A stretch of 46,226 bases of DNA, taken from positions 1-46,226 of the forward strand of contig JADFTK010000003.1 in NCBI GenBank assembly GCA_022560375.1, read 5' to 3'. The stretch's first letter is position 1. Every line of letters begins with the position of its first letter. Shown here piece after piece: positions 1-46,226 of the stretch. The notes beneath the pieces were generated by a model. That model did no database searches and was not told the origin of the DNA. It was given only the letters and a program-made list of their open reading frames with translations. This DNA comes from Patescibacteria group bacterium (GTDB lineage: Bacteria > Patescibacteriota > Patescibacteriia > UBA10025 > JAHIVO01). The translations under genes were made by a program, and so were the position numbers.

Positions 1-1
1 G

Positions 2-115
2 CAACCGTATATTACTGACCTAATAGTAAACGGCCACATACGATATGAAAATGGAAGGGTGATCATACCTGGCTGGTATACATGGCTTAGCTGCCATCTT
101 GAACTAGCCGTATAA
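2..115 (+). CDS. 3' end of a hypothetical protein running in from the window edge
   Basis: Open frame QPYITDLIVNGHIRYENGRVIIPGWYTWLSCHLELAV* ending TAA 113-115, followed directly by a terminator hairpin. Confidence 0.5.
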   Translation, partial: QPYITDLIVNGHIRYENGRVIIPGWYTWLSCHLELAV

Positions 116-119
116 AACA

Positions 120-151
120 AAAACCGCCAACCTCCTATAAGAGGCGGTTTT
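120..151. terminator. Bidirectional intrinsic terminator
   Basis: AAAACCGCC...GGCGGTTTT inverted repeat between convergent genes. Confidence 0.7.
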
Positions 152-154
152 ATT

Positions 155-976
155 TTATTGTCTCTCTAAATGAGTAATGTATGTTTTTGGATTATGGATT
201 TGATACATATCCAGCTGATTACCCTTTAGGGTAGTCTGCATCACAGCCTCGGTTGCACAAATTGTGCCTTCATCGTCCCATCCATAAACATACAATTTAT
301 CATCACCAACAATTCTATAGCTACCGGCTAGCCCAACTTCACAAACATTTGTACCATCATTAATCCCAACCACAAAAGCATTAAACGGAGTTGAGGTAAA
401 TGTCCCTGCAGTTGCTGAAGTTGGGGTAAACACTACCGTAACCTCTGTGGTGGTAAAAAATACACCATTTTCCCCTGATCCGTTTATTCCATAGGCATTA
501 CCTTTCCAGGTTGTCGCAGAAATAGTAGCATTATAATCAGCAGTTGCACCGACAATGCTGCCACCGGAAATGGCATTCGAGGTAGTACTACCTAACTCAT
601 CTATGGCATCCTGAACTGTAGCTGCGGTCAATCCGCTACTGGCATTATTATAAACAATTCCACCGGTTACTGTTAAGTTGCCAACTACTTCCATATTATC
701 ATTCACAATAAATGGCATATTATCCCCAGTTCCGGAAGTTGCCCCCCGCCAAACCCGTCCATCTATACGGACGTTGTCGCCAAAAACAACTGGATTGTCG
801 TTGCCTTCAGAGTCGGTTGTCTCATTTACCACCGTACCATTGAAAAAAGTAACCCCACCAACATCTTGGGCACCTATCCTTAGCCACTCAAAAGACATAC
901 CAGCAGCATTCACCATACTGGCTGTCAGAGCTATCGAAGAAACAACAATGACTACTAAAATTATTTTACTTCTCAT
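155..976 (-). CDS. Secreted/surface protein with a phage-fibre-like SGLTAATVQDAIDEL motif
   Basis: Signal peptide (MRSK-hydrophobic-VNA), Gly/Thr/Asn-rich beta-type sequence, SD-like GGGGTG upstream. Confidence 0.7.
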   Translation of the reverse strand: MRSKIILVVIVVSSIALTASMVNAAGMSFEWLRIGAQDVGGVTFFNGTVVNETTDSEGNDNPVVFGDNVRIDGRVWRGATSGTGDNMPFIVNDNMEVVGNLTVTGGIVYNNASSGLTAATVQDAIDELGSTTSNAISGGSIVGATADYNATISATTWKGNAYGINGSGENGVFFTTTEVTVVFTPTSATAGTFTSTPFNAFVVGINDGTNVCEVGLAGSYRIVGDDKLYVYGWDDEGTICATEAVMQTTLKGNQLDMYQIHNPKTYITHLERQ

Positions 977-1095
977 AATATCACCCCCTTACTTAGTATG
1001 TTTATAGACTTATGTAACATATCACTAATCAGTCTTACTCTCAATCTAGTACCCACTCAAAACTTCCACTAATCTTAACAACGCCTAACAGGCAA

Positions 1096-1186
1096 TTGAC
1101 AAACCGTTCTCTCTGTGATACTGTGGGTAGTTACCATAAAAAAGTAATAATTGATCCTTAACAAAACCATCAATCTTATCGGAGGT
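1096..1186 (+). promoter_or_regulatory. Sigma70 promoter, boxA-like element and SD for the 1192 gene
   Basis: TTGACA(1096)-17 bp-TACTGT with extended TG; GATCCTTAACAA at 1153; GGAGGT at 1181. Confidence 0.65.
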
Positions 1187-1191
1187 ATTTA

Positions 1192-2281
1192 ATGATACAG
1201 ACAATCTGGGCGACTTGCAAAGACGCTGGTGGATCCAGAGGAATTGTACCAGTTGTCCAAGTCTTACGCCAATTAGGATATCAAGTTCCGCTATTTGTAG
1301 AGGGGCAGACAGCAGATTTTGTCTTAAGTCACGGTGAAAAAGATTTCACCGTACAAGTCTCGGCTGAACAAATTATGGTCGATCACCATTTACCCGATCT
1401 GCTAGTCACTGACATGGCCTCAACTGGTCTAAGTCTGGGCCAAAATCTGATACCGCTGCTCCGTGGTAAAAGCCCAGTAGTAGCATTGCAGGATTACTGG
1501 GGAGGCTGCCTCAATACCAACTGGTCTGATCTGCAATATAGGCCAGATTTCATATGTGTAAACGATAAGGTGGGGGCACGAATTGTTCGTGACGCCTGGA
1601 CGGAATTTCCAGAAAGTCATATTGGCGTTCAGGGTTATCCGGCACTCGATCGATATCACAATTACGATACCAAGGGCATAGCTGCGGAAATTCGATTAGC
1701 CTTGGCTATCCCCCCTGACATGCCCATAGTGTTGTACGCCGGGCAATGGCACCAAAGTGGTGCGATGCTCTACCAACTGGTAGCTGCCCTCAACACGCTA
1801 GGCAGACCTGTTTGTTTAATACCGCGCATGCACCCTGTAATGAAGGAACAGTCTCCGGAAGAAATACCCAAGTGGGAAAAAGCCACTTCTAATTTCTCGA
1901 ATGGCCAGATCCATACTGACACTTCTTCGCATGATATATCTCTCCTGATTGCCGCAGCGGATATAGTAGTATCAATGTTCTCAACTGTGCTGGTCGAAGC
2001 GGCAGTACTACGTAAACCTAACATTTCGATGCTGTATCCGGTAATTCAGACCATATTCGCTGGACAGTACAGGTCATTTAATGAGCGAGGTGCCACTAGT
2101 GGAATTAGGTTGCTCGGCTAAAGTTAGTAATCTATCAGAGTTATCTGCTGCTCTTAATCAAGGGCTGAATGGAAAGTTAGACCTTACAAATAACCAAAAT
2201 CAGCACTTTCGCGTCGATGGGGAAAACGCAACTCGAGTTGCTACCTTCATCCAAAACTGTCTTACTAATCACAGCAATTAA
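1192..2281 (+). pseudogene. GT-B fold protein (CDP-glycerol glycerophosphotransferase / UDP-GlcNAc 2-epimerase-like) split by a +1 frameshift near 2045-2065
   Basis: DAGG N-terminal motif, GYPALD, IPRMHP and ADIVVSMFSTVLVEAAVLRKP are typical of GT-B. The plausible C-terminus (DSTGHLMSEVPLVELGCS...DGENATRVA) is in the next frame (ORF 2081-2281). Confidence 0.65.
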
Positions 2282-2303
2282 TAAGTGCTTAGTAAAACAA
2301 ACC

Positions 2304-2342
2304 AAGGTTCATGATTATTCCACATCATGAACCTTTTTTTTA
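2304..2342 (+). terminator. Intrinsic terminator
   Basis: AAGGTTCATGAT / ATCATGAACCTT 12-bp stem followed by a T-run. Confidence 0.8.
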
Positions 2343-2346
2343 TTCC

Positions 2347-3633
2347 TTAATCTTTTTCGCTGACCACGCCATGAATATTAGATTGGCGAGACAAAACCAC
2401 CACTAACCCCATCAGCCCCCAAAAGAGAATAGCTAAATCATTTTTGAAATAAGGGGTGTCAAAAAATCCATGGACAAGTAAGGCTACCATGGCGGCCATC
2501 AGACCGACAGCTCCTCCACGATAAGTTTTCAAGGCCCTCAATCCCGCTTGGAAAAACTTTACCACCAGCCAGGCAAACAATACTAATCCGGCTAGCCCCA
2601 TCTCAATCCACAAACTCAATATTAAATGATCGGGATTGGGAAAAAATTCGGTATGAGATGCTTCCTTATAATCTTCATACACTATCGGGAAGCTGGCTAA
2701 ACCGGTACCAGTAATAGGATTATCCTTAATAATCCGGACAGCACCTTGCCACATCACCAATCGAACGTCTGTCGATACATCATCCGCCGTAAACACTCCA
2801 GCTATGTTAGATCTTGTTTGAGGAATGAGTATAACCAGAATGATAACCAACCCCATACTTAGCCAGAGCCATTTTTTCCATACAGAAAAAAAGCTGATAA
2901 AAATAAGAGCAATAAAAACTCCCAGCAAGGCTCCACGTGAAACAGAAAATAGCAGGCCCATAAACCCAAACACTAATACGCCTAGGACAAAAAGGTTGTC
3001 CATAAAAAAGTTCCTTAACGGCCGCAAAGCTAACTTACTTTTAGTTAACAAAATTCCCAGAAATAGAGCTACTAATGGACCAATCAATTTCCCTACCGCG
3101 GTGGGAAAAGGGAACATGGAAGTGGCTCGACGAGGAGATTCTAATCCATAATGTGCAGGAATATTTACTATATTTAAATATTGCAAAAGTGTTACATAGC
3201 CTACTATTACTGTCAGGGCGCCCAAGGCCCAGAATATCTCAGTAACTTCTTTCTTGGTTTTGATGACATTTACAAAAACTATAAAAAATAATATCGGCTC
3301 TAATATATAAGCCTTCCATAATCCCAGAGCGGCTCTGGTATCCGGCGAAATAAGTACGGCCACCACGCCAGCTAAGGCAAATAATAGAATCAACCACCGC
3401 CACGGCACTATGACATTCTTAAATTTAGACAGAGATACCAACCGTTTTACTACCCAAACAATAACTAGTACCAGAACCATAACTTCTAACACTGTCATGG
3501 GTAAAAAACCTACCTGGAATCGTATTAAGTAAGATGGTAAAAACAAAATCACCAAAGCTATGGCCCAGGGCAATCGCCGCCAAGCTACATAAGCAAAAAA
3601 TGATGCTAATAATATAATTAAAACTGTGAACAT
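2347..3633 (-). CDS. O-antigen ligase / Wzy_C family membrane protein
   Basis: Multi-TM; SRGA, R..MW, P..GTG, HPHN-like NPDH...EMGLAG motifs. Start placed at 3633 because TATAAT lies just upstream. Confidence 0.85.
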   Translation of the reverse strand: MFTVLIILLASFFAYVAWRRLPWAIALVILFLPSYLIRFQVGFLPMTVLEVMVLVLVIVWVVKRLVSLSKFKNVIVPWRWLILLFALAGVVAVLISPDTRAALGLWKAYILEPILFFIVFVNVIKTKKEVTEIFWALGALTVIVGYVTLLQYLNIVNIPAHYGLESPRRATSMFPFPTAVGKLIGPLVALFLGILLTKSKLALRPLRNFFMDNLFVLGVLVFGFMGLLFSVSRGALLGVFIALIFISFFSVWKKWLWLSMGLVIILVILIPQTRSNIAGVFTADDVSTDVRLVMWQGAVRIIKDNPITGTGLASFPIVYEDYKEASHTEFFPNPDHLILSLWIEMGLAGLVLFAWLVVKFFQAGLRALKTYRGGAVGLMAAMVALLVHGFFDTPYFKNDLAILFWGLMGLVVVLSRQSNIHGVVSEKD

Positions 3634-3667
3634 TATGATTAAATTATAGCTCATTACCACCTAAATA

Positions 3668-3702
3668 AAAAACCCCATACCTTTTCATAGATATGGGGGT
3701 TA
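3668..3702 (-). terminator. Terminator of purL
   Basis: AACCCCATA...TATGGGGGTT stem; the A-run reads as a U-tail on the minus strand. Confidence 0.65.
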
Positions 3703-3714
3703 AAAATGTACAAA

Positions 3715-6700
3715 CTAGTTATGCTGACACCAGGTGAAAGCATTCCTAAAGAGCTGGAGCCAAGGACTGGCTGACAATGATTGCCAGTCAGCTGGCAACC
3801 ACGGCCATTGCCACAGTAGAAAAGTTCTTTCGGGATGGGGCATCATCGCTAAGTGCCGACCGTCAGGTGAACACAAGGCAGCGATACCTTGCACACTGCC
3901 GTTGGGATTAAATGGATAATCCCTGGTCGGCAACCCCTGGGGACCAACATAACGGATCGGTGCTAGTTCTTTAGAAATAATATCCTGTAGCATCTCGCTA
4001 TCAGGAGCCAAAAACTGACCTTCGCCATGCGCTACCCAGACACCAAGTCTAGAACCTGACATGCCTTGGAGCATCATGGACGGACTGGATTCAATGCTGA
4101 CGCAAGAAAACCTGGATTCAAACCGACCAGAACAATTACGGATAAACCGGGGCTGCTGCTCAGATTTTATGCCCTGCCACGGTACCCAACCAAGCAATGC
4201 CATCAATTGACAACCATTACAGACCCCAAAAGAAAAGGTGTCTGACCGCTGATAAAAACGCTCAAACTGCTCGGATACTTTTTCGTTAAACCGGATAACT
4301 CCAGCCCAACCCTTGCCAGCATCCAGCACATCAGCAAATGAGAATCCACCTGGAAAAACCAATCCTCTGAACTGATCCAGGGTCGTTTGACCTTTAATCA
4401 AGTCATCCATGATTAGCTCCTGGACATCAAACCCTGCCAGATAAAATGCCGCCGCCATCTCCCGATCACCATTACTACCCCGCTCACGCAAGATAGCCAC
4501 TGAAGGTCGGCCAGTCCTATCGCCCACCAAATCTGGTGGGGGTTTAGGATGGAAACTTAAATGGTATGGTGGGGGTTTAAGCAATCCATGATTATTCCGT
4601 GATTCTTCCTCTACTGATTCCGGATTGGCACTTTGCCGATCTATCGCCGAGCTAGTCGACTCCCAAACGCTTCTCAACTCAATCATTGGCTCGCTTAAAA
4701 CCAATTCACCGTTGAGATAAGCTGTCACTTGCAGATCATTAGTTACCCAACCAGCGTGTTCATATTGAACACTGTGCCGATCAAGTACTTTATGAACCGC
4801 GTCGCTATCGTTGCATTCGATAACCAATCCCAGCTCTTCATTAAAGAAAAAAGGGATAGGATCAGCTTCGGTTTGCATGGTGATGTTCACACCAAAATTT
4901 CCAGCATAGGCCATTTCCAATAAAGTGGTAATCAAGCCGCCATCGCTTCGATCGTGAACTGCAGCGATATTCCCTTGCTTAACTAATTCTTGTACAGCCT
5001 GGAATGCGGAAATGAGTGTATCAGCATCGGCATCTGGACAATCGTCACCCACTTGCCCAAAAACTTGGGCTAAAGCAGATCCACCAAGACGATGGCTTTC
5101 ATCGGCTAAGTCAATGAACAAAAGCTCATTACCTGCTTTCTTTAAATCAGGCGTGACTTTAACACTAACGTCATCCATAGTGGCATAATTAGCAATAACC
5201 AACTCACCGGGCGCTTTGACCACATAATCAATACCCTGCCTAGTGACCTTGGCGGCCATCGACAAACTATCTTTACCGCCGTCAATCGCAATGCCCATTT
5301 TCAACATAATATCCCGCATAGCCATGGCTGCCCGATACAGCCAAGCGCCTTCGCCCGGCTCTTTAGCAGCCAGCATCCAATTAGCAGAACACTTAATGTC
5401 TTCCAAGTCAGTAATCTTGGCACCGACCATATTAAGCAGGGCCTCGGCCACCGACATGCGTGCCATTGCTTCCGGACTTATCAAACCCTTTATAGGTTGT
5501 TCACCCAGAGACAGAGCCACTCCAGTCAGACCGAAATAGCTCTGAGCTATAACCGCATAATCTGACAGGGTCAGATGATTTGGACCGACACATTGCTGTT
5601 GGACAATCAGGCCCGACACGCTCCTGTCTACTTTGGTAGTCAGGAAACGCTTGGATCCGACAGATACTAAACGCAATACCCGATCTAGCGCTTCCCGGAC
5701 AGTCAAACTGTCCGGCAACACCAGAGGCGTACGCTTTGGCTCCACAGTGGATAAATCAAAAATCTTCTGTGGAATACTTCCCAGCACATGCTCTAGTGGG
5801 AGATTTACCGGTTCAGAGCCATCATTATCATCATGAAGAATCAAATAACCGTCTCCAGTAACTTGACCGACTATGGCTAGAGGAACTCCTTCACGCTCGC
5901 AGATCTTCTTAATCCAGTCGAATTTATCGGGCCAGATTAAAAATGCATTACGCTCCTGTGATTCATTACACCAAATTTCCAAAGTGGACAATGAAACATC
6001 GCCCACGGGAATAGCTCGTAAATTAATACGTGCTCCAGCCGGCTCAACCAACTCAGGTAAAGCATTGCAGTCTCCGCCCGCACCCAAATCATGTCCAGTG
6101 ACGATGGGATTATTATCTCCCATTTCTACACAAGCGCGGATCAGACGGTTTACTTTTTGTTCCATCTGAGGGTCACCACGCTGAACAGAATTAAAATCTA
6201 GTTCAGCTTCATTAGCTCCTGATATCATAGAGCTAGCCGATCCACCACCAATACCGATACGGTACGATGGGCCACCAACTTGTACCACCAACATACCTTT
6301 AACAGGTTTTGTTTTTTCCGTGTGAGCATCATCTATCTGCCCAGCACCGACAGTGTACATAATAGGCTTATACCAACTACGATAACCATCTAGCAACTCC
6401 ATGCCAAAGGTCCTAGTAAAACCAAAGATTATTGGCTCACCAAAGCAGTTGCCATAATCAGATGCGCCATTACTAGCTTTGATGAGAATGTCTAGCGGTG
6501 CCGCTAGGTTGTCAGGGGGCGACCAACTATCACTTTCCCAAGGTAATTCATACCCAGGAATATGAAGATTACCCACGCAGTAAGCCGCACCAGATGCAAT
6601 GACTAATGCTCCTTGGCCCACCATCTGATTATCACGGATACGGCCACCCCCTCCAGTCATAGCGCCCTCATAAGGCTCTATGCCGGTAGGATGGTTATGC

Positions 6701-7554
6701 GTTTCCGCTGTCAGAGTCGGGTGGAAAAACCGTTCAACTATTTCAAACTGGCTAGTCCTACCCGGCAGGCGCTGAGTGAAATACTTAATACGATATCCGC
6801 GCATAGCCGAACTGTCATCGCCAAAAGCTATCAATGACTGGCGAGGATTGGCCAGCCACGGCGTTTTGACGATATCCATCAACGTGTGTGGCATCACCTG
6901 CCCGTCAATGACTAACTGACCTTTGAAAAAATGATGGCGTGAATGTTCTGAATTAGCCTGCCCTAACTGACAAAATTCTACGTCAGTAAAATTACGATGT
7001 AGCTTCTTGACAGCTAAATCCAAATACATAGCCAAGTCCTGATCATCCATACTCTGCCCCAGTCTCAGATTTGCCTCTTGTAGGGCATCTAATCCTTGCT
7101 CTATAACAGGAATTATCTGAATCGACTTGGGTGCCGCACCGACCGCGAAGGTCTCCAGTGGTTCTGGATATTCCATCTCAGTCATGCGGTCATGGTGAAT
7201 TTTCACCAACTCCCGAACAGATGAACCGCCAGGGTCATTAGCAAAACCATAACGTCGGGACCTTTCAATTCTCTGGACTTTAGTCAAACCACATGCTCGG
7301 AGAATCGATACTGCTGTCGTAGACCAGGCTGTTTCGAAATTCAGCCGAGGGCCGACTTCAGCAATGGCATGGCTAGACGATAAAAAACTATTCTGGCTAA
7401 ACTGTTTTGGCTCAAATGTCTCTGACAAAAACCACTTTAACCTTTCTAACTCATCCGCCGCTAAGGGCGAACTAACCTGCAGGTAATAACACCATTCAGT
7501 TTTCACACCTTGAGGCGCCCCTAAAATCGGGGTGCGATAAAATCGCAGTAACAT
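3715..7554 (-). CDS. purL: Phosphoribosylformylglycinamidine synthase, large fused type
   Basis: 1279 aa; NSEHSRH, ETHNHPT, GGKDSLSM, HDRSDGG; glutaminase motifs PGGFSFAD, GVCNG, MMPHPER. Confidence 0.97.
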   Translation of the reverse strand: MLLRFYRTPILGAPQGVKTEWCYYLQVSSPLAADELERLKWFLSETFEPKQFSQNSFLSSSHAIAEVGPRLNFETAWSTTAVSILRACGLTKVQRIERSRRYGFANDPGGSSVRELVKIHHDRMTEMEYPEPLETFAVGAAPKSIQIIPVIEQGLDALQEANLRLGQSMDDQDLAMYLDLAVKKLHRNFTDVEFCQLGQANSEHSRHHFFKGQLVIDGQVMPHTLMDIVKTPWLANPRQSLIAFGDDSSAMRGYRIKYFTQRLPGRTSQFEIVERFFHPTLTAETHNHPTGIEPYEGAMTGGGGRIRDNQMVGQGALVIASGAAYCVGNLHIPGYELPWESDSWSPPDNLAAPLDILIKASNGASDYGNCFGEPIIFGFTRTFGMELLDGYRSWYKPIMYTVGAGQIDDAHTEKTKPVKGMLVVQVGGPSYRIGIGGGSASSMISGANEAELDFNSVQRGDPQMEQKVNRLIRACVEMGDNNPIVTGHDLGAGGDCNALPELVEPAGARINLRAIPVGDVSLSTLEIWCNESQERNAFLIWPDKFDWIKKICEREGVPLAIVGQVTGDGYLILHDDNDGSEPVNLPLEHVLGSIPQKIFDLSTVEPKRTPLVLPDSLTVREALDRVLRLVSVGSKRFLTTKVDRSVSGLIVQQQCVGPNHLTLSDYAVIAQSYFGLTGVALSLGEQPIKGLISPEAMARMSVAEALLNMVGAKITDLEDIKCSANWMLAAKEPGEGAWLYRAAMAMRDIMLKMGIAIDGGKDSLSMAAKVTRQGIDYVVKAPGELVIANYATMDDVSVKVTPDLKKAGNELLFIDLADESHRLGGSALAQVFGQVGDDCPDADADTLISAFQAVQELVKQGNIAAVHDRSDGGLITTLLEMAYAGNFGVNITMQTEADPIPFFFNEELGLVIECNDSDAVHKVLDRHSVQYEHAGWVTNDLQVTAYLNGELVLSEPMIELRSVWESTSSAIDRQSANPESVEEESRNNHGLLKPPPYHLSFHPKPPPDLVGDRTGRPSVAILRERGSNGDREMAAAFYLAGFDVQELIMDDLIKGQTTLDQFRGLVFPGGFSFADVLDAGKGWAGVIRFNEKVSEQFERFYQRSDTFSFGVCNGCQLMALLGWVPWQGIKSEQQPRFIRNCSGRFESRFSCVSIESSPSMMLQGMSGSRLGVWVAHGEGQFLAPDSEMLQDIISKELAPIRYVGPQGLPTRDYPFNPNGSVQGIAALCSPDGRHLAMMPHPERTFLLWQWPWLPADWQSLSASPWLQLFRNAFTWCQHN

Positions 7555-7560
7555 GAGAAT

Positions 7561-7641
7561 CCTCCGTTTCTATTTATTAAATTACTTTTTTCTATTTATT
7601 TTTAGTCCTTTAAATTACCACTTTCATGACCCTTTAGTCAA
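7561..7641 (-). promoter_or_regulatory. purL promoter and SD
   Basis: Minus strand TTGACT-18 bp-TAATTT (TG-extended); GGAGG 6 nt before ATG. Confidence 0.6.
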
Positions 7642-7642
7642 T

Positions 7643-7676
7643 AAAAATACAGCAGGGGTTAAACTGCTGTATTTTT
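7643..7676 (-). terminator. Intrinsic terminator
   Basis: AAAAATACAGCAG / CTGCTGTATTTTT perfect 13-bp inverted repeat. Confidence 0.8.
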
Positions 7677-7694
7677 CTAACTAATGGTAATTAA

Positions 7695-8003
7695 TTAGAT
7701 AGCCCAGATTGCTGTGTAATCATTATCACCTGGAGATGAATGAGATCCACTTGGGGCCCCAGCACCATTACCGTTTGTTGCACCATCCGGTACATTTATA
7801 ATGCGCATTTCACCACTAGGGAATAATGAAAAATCGCCATCCGCAATATTAAATGTATTCGGATTATGCGCGCCAACTGTAGCATTTAATACTGGGCAGA
7901 CGAATGCCTCAGTTCTTTCTACTGCTTGAGCAGCTGGCATAGCTGCAAAGCCTAATAGGCCAAAAGCAGCGCCAAGTACTAGAACATAAATTGTTTTTTT
8001 CAT
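7695..8003 (-). CDS. Small secreted hypothetical protein
   Basis: Sec signal peptide (MKK...AQA); own promoter (TTGACA-17-TACACT, ~8077-8105) and terminator. Confidence 0.75.
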   Translation of the reverse strand: MKKTIYVLVLGAAFGLLGFAAMPAAQAVERTEAFVCPVLNATVGAHNPNTFNIADGDFSLFPSGEMRIINVPDGATNGNGAGAPSGSHSSPGDNDYTAIWAI

Positions 8004-8168
8004 AGCTTAAAATAGTTAGTTATTAATGATTTTTAAGTTCGGCCGAACTTATTTCTGACTTGTGGATTACTTTATCAGTGTATATCTTCTAAAATATAAT
8101 GTCAAGTCTACTTTACATTGAACAACGTACTAAATAGATCAAATTTACCTTGACTTGTATCCCGTTTT

Positions 8169-9599
8169 TTATTTGTAATTTCTGACTAAAATTATGTTTT
8201 GTACGGCAATCATCAATCCAATCAAAAACCAGACGTGCATTATATAGAGCGTAGAAAATGTTTGATATTGCGCCATCACGCCAAAAAAAGCTGCTAACAG
8301 GGCTACCATGATAGCCCTGAGATTACCGTCCGACGATACACTAATGGCTTTAATTGATCTGATAATTATTAAATAAACAAAGAATAAAAATACCACTAAC
8401 CCAATTATTCCGTTCTCAGCAAGTATTTCAATAAACTCATTATTAACTATTCTCCATCCGTCTTGGGGAATGTAAGCGGGATGAGGAGCCACGTACGGCC
8501 CAAAAGCACCAACCCCTATACCTATTAACGGATGCTCGCGCCAAGCCATATAAGCCTGGTCAAAAGTAGAGATTCGCTCGTCAAACGAGGCCCCATAAAA
8601 AACATTCAACACATGATCTTGAAATTTATCAATAGTTAAAACTTCTCCACCCACACTCAACGTCTGGATTACCACCCAAGCCAATAATACTGTGGCCACT
8701 ATAAAAGTTACAATTATATGCGGCCTTAGTAGTTTCTTCCAATAAAATATACTAATCACCAATAAAGTTACGGCGATAGCCAAATAACCCCCACGAGATA
8801 CTGTCAGAACTATACTAACCATGCCCAAACCAAATAAAGTTAAAAGCCAACTGGACTTTACTAAACTTTTGCCCGCCAAAAAAAGAGCGAAAATTATGGC
8901 CAGGGGTATTAATAAAAAATTAGCGAAATAAAGAGGTTCATAGGCCGTGGACTGTATGCGGGTAAAGCCCAAAACATCACGGGTATACAGATCCCGCAGC
9001 CCGGTTATGGTGGTAGGTAAACCGCTCATGTCTCCCACAAATTGAAATAATCCAAAGGCGGAGACAATGACGAAGCTGACCAATATCACCTTGATAACTT
9101 TATTTACCTGCTCTTGGGAGATAACTATATTGGGGATTAAAAATGCCAGAGACACGGTAAATATAGTATAAACCAAAATCAATAAAGAACGTTCCAAATT
9201 GACAGAATTTAGCAACGAAATTACATTAACCAATAAAAATAAGGCTAAGGCAATAAATATGGGGTTTCGCACTAAGCTAGTTCGCTTTCTCATTATCTGG
9301 TTCAGCCACCATGCCGCCGCTGTCACGATCAAAAAAATCTGGCTTAAACGGATAGTGATATCACTGAACTCATAGGCGCCTAAACGCTCAAAGGGCAAAA
9401 AGAATGCTATCAAAAATATGCCTAGTATCGGGTCGCGTAACACGAATACCAAAGCGACGGCAAATATTAGGCCCGCTGCGGCTAAGTACCATGGTAAAGA
9501 TACGTTAATGAAACTAACAGCCATCATGAATACCACCAGACTACCTATTAGCAGGCGATATTTACGGGGAGATAAAATATCAGATGGCAATGATGGCAT
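8169..9599 (-). CDS. O-antigen ligase / Wzy_C family membrane protein
   Basis: RIQSTAYEPLYFA, LTVSRGG, HPLIGIGVGAF, NNEFIEILAENGIIG. Confidence 0.88.
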   Translation of the reverse strand: MPSLPSDILSPRKYRLLIGSLVVFMMAVSFINVSLPWYLAAAGLIFAVALVFVLRDPILGIFLIAFFLPFERLGAYEFSDITIRLSQIFLIVTAAAWWLNQIMRKRTSLVRNPIFIALALFLLVNVISLLNSVNLERSLLILVYTIFTVSLAFLIPNIVISQEQVNKVIKVILVSFVIVSAFGLFQFVGDMSGLPTTITGLRDLYTRDVLGFTRIQSTAYEPLYFANFLLIPLAIIFALFLAGKSLVKSSWLLTLFGLGMVSIVLTVSRGGYLAIAVTLLVISIFYWKKLLRPHIIVTFIVATVLLAWVVIQTLSVGGEVLTIDKFQDHVLNVFYGASFDERISTFDQAYMAWREHPLIGIGVGAFGPYVAPHPAYIPQDGWRIVNNEFIEILAENGIIGLVVFLFFVYLIIIRSIKAISVSSDGNLRAIMVALLAAFFGVMAQYQTFSTLYIMHVWFLIGLMIAVQNIILVRNYK

Positions 9600-9601
9600 T
9601 A

Positions 9602-10726
9602 CTACTTACGTAATAATAAATAAAAATCTCGGGACATACGCTCCAAACTAAATTCCTTTTCTACCTTGGCCCGGGCACGCTTAGCCATGGCCCCTATCTC
9701 TCCTCTATTATTGAAAAGATATAATAATTGATCGGCCAAGTCGCGACTACTGCCCGGCTCAGCTAATAAACCGGTCTTTTTGTGATCAATAACTTCGACA
9801 GTGCCACCAATACGCGAAGCAATAACGGGGATGCCACTGGCCATAGCCTCTACCAAAGTAATGCCAAATGACTCCCGCTTAACCGAGGGGAGTACATAAA
9901 CATCAAAGTAACTATACCATTTTTCTACTTCTTTCTGATATCCTACCCACTGGATAATTTCCTTCAAGTCTAATCTCTCAGATAGCCATTCCAGTCGACG
10001 ACGCTCTCGTCCCTCGCCCACGATTATTAGCCGCATAAATGGGATGAATTCTTTTACCAATTTTACCGCCTGCAATAAAAATTCAATCCCTTTCTCTGGC
10101 TCAATCCTGGCCACACAACCGACATTATATCTGGCCGAGTCCTGCCAGCGATATTCTTTCATTTTAAATCTGGAAAGATCAATGCCTATATATATTACTG
10201 TTATGCCCTTTTGTTTGATCCGTATATCATCAATTAGCTGTTGTTTAATTACTCGGGAAATAGCCACAATCGTTACTAAGCTAGCCAAGTATCTATATAA
10301 ATATTTAAGGGGGTTTTTTGTTAACCATCGTTCAAAAGTAACGTGCTCCACCCAGATAACCTTCAGTCCTATGATCCTAGCCGGCAAGGTTGCTAATATT
10401 TTTTCTGTTAATGATAAACAATATAAAATACGAACTTTTTTGAACCAGCGATAATAAATCAATAGATAAATCATGCCTAAACAGGCGGGGATTAAGGTAA
10501 ATGGCCATAATAATAATCCCATCTTGGAAACTGGTTCGGGACCAGCCCACCATCTTTGAACCAACCACTTCCTCGAAGAAAACTCTTTAAGCAAGACCTG
10601 ACAGGAGGTAGCTAAGAAAAACTTAAAGTCTTTCTTTTGCAACGCTTCGACGAGCAACAAAGTGTGTCTCTCACCGCCCCCGAAAAGTGATGAATGAGGA
10701 AATTTTAAAATCAAAATATTTTGCAT
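9602..10726 (-). CDS. Glycosyltransferase family 4
   Basis: GGGERH N-terminal motif; ARIEPEKG; ESFGITLVEAMASGIPVIASRIGG. Confidence 0.93.
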   Translation of the reverse strand: MQNILILKFPHSSLFGGGERHTLLLVEALQKKDFKFFLATSCQVLLKEFSSRKWLVQRWWAGPEPVSKMGLLLWPFTLIPACLGMIYLLIYYRWFKKVRILYCLSLTEKILATLPARIIGLKVIWVEHVTFERWLTKNPLKYLYRYLASLVTIVAISRVIKQQLIDDIRIKQKGITVIYIGIDLSRFKMKEYRWQDSARYNVGCVARIEPEKGIEFLLQAVKLVKEFIPFMRLIIVGEGRERRRLEWLSERLDLKEIIQWVGYQKEVEKWYSYFDVYVLPSVKRESFGITLVEAMASGIPVIASRIGGTVEVIDHKKTGLLAEPGSSRDLADQLLYLFNNRGEIGAMAKRARAKVEKEFSLERMSRDFYLLLRK

Positions 10727-10730
10727 AGCC

Positions 10731-12146
10731 TTAGTTTAACCGAAATACCTCCCGGATCATTTCCTTACTAAAACCTTTAAACAGAAATAGTGCTACTAGA
10801 TATGTTACCCCTCCGCCTAGCATTAAAATAAAAATATTATATCCAGTCAATAAAAATAAAACAATGGCCATGACTCCGCTGGCCAGCAACGATTTAAACA
10901 GCAACTTCAATGATGGCCATACCTTTGTCGCCATGCCCACGATTGTCATAGCGGCCATAGTCACCATAAGTTCAGAAGCGACTGTCATACCGGCTGCGCC
11001 AAAATACGAATATTTCGGCACTAATATAAGATAACCGATTAACGAAATAATAGCCACTATCAAATAAAGCCACATCATTGTCTTTTGCTTATTAATAGCT
11101 ACCACGGTATTACCAAAAAGATTACCAATAAATATTGTGGCAGTAGCAAATATTAGGATGCGCAGGATAGCCGCCGAATCGACAAAATCCGGGGCAATCA
11201 AATCCATAATAGGCTGAGCTAAAAATAACGTACCCACCACCAAGGGGACGGCTAGCATGACCATGGCATCAAAAGCCTTTCTCAAAACGCGTTTAAATCT
11301 TTCTAGGTCAGTCGCTATCCAGGCCGTAGCTAATAATGGTAATACCAACCCGGCAAACATAGCTGGAAAAGTGGTCAACACTTCCAGCACTTTATAAGAA
11401 GCGCCATAAATACCAACTACTGACTCGCTATGAAACAGGGATAATATAATAATGTCCGCCTTAAAATATACTAAATTAAAAGAGATCGATACAGCAATCG
11501 GCCACGATTCCTGGATAACCTGCCGCCAGATGGCCATATCAAACTTAAGTCGGATACGTACAAACCGCCGGCTGAATAAAAAAGTAATGAAAAAATTGAC
11601 CAGGCTACCTACACCTACCATAACCATTACCCAGAGTAAACCCAGATCAGCGTCGATCACCAGATAGGTACCAACTACAAGTAATATCCGGCCCACTACC
11701 TCGGCGATGACCACTTTATCCATACGCAGATGTTTTTGGAAAACGCCGGCCATGACCTGGTTCAGGGTGATGCCCAAAAACGACAATGAGGTTATAAGAA
11801 CTCCCCATTTGACAACATCAGGATAGGGGAAAAATAATACCACTAAAGGCGCTAGTCCTAAAAATATTACCGCCGACACCAGGCGCAAAGTAAAAATATT
11901 ACTAACTATTAAATCCTGATCAACTCCCGGTTCAGAAATTTTCTTTACTAAAATTATATATAAACCCATATCAACCAACACCCCAAAAAACTGCAGGAAA
12001 GCCATAATGGTAATGTACTGACCAAATCCGCTGGTTCCTAAATAACGAGTCAGCATCCCAATGACCACCACGCCAATAACAGTACTGATACTTTTACCAA
12101 TAATTTGGATAATGGAATTGTGGGCTATCTTTCTCGTATAGGACAT
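10731..12146 (-). CDS. Wzx-type polysaccharide flippase (MOP superfamily)
   Basis: LTRYLG..GFGQY, DMGL, DIIILS...VGIYGASYK, LVPKYSYFGAA; ~12-14 TM. Confidence 0.9.
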   Translation of the reverse strand: MSYTRKIAHNSIIQIIGKSISTVIGVVVIGMLTRYLGTSGFGQYITIMAFLQFFGVLVDMGLYIILVKKISEPGVDQDLIVSNIFTLRLVSAVIFLGLAPLVVLFFPYPDVVKWGVLITSLSFLGITLNQVMAGVFQKHLRMDKVVIAEVVGRILLVVGTYLVIDADLGLLWVMVMVGVGSLVNFFITFLFSRRFVRIRLKFDMAIWRQVIQESWPIAVSISFNLVYFKADIIILSLFHSESVVGIYGASYKVLEVLTTFPAMFAGLVLPLLATAWIATDLERFKRVLRKAFDAMVMLAVPLVVGTLFLAQPIMDLIAPDFVDSAAILRILIFATATIFIGNLFGNTVVAINKQKTMMWLYLIVAIISLIGYLILVPKYSYFGAAGMTVASELMVTMAAMTIVGMATKVWPSLKLLFKSLLASGVMAIVLFLLTGYNIFILMLGGGVTYLVALFLFKGFSKEMIREVFRLN

Positions 12147-12275
12147 CAGACTACCAACGATTTATTTTTAATTTCATAAGGTGAAACTGACCAAAAAGAT
12201 TGTACAAACATTAGGGGGTGTACTACATAAAAAAATCTCATCTGGTTAAACTCATCCTATCATTTTACTACCACG

Positions 12276-12304
12276 TTGACAATTCAAGAAAAATGTGCTA
12301 ATAT
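12276..12304 (+). promoter_or_regulatory. Sigma70 promoter
   Basis: TTGACA-17 bp-TAATAT with extended TG; predicted TSS ~12311. Confidence 0.75.
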
Positions 12305-12311
12305 TACTAAT

Positions 12312-12555
12312 GAAAGAGCTTGAGTGAAACAAAAATAAAAAATAAAACTCCCAAGATAATTATCGGAGTTCACTAGTCACCTGATGCTTTACTAGGTAAA
12401 AAACAAAACAAATAGTCAAGCTTACAGTTAGACACTCATAGACACTCAAGTTGACTGCCCATAAATGTAGGCGCCTAAAAATACGGCCATCATGCCAGCT
12501 ATTGGGAGTTGAAGCTCTTTTACATGCTCTGGTTTTTCAAGGCCAGCGCGTAAAA
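12312..12555 (+). ncRNA. Structured 5' leader / candidate cis-regulatory RNA of the SpoIID gene
   Basis: AAAGAGCTT(12313)/AAGCTCTTT(12512), AACTCCCAA(12346)/TTGGGAGTT(12502), AGTCAA-g-CTT/AAGTTGACT, CTAGT/ACTAG, plus a final hairpin 12518-12555. Confidence 0.5.
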
Positions 12556-12579
12556 CAAAAATAAAAACCATCAATAAAT

Positions 12580-14499
12580 ATGTACAAAAAAAACTCAACA
12601 GCGCTATTTGCGGTGATCATGGTGTTGTTTCTTCTCCCCTTTGCACCATCATATATAGAAAGCCTACTGAATGACAGGGGACCTATCCCCACAGCCACCG
12701 CGGCTACCACTCAACGCAGCGTCACGGAAATAATAAGTTCAGGGTATGTAGGTGACTATGGAATTACATCTTTAGAAACGCCTAGAGACCCTCGGGTCCT
12801 TGGCATCACCTTCCAACCACCCACCGATAGCCAAGCCTATCAAGCACGTGAAATAAACCGCAGTAATGCGATTCTAAATCTGAACCCAGGCCAAGCCGTA
12901 ACTGTCTGGGTTGATTTTTTAAATACCGGGCAAGCAACCTGGTACAACGATAATGATAATTTTATCGCGATTAATGTCGCTGAGCCCACCGGCCGGGTGA
13001 GCTCTTTTCAGCATGATTTTTGGCCACAGATATATCGTCCGGGAAAACTTTTACAAAATTCGGTTGCTCCCGGAGAAACAGGACGATTCAAATTTGCCTT
13101 ACAAGCCCCTACTCAAACTGGTATTTATAGTGAGGCCTTTAACCTGGTAGCGGAAAATTTGACGTGGATCGACGGCGGCTACTTCGAGATACTGATTGGC
13201 GTTGGAGAGGCAGTAATACGGGCACCAGAATACAGTGCTCAAATAGTCAAAAGAAGTCATGGCAACGTGTTAGAGCTGGAACCAGATCAAGCCCTGACAT
13301 TTTGGGTTGACTTCAAGAATATCGGCCTGAAAAACTGGTATAATGACGGTAATAATTTCGTAGCCATCAATGTCAATAACCCCACTGGCCGGGTGAGCTC
13401 TTTTCAGCATAACTTTTGGAATGAATATTACTACCGCCCAACTAGGCTACTACAAAACAGGATATACCCCGGAGAAACAGGACGATTTAAATTTGCCTTA
13501 CAAGCCCCCACCATCCCGGGCTACTATACTGAAAAATTTTCTTTAGTTGCTGAAAATTTAACTTTCATTAACGGGGGAAATATAACAATTAAATTTAAAG
13601 TTGGCGACCCTCCCGTTGAGCCAGCCAGCTACTCCTTTGTCAATGATCCTGATATTAGAGTAGGTCTATATAATACTACAGATGCTGTTCAATTAACTGC
13701 CGATGGCCCAATGACGATAACCGATATTAATTCAGGGGTAGTAACTCAATACACTACTAATCAACCTGCCACCATTAAATACTCAACCAATGCTTACTGG
13801 CGGATCGTTCCTGATTCAAATGATACTATTGTAGAAATTAACAGTTTTGCCAAGAGGCCATCTTGGAATACCTCTCTCAACGATAATAAGTTCCGGGGGA
13901 AAATTGAAATTCGATATTCTGATGCCACTGATAAAATGTGGATTATTAACGAGTTGCCGCTGGAATCATATTTATTAGGGCTCGGTGAGGTCTCTAATGG
14001 TCAGCCGACCGAATATCTCAAAGCCCTCCTAACCTCCGCCCGATCATATGCCCTTTGGCACACGGTGCGCGGAGGCAAACACCCTACTGAATACTTTGAT
14101 CTAAATGCATCTACTGACCAAATCTACTTAGGCTATGGATTTGAACAGCGCTCGACTGACCCCGTAGCCGCTGTGCAGGCAACAGCCGGCATGGTAGTGA
14201 CACACCCCGACGCTATTACACAAATTAACACGCAAGGCATAGCTATCACCGCTTATTCATCCGGGACGGACGGACGGACTAGAAATTGGTCAGAAGTCTG
14301 GGCCGGTAGCGGATATCCTTGGCTTGTTTCGGTTGACGATCCCTATGGAATAATATCCAACTGGGATACTTTAGTCGGCAACCACATGGTGGGTATGTCA
14401 GCCAATGGCGCCCGAGGCTACGCTATTGAAGAAAATAAAACGTTTGACTGGATTTTACAGCACTACTACACGGGCACTTCAGTAAAAAAAATATACTAA
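12580..14499 (+). CDS. SpoIID/LytB-domain cell-wall protein with two NBR1-like Ig domains
   Basis: N-terminal TM/signal; two repeats (F.N.G...W...V.PGETGRFKF.LQAP...G.Y.E.F.LVAE); C-terminal INELPLESYL.G, EYLKA...ARSYA, DQIYLG, HMVGMS..GA, ILQHYYTG. Confidence 0.88.
   Translation: MYKKNSTALFAVIMVLFLLPFAPSYIESLLNDRGPIPTATAATTQRSVTEIISSGYVGDYGITSLETPRDPRVLGITFQPPTDSQAYQAREINRSNAILNLNPGQAVTVWVDFLNTGQATWYNDNDNFIAINVAEPTGRVSSFQHDFWPQIYRPGKLLQNSVAPGETGRFKFALQAPTQTGIYSEAFNLVAENLTWIDGGYFEILIGVGEAVIRAPEYSAQIVKRSHGNVLELEPDQALTFWVDFKNIGLKNWYNDGNNFVAINVNNPTGRVSSFQHNFWNEYYYRPTRLLQNRIYPGETGRFKFALQAPTIPGYYTEKFSLVAENLTFINGGNITIKFKVGDPPVEPASYSFVNDPDIRVGLYNTTDAVQLTADGPMTITDINSGVVTQYTTNQPATIKYSTNAYWRIVPDSNDTIVEINSFAKRPSWNTSLNDNKFRGKIEIRYSDATDKMWIINELPLESYLLGLGEVSNGQPTEYLKALLTSARSYALWHTVRGGKHPTEYFDLNASTDQIYLGYGFEQRSTDPVAAVQATAGMVVTHPDAITQINTQGIAITAYSSGTDGRTRNWSEVWAGSGYPWLVSVDDPYGIISNWDTLVGNHMVGMSANGARGYAIEENKTFDWILQHYYTGTSVKKIY
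12991..13508 (+). repeat. Near-identical intragenic DNA repeats between the two Ig domains
   Basis: 24/24 identity 12991-13014 vs 13387-13410; 40/41 identity 13069-13109 vs 13468-13508. Confidence 0.85.
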
Positions 14500-14594
14500 A
14501 ACAAACACTATCATGTACCCACGACACACGTACACTATGACGTGTTAATTTGCTATAATACTAAAGTACCAAACGAACTTTTTACCATTTACTA

Positions 14595-15269
14595 TTGAAA
14601 ATGACAATTATTGGCCCCAACATAGACATTACTGAATCAGATTGGAATAACATGAAAGAAGAATTACACAACTACGCCACCGGTAAATTTTGGCGCGACT
14701 ACACTTGGCATGCTGGTCGGATGGCGGTCATTGACCCGGAACAATTCAGGGAAGTACTTCTCACTGACAATGAATGGCTAGGGATGTTGCGACAATTAGA
14801 AAACTACCGCCGCCAAGAAAACTGGGATGCTTTTGCGGCTCGGCTGGCACGGATGAAACTAATTGACCCTGAACGCGCCAACCGTATCGAAATAGCAGAC
14901 AACCACTGGGAAGAATTAATAAAAATACTAAAAAAAACAATTACCCAAAGCAATTGGGTCCTATTTGCCGCACACGCCCACCACATGAAAACTATTGACC
15001 CCGACCGATTTGCCAAAATGCAGATAGAGGATCAGGCCTGGCAGGGGATGATGGGCAAGCTAGATGATTTCCGACAGCATGATATTAGCGGAAAATTTAC
15101 TAAGCATGCTTCGTATATGAAAAATCTGGACCCGGAAAAATTTAAAGAGGTGCGTATTTCGGCTCAGGACTGGGAAAAAATTGCCCAGGAGCTGCAATTG
15201 AAACGCCAAAAAAACTACTGGGCTGCTTTTGCTGCTCAGGCTAGTCGGATAAAAACATTATTCGATTAG
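14595..15269 (+). CDS. Hypothetical protein made of five 44-aa helical tandem repeats
   Basis: Period-44 motif I....W..M...L........W..F...A..MK.IDPE.F. Confidence 0.8.
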   Translation: MKMTIIGPNIDITESDWNNMKEELHNYATGKFWRDYTWHAGRMAVIDPEQFREVLLTDNEWLGMLRQLENYRRQENWDAFAARLARMKLIDPERANRIEIADNHWEELIKILKKTITQSNWVLFAAHAHHMKTIDPDRFAKMQIEDQAWQGMMGKLDDFRQHDISGKFTKHASYMKNLDPEKFKEVRISAQDWEKIAQELQLKRQKNYWAAFAAQASRIKTLFD

Positions 15270-15277
15270 CTGAATAT

Positions 15278-15958
15278 ATGTCGCTACCTTCAACAATAAA
15301 ATTTAAAATGTGGCGCGCCTCGTTAATAATTGCCACAGTTTTTTTTATAATTTTCTTTGGCTACACCTTTAAATTTTATGGTGGTTTAAGTTTATTGGCT
15401 ACCAGCCAAGCCGTTAGTGGCACCGCCACCATAATGCTGGGCCTATCATTTGCTATGAGTGGCATTGGCTATTGGTGGGATTTTCTGGATAGTAAGGTAG
15501 CCTATAGAAAATATTTAGGCTTGACCGGCTTTTGGCTAGCTTTACTCTATGCCATCATGCTAATCTTCATAAACCCAGATAGGTACTTCTATAATCTCGC
15601 CGACAATCTGGGGACTATGGACGTGTTATTTGGTATCGGGTCCATGATTATTTTCGTTTTTATGGCTATGATTTCCCGAACCTGGGCTATTCAGGCCATG
15701 GGCGCGGCTAATTGGCGCTATGGTCTGCGCATCGGATATCTAGCCTATGCCATGCTAGTTGCCCGTGCGGCTATAGTTGACCATAGTATTTGGGCAGAGT
15801 GGTGGCAAGTGCCACTAGACTCCTTACCACCTGTTTCACTGCTTATTTCAGTTTTTGCTGTTGTAATAATTGGCTTCAGGGGCTCTATTTTTTTATCCAA
15901 ACTAAATAAGAAAGGGATTACCCCAAATACGAACCGGACAAACCAGGAATCTAGGTAA
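15278..15958 (+). CDS. Ferric-reductase-like TM protein (MsrQ/YedZ-like), heme His ligands absent
   Basis: 6 TM; YRKYLGL and AMIS...AIQAMG..NW...R..Y motifs match the MsrQ layout. Confidence 0.65.
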   Translation: MSLPSTIKFKMWRASLIIATVFFIIFFGYTFKFYGGLSLLATSQAVSGTATIMLGLSFAMSGIGYWWDFLDSKVAYRKYLGLTGFWLALLYAIMLIFINPDRYFYNLADNLGTMDVLFGIGSMIIFVFMAMISRTWAIQAMGAANWRYGLRIGYLAYAMLVARAAIVDHSIWAEWWQVPLDSLPPVSLLISVFAVVIIGFRGSIFLSKLNKKGITPNTNRTNQESR

Positions 15959-15980
15959 TAACTTTTTTTTAAATAATATA

Positions 15981-16562
15981 CTACTCTGTTCTGGTATGCT
16001 GCTTGGTGCTGCCCATATTTTTATTAACCAGCTTTTCATGTAGCGCTAAAATTTTTCTGGATACTTCTACGGCATTTGGCACTTCTCCAAAATTAAACCT
16101 ATCTGATTCGGAAGCGGTCTGTACATGGATAGAGCCATATTTAAATATGGTTGGAAAAAATCCTTTCACCACACAGCTAACGTCTTGAATTCTACTCAGT
16201 CGAAGCTCTGATACCTCTCGATTAAACAAGCCTTTTTGTTCAGTGGCAATGATACGCTCCTCAGTGATAATCCAAATATCTAAATAATAATCCACCCAGG
16301 CATGATACATAAATAATATGATATATAAATAGTAAATCCCCGCCAATAATACTATTATTATAAAAATTAAACTGGTATCATCATCTAATAATACAGTGTA
16401 AGTGACTACCAGAGTATAAACAACTATCGGAGCCAACCCACCAAGTACAAAAATAAATAACTTATTGGCTAAGGCCATTTTATGCCTGCGTAGCACCATA
16501 ACGACATCTTCATTGACAGGCTTGCCTGGAAAATAAAAATTTTTAAAATCCGTCATCGACAT
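15981..16562 (-). CDS. Membrane protein with bacterial PH domain
   Basis: Two TM then WIITEERII...QKGLFNR.VSEL.L.RIQDV...GFFPTIFKYGSIHVQTA. Confidence 0.8.
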   Translation of the reverse strand: MSMTDFKNFYFPGKPVNEDVVMVLRRHKMALANKLFIFVLGGLAPIVVYTLVVTYTVLLDDDTSLIFIIIVLLAGIYYLYIILFMYHAWVDYYLDIWIITEERIIATEQKGLFNREVSELRLSRIQDVSCVVKGFFPTIFKYGSIHVQTASESDRFNFGEVPNAVEVSRKILALHEKLVNKNMGSTKQHTRTE

Positions 16563-16812
16563 CAGCGGTAAATGGTAAATTTATAATTATATTTAGAGGT
16601 ATATTTTCATCCCAAATGACACTGCTTAATTGCCCAAAGGTAGTCAGCACTATGGTCACGGTTAATACCAAAAAAATAAGCGAGACAATAATGCTGGGCG
16701 CTCTCAGGTGACCAAATCGTATAACGTGATAAAAATTCATGCTTGCCAGAACTACAAATATCAGCGCAGCTACCGCATATACCATTAGAAAAATAAAAGG
16801 TGAAATTGACAT
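16543..16812 (-). CDS. Small 2-TM hypothetical protein
   Basis: Two hydrophobic helices with a YHVIRFG loop; overlaps the downstream gene, suggesting coupling. Confidence 0.65.
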   Translation of the reverse strand: MSISPFIFLMVYAVAALIFVVLASMNFYHVIRFGHLRAPSIIVSLIFLVLTVTIVLTTFGQLSSVIWDENIPLNIIINLPFTADVDDGF

Positions 16813-16907
16813 AGGCCTTACTCCAGTATACTATGACCTGATATTTAAAACTAGTATTACGAAAGTCTATTGAAAATAAAATAATAGATTGCTACAATGA
16901 TCGCATT

Positions 16908-17579
16908 ATGCCACAAGAAAAATTAGAAAAAAAGAATAATTTTCTTACTCGACAAAAAATAATTTTTTTGGTTGGCACTTTAGCAGTCATTACCATAGGC
17001 TATTTATTTTTTAGTAATTGGCAAAACAGCTCTGACGTGATCCAAATCAGTAACCAGGAAATCAATCGACTGCCAACTAGTGCCGCCAGAGAAATTATTA
17101 CCCAACCAACTCTGGAACGAGGAGAGGCCGACCAATTAAGCATACCTGACCGAGACATTAATACACCCATTATTTACATAGAGGAGGTAGATGAGACTAT
17201 TTTTCAGGAGGCCCTGGCCAGTGGCGTGGTTCACTACCCCGGCACAGCCTTACCAGGACAATTTGGCAATCCATACATATTTGGGCACTCCTCGGACTAT
17301 TTTTGGAAGTCGGGAAATTATAAAGAAATATTCAAATCATTAATAGATATTCCCCTAGGTACCCCCATCCGCATTACTAACCACGATGGTGAATTATTTA
17401 TATACCGAGTTGTAGAAACAAAAATTGTCGGGCCCAAAGAAGTATCCGTCCTTGATCAAAACGAACAGCAGAGCCTGTTGCTGACCCTGCAAACGTCGTG
17501 GCCAGTTGGCACTGCCTTGAAGCGCTATATTGTCATTGCGGAAATGGATAAAATAGCCACTTTTGGACCCACCCCATAA
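16908..17579 (+). CDS. Sortase-family protein with catalytic Cys replaced by Ser
   Basis: N-terminal TM; GVVHYPGTALPGQFGN..IFGHS; LTLQTSWP (TLxTC position); KRYIV. Confidence 0.85.
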   Translation: MPQEKLEKKNNFLTRQKIIFLVGTLAVITIGYLFFSNWQNSSDVIQISNQEINRLPTSAAREIITQPTLERGEADQLSIPDRDINTPIIYIEEVDETIFQEALASGVVHYPGTALPGQFGNPYIFGHSSDYFWKSGNYKEIFKSLIDIPLGTPIRITNHDGELFIYRVVETKIVGPKEVSVLDQNEQQSLLLTLQTSWPVGTALKRYIVIAEMDKIATFGPTP

Positions 17580-17632
17580 AATTCAATCCATCATAAATAA
17601 TCGTTGCCCATAATTACACCACCACGATTTTT

Positions 17633-18661
17633 TTAGACCAGCTTATCCTGCAAATTCTGGGGAAAATCTTTGCCTAAATGCTCATAGGCAGACTCGGTGA
17701 CTACCCGACCCCTAGCGGTGCGAGCTAAAAACCCCACCTGCATTAAATAAGGCTCATGGACTTCCTCGACAGTCGATTGCTCCTCGGATATGGCAGCGGC
17801 AATAGTGTTTAAACCAACCGGACCGCCATTGAATTTATCGATGATAATGATTAAGATTGCCCGATCTATATTATCTAGACCAAACTTATCAATTTCCAAT
17901 TTTTTTAATGCCTCAATGGCAATCTGGCCCGTAACTTCTCCGTTGCTTTCAACTTGGGCATAATCTCGAACTCTCTTTAATAATCGATTGGCAATCCTCG
18001 GCGTTTTTCTGGAGCGCTTAGCAATTTCTCCCAGAGCCTCATTATCAACCGGGATGCCCAGAATTTCAGAGGAGCGTTTTAATATTTTCTTTATGTCCTC
18101 ATCCTTATAAAAATCCAATCGATAAACATTACCAAAACGATCGCGCAGTGGTGAAGAAATAAGGTTAACCCGTGTCGTAGCTCCTACCAAAGTAAATTTT
18201 GGCAAATCTAAACGTAATGTTTTAGCGGAAGGCCCCTTGCCCACTACAATGTCCAGAGCGTATTCTTCCATGGCCGGATAAAGAACCTCCTCGATTAATC
18301 GATTGAGTCGGTGGATTTCATCTATAAATAAAATGTCCCCATCATCTAAATTAGTAATGATGGCTCCCAGGTCTCCGGCTTTCTCAATGGCCGGGCCAGA
18401 GGTAACTCGGATATTTGACCCATTTTCGGAAGCGATAATATGAGCTAGCGTAGTTTTACCTATGCCGGGCGGACCATGTAAAAGTACGTGTTCTAAAGAT
18501 TCATTCCGTTTCTTGGCCGCCGCCATGAATATTTTCAAATTACTTTTTATAGTATCTTGGCCAATAAAATCTTTTAAATTCTTTGGACGCAAAGTAAGAT
18601 CAAATATTTGATCATCTGGTTTTTCACTCTGGGCCACAACCCTATTGCTGGTATCAGCCAT
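17633..18661 (-). CDS. ruvB: Holliday junction branch migration helicase RuvB
   Basis: LRP...[51 protein letters not shown]. Confidence 0.97.
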
Positions 18662-18670
18662 GAAAAAAAT

Positions 18671-19681
18671 TTATTTACGCCTATTTTTTCTCTTAGTAGT
18701 AATCTTTTTAGACTTTTTAATTCTAGATACTCGGATCAGTCCAGAACAAGGGATAATTTCAATCCCTTTTTTCTCTAGCTCATCTAAAAAGAGGTTCATG
18801 CCCAATGAATCCGAGGACATATGCCCGACCACGATAACATTGATGTGATGTTTTTCCGCCTCCTTCTTATGATCCTCCTTCATGTGCATGCCAATTATTG
18901 TCCCAATCCCAGCTTGGGCTAAACGGCCATACATTTCTTTTGACCCCTCGGTACCACCAGTTACTTCGGTAACCGCTATTTTGCCTGCGTACCGATCTTC
19001 ACTACCAGCGTACAACACCGGGCCAGATTTCAATTTAGTTGCAATTTGATACTCGGGGATATCATCAAAGAGTTTCATAATATCTCCCACGGTCTCAATA
19101 TTCTTTTGATGACGATCAATTAAATTCTTGAGAAAAGTAGCCACCATATTGTCTGAAGCTGTATGTACGCACATTAGAGGAAACCCCAAAAGATTAGCCG
19201 AGTCTATAACTCGCTGATGATTATACGGATCAATTGAACGTGAGACTTCACTCACCCTAATCTGCATCAAGGATTCAGCTATATTGATTGGCACACCATG
19301 CAAAGCCATAACCTCAGCCTGCAAATGCATAACCTCATGCAGTCCGGCCAGGGCAATGCCAATCGGGTGATGAGACATGACTAAATCAATTGGCTTACCG
19401 CCGTCTGTTAATTCCTTGGCTAATAATACCTCCTCAGTATCTAAATCAATACCAACTAACAACCTTTTTATCTGCTGGTCAGGATCTTTAGCGAAATACC
19501 TGGTATCAGAGTACGGATTGGTCAAATTTTCTTTATCATATGTTTTTTTCTCCTCAGCTGAAAGTTTTTCGTACTTCTCATTTTCTCTTTTTAGCTTCCT
19601 TCTGACTGCAGCTACGCCACGTAAATCATTTTGAGTACCAAGTTTTATAGCCAGCTCGTAAATTTGTTTGATAGTCATCAT
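18671..19681 (-). CDS. NIF3-like (DUF34) metal-binding protein
   Basis: NPYSDTR, VGID, SHHP, HTASDN, GMHM, GHMSSDSLGMN. Confidence 0.8.
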   Translation of the reverse strand: MMTIKQIYELAIKLGTQNDLRGVAAVRRKLKRENEKYEKLSAEEKKTYDKENLTNPYSDTRYFAKDPDQQIKRLLVGIDLDTEEVLLAKELTDGGKPIDLVMSHHPIGIALAGLHEVMHLQAEVMALHGVPINIAESLMQIRVSEVSRSIDPYNHQRVIDSANLLGFPLMCVHTASDNMVATFLKNLIDRHQKNIETVGDIMKLFDDIPEYQIATKLKSGPVLYAGSEDRYAGKIAVTEVTGGTEGSKEMYGRLAQAGIGTIIGMHMKEDHKKEAEKHHINVIVVGHMSSDSLGMNLFLDELEKKGIEIIPCSGLIRVSRIKKSKKITTKRKNRRK

Positions 19682-19742
19682 ATTTAATTTTTTTAGTTTT
19701 TAATTATTAATCGTAACGACATAATAACATTTTATTTACCCC

Positions 19743-19787
19743 TTGACAAGTTCCTCCACGCATGCTAATCTTGTCAGTTCTTTAATA
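19743..19787 (+). promoter_or_regulatory. Sigma70 promoter with a boxA-like sequence at the TSS
   Basis: TTGACA(19743)-17 bp-TAATCT with extended TG; GTTCTTTAATA at 19777. Confidence 0.7.
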
Positions 19788-19840
19788 TAAAAAGTTTTCT
19801 CCCCTTTAGTTAGTTTATTTTGGGGGGGAGGAAATAAACT

Positions 19841-20044
19841 ACAATAGCGGCCAGAATTTACACTTCACTTGCTAATTAGCAATGCTAAAGCTGCGCCCAA
19901 CGACCTGCAGTCACGACAAGCATGGGGGTTGTTTATAGGATTCTCGGGGTTTTTCTCTGATTCTTCCTATAAACAATCTTCTTGACTGCAGATCGTTAGG
20001 CGTATTATCATAAAGTGAACCTTAAATTCTGGCTATTATTTTGT
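19841..20044 (+). ncRNA. Rod-shaped structured RNA, 6S RNA-like candidate
   Basis: Nested stems 19849-19860/20023-20034, 19864-19870/20013-20019, 19892-19913/19983-20004, 19925-19940/19965-19980; central bubble; G-U pairs favour the + strand. Confidence 0.6.
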
Positions 20045-20093
20045 AAACAAGCTAGAGCACGTTGAAAATACAATACTCAATCAAGGAGGATTT

Positions 20094-20222
20094 ATGTTGG
20101 ATTGGGTCATCGAACACTGGTGGCAAAGTCTGCTAGGACTATTAGCCATTGCCTTTACCTACTTTTGGCTGTTCTGCATATTTCGCAGTTCAGGTAGGAG
20201 AACGCCGACTCAGAACAATTGA
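20094..20222 (+). CDS. 42-aa single-TM micropeptide (not in ORF track)
   Basis: AAGGAGGA SD; MLDWVIEHWWQSLLGLLAIAFTYFWLFCIFRSSGRRTPTQNN. Confidence 0.65.
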   Translation: MLDWVIEHWWQSLLGLLAIAFTYFWLFCIFRSSGRRTPTQNN

Positions 20223-20256
20223 AACAAAAATATAACTCTAACCAAAGGAGATTTTT

Positions 20257-20382
20257 ATGGGAGCCTGGATTCCTTATCTCGTACTCGTTGTATTCGTGGG
20301 ACTGCTAGCCTACGCCAAGTACCACAAGAACAACGCCAACATCAGACTGGGTGGAAACACTCAAAAAAACGGAGGTTCGTAA
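20257..20382 (+). CDS. 41-aa single-TM micropeptide (not in ORF track)
   Basis: AAAGGAG SD; MGAWIPYLVLVVFVGLLAYAKYHKNNANIRLGGNTQKNGGS. Confidence 0.65.
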   Translation: MGAWIPYLVLVVFVGLLAYAKYHKNNANIRLGGNTQKNGGS

Positions 20383-20383
20383 T

Positions 20384-20866
20384 ATGGATCCTCTCATGAA
20401 TGGTCTACACAATGGCACCTACATCGTCGTGATGTTATTGTCGTTGATTATCTACCACAAAGCCAAGCAAAGAGGCTGGATAATGTGGGGCTCGGTAATG
20501 GCCGTTCTTTTCACATTACTATCTTTCTCAGTGGGTGAAATGCACCTAGACTTTGCCAAGGATATCATGTCACTGGGTGGAGCCGAATATTCTAAGATGA
20601 TAATAACTGGATTTGGTCCGCTGGGAATCGTTATTACCTTAGGGCTAGTTATCCTGGCAGTGCTTAAAAAGAGGGGTGGCACTCCTATTCTTCGGGCAAA
20701 TGCCTGCTTGATGTTAATTGCAGGGCTGGCCACCGTTTCTGGCTCCTACTGGAATCACGCCTTCTCCAGTAAACCAGCAACAGCCATAGCGGTAACGCTA
20801 CAAGACTGGGCTGTTACTTTCCTATATTCCACGGGCGACTTTATTAGCTCAATTTCTTTGGGCTAG
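20384..20866 (+). CDS. Hypothetical multi-TM membrane protein (~160 aa)
   Basis: GGAGG SD before ATG 20384, 1 nt after the upstream stop; ~4 hydrophobic segments. Confidence 0.7.
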   Translation: MDPLMNGLHNGTYIVVMLLSLIIYHKAKQRGWIMWGSVMAVLFTLLSFSVGEMHLDFAKDIMSLGGAEYSKMIITGFGPLGIVITLGLVILAVLKKRGGTPILRANACLMLIAGLATVSGSYWNHAFSSKPATAIAVTLQDWAVTFLYSTGDFISSISLG

Positions 20867-20969
20867 TACTCTCCTACTAACCTTTAACACTAAAGGTTAC
20901 GCACATGGCACGTTGTCTATAGCGACGACCTTTTCCATAGGATTGGAAAAACAATGTACCTACCACAAT

Positions 20970-21010
20970 AAAACCCCCTTCACAATCATGTGACTGGGGG
21001 TTTTCTTTTT
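20970..21010. terminator. Bidirectional terminator
   Basis: AAAACCCCC..TCACA/TGTGA..GGGGGTTTT plus T-run. Confidence 0.75.
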
Positions 21011-21020
21011 TGTGCCAAAA

Positions 21021-22865
21021 TTATTGTGCCCCGCCAATCGCTTCTACATCTGGGTTGATCTCTTCAACCCCAATCAAACAAACTTCCTGCCACGGTACGT
21101 AATGGCTACGAAACTCATCCAGATTGGTGGTTCCATCGGCGTACGTAATAGTCCTGGTAAAAACAGTATCCACACCATCGTGAGCACGCTCCGTACATTT
21201 TTTCACCCCCGGGGCTAAATCTGTAGTTTCAATCAGTTTAGCTGGGGGGGGTTTCACAATATTAAAAACACGAGGTTTAGTTTGCTCTACCTGGCGACCA
21301 TCAGCCGTTCCATAGAATCTAAATACTAAATCATCGCCGTCAATTTCAGTGGTAAGTAATACATGGTTTTCAGTATCATTAATAAATTTAAAATCAGGTG
21401 CTGGGTCATAAATGGTGGCATCAGTCCCAACCGGCTCATAATAAGCCACTCGATAAGAATGATTGCGACGGGCCGTGACATCCAATCCCGCATCTAATAC
21501 CGCACGAAAGGTAGTGGTGCTAACCTGGCATAAACCCCCACCATACTCTGGGATTGTTTTATTCCCTTTGATGACTAGCTCCTGCCGGTAACCAGAAGAA
21601 GCATCAATTTCACCCAACGCCCCAATTAATGAAAATTCCTCTCCCGGGGCAATTAATAGCCCATTAAGAGCAGCTGCACCAATCGCTATATTATGACGAC
21701 GGTTTGCTGGACTACCAGTAAAATTTGAGCGGCCCTCACCCAGCAGTTCCTTAATACCTAAATCATTAACCTCCCCATCCACTGACTCCGGCTCTACTTC
21801 AGCCACTATTAAATCAATGGCTTTAACACCGACTTGGACGATTTTTTGATCTACTTGCTGGGCAGTTGAGAATATCTGCAAGGCCAACCCTTGCTGGGGT
21901 AGTTGAAATTCGCTAACTCTACCATCAGCTATGGAGAATTTTGCTTCTTTCACCTCGACATCAATTTCCGCAGCGATGTCCTCTAAATATTGGTAGAACA
22001 TTTCGCTATTTAGACCTACCGTAACCAGACTATCTACTTTTCGTAATTCTAGCCACTCCTGAACCTGATCGTAAGTTATGGGCCAGGATTTGTCCTCGTA
22101 GACGAGGCTAAACGGAGCTGCCGCCAATACTTGATTAGCGGTAGCCAGGGCAGCCTCGGCAGATGACTGGGTAATATCCGGCACATCTTTATTTAAAGCC
22201 ATAAAGACGGGGCCGTCCTCCAATTTTGTTAATATATCTACTAATTGATTGACGGCCGCGTCGTAGTCAAAGGCTGTGCCACTCGCTTCTGGGGAAGTAG
22301 TAATATTTCCCTCATCATCAATGACGATAGCCGCATCAATAGCTGGCGTTTCATACTGCCCTAGTTCTTCTTGGAGAGATTCAATAAGGACCGTAGATTC
22401 TACCACCAAGACTGGTTTTACTTGCCAGCCTGTTACCCAATTAAAAATATGCTCCATCTCGCTTTGCTGCAGGCTATCAGCAAGTAATTGATCAATGGTA
22501 GCGTCAACATCATAGAATATGATAGGTAAGGCTAACTCAGAATTTGCCTGGTCGCCAACGATTGACTGTATAGCATAAATTTTATTATTAAAGCTAATAG
22601 TAATATCTCGATCCGCTAGGGCATTAGTCGCCTCTACCAAAATATCCTTAGCTTGCTCATAGGTCATGCCGCTTAGATCGATATTACCAATGCTAGTACC
22701 GGGGAAAATTTTATTAGCATAGCGGGCATTAAAGGAAAACACAAAAATAATTGTAGCGGCGCCCACGAATAGCAAGCTGGCCAGGGTAATCAGAACACCT
22801 CGCTGACCACTCGGCTGGGATGCTCCCTTCGTACTTTTTCTCTTTTGTTTTTTATTATGTCTCAT
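21021..22865 (-). CDS. VanW-family protein with PG_binding_4 repeats
   Basis: N-terminal TM; IDLSGMT.EQA; RRHNI..GA..LNG.LI.PGEEFS; GGGLCQVSTT.F; RRNHSY; GTDATIY. Confidence 0.9.
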   Translation of the reverse strand: MRHNKKQKRKSTKGASQPSGQRGVLITLASLLFVGAATIIFVFSFNARYANKIFPGTSIGNIDLSGMTYEQAKDILVEATNALADRDITISFNNKIYAIQSIVGDQANSELALPIIFYDVDATIDQLLADSLQQSEMEHIFNWVTGWQVKPVLVVESTVLIESLQEELGQYETPAIDAAIVIDDEGNITTSPEASGTAFDYDAAVNQLVDILTKLEDGPVFMALNKDVPDITQSSAEAALATANQVLAAAPFSLVYEDKSWPITYDQVQEWLELRKVDSLVTVGLNSEMFYQYLEDIAAEIDVEVKEAKFSIADGRVSEFQLPQQGLALQIFSTAQQVDQKIVQVGVKAIDLIVAEVEPESVDGEVNDLGIKELLGEGRSNFTGSPANRRHNIAIGAAALNGLLIAPGEEFSLIGALGEIDASSGYRQELVIKGNKTIPEYGGGLCQVSTTTFRAVLDAGLDVTARRNHSYRVAYYEPVGTDATIYDPAPDFKFINDTENHVLLTTEIDGDDLVFRFYGTADGRQVEQTKPRVFNIVKPPPAKLIETTDLAPGVKKCTERAHDGVDTVFTRTITYADGTTNLDEFRSHYVPWQEVCLIGVEEINPDVEAIGGAQ

Positions 22866-22935
22866 AAAAAAATGATGGGCACTTAAAAAATATCAGAAAA
22901 ATTCTTCCGAAAGTATAAAAAATTAATTATATTAC

Positions 22936-23169
22936 TCAGCCAGCTAATATAGTATTTAATACATCTCGCGCCAGTTGTTCACGAGCGGCCTTTTCTGACT
23001 TGGCTGTAGAAGCAATGAGTCTTACTGTAGAGCCTTCATGAATATCCCCAGGCAGCTCTTTAATAGGCCATCTGATTATCTGGCCGTCATCCGATTCTAG
23101 AATGGCTAAGGTGCCTTCAAATTTTATTACCTTCGCTTTGAGCTGATAGACTTGCCCCGCGCTAGACAT
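22936..23169 (-). CDS. Small hypothetical protein (DUF3006-like)
   Basis: VIKFEGTLAIL...WP...LP..IHEGS pattern. Confidence 0.6.
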   Translation of the reverse strand: MSSAGQVYQLKAKVIKFEGTLAILESDDGQIIRWPIKELPGDIHEGSTVRLIASTAKSEKAAREQLARDVLNTILAG

Positions 23170-23174
23170 GATGC

Positions 23175-23645
23175 TTATTCCTCTTGGACCTTAACTACAG
23201 TCACCTTGTTGACCTTGGTCGCTTTGGGCAAGGTAATAGTTAAGACGCCATTTTTTATAGTAGCGTTAATTTTATCTATTTTTACTTCGCAGGGTAATAT
23301 AATAGACCGGGAGAATCCCCCCCAATAGCATTCTCGATAAAAATAGTCGCCCTCTTCTACCTCGTGCTCTTTTTCCCTTTTGCCACGGATAGTGATCATA
23401 TCATTATTTATGGAGATATCTATTTCTTCAGGTTTCACTCCAGCGATGGTAGATTTGATAATTATATCATCCTTAGACTGATAAACATCGACGGCCAGCT
23501 GTCCAGAAAAATCCTCTTCATCAAGCCAATCCTTATTATTGGTTTTGGCCTCGGTTATCGTGCCATTGCCTGATGGCCCAACATCATTAGCAAAATCATA
23601 TTTATATTCATCACTAGATTTTTTTTCTTTGGTATTAGTAACCAT
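23175..23645 (-). CDS. Hsp20/alpha-crystallin small heat shock protein
   Basis: VDVYQ, AGVKPEEIDI, ITIRGKR, ECYWGGFSRSI.LP, KNGVLTITLPK. Confidence 0.93.
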   Translation of the reverse strand: MVTNTKEKKSSDEYKYDFANDVGPSGNGTITEAKTNNKDWLDEEDFSGQLAVDVYQSKDDIIIKSTIAGVKPEEIDISINNDMITIRGKREKEHEVEEGDYFYRECYWGGFSRSIILPCEVKIDKINATIKNGVLTITLPKATKVNKVTVVKVQEE

Positions 23646-23786
23646 ATTTTATTACCGTCAGTAATTACCGTATTTTCTTATATTATAGTATAAAATGTTT
23701 TACTTGACAACCAGTAATAATTGACGAGAAACTTTTTTTACGTTACTATTGCTGATACTTACAATTTTTTCTATACAGTTCAACAT

Positions 23787-23832
23787 GGCGCCTTCGTCTT
23801 CAGGCAGAGCCTGATCCGGCTACGCCGGAAGC
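23787..23832 (+). repeat. Copy of the tRNA-Glu 5' end interrupted by a 30-nt double palindrome
   Basis: GGCGCCTTCGTCT[TCAGGC-AGA-GCCTGA TCCGGC-TAC-GCCGGA]AGC versus tRNA GGCGCCTTCGTCTAGC. Confidence 0.8.
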
Positions 23833-23850
23833 TTAATTTACGAAACAACT

Positions 23851-24090
23851 ATGTATTACGTGTATATTCTAAAAAGTGTAATGAATAACCGTTTATATAT
23901 TGGAAGCACTAATGACGTTAATCGTAGAATTTTAGAACATAACAATGGAAATGTTAGTTCTACAAAAGCCTATATACCTTATAAATTAATTAAAATAGAA
24001 AAGTTTTTAAATAAAAAAGGCGCACTTAAAAGAGAATTTCAGATTAAAAAATCAGGGATACTTCGCCAGCAATTAAAACAACTTAATTAA
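23851..24090 (+). CDS. Small stand-alone GIY-YIG nuclease
   Basis: YYVYIL...LYIGST..V.RRI.EHN.G...STK...P...E......A..RE..IK. Confidence 0.9.
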   Translation: MYYVYILKSVMNNRLYIGSTNDVNRRILEHNNGNVSSTKAYIPYKLIKIEKFLNKKGALKREFQIKKSGILRQQLKQLN

Positions 24091-24101
24091 CCATAACCTA
24101 T

Positions 24102-24179
24102 GGCGCCTTCGTCTAGCCTGGTCCAGGACACCACGCTTTCAATGTGGTAACACGGGTTCAAATCCCGTAGGCGCTACCA
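24102..24179 (+). tRNA. tRNA-Glu (TTC)
   Basis: Acceptor GGCGCCT/AGGCGCT, anticodon arm CCACG-CTTTCAA-TGTGG, T-loop GGTTCAAATCC, encoded CCA. Confidence 0.93.
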
Positions 24180-24322
24180 TATTTAACACGAGGTTTTTTT
24201 ATCAGCCTAGCCCTAACAGGTAAGGATTTGAACGGGCAGAAGTGAGACAACCCTGAGTGAAGTCGAACGGGCAGTCGAACGTCGATGGGGTGCCGGTGGC
24301 ACGCCAACGCTGCCCAGGACGA

Positions 24323-24342
24323 AAATCCCGTAGGCGCTACCA
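24323..24342 (+). repeat. Direct repeat of the tRNA-Glu 3' 20 nt (att-like)
   Basis: AAATCCCGTAGGCGCTACCA identical to 24160-24179. Confidence 0.85.
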
Positions 24343-24380
24343 AAAAATAAAACTCCCGGCTTTAAATATATCAGGGGGCT

Positions 24381-25190
24381 TTAATTATTAGACTTTTTTT
24401 TGGCCCCAAAAAATATTACACCACCAAACACAACTACCCCGACAACTATTAATCCGATACCTAAGGCGGAGGAACTACCATTTGGCTCGTCGGTACTTGC
24501 ATCCGCCACTGCTACATTGAGCTGGTTATTAGCATTTGGCAAGGTAGTTTTTTTATTTATATCTGTGCTGACATCAGTTGAAGCCGATTGATTAGTGGAA
24601 CCATTAACTGTCCGGGGTTCATCCTGACTTAGCTCTAGCTCATTAACGGCCTCTGCTTCAGCTACTGGATCAGTGACAGCAGGGGTACTAGTCTCAGTTG
24701 TTGTCGTACTAGTATTTGTCGTGGCCGATTGACTGGTGTTGACGCTAGTGGTGTTGGTGTTGGTTGTACCAGTGTTAGTATTAGTGGTTGTTGAAGTATT
24801 GGTGTTAGTCGAGGAGTTAGTGTTTGTTACTACAGGCGCAGCTTGAACAGTCAAAGTTCCTCTCATGCCGCCATGGCCTTGACCACAAGCCACATTACAG
24901 AAAAAAGAGTAGGTGCCTGCCTTATTCGCGGTGAAGGTTGCACTGGCAGTTACTCCTGGCGATAGGGGTATATTTACCCCAAACTGACTAATCGCTAACC
25001 CATGACTTACGTCTACACTGGTCACATTAAGCGTTACCACGTCTCCTTCCGTGACCGTAATAGTGCTGGGAGTAAATGACCACTGCTTAGCTGTAATATT
25101 AAATGATCGGCTAGCCGCATCCGCTGACAAGGGTGAGAATAGTAAAACAAAAAATGGTATTAATAATACTGGTGCCAGACGCTTGATCAT
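24381..25190 (-). CDS. Cupredoxin (CuA-motif) surface protein with Thr-rich stalk and C-terminal TM anchor
   Basis: Signal peptide; AKQWSF.P, DVSHG, CNVACGQGHGGM; poly-T/N linker; TM plus KKK tail. Confidence 0.85.
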   Translation of the reverse strand: MIKRLAPVLLIPFFVLLFSPLSADAASRSFNITAKQWSFTPSTITVTEGDVVTLNVTSVDVSHGLAISQFGVNIPLSPGVTASATFTANKAGTYSFFCNVACGQGHGGMRGTLTVQAAPVVTNTNSSTNTNTSTTTNTNTGTTNTNTTSVNTSQSATTNTSTTTTETSTPAVTDPVAEAEAVNELELSQDEPRTVNGSTNQSASTDVSTDINKKTTLPNANNQLNVAVADASTDEPNGSSSALGIGLIVVGVVVFGGVIFFGAKKKSNN

Positions 25191-25360
25191 ATTTTTATCA
25201 CTTTACGGATTAGCCCTAATTCTTAGTAAGATAATACAACTATAACATATTATTAATTTAATTTATAACTCATGCTATCAAAACACTTCACCAAAACCTC
25301 GGGCCGTTTTGACTATTTTATAGGTTAGCCAAAAAGTAATTGTCAATCTATAATACAATT

Positions 25361-25996
25361 ATGAACAACTTTCTATCATATGAAAAAAATAAACAGGGAT
25401 TACTAAACAAAATTAAACTATTTTCAAAAGGCCAACAAGACAATATAAAAAAGGCAATGGAGGTTGCTGAACACTACCATACCGGCCAAATAAGGGATCA
25501 AAAAAGGGATGATGGCGGAGTTACCAAAGCAAAATACGTCATTCATTGTGTCCGGGCAGCGCTTTGGTTAATCCAAGAAGGAGTTAATGACATAAATATT
25601 ATTATAGCCACAATTTTACACGACTCATTAGAAGATACCTCTATTACCGAGAAAGAGATAAAAAAATTATTTGGTGATGATGTGCTAAAATTAGTTGTCG
25701 GGGTTACCCGACCCAGAGCTAATAATGAAACCGAGGCAGATAAACTTACTACTAAACCAGCCAACTACCAAAAAATACTAAATAGTGATGGGAGGATAAG
25801 GTTAATAAAAACAGCTGATCTGCTGGATAACATGCGGTCTTGGATATATCTACCAGATGATCATCCTTTTCAAAAGAAAATCCCTAGGTGGCTTCAGGAA
25901 GCCGAAAACTACAGCCTGCCCCTAGCTGAATCGGTGAACCAAAATGCAGCCCAGGAAATGAATAAAATATTAAATAATTATTTACCTAAAAATTAA
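25361..25996 (+). CDS. HD-domain (p)ppGpp hydrolase-like protein (small alarmone hydrolase)
   Basis: HTGQIR, YVIH, LHDSLEDT, FG..V..LV.GVT, IKTADLLDNMR; no synthetase domain. Confidence 0.8.
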   Translation: MNNFLSYEKNKQGLLNKIKLFSKGQQDNIKKAMEVAEHYHTGQIRDQKRDDGGVTKAKYVIHCVRAALWLIQEGVNDINIIIATILHDSLEDTSITEKEIKKLFGDDVLKLVVGVTRPRANNETEADKLTTKPANYQKILNSDGRIRLIKTADLLDNMRSWIYLPDDHPFQKKIPRWLQEAENYSLPLAESVNQNAAQEMNKILNNYLPKN

Positions 25997-25998
25997 CA

Positions 25999-27018
25999 AT
26001 GATAATTCTTGGCATTGAAACATCATGCGATGATACTGCAGTTAGCCTCATCCGTGGGACAAAAAATAAGCTTACTATATTATCCCACATCGTCTCCTCT
26101 CAAATAATGACGCACCGCAAATATGGCGGAGTAGTGCCGGAAGTGGCCGCCCGCCGACATGTCATAAATATTATTCCGACGCTAGATTCCGCCTTACGCC
26201 AAGCCAAAATATCATCTGATAAAATTGACGTCATCGCTGTGACCAGAGGTCCGGGTCTGGTAACCTCTTTAAGGGTGGGGGTTCAAACAGCCAAGGTGTT
26301 AGCTTTCGCCTGGAGGAAAAAAATTATTGGAGTCAACCATATGGAAGGACACATATACGCTAATTGGTTAGGCCGCCATAAAATTTCATTACCCGCTCTC
26401 TGCCTCATTGTCTCGGGAGGGCATACCGAGCTAATCCTCATGAAAAACCACGGGCAATATAAATTAGTCGGCCAAACTAGAGACGATGCGGCCGGGGAAG
26501 CCTTTGACAAAGTCGCCAAACTCATAGGTCTCAAATATCCGGGGGGTCCGCTTATCCAAAAACTGGCCAAGCAAGGCAACGCTAACCGCTTCAATTTCCC
26601 CCGGCCCATGCTATATCAAAAAAATTATGACTTTAGTTTTTCTGGCCTAAAAACAGCAGTACTTTATTTAGTAAAAAAAGAATTCTCAGAAAAAAAACTT
26701 CCCCTGGCTGATATCTGCGCGAGTTTTCAGCAGGCCGTTATCGACGTGTTGGTAAAAAAAACAATTAGGGCCGCTAAAAAACTAAACGTGAAAACTATAA
26801 TATTAGCTGGCGGCGTGGCGGCTAATGATCCCTTGCGGCAGCAGCTGGCCTCAGCTGTCAATAATGAACTTGAATTAACGAAATATATAAGCCCACCCCT
26901 GGATCTATGTACGGATAATGCCAGCATGATAGCCATGGCTGGCTTTTTCCACGCTATCAAGAAAGACTATAGCGACTGGCATCAGCTCGAAGCTGACCCC
27001 AACTGGGAGCTGGTCTAA
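25999..27018 (+). CDS. tsaD: t6A tRNA modification transferase TsaD
   Basis: LGIETSCDDT, GGVVPEVAARRH, NHMEGH, VSGGHT, DDAAGEAFDK, FSFSGLKT, TDNASMIA. Confidence 0.97.
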   Translation: MIILGIETSCDDTAVSLIRGTKNKLTILSHIVSSQIMTHRKYGGVVPEVAARRHVINIIPTLDSALRQAKISSDKIDVIAVTRGPGLVTSLRVGVQTAKVLAFAWRKKIIGVNHMEGHIYANWLGRHKISLPALCLIVSGGHTELILMKNHGQYKLVGQTRDDAAGEAFDKVAKLIGLKYPGGPLIQKLAKQGNANRFNFPRPMLYQKNYDFSFSGLKTAVLYLVKKEFSEKKLPLADICASFQQAVIDVLVKKTIRAAKKLNVKTIILAGGVAANDPLRQQLASAVNNELELTKYISPPLDLCTDNASMIAMAGFFHAIKKDYSDWHQLEADPNWELV

Positions 27019-27048
27019 ATACTTGATATAATATACAATGAAGAGCTT

Positions 27049-29571
27049 ATGAATAAAGAATTAGAAAAAACTTATCTGCCAAAAAAAATTGAATCCAGGA
27101 TTTACCAAATTTGGGAAAAATCAGGATATTTTAATCCCGATAATCTACCAGGCCCCAGAAAACAAACATTCAGTATGGCCATGCCGCCTCCAAATGTTAC
27201 CGGAGAATTACATTTAGGCCATGCTACCGCCCTGACCATAGAAGACATCCTGATCCGCTACCATCGCATGCAAGGCAAAAAAACCCTGTATTTACCAGGT
27301 ACTGACCATGCGGGAATATCCACCCAAATAATGGTAGAGAAATTAATCGCCAAATCAGGCTTAGACCGACATAAACTTGGCCGTGCCGCTTTCCTCAAAC
27401 AAGCTTGGGCCTGGAAAAAAAAGTATGGCACCCGCATTACCGGGCAGATTAGACAACTAGGGGCTTCCTGCGACTGGTCGAGAGAACACTTCACTATGGA
27501 CGAAACTTTTACGGCTGCTGTCCAAACTGCCTTTGTGCGCATGTATAAAGATGGGCTGATTTATCGCGGCGATCGTATCGTCAACTGGTGTACTAGATGC
27601 TCCTCAGCTTTATCTGACCTGGAAGTAAAGCACCAGCAAACTACCAGTAAACTTTGGTATATAAAATACCCTCTATTCGGTAGCACTAAGTATTTAGTAG
27701 TGGCCACCACCAGACCGGAGACTATGCTGGGGGATACAGCAGTAGCTGTTAATCCCCAAGACAAAAGATATAAACGCTACGTTGGTAAAACTATCCTGCT
27801 ACCTCTTACAAACAGGGAGGTCCCCATCATAACTGACAAGAGGATAGATATGAACTTTGGTAGCGGGGTTGTAAAAATAACCCCTGCTCACGATAATCTA
27901 GATTATGAAATTGGCGCCGATCATAAACTACCCATCATAAATGTAATCGGACCCGACGGGCGTATGACTAAAGAAGCTGGGGAATTCTACGGCAAAAGCG
28001 TCCAAGAAACCAGGCATCAAATTCTTCAGCGTCTAGAAGATGAGGAACTATTGGAAAAAACCCTTGATTATATACATAATCTGGCCCGTTGTGATAGATG
28101 CGGCTCTCCCGTTGAGCCATTAATTTCTAAACAATGGTTTATCAAAGCTAAAATTCTGGCCAAACCAGCTATAGCTGCCGTGAAGTCGGGCCAGATAAAA
28201 ATAGTTCCCCAACGATTTGAGAAGGTTTATTTTCACTGGATGAATAATATCAAGGATTGGTGCATTTCCCGACAGCTATGGTGGGGGCACCAAATTCCGG
28301 TGTGGTATCGAGGCGATCAGGTACGGGCTTCGATAACCAAGCCCTCAGGTCAGGGCTGGCGACAGGATGAGGACACCCTTGATACATGGTTTTCCTCTGG
28401 ATTATGGACCTTTTCTACCCTAGGCTGGCCAAAAAAAACTAAAGATCTAAAACTATACCACCCCACTTCCGTTATAGAAACTGGCTGGGACATCCTGTTT
28501 TTCTGGGTAGCCAGAATGACCATGATGAGTTTGTACTTTATGAAAGAAATTCCTTTTAAAACTGTTTACCTTCACGGGCTCGTCCTAGATCGGCACGGCA
28601 AAAAAATGTCCAAATCCAAAGGCACCGGCGTGGATCCGATCCCTATGACAGAGAAATATGGCACCGATGCTATACGTTTATCTTTGATATTAGGCACCAC
28701 CGCTGGGCAAGACTTTCGTGTTTACGAAGAAAAAATTGCTGGCTATCGTAATTTCATTAATAAATTATGGAATGTTTCACGCTTTATTCTCTCCCAGCCA
28801 AAATCAAAAGGTAAACTAATTTTAAAATCATCAGCCGATCATTGGATCATTAACCGATTAAACCAGTTGAAAAAAAATGTGGCTAGTAATATAGAAAACT
28901 ATCGCTTTTCTGACGCTGGCACAGCCATATATGAATTCCTCTGGCACGAATTTGCTGATTGGTACGTGGAAATCTCTAAAGTAGAAAAGAACATACCTAT
29001 TTTAAATTACATTCTAGAAAATTTTCTAAAGATTTCTCATCCGTTTATTCCCTTTGTCACAGAGGAAATATGGTCACGGTGGAAAGGGGGAGCGAAAAAA
29101 AATTTACTTATGATACAGGACTGGCCAAGCGACGATAAAAAACTGATTAATAAAAAAACTAGTGAGCAATTTCAGCTAATAATTAATCTGGTAACCAACA
29201 TAAGAAATTTCCGGGCTGTCCACAAAATTCCCCCGCGCGCCAAACTATCCGTTTATTTTTGGGGGAAACACAGTCATACCATCACCAGTAATTCTAATAA
29301 TGTTAAAACTCTAGCTTATCTAGACAAATTAGAGGGTCAAAAGCAAAGAAAAGCCACCGGCTCGTTACCCGGCTTAGAATATTTTATTGACTATAAGCAG
29401 GATAACCATAGCAAGAAAAAGGAGATAACCGCTGTCTCACAATATATACAAAAATTAGAATCAAAGTTGTCCAATAAAAAATTTCTGGCTAAAGCCCCGC
29501 CCGCAATTGTTAGTTCCGAAAAAGATAAACTAGCCGAACAGCGGGATAAATTACAAAAATTGCTTAAATAA
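27049..29571 (+). CDS. valS: Valine--tRNA ligase
   Basis: PPPNVTGELHLGH, TTRPETMLGD, DWCISRQLWWGH, KMSKSKG, C-terminal coiled coil FLAKAP. Confidence 0.97.
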   Translation: MNKELEKTYLPKKIESRIYQIWEKSGYFNPDNLPGPRKQTFSMAMPPPNVTGELHLGHATALTIEDILIRYHRMQGKKTLYLPGTDHAGISTQIMVEKLIAKSGLDRHKLGRAAFLKQAWAWKKKYGTRITGQIRQLGASCDWSREHFTMDETFTAAVQTAFVRMYKDGLIYRGDRIVNWCTRCSSALSDLEVKHQQTTSKLWYIKYPLFGSTKYLVVATTRPETMLGDTAVAVNPQDKRYKRYVGKTILLPLTNREVPIITDKRIDMNFGSGVVKITPAHDNLDYEIGADHKLPIINVIGPDGRMTKEAGEFYGKSVQETRHQILQRLEDEELLEKTLDYIHNLARCDRCGSPVEPLISKQWFIKAKILAKPAIAAVKSGQIKIVPQRFEKVYFHWMNNIKDWCISRQLWWGHQIPVWYRGDQVRASITKPSGQGWRQDEDTLDTWFSSGLWTFSTLGWPKKTKDLKLYHPTSVIETGWDILFFWVARMTMMSLYFMKEIPFKTVYLHGLVLDRHGKKMSKSKGTGVDPIPMTEKYGTDAIRLSLILGTTAGQDFRVYEEKIAGYRNFINKLWNVSRFILSQPKSKGKLILKSSADHWIINRLNQLKKNVASNIENYRFSDAGTAIYEFLWHEFADWYVEISKVEKNIPILNYILENFLKISHPFIPFVTEEIWSRWKGGAKKNLLMIQDWPSDDKKLINKKTSEQFQLIINLVTNIRNFRAVHKIPPRAKLSVYFWGKHSHTITSNSNNVKTLAYLDKLEGQKQRKATGSLPGLEYFIDYKQDNHSKKKEITAVSQYIQKLESKLSNKKFLAKAPPAIVSSEKDKLAEQRDKLQKLLK

Positions 29572-29612
29572 AAAAGGCAAGCCGTCTAAACAACTTGCCT
29601 TGGGCATCTGAA

Positions 29613-30095
29613 TCAGCCTTGAGCCAAACTCAGAAGCTCGGTGGTTAAAGCGTTGGGAAACGCCGAATTTACATTGGCAAAACCGGTGCCATAGCGGAAC
29701 TGATCGCCGCGAAAAATAAACTGGACCGTACCACGACCCAGTTTCAAATCAATCCCTAGCTCCTCCATAGGCGCTAAGACAGCAAGCTTCATACCCGAAA
29801 TACAAAGCATTGGATAATTATCGTGATCAGTTGACTCGGAAATTCCGTTGTCAAAAATGAAGGTAGCTCCATCCGTCACCAACCGCGGCCGTACAGCCTC
29901 ACCCTGCTCTGGATAAAACATATTCATGCAAAGCGCACACGACTTTAGAAAACTAACAACATTTTCTACATCAGGTACATCGGCACCACGACGGCTGGCT
30001 GCTTCAAGGCAATGGTATACTATGCCTTCAATTTTTGGAATAACTATGTTAGCATCCCACGCTTGAATCCTCATCTCTATTGATGGTGTTTTCAC
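29613..30095 (-). CDS. Hypothetical protein
   Basis: 160 aa; GTG start with AGGAG SD; own TTGACA-17-TAATTT promoter. Confidence 0.65.
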   Translation of the reverse strand: MKTPSIEMRIQAWDANIVIPKIEGIVYHCLEAASRRGADVPDVENVVSFLKSCALCMNMFYPEQGEAVRPRLVTDGATFIFDNGISESTDHDNYPMLCISGMKLAVLAPMEELGIDLKLGRGTVQFIFRGDQFRYGTGFANVNSAFPNALTTELLSLAQG

Positions 30096-30177
30096 ATCTA
30101 CTCCTATGTTTGATGTACATTATTTACAAAGAACGGACCATATAAATTAACATAACTACCATAGCATGTCAAGCTAA

Positions 30178-30212
30178 TAATAAAACTCCTTTTGAATCAA
30201 GGAGTTTTATTA
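30178..30212 (-). terminator. Intrinsic terminator
   Basis: TAATAAAACTCCTT / AAGGAGTTTTATTA inverted repeat. Confidence 0.75.
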
Positions 30213-30221
30213 ATCATTTTA

Positions 30222-30435
30222 TTATCTCTTGGCGCGATTTGACCTCGTTAAGTCAGCTTTGCCCATACCAGCATGCTTAGAGGCTTCACTAAATTCTCTC
30301 TCTTTCTCTCTTTCTTTCTTGGCACGATCTACCCCCTCAATCTGGTTCATCGACATTCTTTTTCACCCGATCTTGCATTTTTCTTATTTCTCTCTCCGGC
30401 TCACCAAAGCCAGAAAACCCTTCTTTATTACCCAT
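30222..30435 (-). pseudogene. Small charged protein (~70 aa) interrupted by one extra base
   Basis: MGNKEGFSGFGEPEREIRKMQDRVK continues as RMSMNQIEGVDRAKKEREKEREF...R* if one A is removed from GTGAAAAAGAATG; ends at a terminator. Confidence 0.4.
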
Positions 30436-30455
30436 ATGATTTAGTTATTATTTAT

Positions 30456-32255
30456 TTAGCCTGTTTCTTTAAATACCTCCTCTGGCGTGGTGACGCCTGC
30501 TGCTATTTTTAGTATACCATCTTGGAGCATGGTTAGCATCCCGTGCTTTTTAGCAATCTCTTGTATCTGAAATTCTGACACCTGCCCAGTCAATATTAAT
30601 TTCTCGATCTCAGGATTCATAGTTAAAATTTCAAAAATTCCAATCCGCCCTTTATAGCCTATCCCACTGCATTGATCACACCCTTTACCTTTTAAATATT
30701 TTATATTAGCACTAGTAATATCCTGACGAGTTTCCGTCGGGATAGTTTCTAAAATACCCTGTACTCTTTCCAGCTCTTCAGGAGTCGGGGTGTATTCCTC
30801 CTTACAATCCCCATGAATCTTTCGTACCAACCGCTGACCGATAATCACATTTAAGGCTGGGGCTAAAAGGAATGGTTTTACCTCCATGGATAATAAACGG
30901 GGGATAGCCCCAGCTGCGCTATTAGTATGCATAGTAGATAGCATTAAATGCCCGGTCAGGGCTGCCTGGATCGCAATCTCAGCTGTTTCCTGATCACGAA
31001 TTTCACCAACCATGACTATATCCGGATCTTGGCGCAACACCGCCCTCAAACCACTACTATAGGTGAAATGACGTTTGCCTCCACTACTGCTTTTCAGTAG
31101 AGCACGAATGTCCTCCTTCCCTTCTGCCGCATCAGATGCTTCTACCTGGCTCTGGGTTACCCCTTTTATGCGATACTCAATCGGATTTTCTAGAGTAATA
31201 ATTTTAATATCTGGCTTATTCAATTTCTTTAATACGGAATACAAGGTAGTTGTCTTCCCGGAACCGGTCGGGCCAGTAGTGACAATCATACCATTGGGCC
31301 GCTCCATTTCTTTTTTCATGACATCATAAGCCGCACCAACCAATCCAATGTCTTCCAGCTCCAGCCCGGTTGCTGAGGACATGAGTAAACGCATCACTAT
31401 GCTTTCACCATAGGCACTGGGGACGGTAGACACACGTACGTCTATATATTCATCTCCCAAATAAATCGTAAAACGGCCATCCTGGGGCACATTGGTAATA
31501 TTGATTTTTAATTTAGCTAATAACTTTACCCGGTTAACTACTTTGGGCCATAATTCTTTTTTTAATTTAGCCACATCATACAGGGCACCATCTATGCGAT
31601 AACGAATTTTTACATCATTTTCTTCGGCCTCAATATGAATATCCGAGGCATTCACTTGGATAGATGCGGCCAAGATTATAGTAAATAAATCGCTGGTGGA
31701 AACCTGCTGTATTTGCTCGTCTAAATCACGAAAGGAACCAATCTTACCTTTATATTTTTTTAGGTCCTCGGGGGATATTTCAACGCCGGATATTATTTTT
31801 CTTGGTCGGGGCAGCGTGGCGTAAAGCTTCATCGCTAATTCATGGCTTCGTTCGGAAATTTTATAAATATTCCCCCCGCTACGGGTCGTTTTTTTTATAT
31901 CCTCAAATAAAGACAATACTCGTTGTGCCTGTGGATCTACCGCACCCATCCGCACCTCGGTGTCAGTCTTTAAAAAACATATAGCCTTAATCTCCCTAGC
32001 TACTTCTTCCTCAATTAATAATAAAGCTTCAGGGCTAATCGGGAAACCCTTCAGGTTGATATACGCTAGGCCAACATTTTCCGCCTCCCGTAAGGCAGCT
32101 TCTTCCTTTCTCTTCTCGTCAATTTCCTTTATCTTCCTTTCCAGTTTTTCTTCAACTTCATCAGAGCTTATGTGTGCTTTTCTCTGGCGACTCTGAGACA
32201 TCTTAATAAGATCGTCAACACTCTTTTCTTTTTTGGATTGTATATCATCATCCAT
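30456..32255 (-). CDS. GspE/PilB-family type IV pilus assembly ATPase
   Basis: ASDIHIE, RYRIDG, PQDGR, GPTGSGKTTTLY, LRQDPD..MVGEIRD, GHLMLSTMHTN, GYKGRIGIFE. Start at MDDD, which follows TATACT. Confidence 0.93.
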   Translation of the reverse strand: MDDDIQSKKEKSVDDLIKMSQSRQRKAHISSDEVEEKLERKIKEIDEKRKEEAALREAENVGLAYINLKGFPISPEALLLIEEEVAREIKAICFLKTDTEVRMGAVDPQAQRVLSLFEDIKKTTRSGGNIYKISERSHELAMKLYATLPRPRKIISGVEISPEDLKKYKGKIGSFRDLDEQIQQVSTSDLFTIILAASIQVNASDIHIEAEENDVKIRYRIDGALYDVAKLKKELWPKVVNRVKLLAKLKINITNVPQDGRFTIYLGDEYIDVRVSTVPSAYGESIVMRLLMSSATGLELEDIGLVGAAYDVMKKEMERPNGMIVTTGPTGSGKTTTLYSVLKKLNKPDIKIITLENPIEYRIKGVTQSQVEASDAAEGKEDIRALLKSSSGGKRHFTYSSGLRAVLRQDPDIVMVGEIRDQETAEIAIQAALTGHLMLSTMHTNSAAGAIPRLLSMEVKPFLLAPALNVIIGQRLVRKIHGDCKEEYTPTPEELERVQGILETIPTETRQDITSANIKYLKGKGCDQCSGIGYKGRIGIFEILTMNPEIEKLILTGQVSEFQIQEIAKKHGMLTMLQDGILKIAAGVTTPEEVFKETG

Positions 32256-32337
32256 AGCCCGAAGTATACCAAAATTGCTTACTATGGTAAACAAAAACAG
32301 GCCTATTATAGACCCGAACTAACCAGGCGACGAGAGG

Positions 32338-33477
32338 TCACTGTTTAATCAAATAGCTCTTTACTAAATCTAGGATTCTTTTCTCCGCCTCAATTAAATT
32401 ATCCGTGGGTAGGGAAAACTTTGTAAAATTTCTTGTCCCCTGTGGCCTAAATTCCTTAAATAAAGCGAAGCCATCTACTGCTTTTACAGTACTGACTATG
32501 GCTTTTATATTATTTTTACTTTCATATAATACCACCACGATATTGGCGTTAGGGGTATTTACTATAAGTTCATCAACTACTCCATCTAGGTCAGCCTCTT
32601 GAGCGCCTGATTTTTCAAAATCCTGCTTTTTCAACAGAGACCAGACAACTCTATTATTCATGTCTGTTTTTAGCCTAGCCAGGGTCCGCCCCCAGAGCTT
32701 CAAAGTATTAATAGACTTCGTTTGATACAGATGTTTAATTATTTCATCACGCCTGGCACCATTCTCTATTAATAAACTGCTAATAGCTAGTGACTTTGGG
32801 GTTACTGTTGTACTTTGGAAACTTTTTGTTTTGGATATTATGCCAGTCAATAAACTAGTGGCTATATATTCATCAAGGACTTTTTTTCTGAACTGCCCTA
32901 TCAGCTCATAAATTATTTCTGAGGTTGAAGTAGCTACTAAGTCCACAATGTTTATTTCTCCGAAGTACTCATTGGCAGGGTTGTGGTCAATATTTATAAT
33001 GGGGGTGTGGTAAAAAAATTCTGCATTGTCATCATAAATCTTACCCAGCGTCTCCAGAGTTGGGGCATCTAATATGATTATCAAATCATACTCATACTGT
33101 GATGCAGAGGTAGTAACGTCTCGCTCTTCAAAAAAACCTTTTTTGGGCGTGATAAAAATATTTAATTTTTTATCGTTGCTTATATCGTAGCTCAGTTCGT
33201 CAACAGATGTTCGGGAAACATCTAAGCTAATTATGAACTTACGCAAAGTGGTTAAATCTGAACGAATTACTTCCGTCTTAGGTAAAAACTTATTGGTAGG
33301 GGGTAAAGAAAATTCGCTGCACACCACCTTGGCTTGCTTGCCATCTTTCTCTAAGGCTAAAAAAAATGCTAGGCTTGAAGCAATTGCATCAGTCGATGGA
33401 TTAGCCGGTAAAACTATCACTATATTTTTACTCTTACCAATAAGATCGATTGCCTGTTGATTTATGGTCTTCTCCAT
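32338..33477 (-). CDS. DHH-family phosphoesterase-like protein with degenerate motifs
   Basis: NPSTDAIAS, IIILD, INIDHNP.N..FG..N, STSEI, ATSLLTGII. Confidence 0.8.
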   Translation of the reverse strand: MEKTINQQAIDLIGKSKNIVIVLPANPSTDAIASSLAFFLALEKDGKQAKVVCSEFSLPPTNKFLPKTEVIRSDLTTLRKFIISLDVSRTSVDELSYDISNDKKLNIFITPKKGFFEERDVTTSASQYEYDLIIILDAPTLETLGKIYDDNAEFFYHTPIINIDHNPANEYFGEINIVDLVATSTSEIIYELIGQFRKKVLDEYIATSLLTGIISKTKSFQSTTVTPKSLAISSLLIENGARRDEIIKHLYQTKSINTLKLWGRTLARLKTDMNNRVVWSLLKKQDFEKSGAQEADLDGVVDELIVNTPNANIVVVLYESKNNIKAIVSTVKAVDGFALFKEFRPQGTRNFTKFSLPTDNLIEAEKRILDLVKSYLIKQ

Positions 33478-33581
33478 ATCTCTAAATATCTAATTCAAAT
33501 TTTAGTAAATCCGTATAGTATACTGTGGCGAATTCTGGCTGTCAAGTTGGCTATATGGCCCAATTGAATTACAATGGATAC

Positions 33582-34019
33582 ATGATTAAATTATCTAATT
33601 CAGCTAAAGAAACATCTGATTTTGGGCTAATCTTAGCAAAAAAATCCCAAGGGGGAGAAATCTACTCTTTAGTGGGAGATTTGGGAAGCGGGAAGACCTA
33701 TTTTGCCAAGGGTTTTGCCCGCGGTTTAGGAATCGACCGCACAGTTCAAAGCCCAAGTTTTATACTCCTGAAGGTATATGAAGTAAAAAATAACAAAAAA
33801 ATAAAATATTTCTGCCATGTTGATGTTTATAGGCTAAACTCCTCTAAAGAAATTCTTGAGGTAGGCTTAAAAGAATATTTAGGCAAGGAAAACACCATTA
33901 CTCTAATAGAATGGGCTGATAAAATAAAAGATGTTCTCCAGGGACACACCACTATCAATATAAATTTTGAGTGGCTAGATAAGAATAAAAGAAAAATCAT
34001 TATAAAAAATCCCCGTTGA
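33582..34019 (+). CDS. tsaE: t6A biosynthesis ATPase TsaE
   Basis: GDLGSGKT, VQSPSF, HVDVYRL, LIEWAD. Confidence 0.93.
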   Translation: MIKLSNSAKETSDFGLILAKKSQGGEIYSLVGDLGSGKTYFAKGFARGLGIDRTVQSPSFILLKVYEVKNNKKIKYFCHVDVYRLNSSKEILEVGLKEYLGKENTITLIEWADKIKDVLQGHTTININFEWLDKNKRKIIIKNPR

Positions 34020-34055
34020 AATTCAATGAGGATTTTAATATTACCACTAAACCAC

Positions 34056-34328
34056 TTAACCTGCTAAAGCAACTTTCTGAGATTCTGCTTGCTGTCGGGA
34101 GACGCTATCTTCCACAACCATCTTTTTATTGGTGAGGGATACTACTTGCGACTGACTTATTATAAGTTCTTTAGTAAGTAAGCCTCTGATTAAATCAGTG
34201 CTTCGGACGTAGTACTGGGATATCATGTGAGTGGAGGAGTTCAACCCAAAATCAACTACCTTGCCTAGGTGTTGATTCGATCTGGTATAAACAGGTAAAT
34301 CAATTAGCTCCTGCTTTGTTAGGTTCAT
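34056..34328 (-). CDS. PRC-barrel domain protein
   Basis: LIDLPVYT.S..HLGKVVD...I. Confidence 0.75.
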   Translation of the reverse strand: MNLTKQELIDLPVYTRSNQHLGKVVDFGLNSSTHMISQYYVRSTDLIRGLLTKELIISQSQVVSLTNKKMVVEDSVSRQQAESQKVALAG

Positions 34329-35088
34329 GCGGTGCCTCCTCCTTGCTAGCTTCTTTTTTTAATATGTAAGATTGCTGGCCCACAGTAAATAGCGTAGATA
34401 CCAACCAGTATAAAGTTAAACCAGCTGGGAACTGAACGCCAAAGAACACCGTTATAATCGGCATAAAATACTTCATTTGCTTATTCAAACCAGCGGTCAT
34501 GCTCTCATCTTTAGCGCCAGGCACTTTGGGTGGTTGCTGCGAAGTAAACATCATTAATTGCCAAAATGTAGCTGCGCCAGCTAATAAAGCTAATACCCAA
34601 TTACCAGTCTTAGATAGGTCAAAAAATCCCAAAAATGTCGGGTCTATGGCTTGGGTAGTAAATATATCACGCATGGGGGTATATAAATGAGCCAGCTGTT
34701 CAGCCACTAAAATATTAGTTGTTGGATCTGTATCGGCCACCCCTAAAAAAGCACGATACAAAGCAATTAATATGGGCAACTGAATAAGAAGCGGCAAACA
34801 AGATGAAAATGGATTTACCTTATTCTCCTTATAAAATTTCATGGTCTGGCGGCCCAGCTCTTCCCGATCATTTTTATATTTTTTTTGGATCTCTTTTAAC
34901 TTGGGCTGTGTTTCCTGGAGAATTTTTTGGGCGCGGATTGAAGAACGAGAGGGGATATATAATAATAGCTTAATCAGTATCGTTAATATAATAATGGCCA
35001 CGCCTAAATTCGGGATGTAAGTGTAAATAAAAACTAATCCGTTAAATAACGGATCTAATAAAATTAGATTAAATATATCACCTATCAT
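34300..35088 (-). CDS. yidC: Membrane protein insertase YidC
   Basis: GVAIIILTILIK, QPKL.EIQ.KYK, NPFSSCLPLLIQLPIL, PAGLTLYW. Confidence 0.95.
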   Translation of the reverse strand: MIGDIFNLILLDPLFNGLVFIYTYIPNLGVAIIILTILIKLLLYIPSRSSIRAQKILQETQPKLKEIQKKYKNDREELGRQTMKFYKENKVNPFSSCLPLLIQLPILIALYRAFLGVADTDPTTNILVAEQLAHLYTPMRDIFTTQAIDPTFLGFFDLSKTGNWVLALLAGAATFWQLMMFTSQQPPKVPGAKDESMTAGLNKQMKYFMPIITVFFGVQFPAGLTLYWLVSTLFTVGQQSYILKKEASKEEAPHEPNKAGAN

Positions 35089-35344
35089 TTTGTTTCACTG
35101 GGTCGTAGCCCCCTTGGTTAAATGGATTACATTTGATTACTCTTTTCACTCCTAGCCAGATACCCCGCATAACACCATATTGCTCTATAGACTGATAAGT
35201 ATATTCAGAACAAGTTGGTCTAAATCGACAAAAACCATAGGGATGACGGTAAGACCATAACCCATGATCAGGAGATAACGTTTTCTGATATCCCTTAATC
35301 AGAAGTAATAATGCTTTTTTTAGTAGTTTATTTACTAATTTCAT
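35078..35344 (-). CDS. yidD: Membrane protein insertion efficiency factor YidD
   Basis: CRFRPTCSEY, RVIKCNPF..GGYDPV. Confidence 0.95.
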   Translation of the reverse strand: MKLVNKLLKKALLLLIKGYQKTLSPDHGLWSYRHPYGFCRFRPTCSEYTYQSIEQYGVMRGIWLGVKRVIKCNPFNQGGYDPVKQNDR

Positions 35345-35682
35345 ATAAATAACTTAGCCCGGGTAAAAAGATATTTTATTTGTTCTTCCAGTTCTGTATA
35401 TTTTTTACCCTTAATACTTGGCCGGGTAATAAAAATGATATCAAAACTATCCTTAACCTTGTCGGAATGAGCTGCAATAATGGCACGGATTCTCCTTTTT
35501 ATCAAATTTCTCTCAGTTGCCCGTTTACTAACCTTGGTCCCAACTATAATGCCAAAACGAGACCTCTTTAGCTCATTACGTACCTTTTTTAAAACAAGGT
35601 CTTTTGACTGGGTCACCATGCCTCGTCTGTGTATATGATGCCAATCCGCCTGCTTTGTAATTCGGCTATGTTGAGGCAGCAT
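35341..35682 (-). CDS. rnpA: Ribonuclease P protein component
   Basis: RFGIIVGTKVSKRATERNLIKRRIR; position after rpmH. Confidence 0.95.
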   Translation of the reverse strand: MLPQHSRITKQADWHHIHRRGMVTQSKDLVLKKVRNELKRSRFGIIVGTKVSKRATERNLIKRRIRAIIAAHSDKVKDSFDIIFITRPSIKGKKYTELEEQIKYLFTRAKLFI

Positions 35683-35687
35683 TCTAT

Positions 35688-35825
35688 TTATGGGGTTAAG
35701 GATTTCCTCCCCTTTTTTCTTCGGCGGGCCAAAATTTTCCGGCCATCTTTTGTTCTGGACCGTTTACGAAAGCCATGAACTCTCTTCTTGTGCTTATTCT
35801 TTGGCTGAAATGTCCTTTTAGGCAT
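35688..35825 (-). CDS. rpmH: 50S ribosomal protein L34 (not in ORF track)
   Basis: [45 protein letters not shown], 45 aa. Confidence 0.97.
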
Positions 35826-35897
35826 GTCTTACTGCTAAACTTTTAAAAACTCCTTCAAAGTATATCAATAAAAAAATGTGTGGTCAATTTTTATTAA

Positions 35898-35928
35898 TTA
35901 TCCTCATAATATTAACAGTTTATTCACA
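35898..35928 (+). promoter_or_regulatory. DnaA-box cluster upstream of dnaA
   Basis: TTATCCTCA, ATATTAACA and TTATTCACA in tandem. Confidence 0.6.
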
Positions 35929-36009
35929 TTTTTATCACTCTTAAATATTTAATTATAGTATACTTTATGTTATTATAATGAATACTGTAAATTTATAGTT
36001 TTCTCTCAT

Positions 36010-37374
36010 ATGGATAATAAACAACTTTGGCAAGCAACGCTTGGCGAACTTGAGCTTTCACTTAGTAAGGCCAATTTTACTACTTGGTTCAAAAATACAT
36101 TTGTGTCTACCTACAATAGTGGGGAGGTTATTATAGGCGTCCCTAATACCTTCACCAAGACTTGGCTAGAGAACAAATATCATAAGAATATTCTAACCGC
36201 TCTGCAGAATGCCTCTAATAATAAAATTGCTGAGGTTACCTATAAGGTAGAATCTCCTCGCTCAGCCGATTTAGTAAACGCGACAAAAAAAACACCAGAA
36301 TCAACTGCGCCTATTATCGGGGCTGACGTTGAAGAGGAAGAGAAAAATGGTTTTGGGCTAAACGCACGATATACTTTTGAGTCGTTTGTCGTTGGCAAGG
36401 GTAACGAGCTGGCTCATGCTGCCTGTCAAGCTGTGTCACAAAAACCTGGCCAAGTATATAATCCTCTTTTTATCTACGGTGGTGCCGGCCTGGGCAAAAC
36501 CCACCTCATGCAAGCCATTGCCCACTACGCTCACAAACTAGCCGCGAACAAAAAAATTATTTATGTTACTTGTGAAAAATTTACCAATGATTTCATCCAG
36601 TCAATCACCAGTGGTACTACCAACAAATTCAAAAATTTTTATCGCTCTGCGGATATACTGCTAATCGATGATGTCCAATTTTTAGCGGGTAAAGAAGGAA
36701 CTCAAGAAGAATTTTTCCACACCTTTAATGCCCTACATCAAAAAAATAACCAAATTGTAATTAGCTCAGATAGGCCACCAAAAGCCATCCCCGCCCTCGA
36801 AAACAGGCTAGTTTCCCGCTTTGAGTGGGGCATGATTGCTGACATTGTCCAACCGGACCTAGAAACCAGGTCCGCCATATTAAAGGCTAAGTGTAGCGAA
36901 AAAAACTACTCTTTGTCCCCAGAAATTATTACAGCCATAGCCAAGTCTGTTCAAAGTAATGTCCGGGAATTAGAAGGAGCACTTAATAGGGTAATTGCCT
37001 TCCACCAGCTTAATAACACCCCCCCGACCATAGCATCAGTAAAAAACATACTCTCTAGCCTGTCGGAACACCAAAAGAGGGAAGGAGCCATAACCGGAAA
37101 ACAGATAATGACAACAGTGACCACATTTTTTGACATAAAAATAGAGGACATACTGGGCAGTAGCCGAAAAAAAGAGTTGGTGGTCCCCAGACAAATCGCC
37201 ATGTACCTAATGCGCGAGGAGGCACGCTCTTCATATCCAACTATTGGGCAGGAGGTGGGCGGTCGTGACCACACTACCGCTATGCATGCTTACGAAAAAA
37301 TAAAAAAAGCATATAATGATGACGAAAAGATCCGCCAAGACATCACCCTTATCCGGCAACGGCTCTACACCTAA
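36010..37374 (+). CDS. dnaA: Chromosomal replication initiator DnaA
   Basis: YTFESFVVG, YNPLFIYGGAGLGKTHL, LLIDDVQF, NVRELEGAL, GGRDHTT. Confidence 0.98.
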   Translation: MDNKQLWQATLGELELSLSKANFTTWFKNTFVSTYNSGEVIIGVPNTFTKTWLENKYHKNILTALQNASNNKIAEVTYKVESPRSADLVNATKKTPESTAPIIGADVEEEEKNGFGLNARYTFESFVVGKGNELAHAACQAVSQKPGQVYNPLFIYGGAGLGKTHLMQAIAHYAHKLAANKKIIYVTCEKFTNDFIQSITSGTTNKFKNFYRSADILLIDDVQFLAGKEGTQEEFFHTFNALHQKNNQIVISSDRPPKAIPALENRLVSRFEWGMIADIVQPDLETRSAILKAKCSEKNYSLSPEIITAIAKSVQSNVRELEGALNRVIAFHQLNNTPPTIASVKNILSSLSEHQKREGAITGKQIMTTVTTFFDIKIEDILGSSRKKELVVPRQIAMYLMREEARSSYPTIGQEVGGRDHTTAMHAYEKIKKAYNDDEKIRQDITLIRQRLYT

Positions 37375-37661
37375 GAGGCTAGCAACCTATACACAAGTGG
37401 TGTATAAAGCCTTATTAAAAAGTGATTACAACCTTAACACTTTGTGGATAAAACACACTTAGCCAACCGACTCTATCGTCCTTAGCATATTAGGACACCC
37501 CCCACCCACAAAGTATTAACAGGGCTCCCCCTACCATATTAACAGGGGTGTTAAAAAAACACCCACTAACCCTAACAAAAGAGGGGTTTAGAAATATTTT
37601 CCACATATCCACCCCACCTATTATTATTACTTCTAATTTAAACTAAATATTTAATATATAT
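37375..37661. other. Replication origin oriC (DnaA boxes, DnaA-trios, AT-rich unwinding region)
   Basis: Perfect TGTGGATAA at 37443; near boxes at 37387, 37399, 37597, 37605; then CCCC-ACC-TATTATTATTACTTCTA and an AT-rich tract; apparent GC-skew flip. Confidence 0.85.
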
Positions 37662-38765
37662 ATGAAAATAACCTGTACACAAGAAAATCTCTCTTACGGA
37701 CTACAAGTAGTAAGCCACGTTGCTAGCAAAAACGTATCCCTTCCAATTTTAAGCAACGTATTATTGAAAGCGGAAAAGGGTGGGCTAGTTCTTATAACCA
37801 CCAATCTAGAAATTGGCCTAGTTTGCAAGGTGCGCGGGAAGGTTGAACAAGAAGGGGCGATTACGGTCCAGGCAAAAACCCTAAGCGATTATGTAAGTCT
37901 ACTTCCTAAAGAAAATATAGAATTAGAGATCAAAGACCAGGCACTAAGCGTCCGTTCCAGTAAGTCAAAAACAAACATGAAGGGAATGGAGGCTACGGAG
38001 TTTCCTTTAATCCCGGAGGTGGAGTCAAAAAGCAAACATTTTATTAAAGCTAAAGATCTTAAGGAAGCACTAACGGCTGTTGTGTTTGCGGTAGCTTTTG
38101 ACGAAACACGCCCTGAAATAAGTGGGGTGTATTTTAATTTTGATAAAGATATTTTAACTCTAGTTTCTACAGACAGCTATCGCTTAGCTGAAAAAAAAGC
38201 GTCCTTAACCAAGCCTAGCGAAAAAAAGAGCAGTGTTATTGTTCCCATCCGTACCACCCAAGAATTAATAAGAATACTTGGTGAGGAAAATGACGAAGTG
38301 GTGGTGTCGGGCAATGAAAACCAAATAGTTTTTTCTCTTGGTGATATTAAATTAACCTCTAGGGTGATTGAGGGGCAGTACCCGGATTATCAACAAATAA
38401 TCCCTACTGAACACAAAACAAGAATTTTAGTAAATACTAACGAATTTATCAACACTATAAAAAGGGCTAGTTTATTCTGTAAGCCAGGTAGTAATGACAT
38501 TGAATTGAAATTCAATCAGGCGGCTGGGGAAATTGAGGTTACTGCCGCAAACTTACAGGTTGGTGAAAGCGAGGCCCGCCAAGAAGCTAAAATTGAAGGG
38601 GTAGATAATGATATAGTTCTCAACTACAGATTTTTATTGGATGGGCTACAAAATATTAATGACGAAAATTGTTCGCTAGATATAAATACCAATAGCAACC
38701 CCGGGTTATTAAAACCAATAAAGGGAGAAGACTACCGTTATATAATAATGCCCATCAAGCAATAG
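37662..38765 (+). CDS. dnaN: DNA polymerase III beta sliding clamp
   Basis: LPILSNVLL, TNLEIG, RPEISGV, STDSYRLAE, SRVIEGQYPDY, YIIMPI. Confidence 0.97.
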   Translation: MKITCTQENLSYGLQVVSHVASKNVSLPILSNVLLKAEKGGLVLITTNLEIGLVCKVRGKVEQEGAITVQAKTLSDYVSLLPKENIELEIKDQALSVRSSKSKTNMKGMEATEFPLIPEVESKSKHFIKAKDLKEALTAVVFAVAFDETRPEISGVYFNFDKDILTLVSTDSYRLAEKKASLTKPSEKKSSVIVPIRTTQELIRILGEENDEVVVSGNENQIVFSLGDIKLTSRVIEGQYPDYQQIIPTEHKTRILVNTNEFINTIKRASLFCKPGSNDIELKFNQAAGEIEVTAANLQVGESEARQEAKIEGVDNDIVLNYRFLLDGLQNINDENCSLDINTNSNPGLLKPIKGEDYRYIIMPIKQ

Positions 38766-38820
38766 TAAAATTGATATTAAAGAGCGGGCCAGCCAAAGCC
38801 TGTTTTTTAAATTTATTTAT

Positions 38821-41433
38821 TTAGGTACCAGTGGAATTTGTATTTGAGGAGGCTGAGGGTATTAAGTAATTAATAGAAATTGTTTCTGGGGTTATATTTC
38901 TGACATTATCATACGCCTCGGCTGTTAAATCATGGAAGCCAACTTTAATTTTATCTAGATCATATTTCAAAGTATAGGGCGCTTTGGTGATGGTGGCTAT
39001 TTCCTTACCATCTAAATAGTAAACTACTTTGGTAATAGACCTGGTAGAGGTAACAGACACTTTAGCCGTAAGAGTGCCATTGCTTACCGTGTCGCCGTTT
39101 TCCAGTGAGGTGAATTTGATAATGGGCCTGTTTTCTTTGGCTCGCAGATCGCACTCTTCTTCAGGAGGTAGGGTTTCTAAAAATTCTTTATCGGCTGCCC
39201 AGCGCCTGACTGGCTCTTCCCAGCGTTCGTACTGAGGGTCTATGGTAGGATCGGCGGGCTCCGATCCCTCGGGGGCATCCTTATTAATATAGTGTAATAT
39301 ATTATGAGCCACACTAAATGTTTTCTCTTCTATGTAGGCGGCTGGGTAAGTATCGGCACAAGAGCTAGGAATACGTTTTTGAGTTACCACATCTACTTTT
39401 ATAATCGCACCGCCCTCCGCTCCCCCTTGTAAGATTAATTTTGTGGAGTTATTTGGTGTAGGAGATTTAAATGGTTCGACGGGTCCGCCGACTGTGCGCT
39501 TCATAAATTCTTGCCAAATAGGCGCCGCTACAACCGACCCAGCTGCCCCACGCTTCATTTCCGAATTATCATTATTGCCCACCCAAACTCCGGTAGCAAA
39601 GGAGGGTGTGTAGCCGAGAGTCCAGGCGTCACGGTAATCGTTGGTAGTGCCTGTTTTGGCGGCTACAGGGCGACCGGGGATAGTGAGCCTACCGCCCGCG
39701 CCAAACACATAAGCTCTAGCACTATCATCCGACAGGATATCATTTAATAGTCGAGCCGTATCTTTGTCAAATACTTGTTCTGACCGGTCCTCATATTTTT
39801 CCAGCACTTTACCTCGACTATCCTCCACTCTTAGTATGCCAGTGACGGGATGACGTTCGCCTTCACGGGCCATGGTAGCAAAGGCAGAGGTATGCTCTAG
39901 GAGGGTTACCTCCCCACCCCCTAAAACAAGTGATAAGCCAAACCGACTACGATCTCCTAAAGTAGTGTAGCCTAGCGCCTGGGCCGTATCTAAAACGTTA
40001 TCAATCCCAGCCAGATATAGCGTTTTTACTGCTGGGATGTTGAGAGAGCCAGCCAAAGCCTTACGCATCGAGACTGGTCCGCGCTCTGATAAGTCATAAT
40101 TCTTTGGCTCGTAGTCTTGGGTATCAGTTTTGAAATTGGTAACTAAGTCAAATATAGTAGTTTCAGGAGTATAGCCCCGGCTAAAAGCGGTGGCATAAAC
40201 TATAGGTTTGAAAGAGGACCCTGGTTGGCGTGGCCGAAGTACCACGTTAACATTACCATCTATATCCTCGTCAAAGTAATCTTTAGAGCCAACCATGGCT
40301 AGGATTTGTCCCGTTTTGGTGTCTAGGCTTATCAGGGCGGCGTTGCTGGCCCCGTAGCGCTCGGCATTGATTTTAGCTTGCTCAGTAATTACTTCCTCGG
40401 CGATGCGTTGCTTGTCTATATTCAAAGTGGTAATAACTTTTAAGCCGCCTTGTTCGACCATTTTTTCACCATATTTATTTGCCAGTTGATCGCGTACATA
40501 AAATACAAAATGCGGAGCTGTAATATTTTCGCGTTTGGGCTGTATCTTTGCCAGGACATCAATTTTTTTAGCTGCGGCACCCTCCTCGGCGGTGATATAA
40601 CCCTCGGCCACCATTAAATTTATGGCGGTTTTTTGGCGGGCAATTAGTTCCTCCGTATTACTTCCATAAGGTGAATAGTATGAGGGCAGTTGGGGCAGTG
40701 AGGCAAGTAGGGCTGCTTCATCAAGCGATAGATCTTTTGATGACACACCAAAGAATGTTTGGGCTGCTGATTCTATGCCGTACGAAGTTGAACCATAAGG
40801 AATTTCATTGAGATAAAGCTTTAGAATTTGGTCTTTGGTGAATTTTTTTTCGATCTGATAAGCTAATACTAGCTCCTTAACCTTTCGGGAATAGGAGCGT
40901 TCTGAGGTAAGTATGGAATTTTTTACAAATTGCTGGGTAATGGTAGAGCCGCCACGCCGGGGACAGAGGCCGCCTAAGTTTCCAAACGCCTCGTGGCAGG
41001 CTGACTTAGCAATGCCAGTCAGAGAATAGCCGCTATGGCTGTAAAAGTTTTTGTCCTCGAGAGTAATAGTGGCCCATTTAGCGTAGTCAGGGATGTCCTC
41101 CAGATTCACCAGCGTGCGTTTTTCATCGCCATGAATTTCGTAGAGGAGGGTAGTTTCGTCACGGGCATAAATTTTAGTACTCTGGGCGATAGTACGATCG
41201 ATTATTTTATCCGGATCCGGTAAGTCTCTAGAAAGCCAGGCAAAAATCCCCACTCCAGCCATAACAAAAATAACCATAAGCATGGCTAGAATTGGCACCC
41301 AATTTTTTAGCAGCTTTCTTATAAAAGATAACTTTCCATTTCTATTAGGTGGGCTATTCATTCTGGCCTGATTCATCCTTTGTCCTATTTTACGGATGCG
41401 AAAGCTTGGTTTGTTTAGTTGGGGGATAGGCAT
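38821..41433 (-). CDS. Class A penicillin-binding protein (PBP1A family) with C-terminal Ig-like domain
   Basis: EDKNFY.H, GGSTITQQFVKN, RKVKE, YLNEIPYG; SSFK, SLN, KTGT. Confidence 0.95.
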   Translation of the reverse strand: MPIPQLNKPSFRIRKIGQRMNQARMNSPPNRNGKLSFIRKLLKNWVPILAMLMVIFVMAGVGIFAWLSRDLPDPDKIIDRTIAQSTKIYARDETTLLYEIHGDEKRTLVNLEDIPDYAKWATITLEDKNFYSHSGYSLTGIAKSACHEAFGNLGGLCPRRGGSTITQQFVKNSILTSERSYSRKVKELVLAYQIEKKFTKDQILKLYLNEIPYGSTSYGIESAAQTFFGVSSKDLSLDEAALLASLPQLPSYYSPYGSNTEELIARQKTAINLMVAEGYITAEEGAAAKKIDVLAKIQPKRENITAPHFVFYVRDQLANKYGEKMVEQGGLKVITTLNIDKQRIAEEVITEQAKINAERYGASNAALISLDTKTGQILAMVGSKDYFDEDIDGNVNVVLRPRQPGSSFKPIVYATAFSRGYTPETTIFDLVTNFKTDTQDYEPKNYDLSERGPVSMRKALAGSLNIPAVKTLYLAGIDNVLDTAQALGYTTLGDRSRFGLSLVLGGGEVTLLEHTSAFATMAREGERHPVTGILRVEDSRGKVLEKYEDRSEQVFDKDTARLLNDILSDDSARAYVFGAGGRLTIPGRPVAAKTGTTNDYRDAWTLGYTPSFATGVWVGNNDNSEMKRGAAGSVVAAPIWQEFMKRTVGGPVEPFKSPTPNNSTKLILQGGAEGGAIIKVDVVTQKRIPSSCADTYPAAYIEEKTFSVAHNILHYINKDAPEGSEPADPTIDPQYERWEEPVRRWAADKEFLETLPPEEECDLRAKENRPIIKFTSLENGDTVSNGTLTAKVSVTSTRSITKVVYYLDGKEIATITKAPYTLKYDLDKIKVGFHDLTAEAYDNVRNITPETISINYLIPSASSNTNSTGT

Positions 41434-41437
41434 GGTA

Positions 41438-42307
41438 CTACACCTTTTTTGAGTTAGTAATTAGCGCCGCGCCAATAACCCCGGCGTTATAATTAAGATG
41501 TGAACGAACTATTATGGTCTTTTTTAGCTCGTTGAATAATAGGTTTTGTTTAGCTTGCCGTAAAGCCGGAATGATTAGAGGTGAGACCACTGACAGTCCC
41601 CCGCTAATTATAATAATATGGGGGCTATATGAGTAGAGGGCATTTTTTAATCCTATAGCTAGCCATTTTGACATCTCAGTTAATACGGATTTTGCTATTT
41701 TATTACCTGATTTGGCCAGAGCCACAATGGCATGAGAGGATATTTTTTGGCTAGTACGTTTATAATAATTTTTAATCATAGCTGGACCAGAAACTAAATC
41801 TTCAAAGGTAGAATTATCAGAAATCATGGTATGGCCAAATTCCGTAGCATTGTAACCACCATGAAAGATTTTTTTGTTTATAACGAGCCCAGCTCCAACT
41901 CCCGTGCCAAGAGTAATGCTAAGTACCGCCTTATAATTTTTACCAAGACCAATCACAGCTTCGGCTAAAGCTATACAGTTAGCATCGTTATCTATCGAGA
42001 CGGGCACCTTAAATTTTTTAGTTAGTATTGACTTGAGGGGTACATTTTTCCAATTTTTGGGCAGATTAGGGCTACTCGCCACAATGCCTTTATCGGGGTT
42101 TACTAATCCAGTGATGCCGACGCCAATACTGCTCACCTGGTTTGAGAAGAGGGGTTTAATACTCTTAATAATACTCTCCAGTGCCTCCTTTTTGGTTTTT
42201 CTATGAATGGCCACCTGCTCACTGCGGATTATTTTGTTGTTGGTGTCGACTAAGCCAACTTGTATTTTAGTGCCGCCGACGTCCAAGCCAAGTTTATATT
42301 TTTTCAT
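41438..42307 (-). CDS. ROK family sugar kinase
   Basis: GLDVGGTKI, DNDANCIALAE, TLGTGVGAG, EFGH, AGVIGAA. Confidence 0.9.
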   Translation of the reverse strand: MKKYKLGLDVGGTKIQVGLVDTNNKIIRSEQVAIHRKTKKEALESIIKSIKPLFSNQVSSIGVGITGLVNPDKGIVASSPNLPKNWKNVPLKSILTKKFKVPVSIDNDANCIALAEAVIGLGKNYKAVLSITLGTGVGAGLVINKKIFHGGYNATEFGHTMISDNSTFEDLVSGPAMIKNYYKRTSQKISSHAIVALAKSGNKIAKSVLTEMSKWLAIGLKNALYSYSPHIIIISGGLSVVSPLIIPALRQAKQNLLFNELKKTIIVRSHLNYNAGVIGAALITNSKKV

Positions 42308-42390
42308 GCACCTTAGGTAGTAAATTAGCCTTTTTATTATATCAGAGATGGGCTATACTATAAATAAGATTCGCGGAAACTTTAGCGTTT

Positions 42391-43590
42391 ATGATTAAAA
42401 AAGAGAAAATTGAAGAGCTGATTGACCGTGGCACCGAGCAAATAATCGTAAAAAGTAGTCTAGCAAAAAAACTGTCTTCAGGCAAGCCGCTGAGAGTGAA
42501 GCTAGGGGTGGACCCAACTGCTCCGCGTTTGCATTTGGGGCATACGGTAGTCCTCAGGAAATTACGTCAGTTCCAAGAGCTGGGCCACCAAGTAATATTT
42601 TTAATTGGTGATTTTACCGCACGGATCGGCGATCCCTCTGATCGACTGGCCGCCAGAAAGCCACTAACCGATAAAGAAATTCAAGAGAATATAAAGACAT
42701 ATAAGCAGCAAGTGGGGAAGGTGTTGGATCTGACTAAAGTTGAGATAAGGAATAATTCTGAATGGCACAGCAATATGGATTTTGCTGAGCTATTCCAATT
42801 AACCAGTTATTTTACTGTGAATCAAATGCTGGAGCGGGATATGTATAAGGAAAGAATGAAAAAAAAGAAACCTCTCTGGATCCATGAATTCCTTTACCCC
42901 ATTTTACAGGGTTACGATTCAGTGGCTCTACAGGCGGATGTAGAGCTGGGAGGGACAGACCAAACATTTAATTTGCTGGCCGCCCGTGATATTCAACCTC
43001 ACTACCATCAGCCACCTCAAGATATTTTGACTGTTCCTTTAATTGAGGGTACTGATGGTAAGGATAAGATGAGCAAAAGTGTGGGTAATACTATTGACCT
43101 GCAAGACACGCCCAAGGACATGTATGGCAAGACTATGTCCATCCCCGATAAGCTGATTATAAAATATTTTACCCTATTGACTGATGTGCCGCTGAGCTCT
43201 ATCAAAGAATATGAAAAAGCCATGAGTGGAGGCGCTAACCCAAAAGATTATAAAGCAAAATTGGCTCAAGAGCTGGTGAAGATGTACCATGGCAATAGTC
43301 AGGCTATAACCGCTGCCAAAGAATTTAACAGCCTGTTTAAGGAGAATAAAATTCCCTCAGACATTCCTGAATACAAAATTCAAAAAGAGGAAACTGTAAC
43401 CTTACTCGATATTGTGGCTAATACTAAGCTGGCCACCTCGAGGGGTGAAGCCAGGCGTTTGATCGAGCAAGGGGCGGTACAAGTGGACGGCCAGCAAATC
43501 AAAGGCTGGAAAAGTAAGATTCAGGTAAAAAATGGCCTAGTAATTAAAGTTGGTAAACGTAAGTTTATAAAATTAGTTATAAAAAAATGA
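42391..43590 (+). CDS. tyrS: Tyrosine--tRNA ligase
   Basis: GVDPTAPRLHLGH, YPILQGYDS, ELGGTDQTFN, KMSKS, C-terminal S4 domain. Confidence 0.97.
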   Translation: MIKKEKIEELIDRGTEQIIVKSSLAKKLSSGKPLRVKLGVDPTAPRLHLGHTVVLRKLRQFQELGHQVIFLIGDFTARIGDPSDRLAARKPLTDKEIQENIKTYKQQVGKVLDLTKVEIRNNSEWHSNMDFAELFQLTSYFTVNQMLERDMYKERMKKKKPLWIHEFLYPILQGYDSVALQADVELGGTDQTFNLLAARDIQPHYHQPPQDILTVPLIEGTDGKDKMSKSVGNTIDLQDTPKDMYGKTMSIPDKLIIKYFTLLTDVPLSSIKEYEKAMSGGANPKDYKAKLAQELVKMYHGNSQAITAAKEFNSLFKENKIPSDIPEYKIQKEETVTLLDIVANTKLATSRGEARRLIEQGAVQVDGQQIKGWKSKIQVKNGLVIKVGKRKFIKLVIKK

Positions 43591-43602
43591 GGCGTCATAC
43601 CA

Positions 43603-43704
43603 ATGGCACAAGATACTGAAGATAAATCGGAACACCAATGTTGTCCACACTGCGACCACAAGAGCAGTGATGATCCCAGTGCGTGCTGTAACTGTGAGTG
43701 TTAG
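43603..43704 (+). CDS. 33-aa Cys/His-rich metallothionein-like peptide (not in ORF track)
   Basis: MAQDTEDKSEHQCCPHCDHKSSDDPSACCNCEC; 7 Cys and 3 His; lies between the tyrS stop and the terminator. Confidence 0.6.
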   Translation: MAQDTEDKSEHQCCPHCDHKSSDDPSACCNCEC

Positions 43705-43722
43705 CTAACAAATTATATCTGA

Positions 43723-43756
43723 CAAAAAACAGGTCTAATTATACGGCCTGTTTTTT
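43723..43756 (+). terminator. Intrinsic terminator
   Basis: AAAAAACAGGTC...GGCCTGTTTTTT. Confidence 0.75.
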
Positions 43757-43837
43757 AGTAAACTGTGGGTAGGTTTTAAGTGATTTTAGGTATATGGTAG
43801 ACTTAGTTAAGGAAGTTAAGTTATTAAGGATGTAGAT

Positions 43838-44641
43838 ATGGAAGAAGGTGTTAATAATACAGAAAAAATGGAGGGGATGTGTGAACATGGAAATTTTGTG
43901 GCTAGCTGTGTTCAATGCAATAAAGTTGATGCTGAGCAGAAACCAGATAGTCTTGATTCAAAAGAATCGGAAAAGCGTCCGGAAAAACTTTATCGAGCTT
44001 TCACGGTTCATCCGGATGAACTTACAGTTGATCGATTACGGGAAAAATTAGTACCAGGTGTCGTGAATAAAGATGATCCTACAAAAATAAATGATGGTAA
44101 TGAGCTAGGCGTTTATATGTCTACTAATTCCAGAATGGTTGAAACCGCGTATGCTAGGGGGGGCGGTGGAGGCACTAGTCATGTTGATGTACCAAAGTAT
44201 GATGATCGGGGAGCATATAGCACTAGAGTGAATTTGCCCAATGTAGCTATTATGCTTGAAGTTGATACCCAGGGGTTGGATATTAGAAAACCGGTGATTA
44301 CGGACTACTTGAAATTGGTTGAAAATAACGGGTTTGAGGGTGCTGAGTGGATAGCCGATGATATAAAAGAGCAGTTTTATAGAGTGCAGAAATTAATATT
44401 ATCCCGTTGGGCTAATGATAAGGAGAAATTTGTAGTCACTTTAGATGATGATAGTGATGAGGCCTTGCAAATAGCTATTGATACTGTTCAAGAAGAATTT
44501 GCAAAACGCAAAGCCGAAGCGGAGGAATTTGGGAGAATGTTGGAAGCTTTGAGTGAAAATCAGAGAATGACAGATTATGGAGTGAAGATTGGTTGGGAAA
44601 AATGGAAGACAGAAAAAGTGGAAAATAGTGATAAAAAATAA
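43838..44641 (+). CDS. Hypothetical protein; N-terminal CEH...CxxC motif and putative ADP-ribosyltransferase-like domain
   Basis: MCEHGNFVASCVQC; LYR...GVYMSTN...FEGAEW spacing resembles the R-S-E ART motif. Confidence 0.55.
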   Translation: MEEGVNNTEKMEGMCEHGNFVASCVQCNKVDAEQKPDSLDSKESEKRPEKLYRAFTVHPDELTVDRLREKLVPGVVNKDDPTKINDGNELGVYMSTNSRMVETAYARGGGGGTSHVDVPKYDDRGAYSTRVNLPNVAIMLEVDTQGLDIRKPVITDYLKLVENNGFEGAEWIADDIKEQFYRVQKLILSRWANDKEKFVVTLDDDSDEALQIAIDTVQEEFAKRKAEAEEFGRMLEALSENQRMTDYGVKIGWEKWKTEKVENSDKK

Positions 44642-44649
44642 TTAAGTTG

Positions 44650-44681
44650 AAAAACACCTCCCAATAAATAGGAGATGTTTT
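44650..44681. terminator. Bidirectional terminator
   Basis: AAAACACCTCC...GGAGATGTTTT between convergent genes. Confidence 0.65.
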
Positions 44682-44687
44682 GCACTA

Positions 44688-45300
44688 TTAATTTTTTATT
44701 ACCCACCAGCCTACTTCATCCATATAACTGACAGGAAATTGATGGCCTAGATTTGGGATGATGACGTATTCCGTGTTTATTTTATTTACATATGAATAGA
44801 CACGTTCATCTGGTCGCACTAAATCATAATCTAGTGCAAAATTATCTTGCGCCCCGATAATCGTCAATATCGGCGTGGTTTGATTTTGATCATTTAAATC
44901 ATAATCACTACAGTATGCGCCCATTGGAATTATTCCATCTACATATTTTTGGTTGCTGAGGCCGCGCTCACAACTAGCATATCCGCCGCTCGAGAAACCG
45001 GTCAAATAAATTTTTCCTACACCTAATTTCTCCCTGGCATCTATATTAAACTGAGTTATCAGCTCGCCAGTCCAATTTTCAATACCGGCGAGCGCAAAAC
45101 CATGTATGTCCGCCTGCTCTTGCCAGTAAGTAATATATGGCAGATAACTTCCATCCGGCTGGATCACTAACACCATTCTTTTAATAGAGACATCTTCATA
45201 ATTTTCGGGGTAATAAATTTGGTAAAATCCACGGTCAGTCATTGATATCGGCTTTGGGGCTGTGCTAATGTCTACTTTTCCAATTTCATTGGTAATGGGA
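44688..45300 (-). pseudogene. Alpha/beta hydrolase, probably 5'-truncated
   Basis: IYLTGFSSGG nucleophile elbow, GAQD, GHQFP. The frame stays open upstream of Met 45242 to a stop at ~45312, where composition changes. Confidence 0.55.
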
Positions 45301-45965
45301 TGAAAGCGAACTCACTCCTTGTCAGCCCGTCGGTCCTCCCCGAGAGTTACCGTGAGTCATACGAGAAGTTAGAGTTACGCCAGGGAGTAGCTGCTCTTCA
45401 GGAAATCCACCGGTCCGATGGCTATAAGTGGGGGTGGCCAGCAGATGTAGTCGCCAGCGTTTCAAAAAATGTGTACGTCGGAATGTCCATGCTCAGCGCA
45501 TGGAAAGTGATACCAAATTCTCAAGTTGCAGGCGTAATCGACGCGGTCAGAAATCGTCTACTAAACATTCTATTAGAACTTCGAGAACATCATCCGGAGG
45601 TACTAACGGCGGAGGGAAATCTTCAGCCAATCCCGAAAGATGCAATCAGGATGCTCGTCATAAATAATATTTATGGTGTGCAAAACGTGGTAGAGCCTGG
45701 TGGGATTGTAAACCAACAAATCTACCAGAGGGTGCGAACTGGGGACCTTGATTCGCTGACGGCAGTATTAAAGGAGTTGTCTCTTTCCAACGAACTGCTC
45801 GCCGATCTTTCTTCGGCGATATCTGAAGACGAGGACGTGCGTGGAAAAGGAATTGGTCCAAAAATATCAAGCTGGCTGGGCCGAATTGCAGAAAGTGCAT
45901 CAACTTCTATTGTGACAATAGCAACTCAAGCGATCTTGCGATTTTACGGACTATCAGGGGACTGA
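45300..45965 (+). CDS. AbiTii-like protein, likely N-terminally truncated
   Basis: LPE..RE......LRQGVA.L...SAW..I....V.GVIDAVRNRLL..LLEL, then ..GD..SL...L...G..I..WL resembles the AbiTii C-terminal part; recognised from memory, not searched. Confidence 0.5.
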   Translation: MKANSLLVSPSVLPESYRESYEKLELRQGVAALQEIHRSDGYKWGWPADVVASVSKNVYVGMSMLSAWKVIPNSQVAGVIDAVRNRLLNILLELREHHPEVLTAEGNLQPIPKDAIRMLVINNIYGVQNVVEPGGIVNQQIYQRVRTGDLDSLTAVLKELSLSNELLADLSSAISEDEDVRGKGIGPKISSWLGRIAESASTSIVTIATQAILRFYGLSGD

Positions 45966-46226
45966 TCTCTTTGGGCCGCTACAGCAGCAGTCTGATTGAT
46001 CGTAGTTAGGTGCACACTGCGGGACCAAACCTTACTGAGCCGCTGGCGGACTCACTGCTGGCGGCCTTCTACGTGAACCAACCCACACCAGCCCAATAAT
46101 ACCCAACAAAAGCCGCTACAGCGCTTCCTGAGACCCCAGCCCGCCCTGCGCCGCCAGCCCCGCAGCCAAATAGAAACTCACAATCATCGCCCCACCGCTG
46201 GCAGTCACCCCGGCAGCGCCCCTCCA

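Follow-up and report, generated by a model that had tools for sequence, protein, structure and literature searches.

We confirm that a rod-shaped element in the window (the whole 46,226-nt stretch of contig JADFTK010000003.1 analysed here) is a genuine structured RNA. It occurs as a single copy in nearly all genomes of one class of bacteria, which the analysis suggests to be ABY1-type Patescibacteria, and carries a 14-nt loop that is almost fixed over roughly 90 families. No family of Rfam 15 matches it in an all-Rfam search at E≤10 of window positions 19000-21500 and 20 diverse loci. The reading that we tentatively prefer, while giving it somewhat less than an even chance, is a stand-alone trans-acting small RNA that binds a protein and represents a family absent from Rfam 15. 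CPR/Patescibacteria account for a large share of bacterial diversity, and, to our knowledge, their non-coding RNAs are almost entirely uncharacterised.

In the window, the segment 19838-20052 of the plus strand folds at -88.3 kcal/mol (z -10.99), an energy equalled by none of 200 shuffled sequences; the broader segment 19775-20095 has a z of -10.5. The minimum free energy (MFE) fold is an inverted repeat of 78 base pairs spanning 19840-20045 (+), and the plus strand folds more stably than the minus strand, by 8.6 kcal/mol. The initial annotation had described four nested stems with about 57 paired positions counted by hand; the rod itself stands, and the count is replaced by the 78 pairs of the MFE fold. 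The C/G hairpin that it had placed near 19793-19840 is found in the MFE fold as a 16-bp C/G-rich leader hairpin at 19794-19835 (+), outside the class-wide model. In the family of the window the rod is enlarged to ~200 nt, or ~270 nt when counted from the putative start, and lacks a clean U-tail. The outer extension of the rod (19840-19873 paired with 20013-20045, +) was identified in the fold of the window genome, and similar outer-helix pairings were seen by eye in several loci from the family of the window. The palindrome TTGCTAATTAGCAA, initially assigned to a central bubble, forms a side hairpin in this outer extension (19871-19891, +) and is not covered by the conserved model. The two-sided irregular region noted initially lies in this extension, outside the class-wide model; the irregular region of the conserved core is a one-sided 10-nt bulge.

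The conserved core occupies positions 19890-20011 (+), as delimited by covariance model R1 and by covariation. It is an unbranched hairpin of ~120 nt that consists of the closing stem P0, helix P1, the bulge, helix P2 and an apical domain of constrained length; P0 and P1 together make 22 bp. Model R1 scores 112 bits on the plus strand of the window and 29.6 bits on the minus strand. RNAalifold applied to a MAFFT alignment of 23 loci predicted 40 pairs, 30 of them with compensatory changes, and in a model-fitted alignment of 106 distinct rows both-sided changes occur at 36 of the 40 pairs. In the latter alignment 92.6% of the paired cells are pairable, compared with 63.7% in shuffled and 42-55% in slid controls. 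The rod-shaped RNA proposed initially is borne out by its z of -11 and by conservation and covariation in relatives, the check that had been named beforehand as a refutation test. One conserved pair is GU in 99 of the 106 rows, and the RNA was assigned to the plus strand because of its conserved G-U pairs. A typical member of the class comprises the 123-position model and a leader, ~120-150 nt in all.

Between its helices the core holds a near-invariant asymmetric loop, 5' CACGACAAGCAUGG opposite 3' UCUUG. The 5' motif, 14 nt long and located at 19912-19925 (+), contains the 10-nt bulge CGACAAGCAU. It is exact in 32 of the 37 model-selected loci and one base off in each of the remaining five; the helices around the loop vary freely in the same loci. 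The 3' motif CUUCUUG, with its invariant portion UCUUG, was located at 19978-19984 (+) from the aligned loci. In the class-wide consensus the 10-nt 5' bulge faces a single nucleotide. The invariant region has two mutually exclusive pairings. The first consists of CA/UG and GG/UC, and the second of CAAG/CUUG with CACGA and CAUG bulges. Covariation cannot pick between them because the bases never vary; the outgroup locus L060 favours a pairing of the CAAG/CUUG type. Probable orthologues outside the class do not have the 10-nt bulge, therefore the invariant loop would not be needed for the role of the ancestral rod. A search for sites complementary to the 14-nt motif with at most two mismatches yielded none with meaningful context, and 10-mer wobble matches to the motif had no Shine-Dalgarno (SD) context; a reading of the loop as a seed that pairs with targets was dropped on these grounds. 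Coding from the AUG within the motif was discounted on visual inspection, as indels in the apical domain break any reading frame.

The RNA was found by the covariance model search in 135 of 151 genomes of the class (127 of 136 high-quality genomes; 125 of 137 genera), and outside the class only weak matches were obtained. The 1.1-Mb window genome has one copy of the element, which is therefore not a repeat, and nearly all of the 135 genomes have one locus each, with tandem second copies in a few (e.g. G083, G066 and G126). A MITE or another dispersed inverted repeat, which the initial annotation had named as a possible refutation, is ruled out by this copy number. The RNA was undetected in 16 of the 151 genomes, nine of them of high quality. 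Four of five RNA-negative genomes tested have a VanW gene with no adjacent RNA, so the RNA is dispensable in some lineages or has diverged there past detection. A search beside VanW in the RNA-negative genomes of the class and in 30 phylum-wide VanW loci returned one weak match (L207, 23.5 bits).

Predicted transcription signals accompany the RNA in many loci. Upstream of the RNA, 76 of 159 loci have on the same strand a sequence that scores at least 10/12 as a sigma-70 promoter, compared with 2 of 159 shuffles, and the predicted sigma-70-type promoters sit 13-58 nt upstream in many loci. Of the sequencing runs searched for the window locus, the one genuine RNA-seq run covered just a segment inside VanW, which bears on expression in neither direction. 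The 3' end is predicted to be formed either by the closing stem followed by a U-run (74 of 159 loci) or by a separate terminator, and a separate canonical one lies between the RNA and the VanW stop codon in many loci. An A-run precedes the rod in 64 of 159 loci. The putative promoter in the window (19744-19772, +), recognised by reading the sequence, consists of a -35 box TTGACA at 19744-19749, a 17-nt spacer and a weak -10 box TAATCT at 19767-19772. It had been described as a consensus promoter at 19743; the -35 box is indeed perfect, but TAATCT matches the consensus in three of six positions, which makes the term overstated and is the reason why the promoter scan does not list it.

The preferred explanation, a stand-alone RNA acting in trans, builds on the contrast between the freely covarying helices and the invariant loop. 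We propose that the helices are a scaffold that presents the loop, and an RNA of this design would therefore most likely be a trans-acting decoy or scaffold for a bound protein. RNA polymerase, as for 6S RNA, would be only one candidate partner. In the window the RNA is probably also the 5' part of a transcript that continues into a downstream operon of micropeptides and a membrane protein, which would be a secondary arrangement and not the core role of the RNA.

One known system for comparison is 6S RNA (RF00013 and related families). It is an abundant RNA of ~150-200 nt with a large central bubble, unpaired on both strands, between the closing and terminal stems; its partner is sigma-70 RNA polymerase, for which it also acts as the template of product RNAs. 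Like 6S RNA, the RNA described here is a single-copy rod, probably stand-alone, with its own predicted promoter and terminator, and both are conserved across a large clade mainly in structure. They differ in that the rod RNA has no covariance-model match, a one-sided 10-nt bulge in place of the two-sided bubble, a typical length of 120-150 nt and a loop sequence that is invariant over the whole class. RF00013 gave no match in the window genome at E≤10 and none in 21 relatives at E≤1, and no 6S-clan model matched the RNA at E≤10 in window positions 19000-21500 or in 20 diverse loci. The suggestion of a divergent 6S RNA, taken as family membership, is not supported, given these negative searches and the one-sided bulge.

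A functional version of the same idea is a much reduced 6S-type RNA, in which the hairpin mimics an open promoter, sequesters the sigma-70 form of RNA polymerase and might itself be copied into a short product RNA. In this layout P0 and P1 (22 bp) would be the downstream duplex, the 10-nt 5' bulge together with the G-U-rich start of P2 would be the template-strand bubble, and the apical domain would represent the upstream DNA. We consider this explanation unlikely, although several features agree with it. The RNA is a widely conserved, single-copy rod with its own predicted promoter and terminator; its 120-nt hairpin (~60 bp) is roughly as long as the stretch of promoter DNA that RNA polymerase occupies; and the first five pairs of P2, two to three of which are G-U, could open. 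Moreover, neither the window genome nor any of the 21 relatives yielded a canonical 6S RNA, although the covariance search used for 6S detected RNase P RNA and tmRNA in the window genome, which leaves the 6S slot empty. On the other hand, there is no 6S-clan match, the presumptive bubble has just one nucleotide on its 3' strand, the typical length falls short of the roughly 180-200 nt of 6S RNA, and the outgroup orthologues do not have the bulge. The resemblance of the 3' strand to a promoter does not generalise either. The TTGAC(T) look-alike of a -35 box on this strand is restricted to the family of the window, the bases that follow UUG in it covary with those of the 5' strand, and inspection by eye revealed a correctly spaced -10-like hexamer in only ~4 of 14 loci of the family. 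Promoter mimicry by the 3' strand was rejected for these reasons. If the RNA were nevertheless a minimal 6S, it would show to what size the promoter-mimic design can be reduced; otherwise it would be an orphan ribonucleoprotein (RNP) or sensor in ~1-Mb genomes that retain little without need.

The genomic context of the RNA is dominated by VanW, a cell-wall gene and its steadiest neighbour. In the window a VanW-domain protein is encoded convergently at 21021-22865 (-), and RuvB (17633-18661, -) and a NIF3-family gene (18671-19681, -) are divergent from the RNA; RuvB/NIF3 is a frequent 5' neighbour. Of 50 well-flanked loci, 39 have VanW next to the RNA: it is convergent and downstream in 36, and upstream on the same strand in three. 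About 20 of the 50 loci belong to the window's own family and are, as kin, not independent. The other flank varies and includes RuvB, NIF3, ClpP, M17 peptidase, DHH and SMC. The VanW-RNA arrangement is also present in two loci of another class, with RuvB beside one of them. This tight linkage is among the arguments against a stand-alone RNA and could mean a role in cis.

The corresponding explanation is a cis-acting module of VanW, either a bidirectional terminator or insulator between convergent units or a source of antisense RNA that tunes VanW by read-through or 3' overlap. It is consistent with the retention of VanW on one side of the RNA in both classes while the other flank varies, with the A-runs before and U-runs after the rod, and with an ordinary terminator hairpin found somewhere within the VanW locus of one RNA-negative genome. 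We regard it as quite improbable. A terminator needs neither a 14-nt invariant loop nor a dedicated promoter, and the RNA exceeds a plain terminator in having a promoter match, this loop and the constrained apical domain. The separate terminators that precede the VanW stop codon in many loci make overlap often unlikely; the CUUG motif is estimated to lie mostly 60-160 nt from this stop codon. The motif of the RNA is kept where VanW is ~1 kb away, as in the window, or not adjacent (L026, L028, L034 and L050). Finally, four of the five RNA-negative genomes tested have VanW without the RNA.

The operon behind the RNA in the window agrees with its initial description. Three SD-led hydrophobic ORFs of 42, 41 and 160 aa are present on the plus strand. 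The first two, taken from the ORF list, encode single-TM micropeptides (20094-20222 and 20257-20382), and the third encodes a multi-TM membrane protein of no known family (20384-20866). They are followed by a structured 3' region (20866-21012, z -5.43), in which a terminator hairpin at 20970-21004 with a U-run, detected by folding and also as an inverted repeat, marks the operon end (20970-21012, +). The terminator lies directly against the stop codon of VanW, the convergent gene, and may therefore act in both directions. BLAST found no homologues of either micropeptide, and Pfam and Atlas searches with the 160-aa protein gave nothing above noise. By eye, the N-terminal pattern of the 42-aa ORF resembles that of 53-aa ORFs of L017 and L020, and the 41-aa ORF is similar to short ones of L013 and L012; all four of these loci, which belong to the window's family, have single-TM micropeptide ORFs led by an SD. 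Among the other loci of the family and its relatives that were scanned, L007, L009, L011, L019 and L021 lack any SD-led hydrophobic ORF after the RNA. In these five the RNA is followed by a U-run or terminator, and no co-oriented gene is listed before the next gene on the opposite strand. The membrane-protein family is clearly present in only four of the 151 genomes of the class, each time directly downstream of the RNA. The micropeptide/membrane-protein operon is a lineage-specific insertion. The proposed RNA-controlled micropeptide locus holds to the extent that the arrangement of the RNA followed by the operon is real in the window's family; control of micropeptides is not supported as a general role of an RNA found in 135 of 151 genomes, compared with four for the membrane-protein family, and followed by convergent VanW in 36 of 50 loci.

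The same arrangement bears on a riboswitch or attenuator, in which the invariant loop would be the aptamer and the closing stem with its U-run a conditional terminator, gating the micropeptide/membrane operon here and antisense transcription into VanW elsewhere. The two mutually exclusive pairings of the invariant region would suit such a switch, as would the window rod, which lacks a clean U-tail and has SD-led ORFs behind it, and the position of the membrane-protein family right behind the RNA in all four genomes that clearly have the family. We think it very unlikely, however, as most loci have no co-oriented downstream gene: VanW is convergent in 36 of 50 loci and the membrane-protein family is present in four of 151 genomes, so that no downstream gene is consistently co-oriented with the RNA. 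No anti-terminator complementarity was seen by eye in the few inspected loci with a separate terminator, no Rfam riboswitch class matched, and no function from which a ligand could be guessed is known for the downstream gene family.

A more ambitious proposal is that the rod is the RNA subunit of a novel housekeeping RNP of ABY1-type Patescibacteria and some sister lineages, distinct from 6S, SRP and Y RNAs, with the loop bound by a dedicated protein. We would give it little credence. In its boldest version, which takes its cue from the SRP components that were not found and from the persistent linkage to envelope genes, namely VanW and, in some families, a membrane-protein operon, the rod would be a 4.5S-like hairpin acting in envelope or membrane-protein biogenesis. 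The 4.5S/small SRP RNA (RF00169) is likewise an unbranched hairpin, ~115-120 nt in length; it too is present as one copy in nearly every genome of its clade, and its conserved internal loop is asymmetric, with a 5' bulge of 4-5 nt. However, the rod has no GNRA-type apical tetraloop near the conserved loops, its apex being ~30 nt away on each strand. RF00169 matched neither the window genome nor any of the 21 relatives and RF01854 none of the relatives, while the SRP models, as positive controls, matched 13 and 11 of the 14 known genomes searched. The Ffh M domain (PF02978) was found in none of 41 genomes of the class and none of 151 genomes of the phylum, the SRP-type GTPase models for Ffh/FtsY (PF00448 and TIGR00064) had no match in the window genome, and ORF scans revealed SRP-GTPase motifs in no ORF; SecY, the positive control, was found. 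With no Ffh M domain or SRP-type GTPase found, there is no partner for an SRP RNA to bind, and SRP RNA identity was dropped.

As a side observation, SRP RNA, the Ffh M domain and the SRP-type GTPase are together unaccounted for in the window genome, and the M domain throughout the 151 phylum genomes. If upheld and not already known, this bears on membrane-protein targeting in these bacteria. The literature covered, which did not extend to subscription journals, has no description of SRP loss in the phylum, of a Patescibacteria 6S RNA or of the RNA reported here.

Y RNAs, bound by Ro60 (Rsr), share with the rod a stem with a conserved bulged helix built from 5' and 3' parts, and CUUGAC on the 3' strand in the window's family resembles their Ro-binding strand. 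In other families, however, the GAC part is replaced by covarying bases, Rfam Y RNA and YrlA models had no match in the window or in 20 diverse loci, and Y RNA identity was dropped because the window genome has no match to the TROVE domain (PF05731).

The convergent cis-antisense type I toxin-antitoxin pairs of Bacillus also have a small RNA gene that ends beside a convergent protein gene, and small hydrophobic peptides lie near the RNA in the window, but the micropeptides are downstream on the same strand and missing from most RNA-bearing genomes, and the sequence invariance of the rod far exceeds the needs of antisense pairing. A type I system was rejected, as the RNA lies upstream on the micropeptides' own strand and is not antisense to them, and VanW usually follows it class-wide.

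A looser likeness is to OLE, raiA, ROOL and GOLLD RNAs, which are clade-restricted, with strong covariation and invariant loops suggesting contacts with proteins or ligands, and whose neighbourhoods likewise hint at envelope or membrane genes; OLE RNA has membrane-protein partners. The rod differs in being much smaller, unbranched and from Patescibacteria, and has no sequence or model similarity to them. The covariance models built here provide a direct handle for metatranscriptome mapping and pull-downs. The 3' strand of the window rod contains an internal promoter-like sequence, TTGACT-N18-TATCAT, which may be a real internal promoter in the window's family.

The forward strand of the window carries at 19840-20045 a long rod whose fold (minimum free energy -88.3 kcal/mol, 78 pairs) is far more stable than expected by chance (z = -10.99), which confirms the rod-shaped RNA of the initial annotation. 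Upstream of it are a 16-bp leader hairpin (19794-19835) and a perfect -35 hexamer, TTGACA (19744-19749). This half of the consensus promoter proposed earlier stands, but the -10 hexamer TAATCT, located 17 nt past the -35 hexamer, is weak, and the site was not listed by the promoter scan. The supposed central bubble with a palindrome turned out to be a side hairpin (19871-19891) outside the conserved part. The rod is followed on the same strand by three SD-led hydrophobic ORFs (42, 41 and 160 aa) and a structured 3' region (20866-21012, z = -5.43) that includes a terminator at 20970-21012; three short hairpins precede the terminator in the operon 3' UTR (20866-20965). Both on the reverse strand, the RuvB/NIF3 genes (17633-19681) are divergent from the rod RNA, and the VanW gene (21021-22865) is convergent with it. 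Contigs of other runs have single-base variants (A>T at 19792, A>T at 19856, C>T at 19898) within the leader and the rod's 5' strand.

The inner ~100 nt of the rod were matched by BLAST in all 16 same-family genomes and, outside the family, in six of 24 genomes from its order or class. In a MAFFT alignment of 23 loci, the 5' motif CACGACAAGCAUGG is near-invariant, the 3' motif (C)UUCUUG is conserved, and the helices around both covary (GUC/GAC changes to CUC/GAG, GAC/GUC or CCC/GGG); RNAalifold predicted 40 pairs on this alignment, and compensatory double changes occur at 30. The covariance model R1 matched 135 of 151 genomes sampled evenly across the class (127 of the 136 high-quality class genomes; 125 of 137 genera), with one locus per genome almost throughout. 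Conservation and covariation in relatives, to which the initial annotation had tied the reality of the rod, are both present. A MITE or an inverted duplication at many loci, the other outcome considered there, is excluded by the single copy in the 1.1-Mb genome under study and about one locus per genome across the class. Tandem second copies were observed in a few genomes (G083, G066 and G126 among them), and second or partial copies lie at most ~120-220 nt from the first in several lineages (loci L013, L014, L035, L064, L066, L099, L107, L118); in L013 and L014, the second copy is without the CACGA part of the motif.

In a model-fitted alignment of 106 distinct rows, which is biased toward the model structure but agrees with the independent MAFFT result, standard pairs occupy 92.6% of cells versus 63.7% in column shuffles and 42-55% in slid controls, and both-sided changes occur in 36 of 40 pairs. 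Of 37 model-selected loci, 32 have the 14-nt motif unchanged and five deviate from it at a single base; no invariance is claimed from 120 pattern-scan loci, because the motif itself was their selection criterion. That the RNA lies on the forward strand follows from conserved G-U pairs, one of which is G-U in 99 of the 106 rows, and agrees with a forward fold 8.6 kcal/mol ahead of that of the reverse strand. The R1 score of the locus under study (112 bits on the forward versus 29.6 on the reverse strand) is partly circular, since R1 was built from the forward strand.

Record titles of the motif-scan loci name Falkow-, Uhr-, Magasanik-, Komeili-, Buchanan- and Kerfeldbacteria, which we take to be class ABY1 of Patescibacteria in GTDB. 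Of 151 genomes drawn evenly from the phylum, eight were matched by R1 (the one under study, six more from its class and a single outsider) and 12 by the broader model R2, including three outsiders at 36-46 bits. Since VanW is convergent with the RNA in two of these three outsiders (loci L183 and L184), as in the class, and RuvB lies on the opposite flank in L184, also as in the class, these two rods are probable orthologues of the class RNA. The 10-nt one-sided bulge of the 5' motif is missing from both. One further weak rod lies behind VanW in locus L207.

A sigma-70 promoter match of at least 10/12 was found on the RNA strand, within the 89 nt that precede the model start, in 76 of 159 non-identical loci versus 2 of 159 mononucleotide shuffles, its -10 end being mostly 13-58 nt ahead of the closing stem. 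A run of at least four U, 18-45 nt past the CUUG motif and approximately at the closing-stem end, is present in 74 of the 159 loci, and many loci without it have, by eye, a separate canonical terminator. An A-run ahead of the stem (64 of 159 loci) gives a layout as in a bidirectional terminator. The inter-motif distance is tightly constrained (pattern matches mostly 72-80 nt). From these features, the typical product is predicted to be a ~120-nt hairpin with a short A/U-rich leader. In L013, L015, L017 and L018, GGCACGACAAG-like or TTGACAAG sequences precede the core by ~70-80 nt, with a counterpart at 19741-19752 in the window; they resemble the bulge motif and the promoter -35 region alike, possibly by coincidence, and many rod RNA promoters read CTTGACAAG.

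Scans of the window and of 20 diverse loci found no Rfam 15 family matching the RNA, and a literature search found no description of it. Its helices vary freely, in contrast to a single frozen asymmetric loop and a constant apical length. In SRP RNA, Y RNA and 6S, whose textbook features are the basis of our comparisons, variable helices with a frozen loop mark a scaffold for protein recognition. By analogy, the frozen loop could be a protein-recognition site displayed on such a scaffold. Given this loop, its own predicted promoter and terminator, and no dependence on a co-oriented gene, we tentatively favor a trans-acting, protein-binding sRNA.

The most concrete form of this proposal is a minimal 6S-type decoy with putative RNA polymerase binding. 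The size of the RNA is borderline for 6S. The 6S membership raised as one possibility by the initial annotation fails at the model match, and the two-sided bubble is missing; we consider such a decoy apart from the sRNA reading, because the tested hallmarks were not found, and regard it as unlikely. A Y RNA was rejected because no TROVE protein was found in the genome under study, and an SRP RNA because no model matched and Ffh and FtsY were also missing. None of 41 class genomes and none of 151 phylum genomes had a match to the Ffh M domain (PF02978), PF00448 and TIGR00064 (FtsY) gave no match in the genome under study (97% complete), no ORFs with SRP-GTPase motifs were found, and SRP RNA models matched 0 of 21 relatives. 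SecY, RNase P RNA and tmRNA were all recovered in the same genome, so the search method works on it. The SRP pathway was not found in this genome and the sampled relatives, nor was a statement of its loss in these bacteria found in the literature searched; this may be already known or reflect the sensitivity limit of the first-look search filter.

VanW-domain proteins reportedly form a new transpeptidase family in C. difficile. Among 50 loci with 1.5-kb flanks, VanW adjoins the RNA in 39 (36 convergent, three upstream on the same strand), as counted by Pfam scans of flanking ORFs (35 loci) and tblastn with the VanW C-terminus; approximately 20 of the 50 loci come from one family, so the loci are less independent than these counts suggest. 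The opposite flank is variable (RuvB, NIF3, ClpP, M17 peptidase, DHH, SMC). VanW is kept in four of five RNA-negative class genomes, with no rod RNA found beside it in those four. A candidate cis role, as a terminator or antisense module, would fit the VanW linkage and seems rather improbable to us. For C. difficile, the abstract of PMC10980060, whose title announces a new family of transpeptidases, attributes the 3-3 cross-links to LDTs.

An extra outer helix lengthens the closing stem in the window's family, with comparable pairings seen by eye in several family loci. The rod end in the window is A/U-rich and without a clean U-tail, which would make it plausible that transcription reads through to the ORFs. 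A candidate sensor or leader role, for which this read-through context and two mutually exclusive pairings of invariant bases speak, is the least probable of the readings considered. Within the rod 3' strand (19982-20011, forward), TTGACT-N18-TATCAT is a 10/12 promoter match that may be an internal promoter of the downstream operon in this family; TACAAT or TATAGT hexamers occur at comparable spacing in L002, L004 and L008.

No BLAST relatives of the 42-aa and 41-aa micropeptides were found. In L012, L013, L017 and L020, the homologous membrane gene comes after SD-led single-TM ORFs (40-57 aa), and some small ORFs of relatives have, by eye, N- or C-terminal patterns in common with the window peptides. 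Homologue alignment places the 160-aa protein in a multi-TM family of weak conservation, to which neither Pfam nor Atlas searches gave an assignment. The family profile has clear matches in four of 151 class genomes, all four of which contributed proteins to its query alignment, and two marginal ones. Because every clear match sits directly downstream of the rod RNA and such matches are this few, we read the operon from sequence as an insertion, specific to its lineage, that separates the RNA from VanW. The RNA does not exist for the sake of this operon, and control of micropeptides, the other reading offered in the initial annotation, finds no support as a role general to the RNA. Farther downstream, a 79-aa ORF (23851-24090, forward) has an N-terminus resembling, by eye, a GIY-YIG nuclease motif, and directly after it a tRNA-sized stretch with a weak 20-bit tmRNA-model match (24102-24179, forward) is probably a tRNA gene.

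Follow-up and report, generated by a model that had tools for sequence, protein, structure and literature searches.

A probable integrase-free GIY-YIG nuclease cassette lodged in a tRNA-Glu gene of a Patescibacteria bacterium

The window (the whole stretch of DNA analysed, 46,226 nucleotides) carries a small GIY-YIG nuclease gene between a tRNA-Glu(UUC) gene and a hairpin-bearing duplicate of that gene's 5' end. Positions 23800-24099 were judged, with some reservation, to be a selfish, integrase-free GIY-YIG cassette lodged in tRNA-Glu(UUC) and moved by the mechanism proposed below. The locus appears to represent a widespread family of selfish elements, seemingly undescribed, that live in the tRNA genes of ultra-small bacteria. 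No description of GIY-YIG cassettes in bacterial tRNA genes was found in a literature search that had most subscription journals outside its reach.

The tRNA-Glu(UUC) locus and its nuclease gene

The following features were identified at the locus.

23721..23749, + strand: promoter-like TTGACG-17-TACTAT (consensus match only)
Ending at 23765, + strand: second promoter-like site, TTTACG-17-TACAAT, overlapping the first (consensus match only)
23785..23799, + strand: left copy of a direct repeat, a 5' pseudo-copy (stump) made of AT plus tRNA-Glu nt 1-13
23800..23829, + strand: double hairpin, TCAGGC-AGA-GCCTGA (23800-23814) then TCCGGC-TAC-GCCGGA (23815-23829)
23830..23850, + strand: AGC, equal to tRNA nt 14-16, then an AT-rich leader without obvious Shine-Dalgarno sequence
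23851..24090 (stop codon included), + strand: 79-aa GIY-YIG nuclease gene, single-domain, Slx1/UPF0213 type
24100..24114, + strand: right copy of the 15-nt direct repeat, reaching into the 5' end of the intact tRNA
24102..24179, + strand: intact tRNA-Glu(UUC), CCA encoded (Rfam tRNA, 59.4 bits)
24224..24322, + strand: separate structured element downstream of the tRNA (no Rfam match)
24323..24342, + strand: exact 20-nt duplicate of the 3' end of tRNA-Glu, from T-loop through CCA, closing the downstream element

The layout described in an earlier, sequence-only reading, a tRNA-Glu 5' fragment 315 nt upstream of the gene and split after nt 13 by two hairpins, was confirmed. The direct repeat (ATGGCGCCTTCGTCT) is exact over 15 nt, its copies lie 315 nt apart, and it consists of 2 flanking nucleotides plus tRNA nt 1-13; an exact 15-nt direct repeat of any sequence occurred in 1 of 2000 shuffles of the surrounding 1 kb. 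The nuclease ORF has a GC content of 27-32% (genome 41%) and stops 11 nt short of the tRNA, which is the sole UUC isoacceptor gene found in the assembly. The cassette may use the tRNA promoter, as had been suggested: the two promoter-like sites found by consensus matching on the + strand lie upstream of the fragment and none lies between fragment and tRNA (4 sites were found against 3.1 expected from shuffles). TTGAC(A/G)-17-TA..AT stands at the corresponding relative place in relatives with an empty site, as read from the alignment.

An Rfam search of 23500-24500 at E values up to 10 matched the tRNA alone, with no family for the hairpins or the downstream element. Readings as a tRNA intron, split tRNA, tmRNA or group I intron were rejected; ARAGORN and Rfam see one ordinary tRNA, the stump has no anticodon arm and there is no ribozyme match. 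Stumps can be miscalled, and at one locus (L105) ARAGORN gave tRNA-Pro for the hairpin-bearing copy. Self-copies, by reading, accompany about 10 of the 51 tRNAs of this genome at the 5' end and about 7 of 51 at the 3' end. In a second register the stump shows an 8-nt insert and then AGCCTGATCC, to be set against the D-loop AGCCTGGTCC; this is probably a coincidence, because the same hairpin module in a relative (G008) adjoins a different D-loop.

The downstream element, which opens with 10 nt (GGATTTGAAC) reverse-complementary to the tRNA T-loop, and the 3' tRNA fragment that closes it, 143 nt downstream of tRNA-Glu(UUC), had been overlooked in the sequence-only reading. Transfer RNA genes are classical integration sites, and with this 3' copy they would suit a relic of an integrase-mediated integrative element, or else an assembly artefact at a repeated tRNA. 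We regard both as very improbable. What is duplicated beside the ORF is the tRNA 5' end, and 6 relatives show the same architecture. Independent contigs from 4 runs of 4 studies bridge double hairpin, ORF and tRNA (spanning 23801-24129 or 23801-24179). The description of the element as integrase-free also stood, in that a search for tyrosine recombinases (PF00589) matched nothing on the contig, the ORF list around the site holds no integrase gene, and the 3 tyrosine recombinases of the genome are on other contigs (C32, C40 and C17).

The 79-aa product matched Pfam GIY-YIG (PF01541) over residues 1-67 with 57.2 bits (cut-off 22.6; E = 2.1e-15), which bears out the AT-rich GIY-YIG gene noticed earlier between fragment and tRNA. 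Across 10 tRNA-linked sequences, residues Y3, Y5, Y16, G18, R26, H30, N31 and E62 were each invariant or conserved at 90% or more; the catalytic roles of the conserved GIY-YIG residues (Y..Y, Y-x-G, Arg, Glu) are presumably those known from the superfamily. The predicted structure was a GIY-YIG alpha/beta fold (pLDDT 94.2) comprising the core fold alone, with the nuclease domain spanning residues 1-67 of 79 and no separate DNA-binding domain. The best structural matches were UPF0213 BH0048 and Slx1 (TMq 0.68-0.75, rmsd about 2 Å), with I-TevI lower (TMq 0.52). Sequence comparison to solved structures gave 1zg2 (E = 3.7e-16), 1ywl (8e-12), Slx1 (1e-6 to 4e-5) and I-TevI (1.6e-3). By these comparisons the protein is nearer to UPF0213/Slx1 than to homing-endonuclease or UvrC GIY-YIG domains. 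No NCBIfam family scored above its cut-off, TIGR01453 alone appearing below threshold. A search of 2.9 million viral contigs brought up 16 relatives, all of them distant (no more than 45% identity), so there was no sign of phage carriage.

Against G008 the ORF gave dN 0.108 and dS 1.48; dN/dS (about 0.07-0.17) indicates that it is under purifying selection. Its dN is similar to that of the neighbouring Hsp20 gene (0.123), which is compatible with long vertical descent. Such constraint, together with the UPF0213/Slx1 affinity, which suggests a cellular nuclease, would suit a domesticated or host-beneficial gene: the 5' region of the tRNA would long ago have undergone tandem duplication and trapped a small repair or structure-specific nuclease, now vertically inherited and co-transcribed, and the hairpins would be RNA-stability or processing elements of the leader. 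We consider this quite unlikely. Strain-level changes in the ORF count against it (8 non-synonymous, 3 synonymous), as do several observations in relatives.

Relatives and other tRNA genes

Hsp20(-)/tRNA-Glu(+) synteny was found in 15 relatives, of which 6 carry a GIY-YIG ORF at the site, 4 an ORF-less scar (stump plus hairpins) and 5 a clean empty site; the relatives are kin, and these counts are thus not independent. The search for empty sites proposed in the sequence-only reading therefore turned up filled, scarred and empty alleles at one position, and all three states occur within a single genus (g4). The upstream flank of the stump in two relatives (G003 and G016) is the upstream flank of the tRNA in an empty one (G015). 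Within the family the site is held by at least two supported, separate nuclease clades with different break points. At tRNA nt 7 the window has T and G008 has A, and each stump matches its own tRNA at 13 of 13 positions; the stump co-varies with the resident tRNA. The same cassette type, with a double hairpin of the same family and a break after nt 13, was found at a paralogous gene, tRNA-Glu(CUC), in two other genera (G004 and G014; 57-62% aa identity). GIY-YIG copies range from 1 to 16 per genome across the family. Each of these observations (empty sites and scars inside single genera, one locus held by different clades, the cassette at a paralogous tRNA, the copy numbers and the co-varying stump) argues against a domesticated gene.

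At short range the cassette behaves as vertically inherited, since all 4 metagenome runs carry it and a strain variant differs at 12 of 328 nt of the cassette, a divergence similar to that of its flanks. This accords with domestication, as does the coexistence of an uninvaded target in the same genome: the syntenic tRNA-Glu(CUC) locus is empty, though its first 17 nt are those of tRNA-Glu(UUC). An empty-site joint of this species was absent from the contigs of the 4 runs, although contigs cannot show absence. None of the listed public runs holding the locus was recorded as RNA.

The arrangement recurs elsewhere. This genome has 8 GIY-YIG paralogs, of which 4 immediately precede a tRNA gene (Glu, Val, Tyr or Lys) with a hairpin-interrupted 5' copy. 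The survey of homologues called for earlier gave the expected association: among 80 relatives in other genomes, 33 have a tRNA on the same strand that overlaps the stop codon or lies no more than 80 nt from it, and in 22 of these 33 the first 11 nt of that tRNA recur as a 5' copy, with 1 mismatch at most, 55-153 nt before the ATG, against 0 of 33 controls. These copies are broken by GC hairpins at loop positions, and short GC palindromes proved a constant companion of the nuclease across homologues, as the sequence-only reading had supposed. Its proposal that tRNA 5' ends are targeted was upheld in part; the link to the 5' end is seen here, but in relatives the interruption points lie in D, anticodon and T loops and some layouts are mirrored. 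The mirrored layout, with the tRNA upstream of the ORF, occurs at some Bacteroidota and Ignavibacteriota loci. It rests on few cases, because a strict test for a 3' tRNA copy after the ORF was passed by 1 of 10 tRNA-upstream loci and inspection by eye shows diverged, hairpin-interrupted 3' copies at 3-4 of them (L043, L053, L076 and L079).

Proteins associated with the same tRNA group together on the nuclease tree: the tRNA-identity label changes 39 times against 63 in shuffles, and 0 of 200 shuffles were as low. Resolution of this tree, built on 85 columns, is poor, with 47 of its 89 inner branches open. Related ORFs also lie within RNase P RNA and 16S rRNA genes, a further point against a domesticated tRNA leader gene.

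The double hairpin and possible routes of spread

In a single-stranded DNA fold both hairpins formed the minimum-free-energy structure (z = -2.6). In the alignment of the double-hairpin family 166 of 168 stem cells pair and double changes occur at 3 pairs; on this alignment the stems are maintained through compensatory changes. The module is identical at 30 of 31 positions between this genome and G008, while dS of the ORF is 0.66-1.5 (saturated). The AAGCTT that follows it is common to the window and G008, and the AGCTTG there matches the D-loop of G008 itself, not that of the window. An origin of the hairpins as palindromic additions from hairpin-capped breaks was rejected because their arms are not copies of adjoining tRNA sequence. 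Kissing-loop pairing of the two loops was also discarded, being inconsistent across loci.

Of 17 family genomes, 4 have members of the double-hairpin family, and these 4 are precisely the ones carrying the window-type nuclease lineage, a co-occurrence that is partly built in because the cassette itself bears one. A second type (CCCY-N3-RGGG / CCACCC-GNA-GGGTGG) was found in G005, G004 and G011, at L084 and at an Elusimicrobia locus (L040).

A genome-wide count of the palindrome, also proposed earlier, had a divided outcome: the double hairpin is single-copy in this genome and dispersed in two relatives, at about 14 sites in G008 and about 8 in G014, where a reversed-pattern control gave 0. This sequence-defined dispersal would be expected if the nuclease, like those of the Ssn family, recognised its cognate double hairpin in single-stranded DNA rather than the tRNA gene, the hairpin being a mobile or recombinogenic unit that lands in tRNA-like loops, and the tRNA link and duplications being by-products of hairpin-stimulated breaks and repair. 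Some copies (L111-L114) do stand in ordinary intergenic sequence, distant from any tRNA or nuclease gene, the double hairpin is found facing either way with respect to the tRNA, and hairpin-only insertions are seen within stumps at D, anticodon and T loops of various tRNA types. The hairpin type moreover tracks the nuclease clade across phyla, and there is precedent in the single-domain Ssn GIY-YIG nucleases, which, from the available text of PMC11893778, cut ssDNA beside hairpin repeats flanking their genes. Nevertheless, we hold this account to be unlikely, if worth keeping in view. The double hairpin is single-copy here, and the degenerate SRM pattern, as available from PMC11893778, is not enriched (3 matches in the genome, 2 in a shuffled version, and no match less than 500 nt from any of the 8 paralogs). 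The nearest solved relatives are UPF0213 and Slx1, and Ssn-like action alone does not account for the 33 of 80 loci at which the ORF adjoins or runs into the 5' end of the tRNA.

For the selfish cassette, which we prefer, the following mechanism is proposed. The cassette (about 300 bp), made of double hairpin, leader and 79-aa nuclease gene, would have been inserted after tRNA nt 13. The tRNA would stay functional because nt 1-13, with 2 flanking nucleotides, are present twice, the upstream copy being a dead stump beside the old promoter and the downstream copy completing the working gene. Since the cassette lies between the old promoter and the working tRNA, the nuclease mRNA would be the 5' leader of the tRNA precursor, and an essential tRNA would guarantee transcription of the nuclease gene. 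Movement would be nuclease-driven: we infer that, close to the insertion point, the enzyme cleaves the DNA of tRNA-Glu, either as such or folded into a hairpin or cloverleaf, and that repair copying from a cassette-bearing allele installs the cassette, with resident nt 1-13 as left homology arm and the remaining tRNA as right arm. The double hairpin may be a cis element specific to the nuclease lineage, serving as its site of recognition or processing or else keeping the stump inactive. Once the cassette is fixed, deletion could remove the ORF and leave stump-plus-hairpin scars. The stump carries the double hairpin at the break, yet insertion regenerates an intact target tRNA; this, with the uninvaded 17-nt match at tRNA-Glu(CUC), is awkward for a classical homing endonuclease. 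Two further observations were counted against a selfish cassette, namely that there is no DNA-binding domain and that the nearest kin are structure-specific nucleases (Slx1, UPF0213), not I-TevI.

A bolder, structure-guided version is possible but was given less credence. A minimal Slx1-like GIY-YIG enzyme would cut hairpin or cloverleaf DNA at the loops of structured-RNA genes (D, anticodon and T loops of tRNA; RNase P RNA; 16S rRNA), with the double hairpin as cognate cis site, and the system would spread by overwriting tRNA genes with the rebuilding cassette, sometimes with a foreign tRNA. If true, it would be an integrase-free mobile element of a new class that drives the turnover of tRNA genes throughout Patescibacteria and extends to Bacteroidota and Ignavibacteriota.

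To our knowledge a cassette of about 300 bp encoding 79 aa would, if mobile, be the smallest kind of self-propagating nuclease element. It would have solved life inside an essential gene by duplicating the start of that gene, not by splicing or an integrase. Such elements would account for the tRNA self-fragments that litter the tRNA loci of reduced CPR genomes and for tRNA genes replaced by foreign copies (G004, G010 and G011). Tiny nucleases paired with short lineage-specific DNA hairpins may have practical interest akin to that of the Ssn ssDNA nucleases, and hairpin-bearing stumps risk being called tRNAs in annotation.

Comparison with known systems

The analogy to RAYT/REP drawn in the sequence-only reading proved loose. 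Both pair a small gene with short, potentially dispersed extragenic palindromes, but RAYT is an HUH Y1 transposase that cuts and rejoins, whereas a GIY-YIG nuclease only hydrolyses DNA, and the palindrome is single-copy in this genome. Tyrosine-integrase elements likewise keep their tRNA landing site intact by partial duplication; they do so with a recombinase and a 3' duplication, while here there is no recombinase (PF00589), the duplication is 5' and the payload is 300 bp.

Free-standing endonuclease ORFs of fungal mitochondria reportedly bring a substitute for part of the host gene and leave a fragment in duplicate (Paquin and Lang, in Allomyces), and mitochondrial double-hairpin elements are said to be GC-rich and associated with rearrangement points. 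The likeness is that an endonuclease gene enters an essential gene and restores it by partial duplication. Those systems are organellar, with protein-coding hosts and usually a 3' duplication, and here a bacterial tRNA and a 5' duplication are involved.

The Ssn proteins are, as far as the available text of PMC11893778 goes, ssDNA GIY-YIG nucleases with flanking hairpin repeats (NTS/SRM). They resemble the present protein in being stand-alone and single-domain (about 90-100 aa, against 79 aa here), in having short GC hairpin repeats that accompany the gene and can be genome-dispersed, and in the co-variation of hairpin type with nuclease lineage. The word 'tRNA' does not occur in the main text of PMC11893778. 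Here the hairpin is double and lies within a tRNA stump, and the nearest solved relatives are UPF0213 and Slx1.

SegB, a protein of roughly 200 aa with a DNA-binding part, also has its GIY-YIG nuclease gene adjoining tRNA genes. According to the portions available of PMC2330249 and PMC13096335, it is a free-standing homing endonuclease in the tRNA gene cluster of phages T4/T6, cleaves within tRNA-containing DNA, promotes inheritance of its own region and drives recombination-dependent duplication of a tRNA-plus-nuclease unit, with microhomology reported between the 5' end of the tRNA and the 3' end of the nuclease gene. SegB belongs to a phage, whereas the gene described here is chromosomal in ultra-small bacteria and encodes a 79-aa nuclease core of Slx1/UPF0213 type; the cassette, moreover, lies inside a tRNA gene with a stump and a conserved double hairpin. 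Of the traits of homing endonucleases such as SegB and I-TevI, the separate DNA-binding domain is absent here, and presence/absence polymorphism at one site among relatives is shared.

The tRNA-Glu(UUC) locus and its nuclease

The layout described in the sequence-only reading (5' tRNA fragment, two hairpins, 79-aa ORF, intact tRNA-Glu) was correct. It had overlooked that the final 20 nt of tRNA-Glu recur exactly at 24323-24342. The features of the locus are as follows.

23785-23799 and 24100-24114, + strand: 15-mer direct repeat ATGGCGCCTTCGTCT (2 flanking bases plus tRNA nt 1-13)
23800-23814 and 23815-23829, + strand: two perfect 6-bp hairpins (the double hairpin), directly 3' of the upstream 15-mer copy
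23851-24090, + strand: 79-aa GIY-YIG ORF, its stop codon 11 nt ahead of tRNA-Glu(UUC)
24102-24179, + strand: tRNA-Glu(UUC) (tRNA scan; Rfam, 59.4 bits), the sole tRNA in the window
24224-24322, + strand: GC-rich structured element of ~100 nt, 44 nt past tRNA-Glu(UUC)
24323-24342, + strand: exact 20-nt copy of the tRNA-Glu 3' end, closing the downstream element

The trinucleotide AGC (tRNA nt 14-16) comes right behind the second hairpin. Shuffling the local 1 kb 2000 times gave an exact direct repeat of 15 nt in just 1 case. On folding as ssDNA, the two hairpins formed the minimum-energy structure (z = -2.6). No tyrosine recombinase (PF00589) was detected on the window's contig by profile search. 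The neighboring genes are ordinary ones; with Pfam they were identified as those for Hsp20 (23175-23645, - strand), a cupredoxin-like secreted protein whose linker is rich in Thr and Asn (24381-25190, - strand) and an HD-domain protein (25340-25996, + strand). By eye only, the ORF at 25999-27018 (+ strand) resembles TsaD/Kae1, and a TsaD-like gene lies directly behind the tRNA in the relative G008.

The 79-aa ORF matched the Pfam GIY-YIG family with E = 2e-15, and no NCBIfam family was found for it. In a profile built from 10 homologues linked to tRNAs, residues Y3, Y5, Y16, G18, R26, H30, N31 and E62 were kept. The best matches of this profile among PDB sequences were two UPF0213 proteins, BH0048 (E = 4e-16) and EF2693 (E = 8e-12), followed by Slx1 (1e-6 to 4e-5), with I-TevI no better than 1.6e-3. 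The AlphaFold model was confident (pLDDT 94.2), and Foldseek placed BH0048, HIGLE and Slx1 (TMq 0.68-0.75) above I-TevI (0.52) and UvrC. The protein is therefore a nuclease core alone, belonging to the Slx1/UPF0213 branch and lacking a DNA-binding domain. Between the window and G008 ORFs dN was 0.108 and dS was 1.48 (NG86) or 0.66 (LWL85), so the gene is being maintained; for the Hsp20 core of the same pair dN was 0.123 and dS was saturated. The 11 ORF changes in a strain variant comprised 3 synonymous and 8 non-synonymous substitutions.

Turnover at the Hsp20/tRNA-Glu site

The genome of the window (G000; 1.1 Mb, 41% GC) has Patescibacteria as its nearest named relatives. Fifteen relatives retaining the divergent pair Hsp20(-)/tRNA-Glu(UUC)(+) were compared. 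A GIY-YIG ORF lay between the two genes in six, with 81% aa identity to the window ORF in G008 and 43-54% in G005, G003, G011, G004 and G006. Four (G014, G012, G016, G010) carried ORF-less scars, either a 5' stump (the upstream partial tRNA copy) with GC hairpins or a decayed pseudo-tRNA. The remaining five (G015, G002, G007, G009, G019) were clean, with an hsp20-to-tRNA distance of 150-240 nt in four of them. All three states occurred within genus g4 (G003 filled, G016 scarred, G015 empty), and genus g3 held clean G002 alongside scarred G012 and G014. The upstream flank of the stump in G003 and G016 equals the upstream flank of the tRNA in empty G015, and the downstream flank of the tRNA is common to filled and empty genomes; the insert therefore lies within the old tRNA position.

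The ORF begins past the D-loop region in the window, G008 and G006. In G003, G004, G005 and G011 the stump extends to about nt 43-48, with double hairpins at two places, nt 12/13 and the anticodon loop (35/36). Stump and working tRNA differ in acceptor stem, D-loop or whole subtype in G004, G011 and G010, where the two have had different histories. On a weakly resolved protein tree, separate supported groups hold this site: window plus G008 (support 91), and G005, G004, G011 and locus L084 (82-91).

At tRNA nt 7 the window has T and G008 has A; in both genomes the stump agrees with the resident tRNA at 13 of 13 positions. Since each stump thus follows its own, diverged tRNA, recombination at the tRNA 5' segment after divergence of the two tRNAs is indicated; a dead 13-nt stump tracking its tRNA would not be expected under pure vertical descent. 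AAGCTT right after the hairpins is common to both genomes; the AGCTTG of G008 fits its own D-loop, not that of the window.

Cassettes (double hairpin, leader and ORF) of the window's nuclease lineage were also found at tRNA-Glu(CUC), in G004 (contig C49, L134) and G014 (C63, L135), with the same hairpin family and the same break after ...TTCGTCT. Their proteins were 57% (G004) and 62% (G014) identical and had a C-terminal QIKKSGLLRK motif in common; the G004 ORF lacks a stop codon and reads into the tRNA. The syntenic G000 locus (C49:8453-8527; GAPDH, small membrane protein, tRNA-Glu(CUC), holin-like gene) was empty, and the first 17 nt of both G000 Glu tRNAs are identical.

Within this species the cassette appears fixed and vertically inherited. 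The hairpin-ORF-tRNA junction was present in contigs from all four metagenome runs (four studies), among which no empty-site joint was found, and the cassette of one strain variant differed at 12 of 328 positions, comparable to the flanks.

Linked genes, hairpins and the downstream element

Eight GIY-YIG paralogs were found in G000. Half lay directly upstream of tRNAs, namely Glu, Val (C38), Tyr (C8) and Lys (C22), each ORF preceded by a hairpin-interrupted 5' tRNA copy; at Lys an additional 3' copy lay behind the tRNA. Three longer paralogs (95-110 aa; C67:8167-8469, C61:35008-35295, C21:4308-4640) formed a separate clade, each with a CTCCCCATATCTAATGGGGA-like hairpin upstream and palindromic repeats of the GTCATTCTGAGGGAG type downstream. 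Near these three, the SRM pattern published for Ssn nucleases (their hairpin repeat) had no match.

Scanning one genome per species with a pattern gave at least 545 relatives, and the best 80 loci were examined. A same-strand tRNA started within 80 nt of the stop codon, or overlapped it, at 33 of the best 80 (Glu, Ser, Arg, Tyr, Thr, Cys, His, Gly, Trp, Pro); we infer that at most 51 genes could sit directly upstream of a tRNA in a G000-like genome. The first 11 nt of the tRNA (≤1 mismatch) recurred 55-153 nt upstream of the ATG at 22 of the 33, as against 0/33 on the opposite strand of that stretch and 0/33 in the 450 nt downstream of the tRNA. Whatever the tRNA type, interruptions fell at loop positions (nt 9-16, nt 21-25), including the anticodon loop at 34/35 or 35/36 (Glu, Ser, Arg, Tyr) and the T-loop (L055, C8, L118). 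Proteins clustered by tRNA identity (39 label changes vs 63 when shuffled, 0/200 shuffles as low) on a weakly resolved tree. Family genomes carried 1 to 16 copies of the gene.

At 10 of the best 80 loci the tRNA lay upstream of the ORF instead; a 3' tRNA copy followed the ORF at one of the ten by a strict test, and 3-4 diverged copies were seen by eye. This mirrored layout (intact tRNA, ORF, tRNA copy) was seen in L053, L043, L079 and L105 (Bacteroidota, Ignavibacteriota), the copies bearing CCCCGCC-N4-GGCGGGG hairpins in place of the D arm or T loop. L053 is a tandem array with a second ORF start, and the hairpin-bearing copy in L105 was called tRNA-Pro by ARAGORN. Inverted repeats bracketed 16 of the best 80 loci. 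One ORF lay within RNase P RNA (L097) and one within 16S rRNA (L083), in the same well-supported part of the tree; both are also bracketed by inverted repeats and related to an 84-aa subgroup (L034, L038, L039, L044, L046, L048 and others) with inverted repeats of ~16 nt, CCCCACACCTTTCATT ... AATGAAAGGTGTGGGG.

In G000 (contigs C8, C18, C22, C27, C28, C37, C38, C44, C45, C56 and C64), 12 of 51 tRNA genes had their own first 11 nt recopied within 600 nt upstream (control 2), and 9 of 51 their last 13 nt recopied downstream (control 2). With neighboring paralogous tRNAs set aside by reading, ~10 5' and ~7 3' self-copies were left. GC hairpins are interspersed in several of the copies (C27 Ile, C27 Arg, C28 Thr).

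The double hairpin was searched for in 17 family genomes as a 31-nt pattern with 3 mismatches allowed. Matches numbered 1 in G000, 17 in G008 (10 forward, 7 reverse; ~14 distinct sites), 10 in G014 (~8 sites) and 2 in G004, the remaining 13 genomes having 0; a reversed-pattern control gave 0 everywhere. The four positive genomes come from four different genera and coincide exactly with the set that has the window-type nuclease, a match partly built in, the cassette itself carrying one copy. Copies occurred in either orientation in stumps of other tRNAs (Arg, Val, Gln, Pro, Thr/Tyr); G008 also has copies in ordinary AT-rich intergenic sequence. In an alignment of 14 distinct copies, 166 of 168 stem cells were paired, and three pairs of hairpin 1 showed double compensatory changes. 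Loop sequences varied (RRA-type in the first hairpin, T-rich in the second). Because the window and G008 differ at 1 of 31 positions while dS of the adjoining ORF is 0.66-1.5, the double hairpin is under constraint at the nucleotide level. In metagenome contigs it also stands in different surroundings, with loose ends at 23800 and at 23830 (two runs) and raised depth. Another nuclease clade carried its own hairpin type across hosts, an Elusimicrobia genome included.

In relatives the downstream element follows tRNAs Glu, His, Met, Gln, Trp and Gly, and G000 has it on contig C37 too; the thirteen copies detected lie 29-87 nt behind the tRNA where one is present. The element opens with 10 nt that are reverse-complementary to the T-loop of the local tRNA and co-vary with it; at its 3' end it copies the 3' end of that tRNA. 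RNAalifold predicted 20 pairs from 11 copies, 14 with compensatory changes. Rfam gave no match and no linked protein was found; one metagenome variant is without 24238-24381.

Proposed mechanism and known systems

The reading of the locus as an integrase-free nuclease element holds in outline, with a mechanism that is a proposal. Architecture, turnover at orthologous sites and association with tRNAs and stumps are established, as are constraint on ORF and double hairpin and the lack of a tyrosine recombinase on the contig. Most simply, the ORF is the 5' leader of the tRNA precursor, because promoter-like hexamers on the + strand (weak evidence) all lie upstream of the stump and the tRNA 11 nt past the stop codon is the sole tRNA-Glu(UUC) gene in G000. 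The nuclease would break tRNA-Glu DNA, or a folded form of it, near nt 13/14; repair off a cassette-bearing copy would bring in the double hairpin, the ORF and a new 5' portion of the tRNA, while the resident nt 1-13 would stay behind as the stump. Scars would be the product of later deletions.

Three difficulties arise. The presumed target is regenerated by the working tRNA; in the same cell, tRNA-Glu(CUC) carries no insert although its 5' segment is identical; and the 79-aa core has no obvious means of reading a long site. Conversion of the CUC gene from the UUC cassette would overwrite the anticodon, which selection may forbid. On account of these difficulties we favor a role for DNA structure (hairpins, cloverleaf), which would agree with the Slx1/UPF0213 affinity and the Ssn precedent.

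Mitochondrial endonuclease ORFs that rebuild their host gene via partial duplication, and double-hairpin elements, are analogues of the cassette. Full-text literature searches returned no account of bacterial tRNA genes that hold GIY-YIG cassettes. In T-even phages, SegB is described as a GIY-YIG homing endonuclease in a tRNA cluster that cuts within tRNA-containing DNA (PMC2330249) and as driving recombination-dependent amplification of a tRNA-Tyr plus segB unit (PMC13096335). Ssn nucleases are described as single-domain GIY-YIG proteins of 94 aa that cut ssDNA beside hairpin repeats flanking their own genes (PMC11893778); the word 'tRNA' is absent from the text of that paper, and the Ssn SRM pattern was not enriched in G000. 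The element can be classed as a variant of the free-standing nuclease-gene theme, and the pairing of hairpin with nuclease is its most interesting point.
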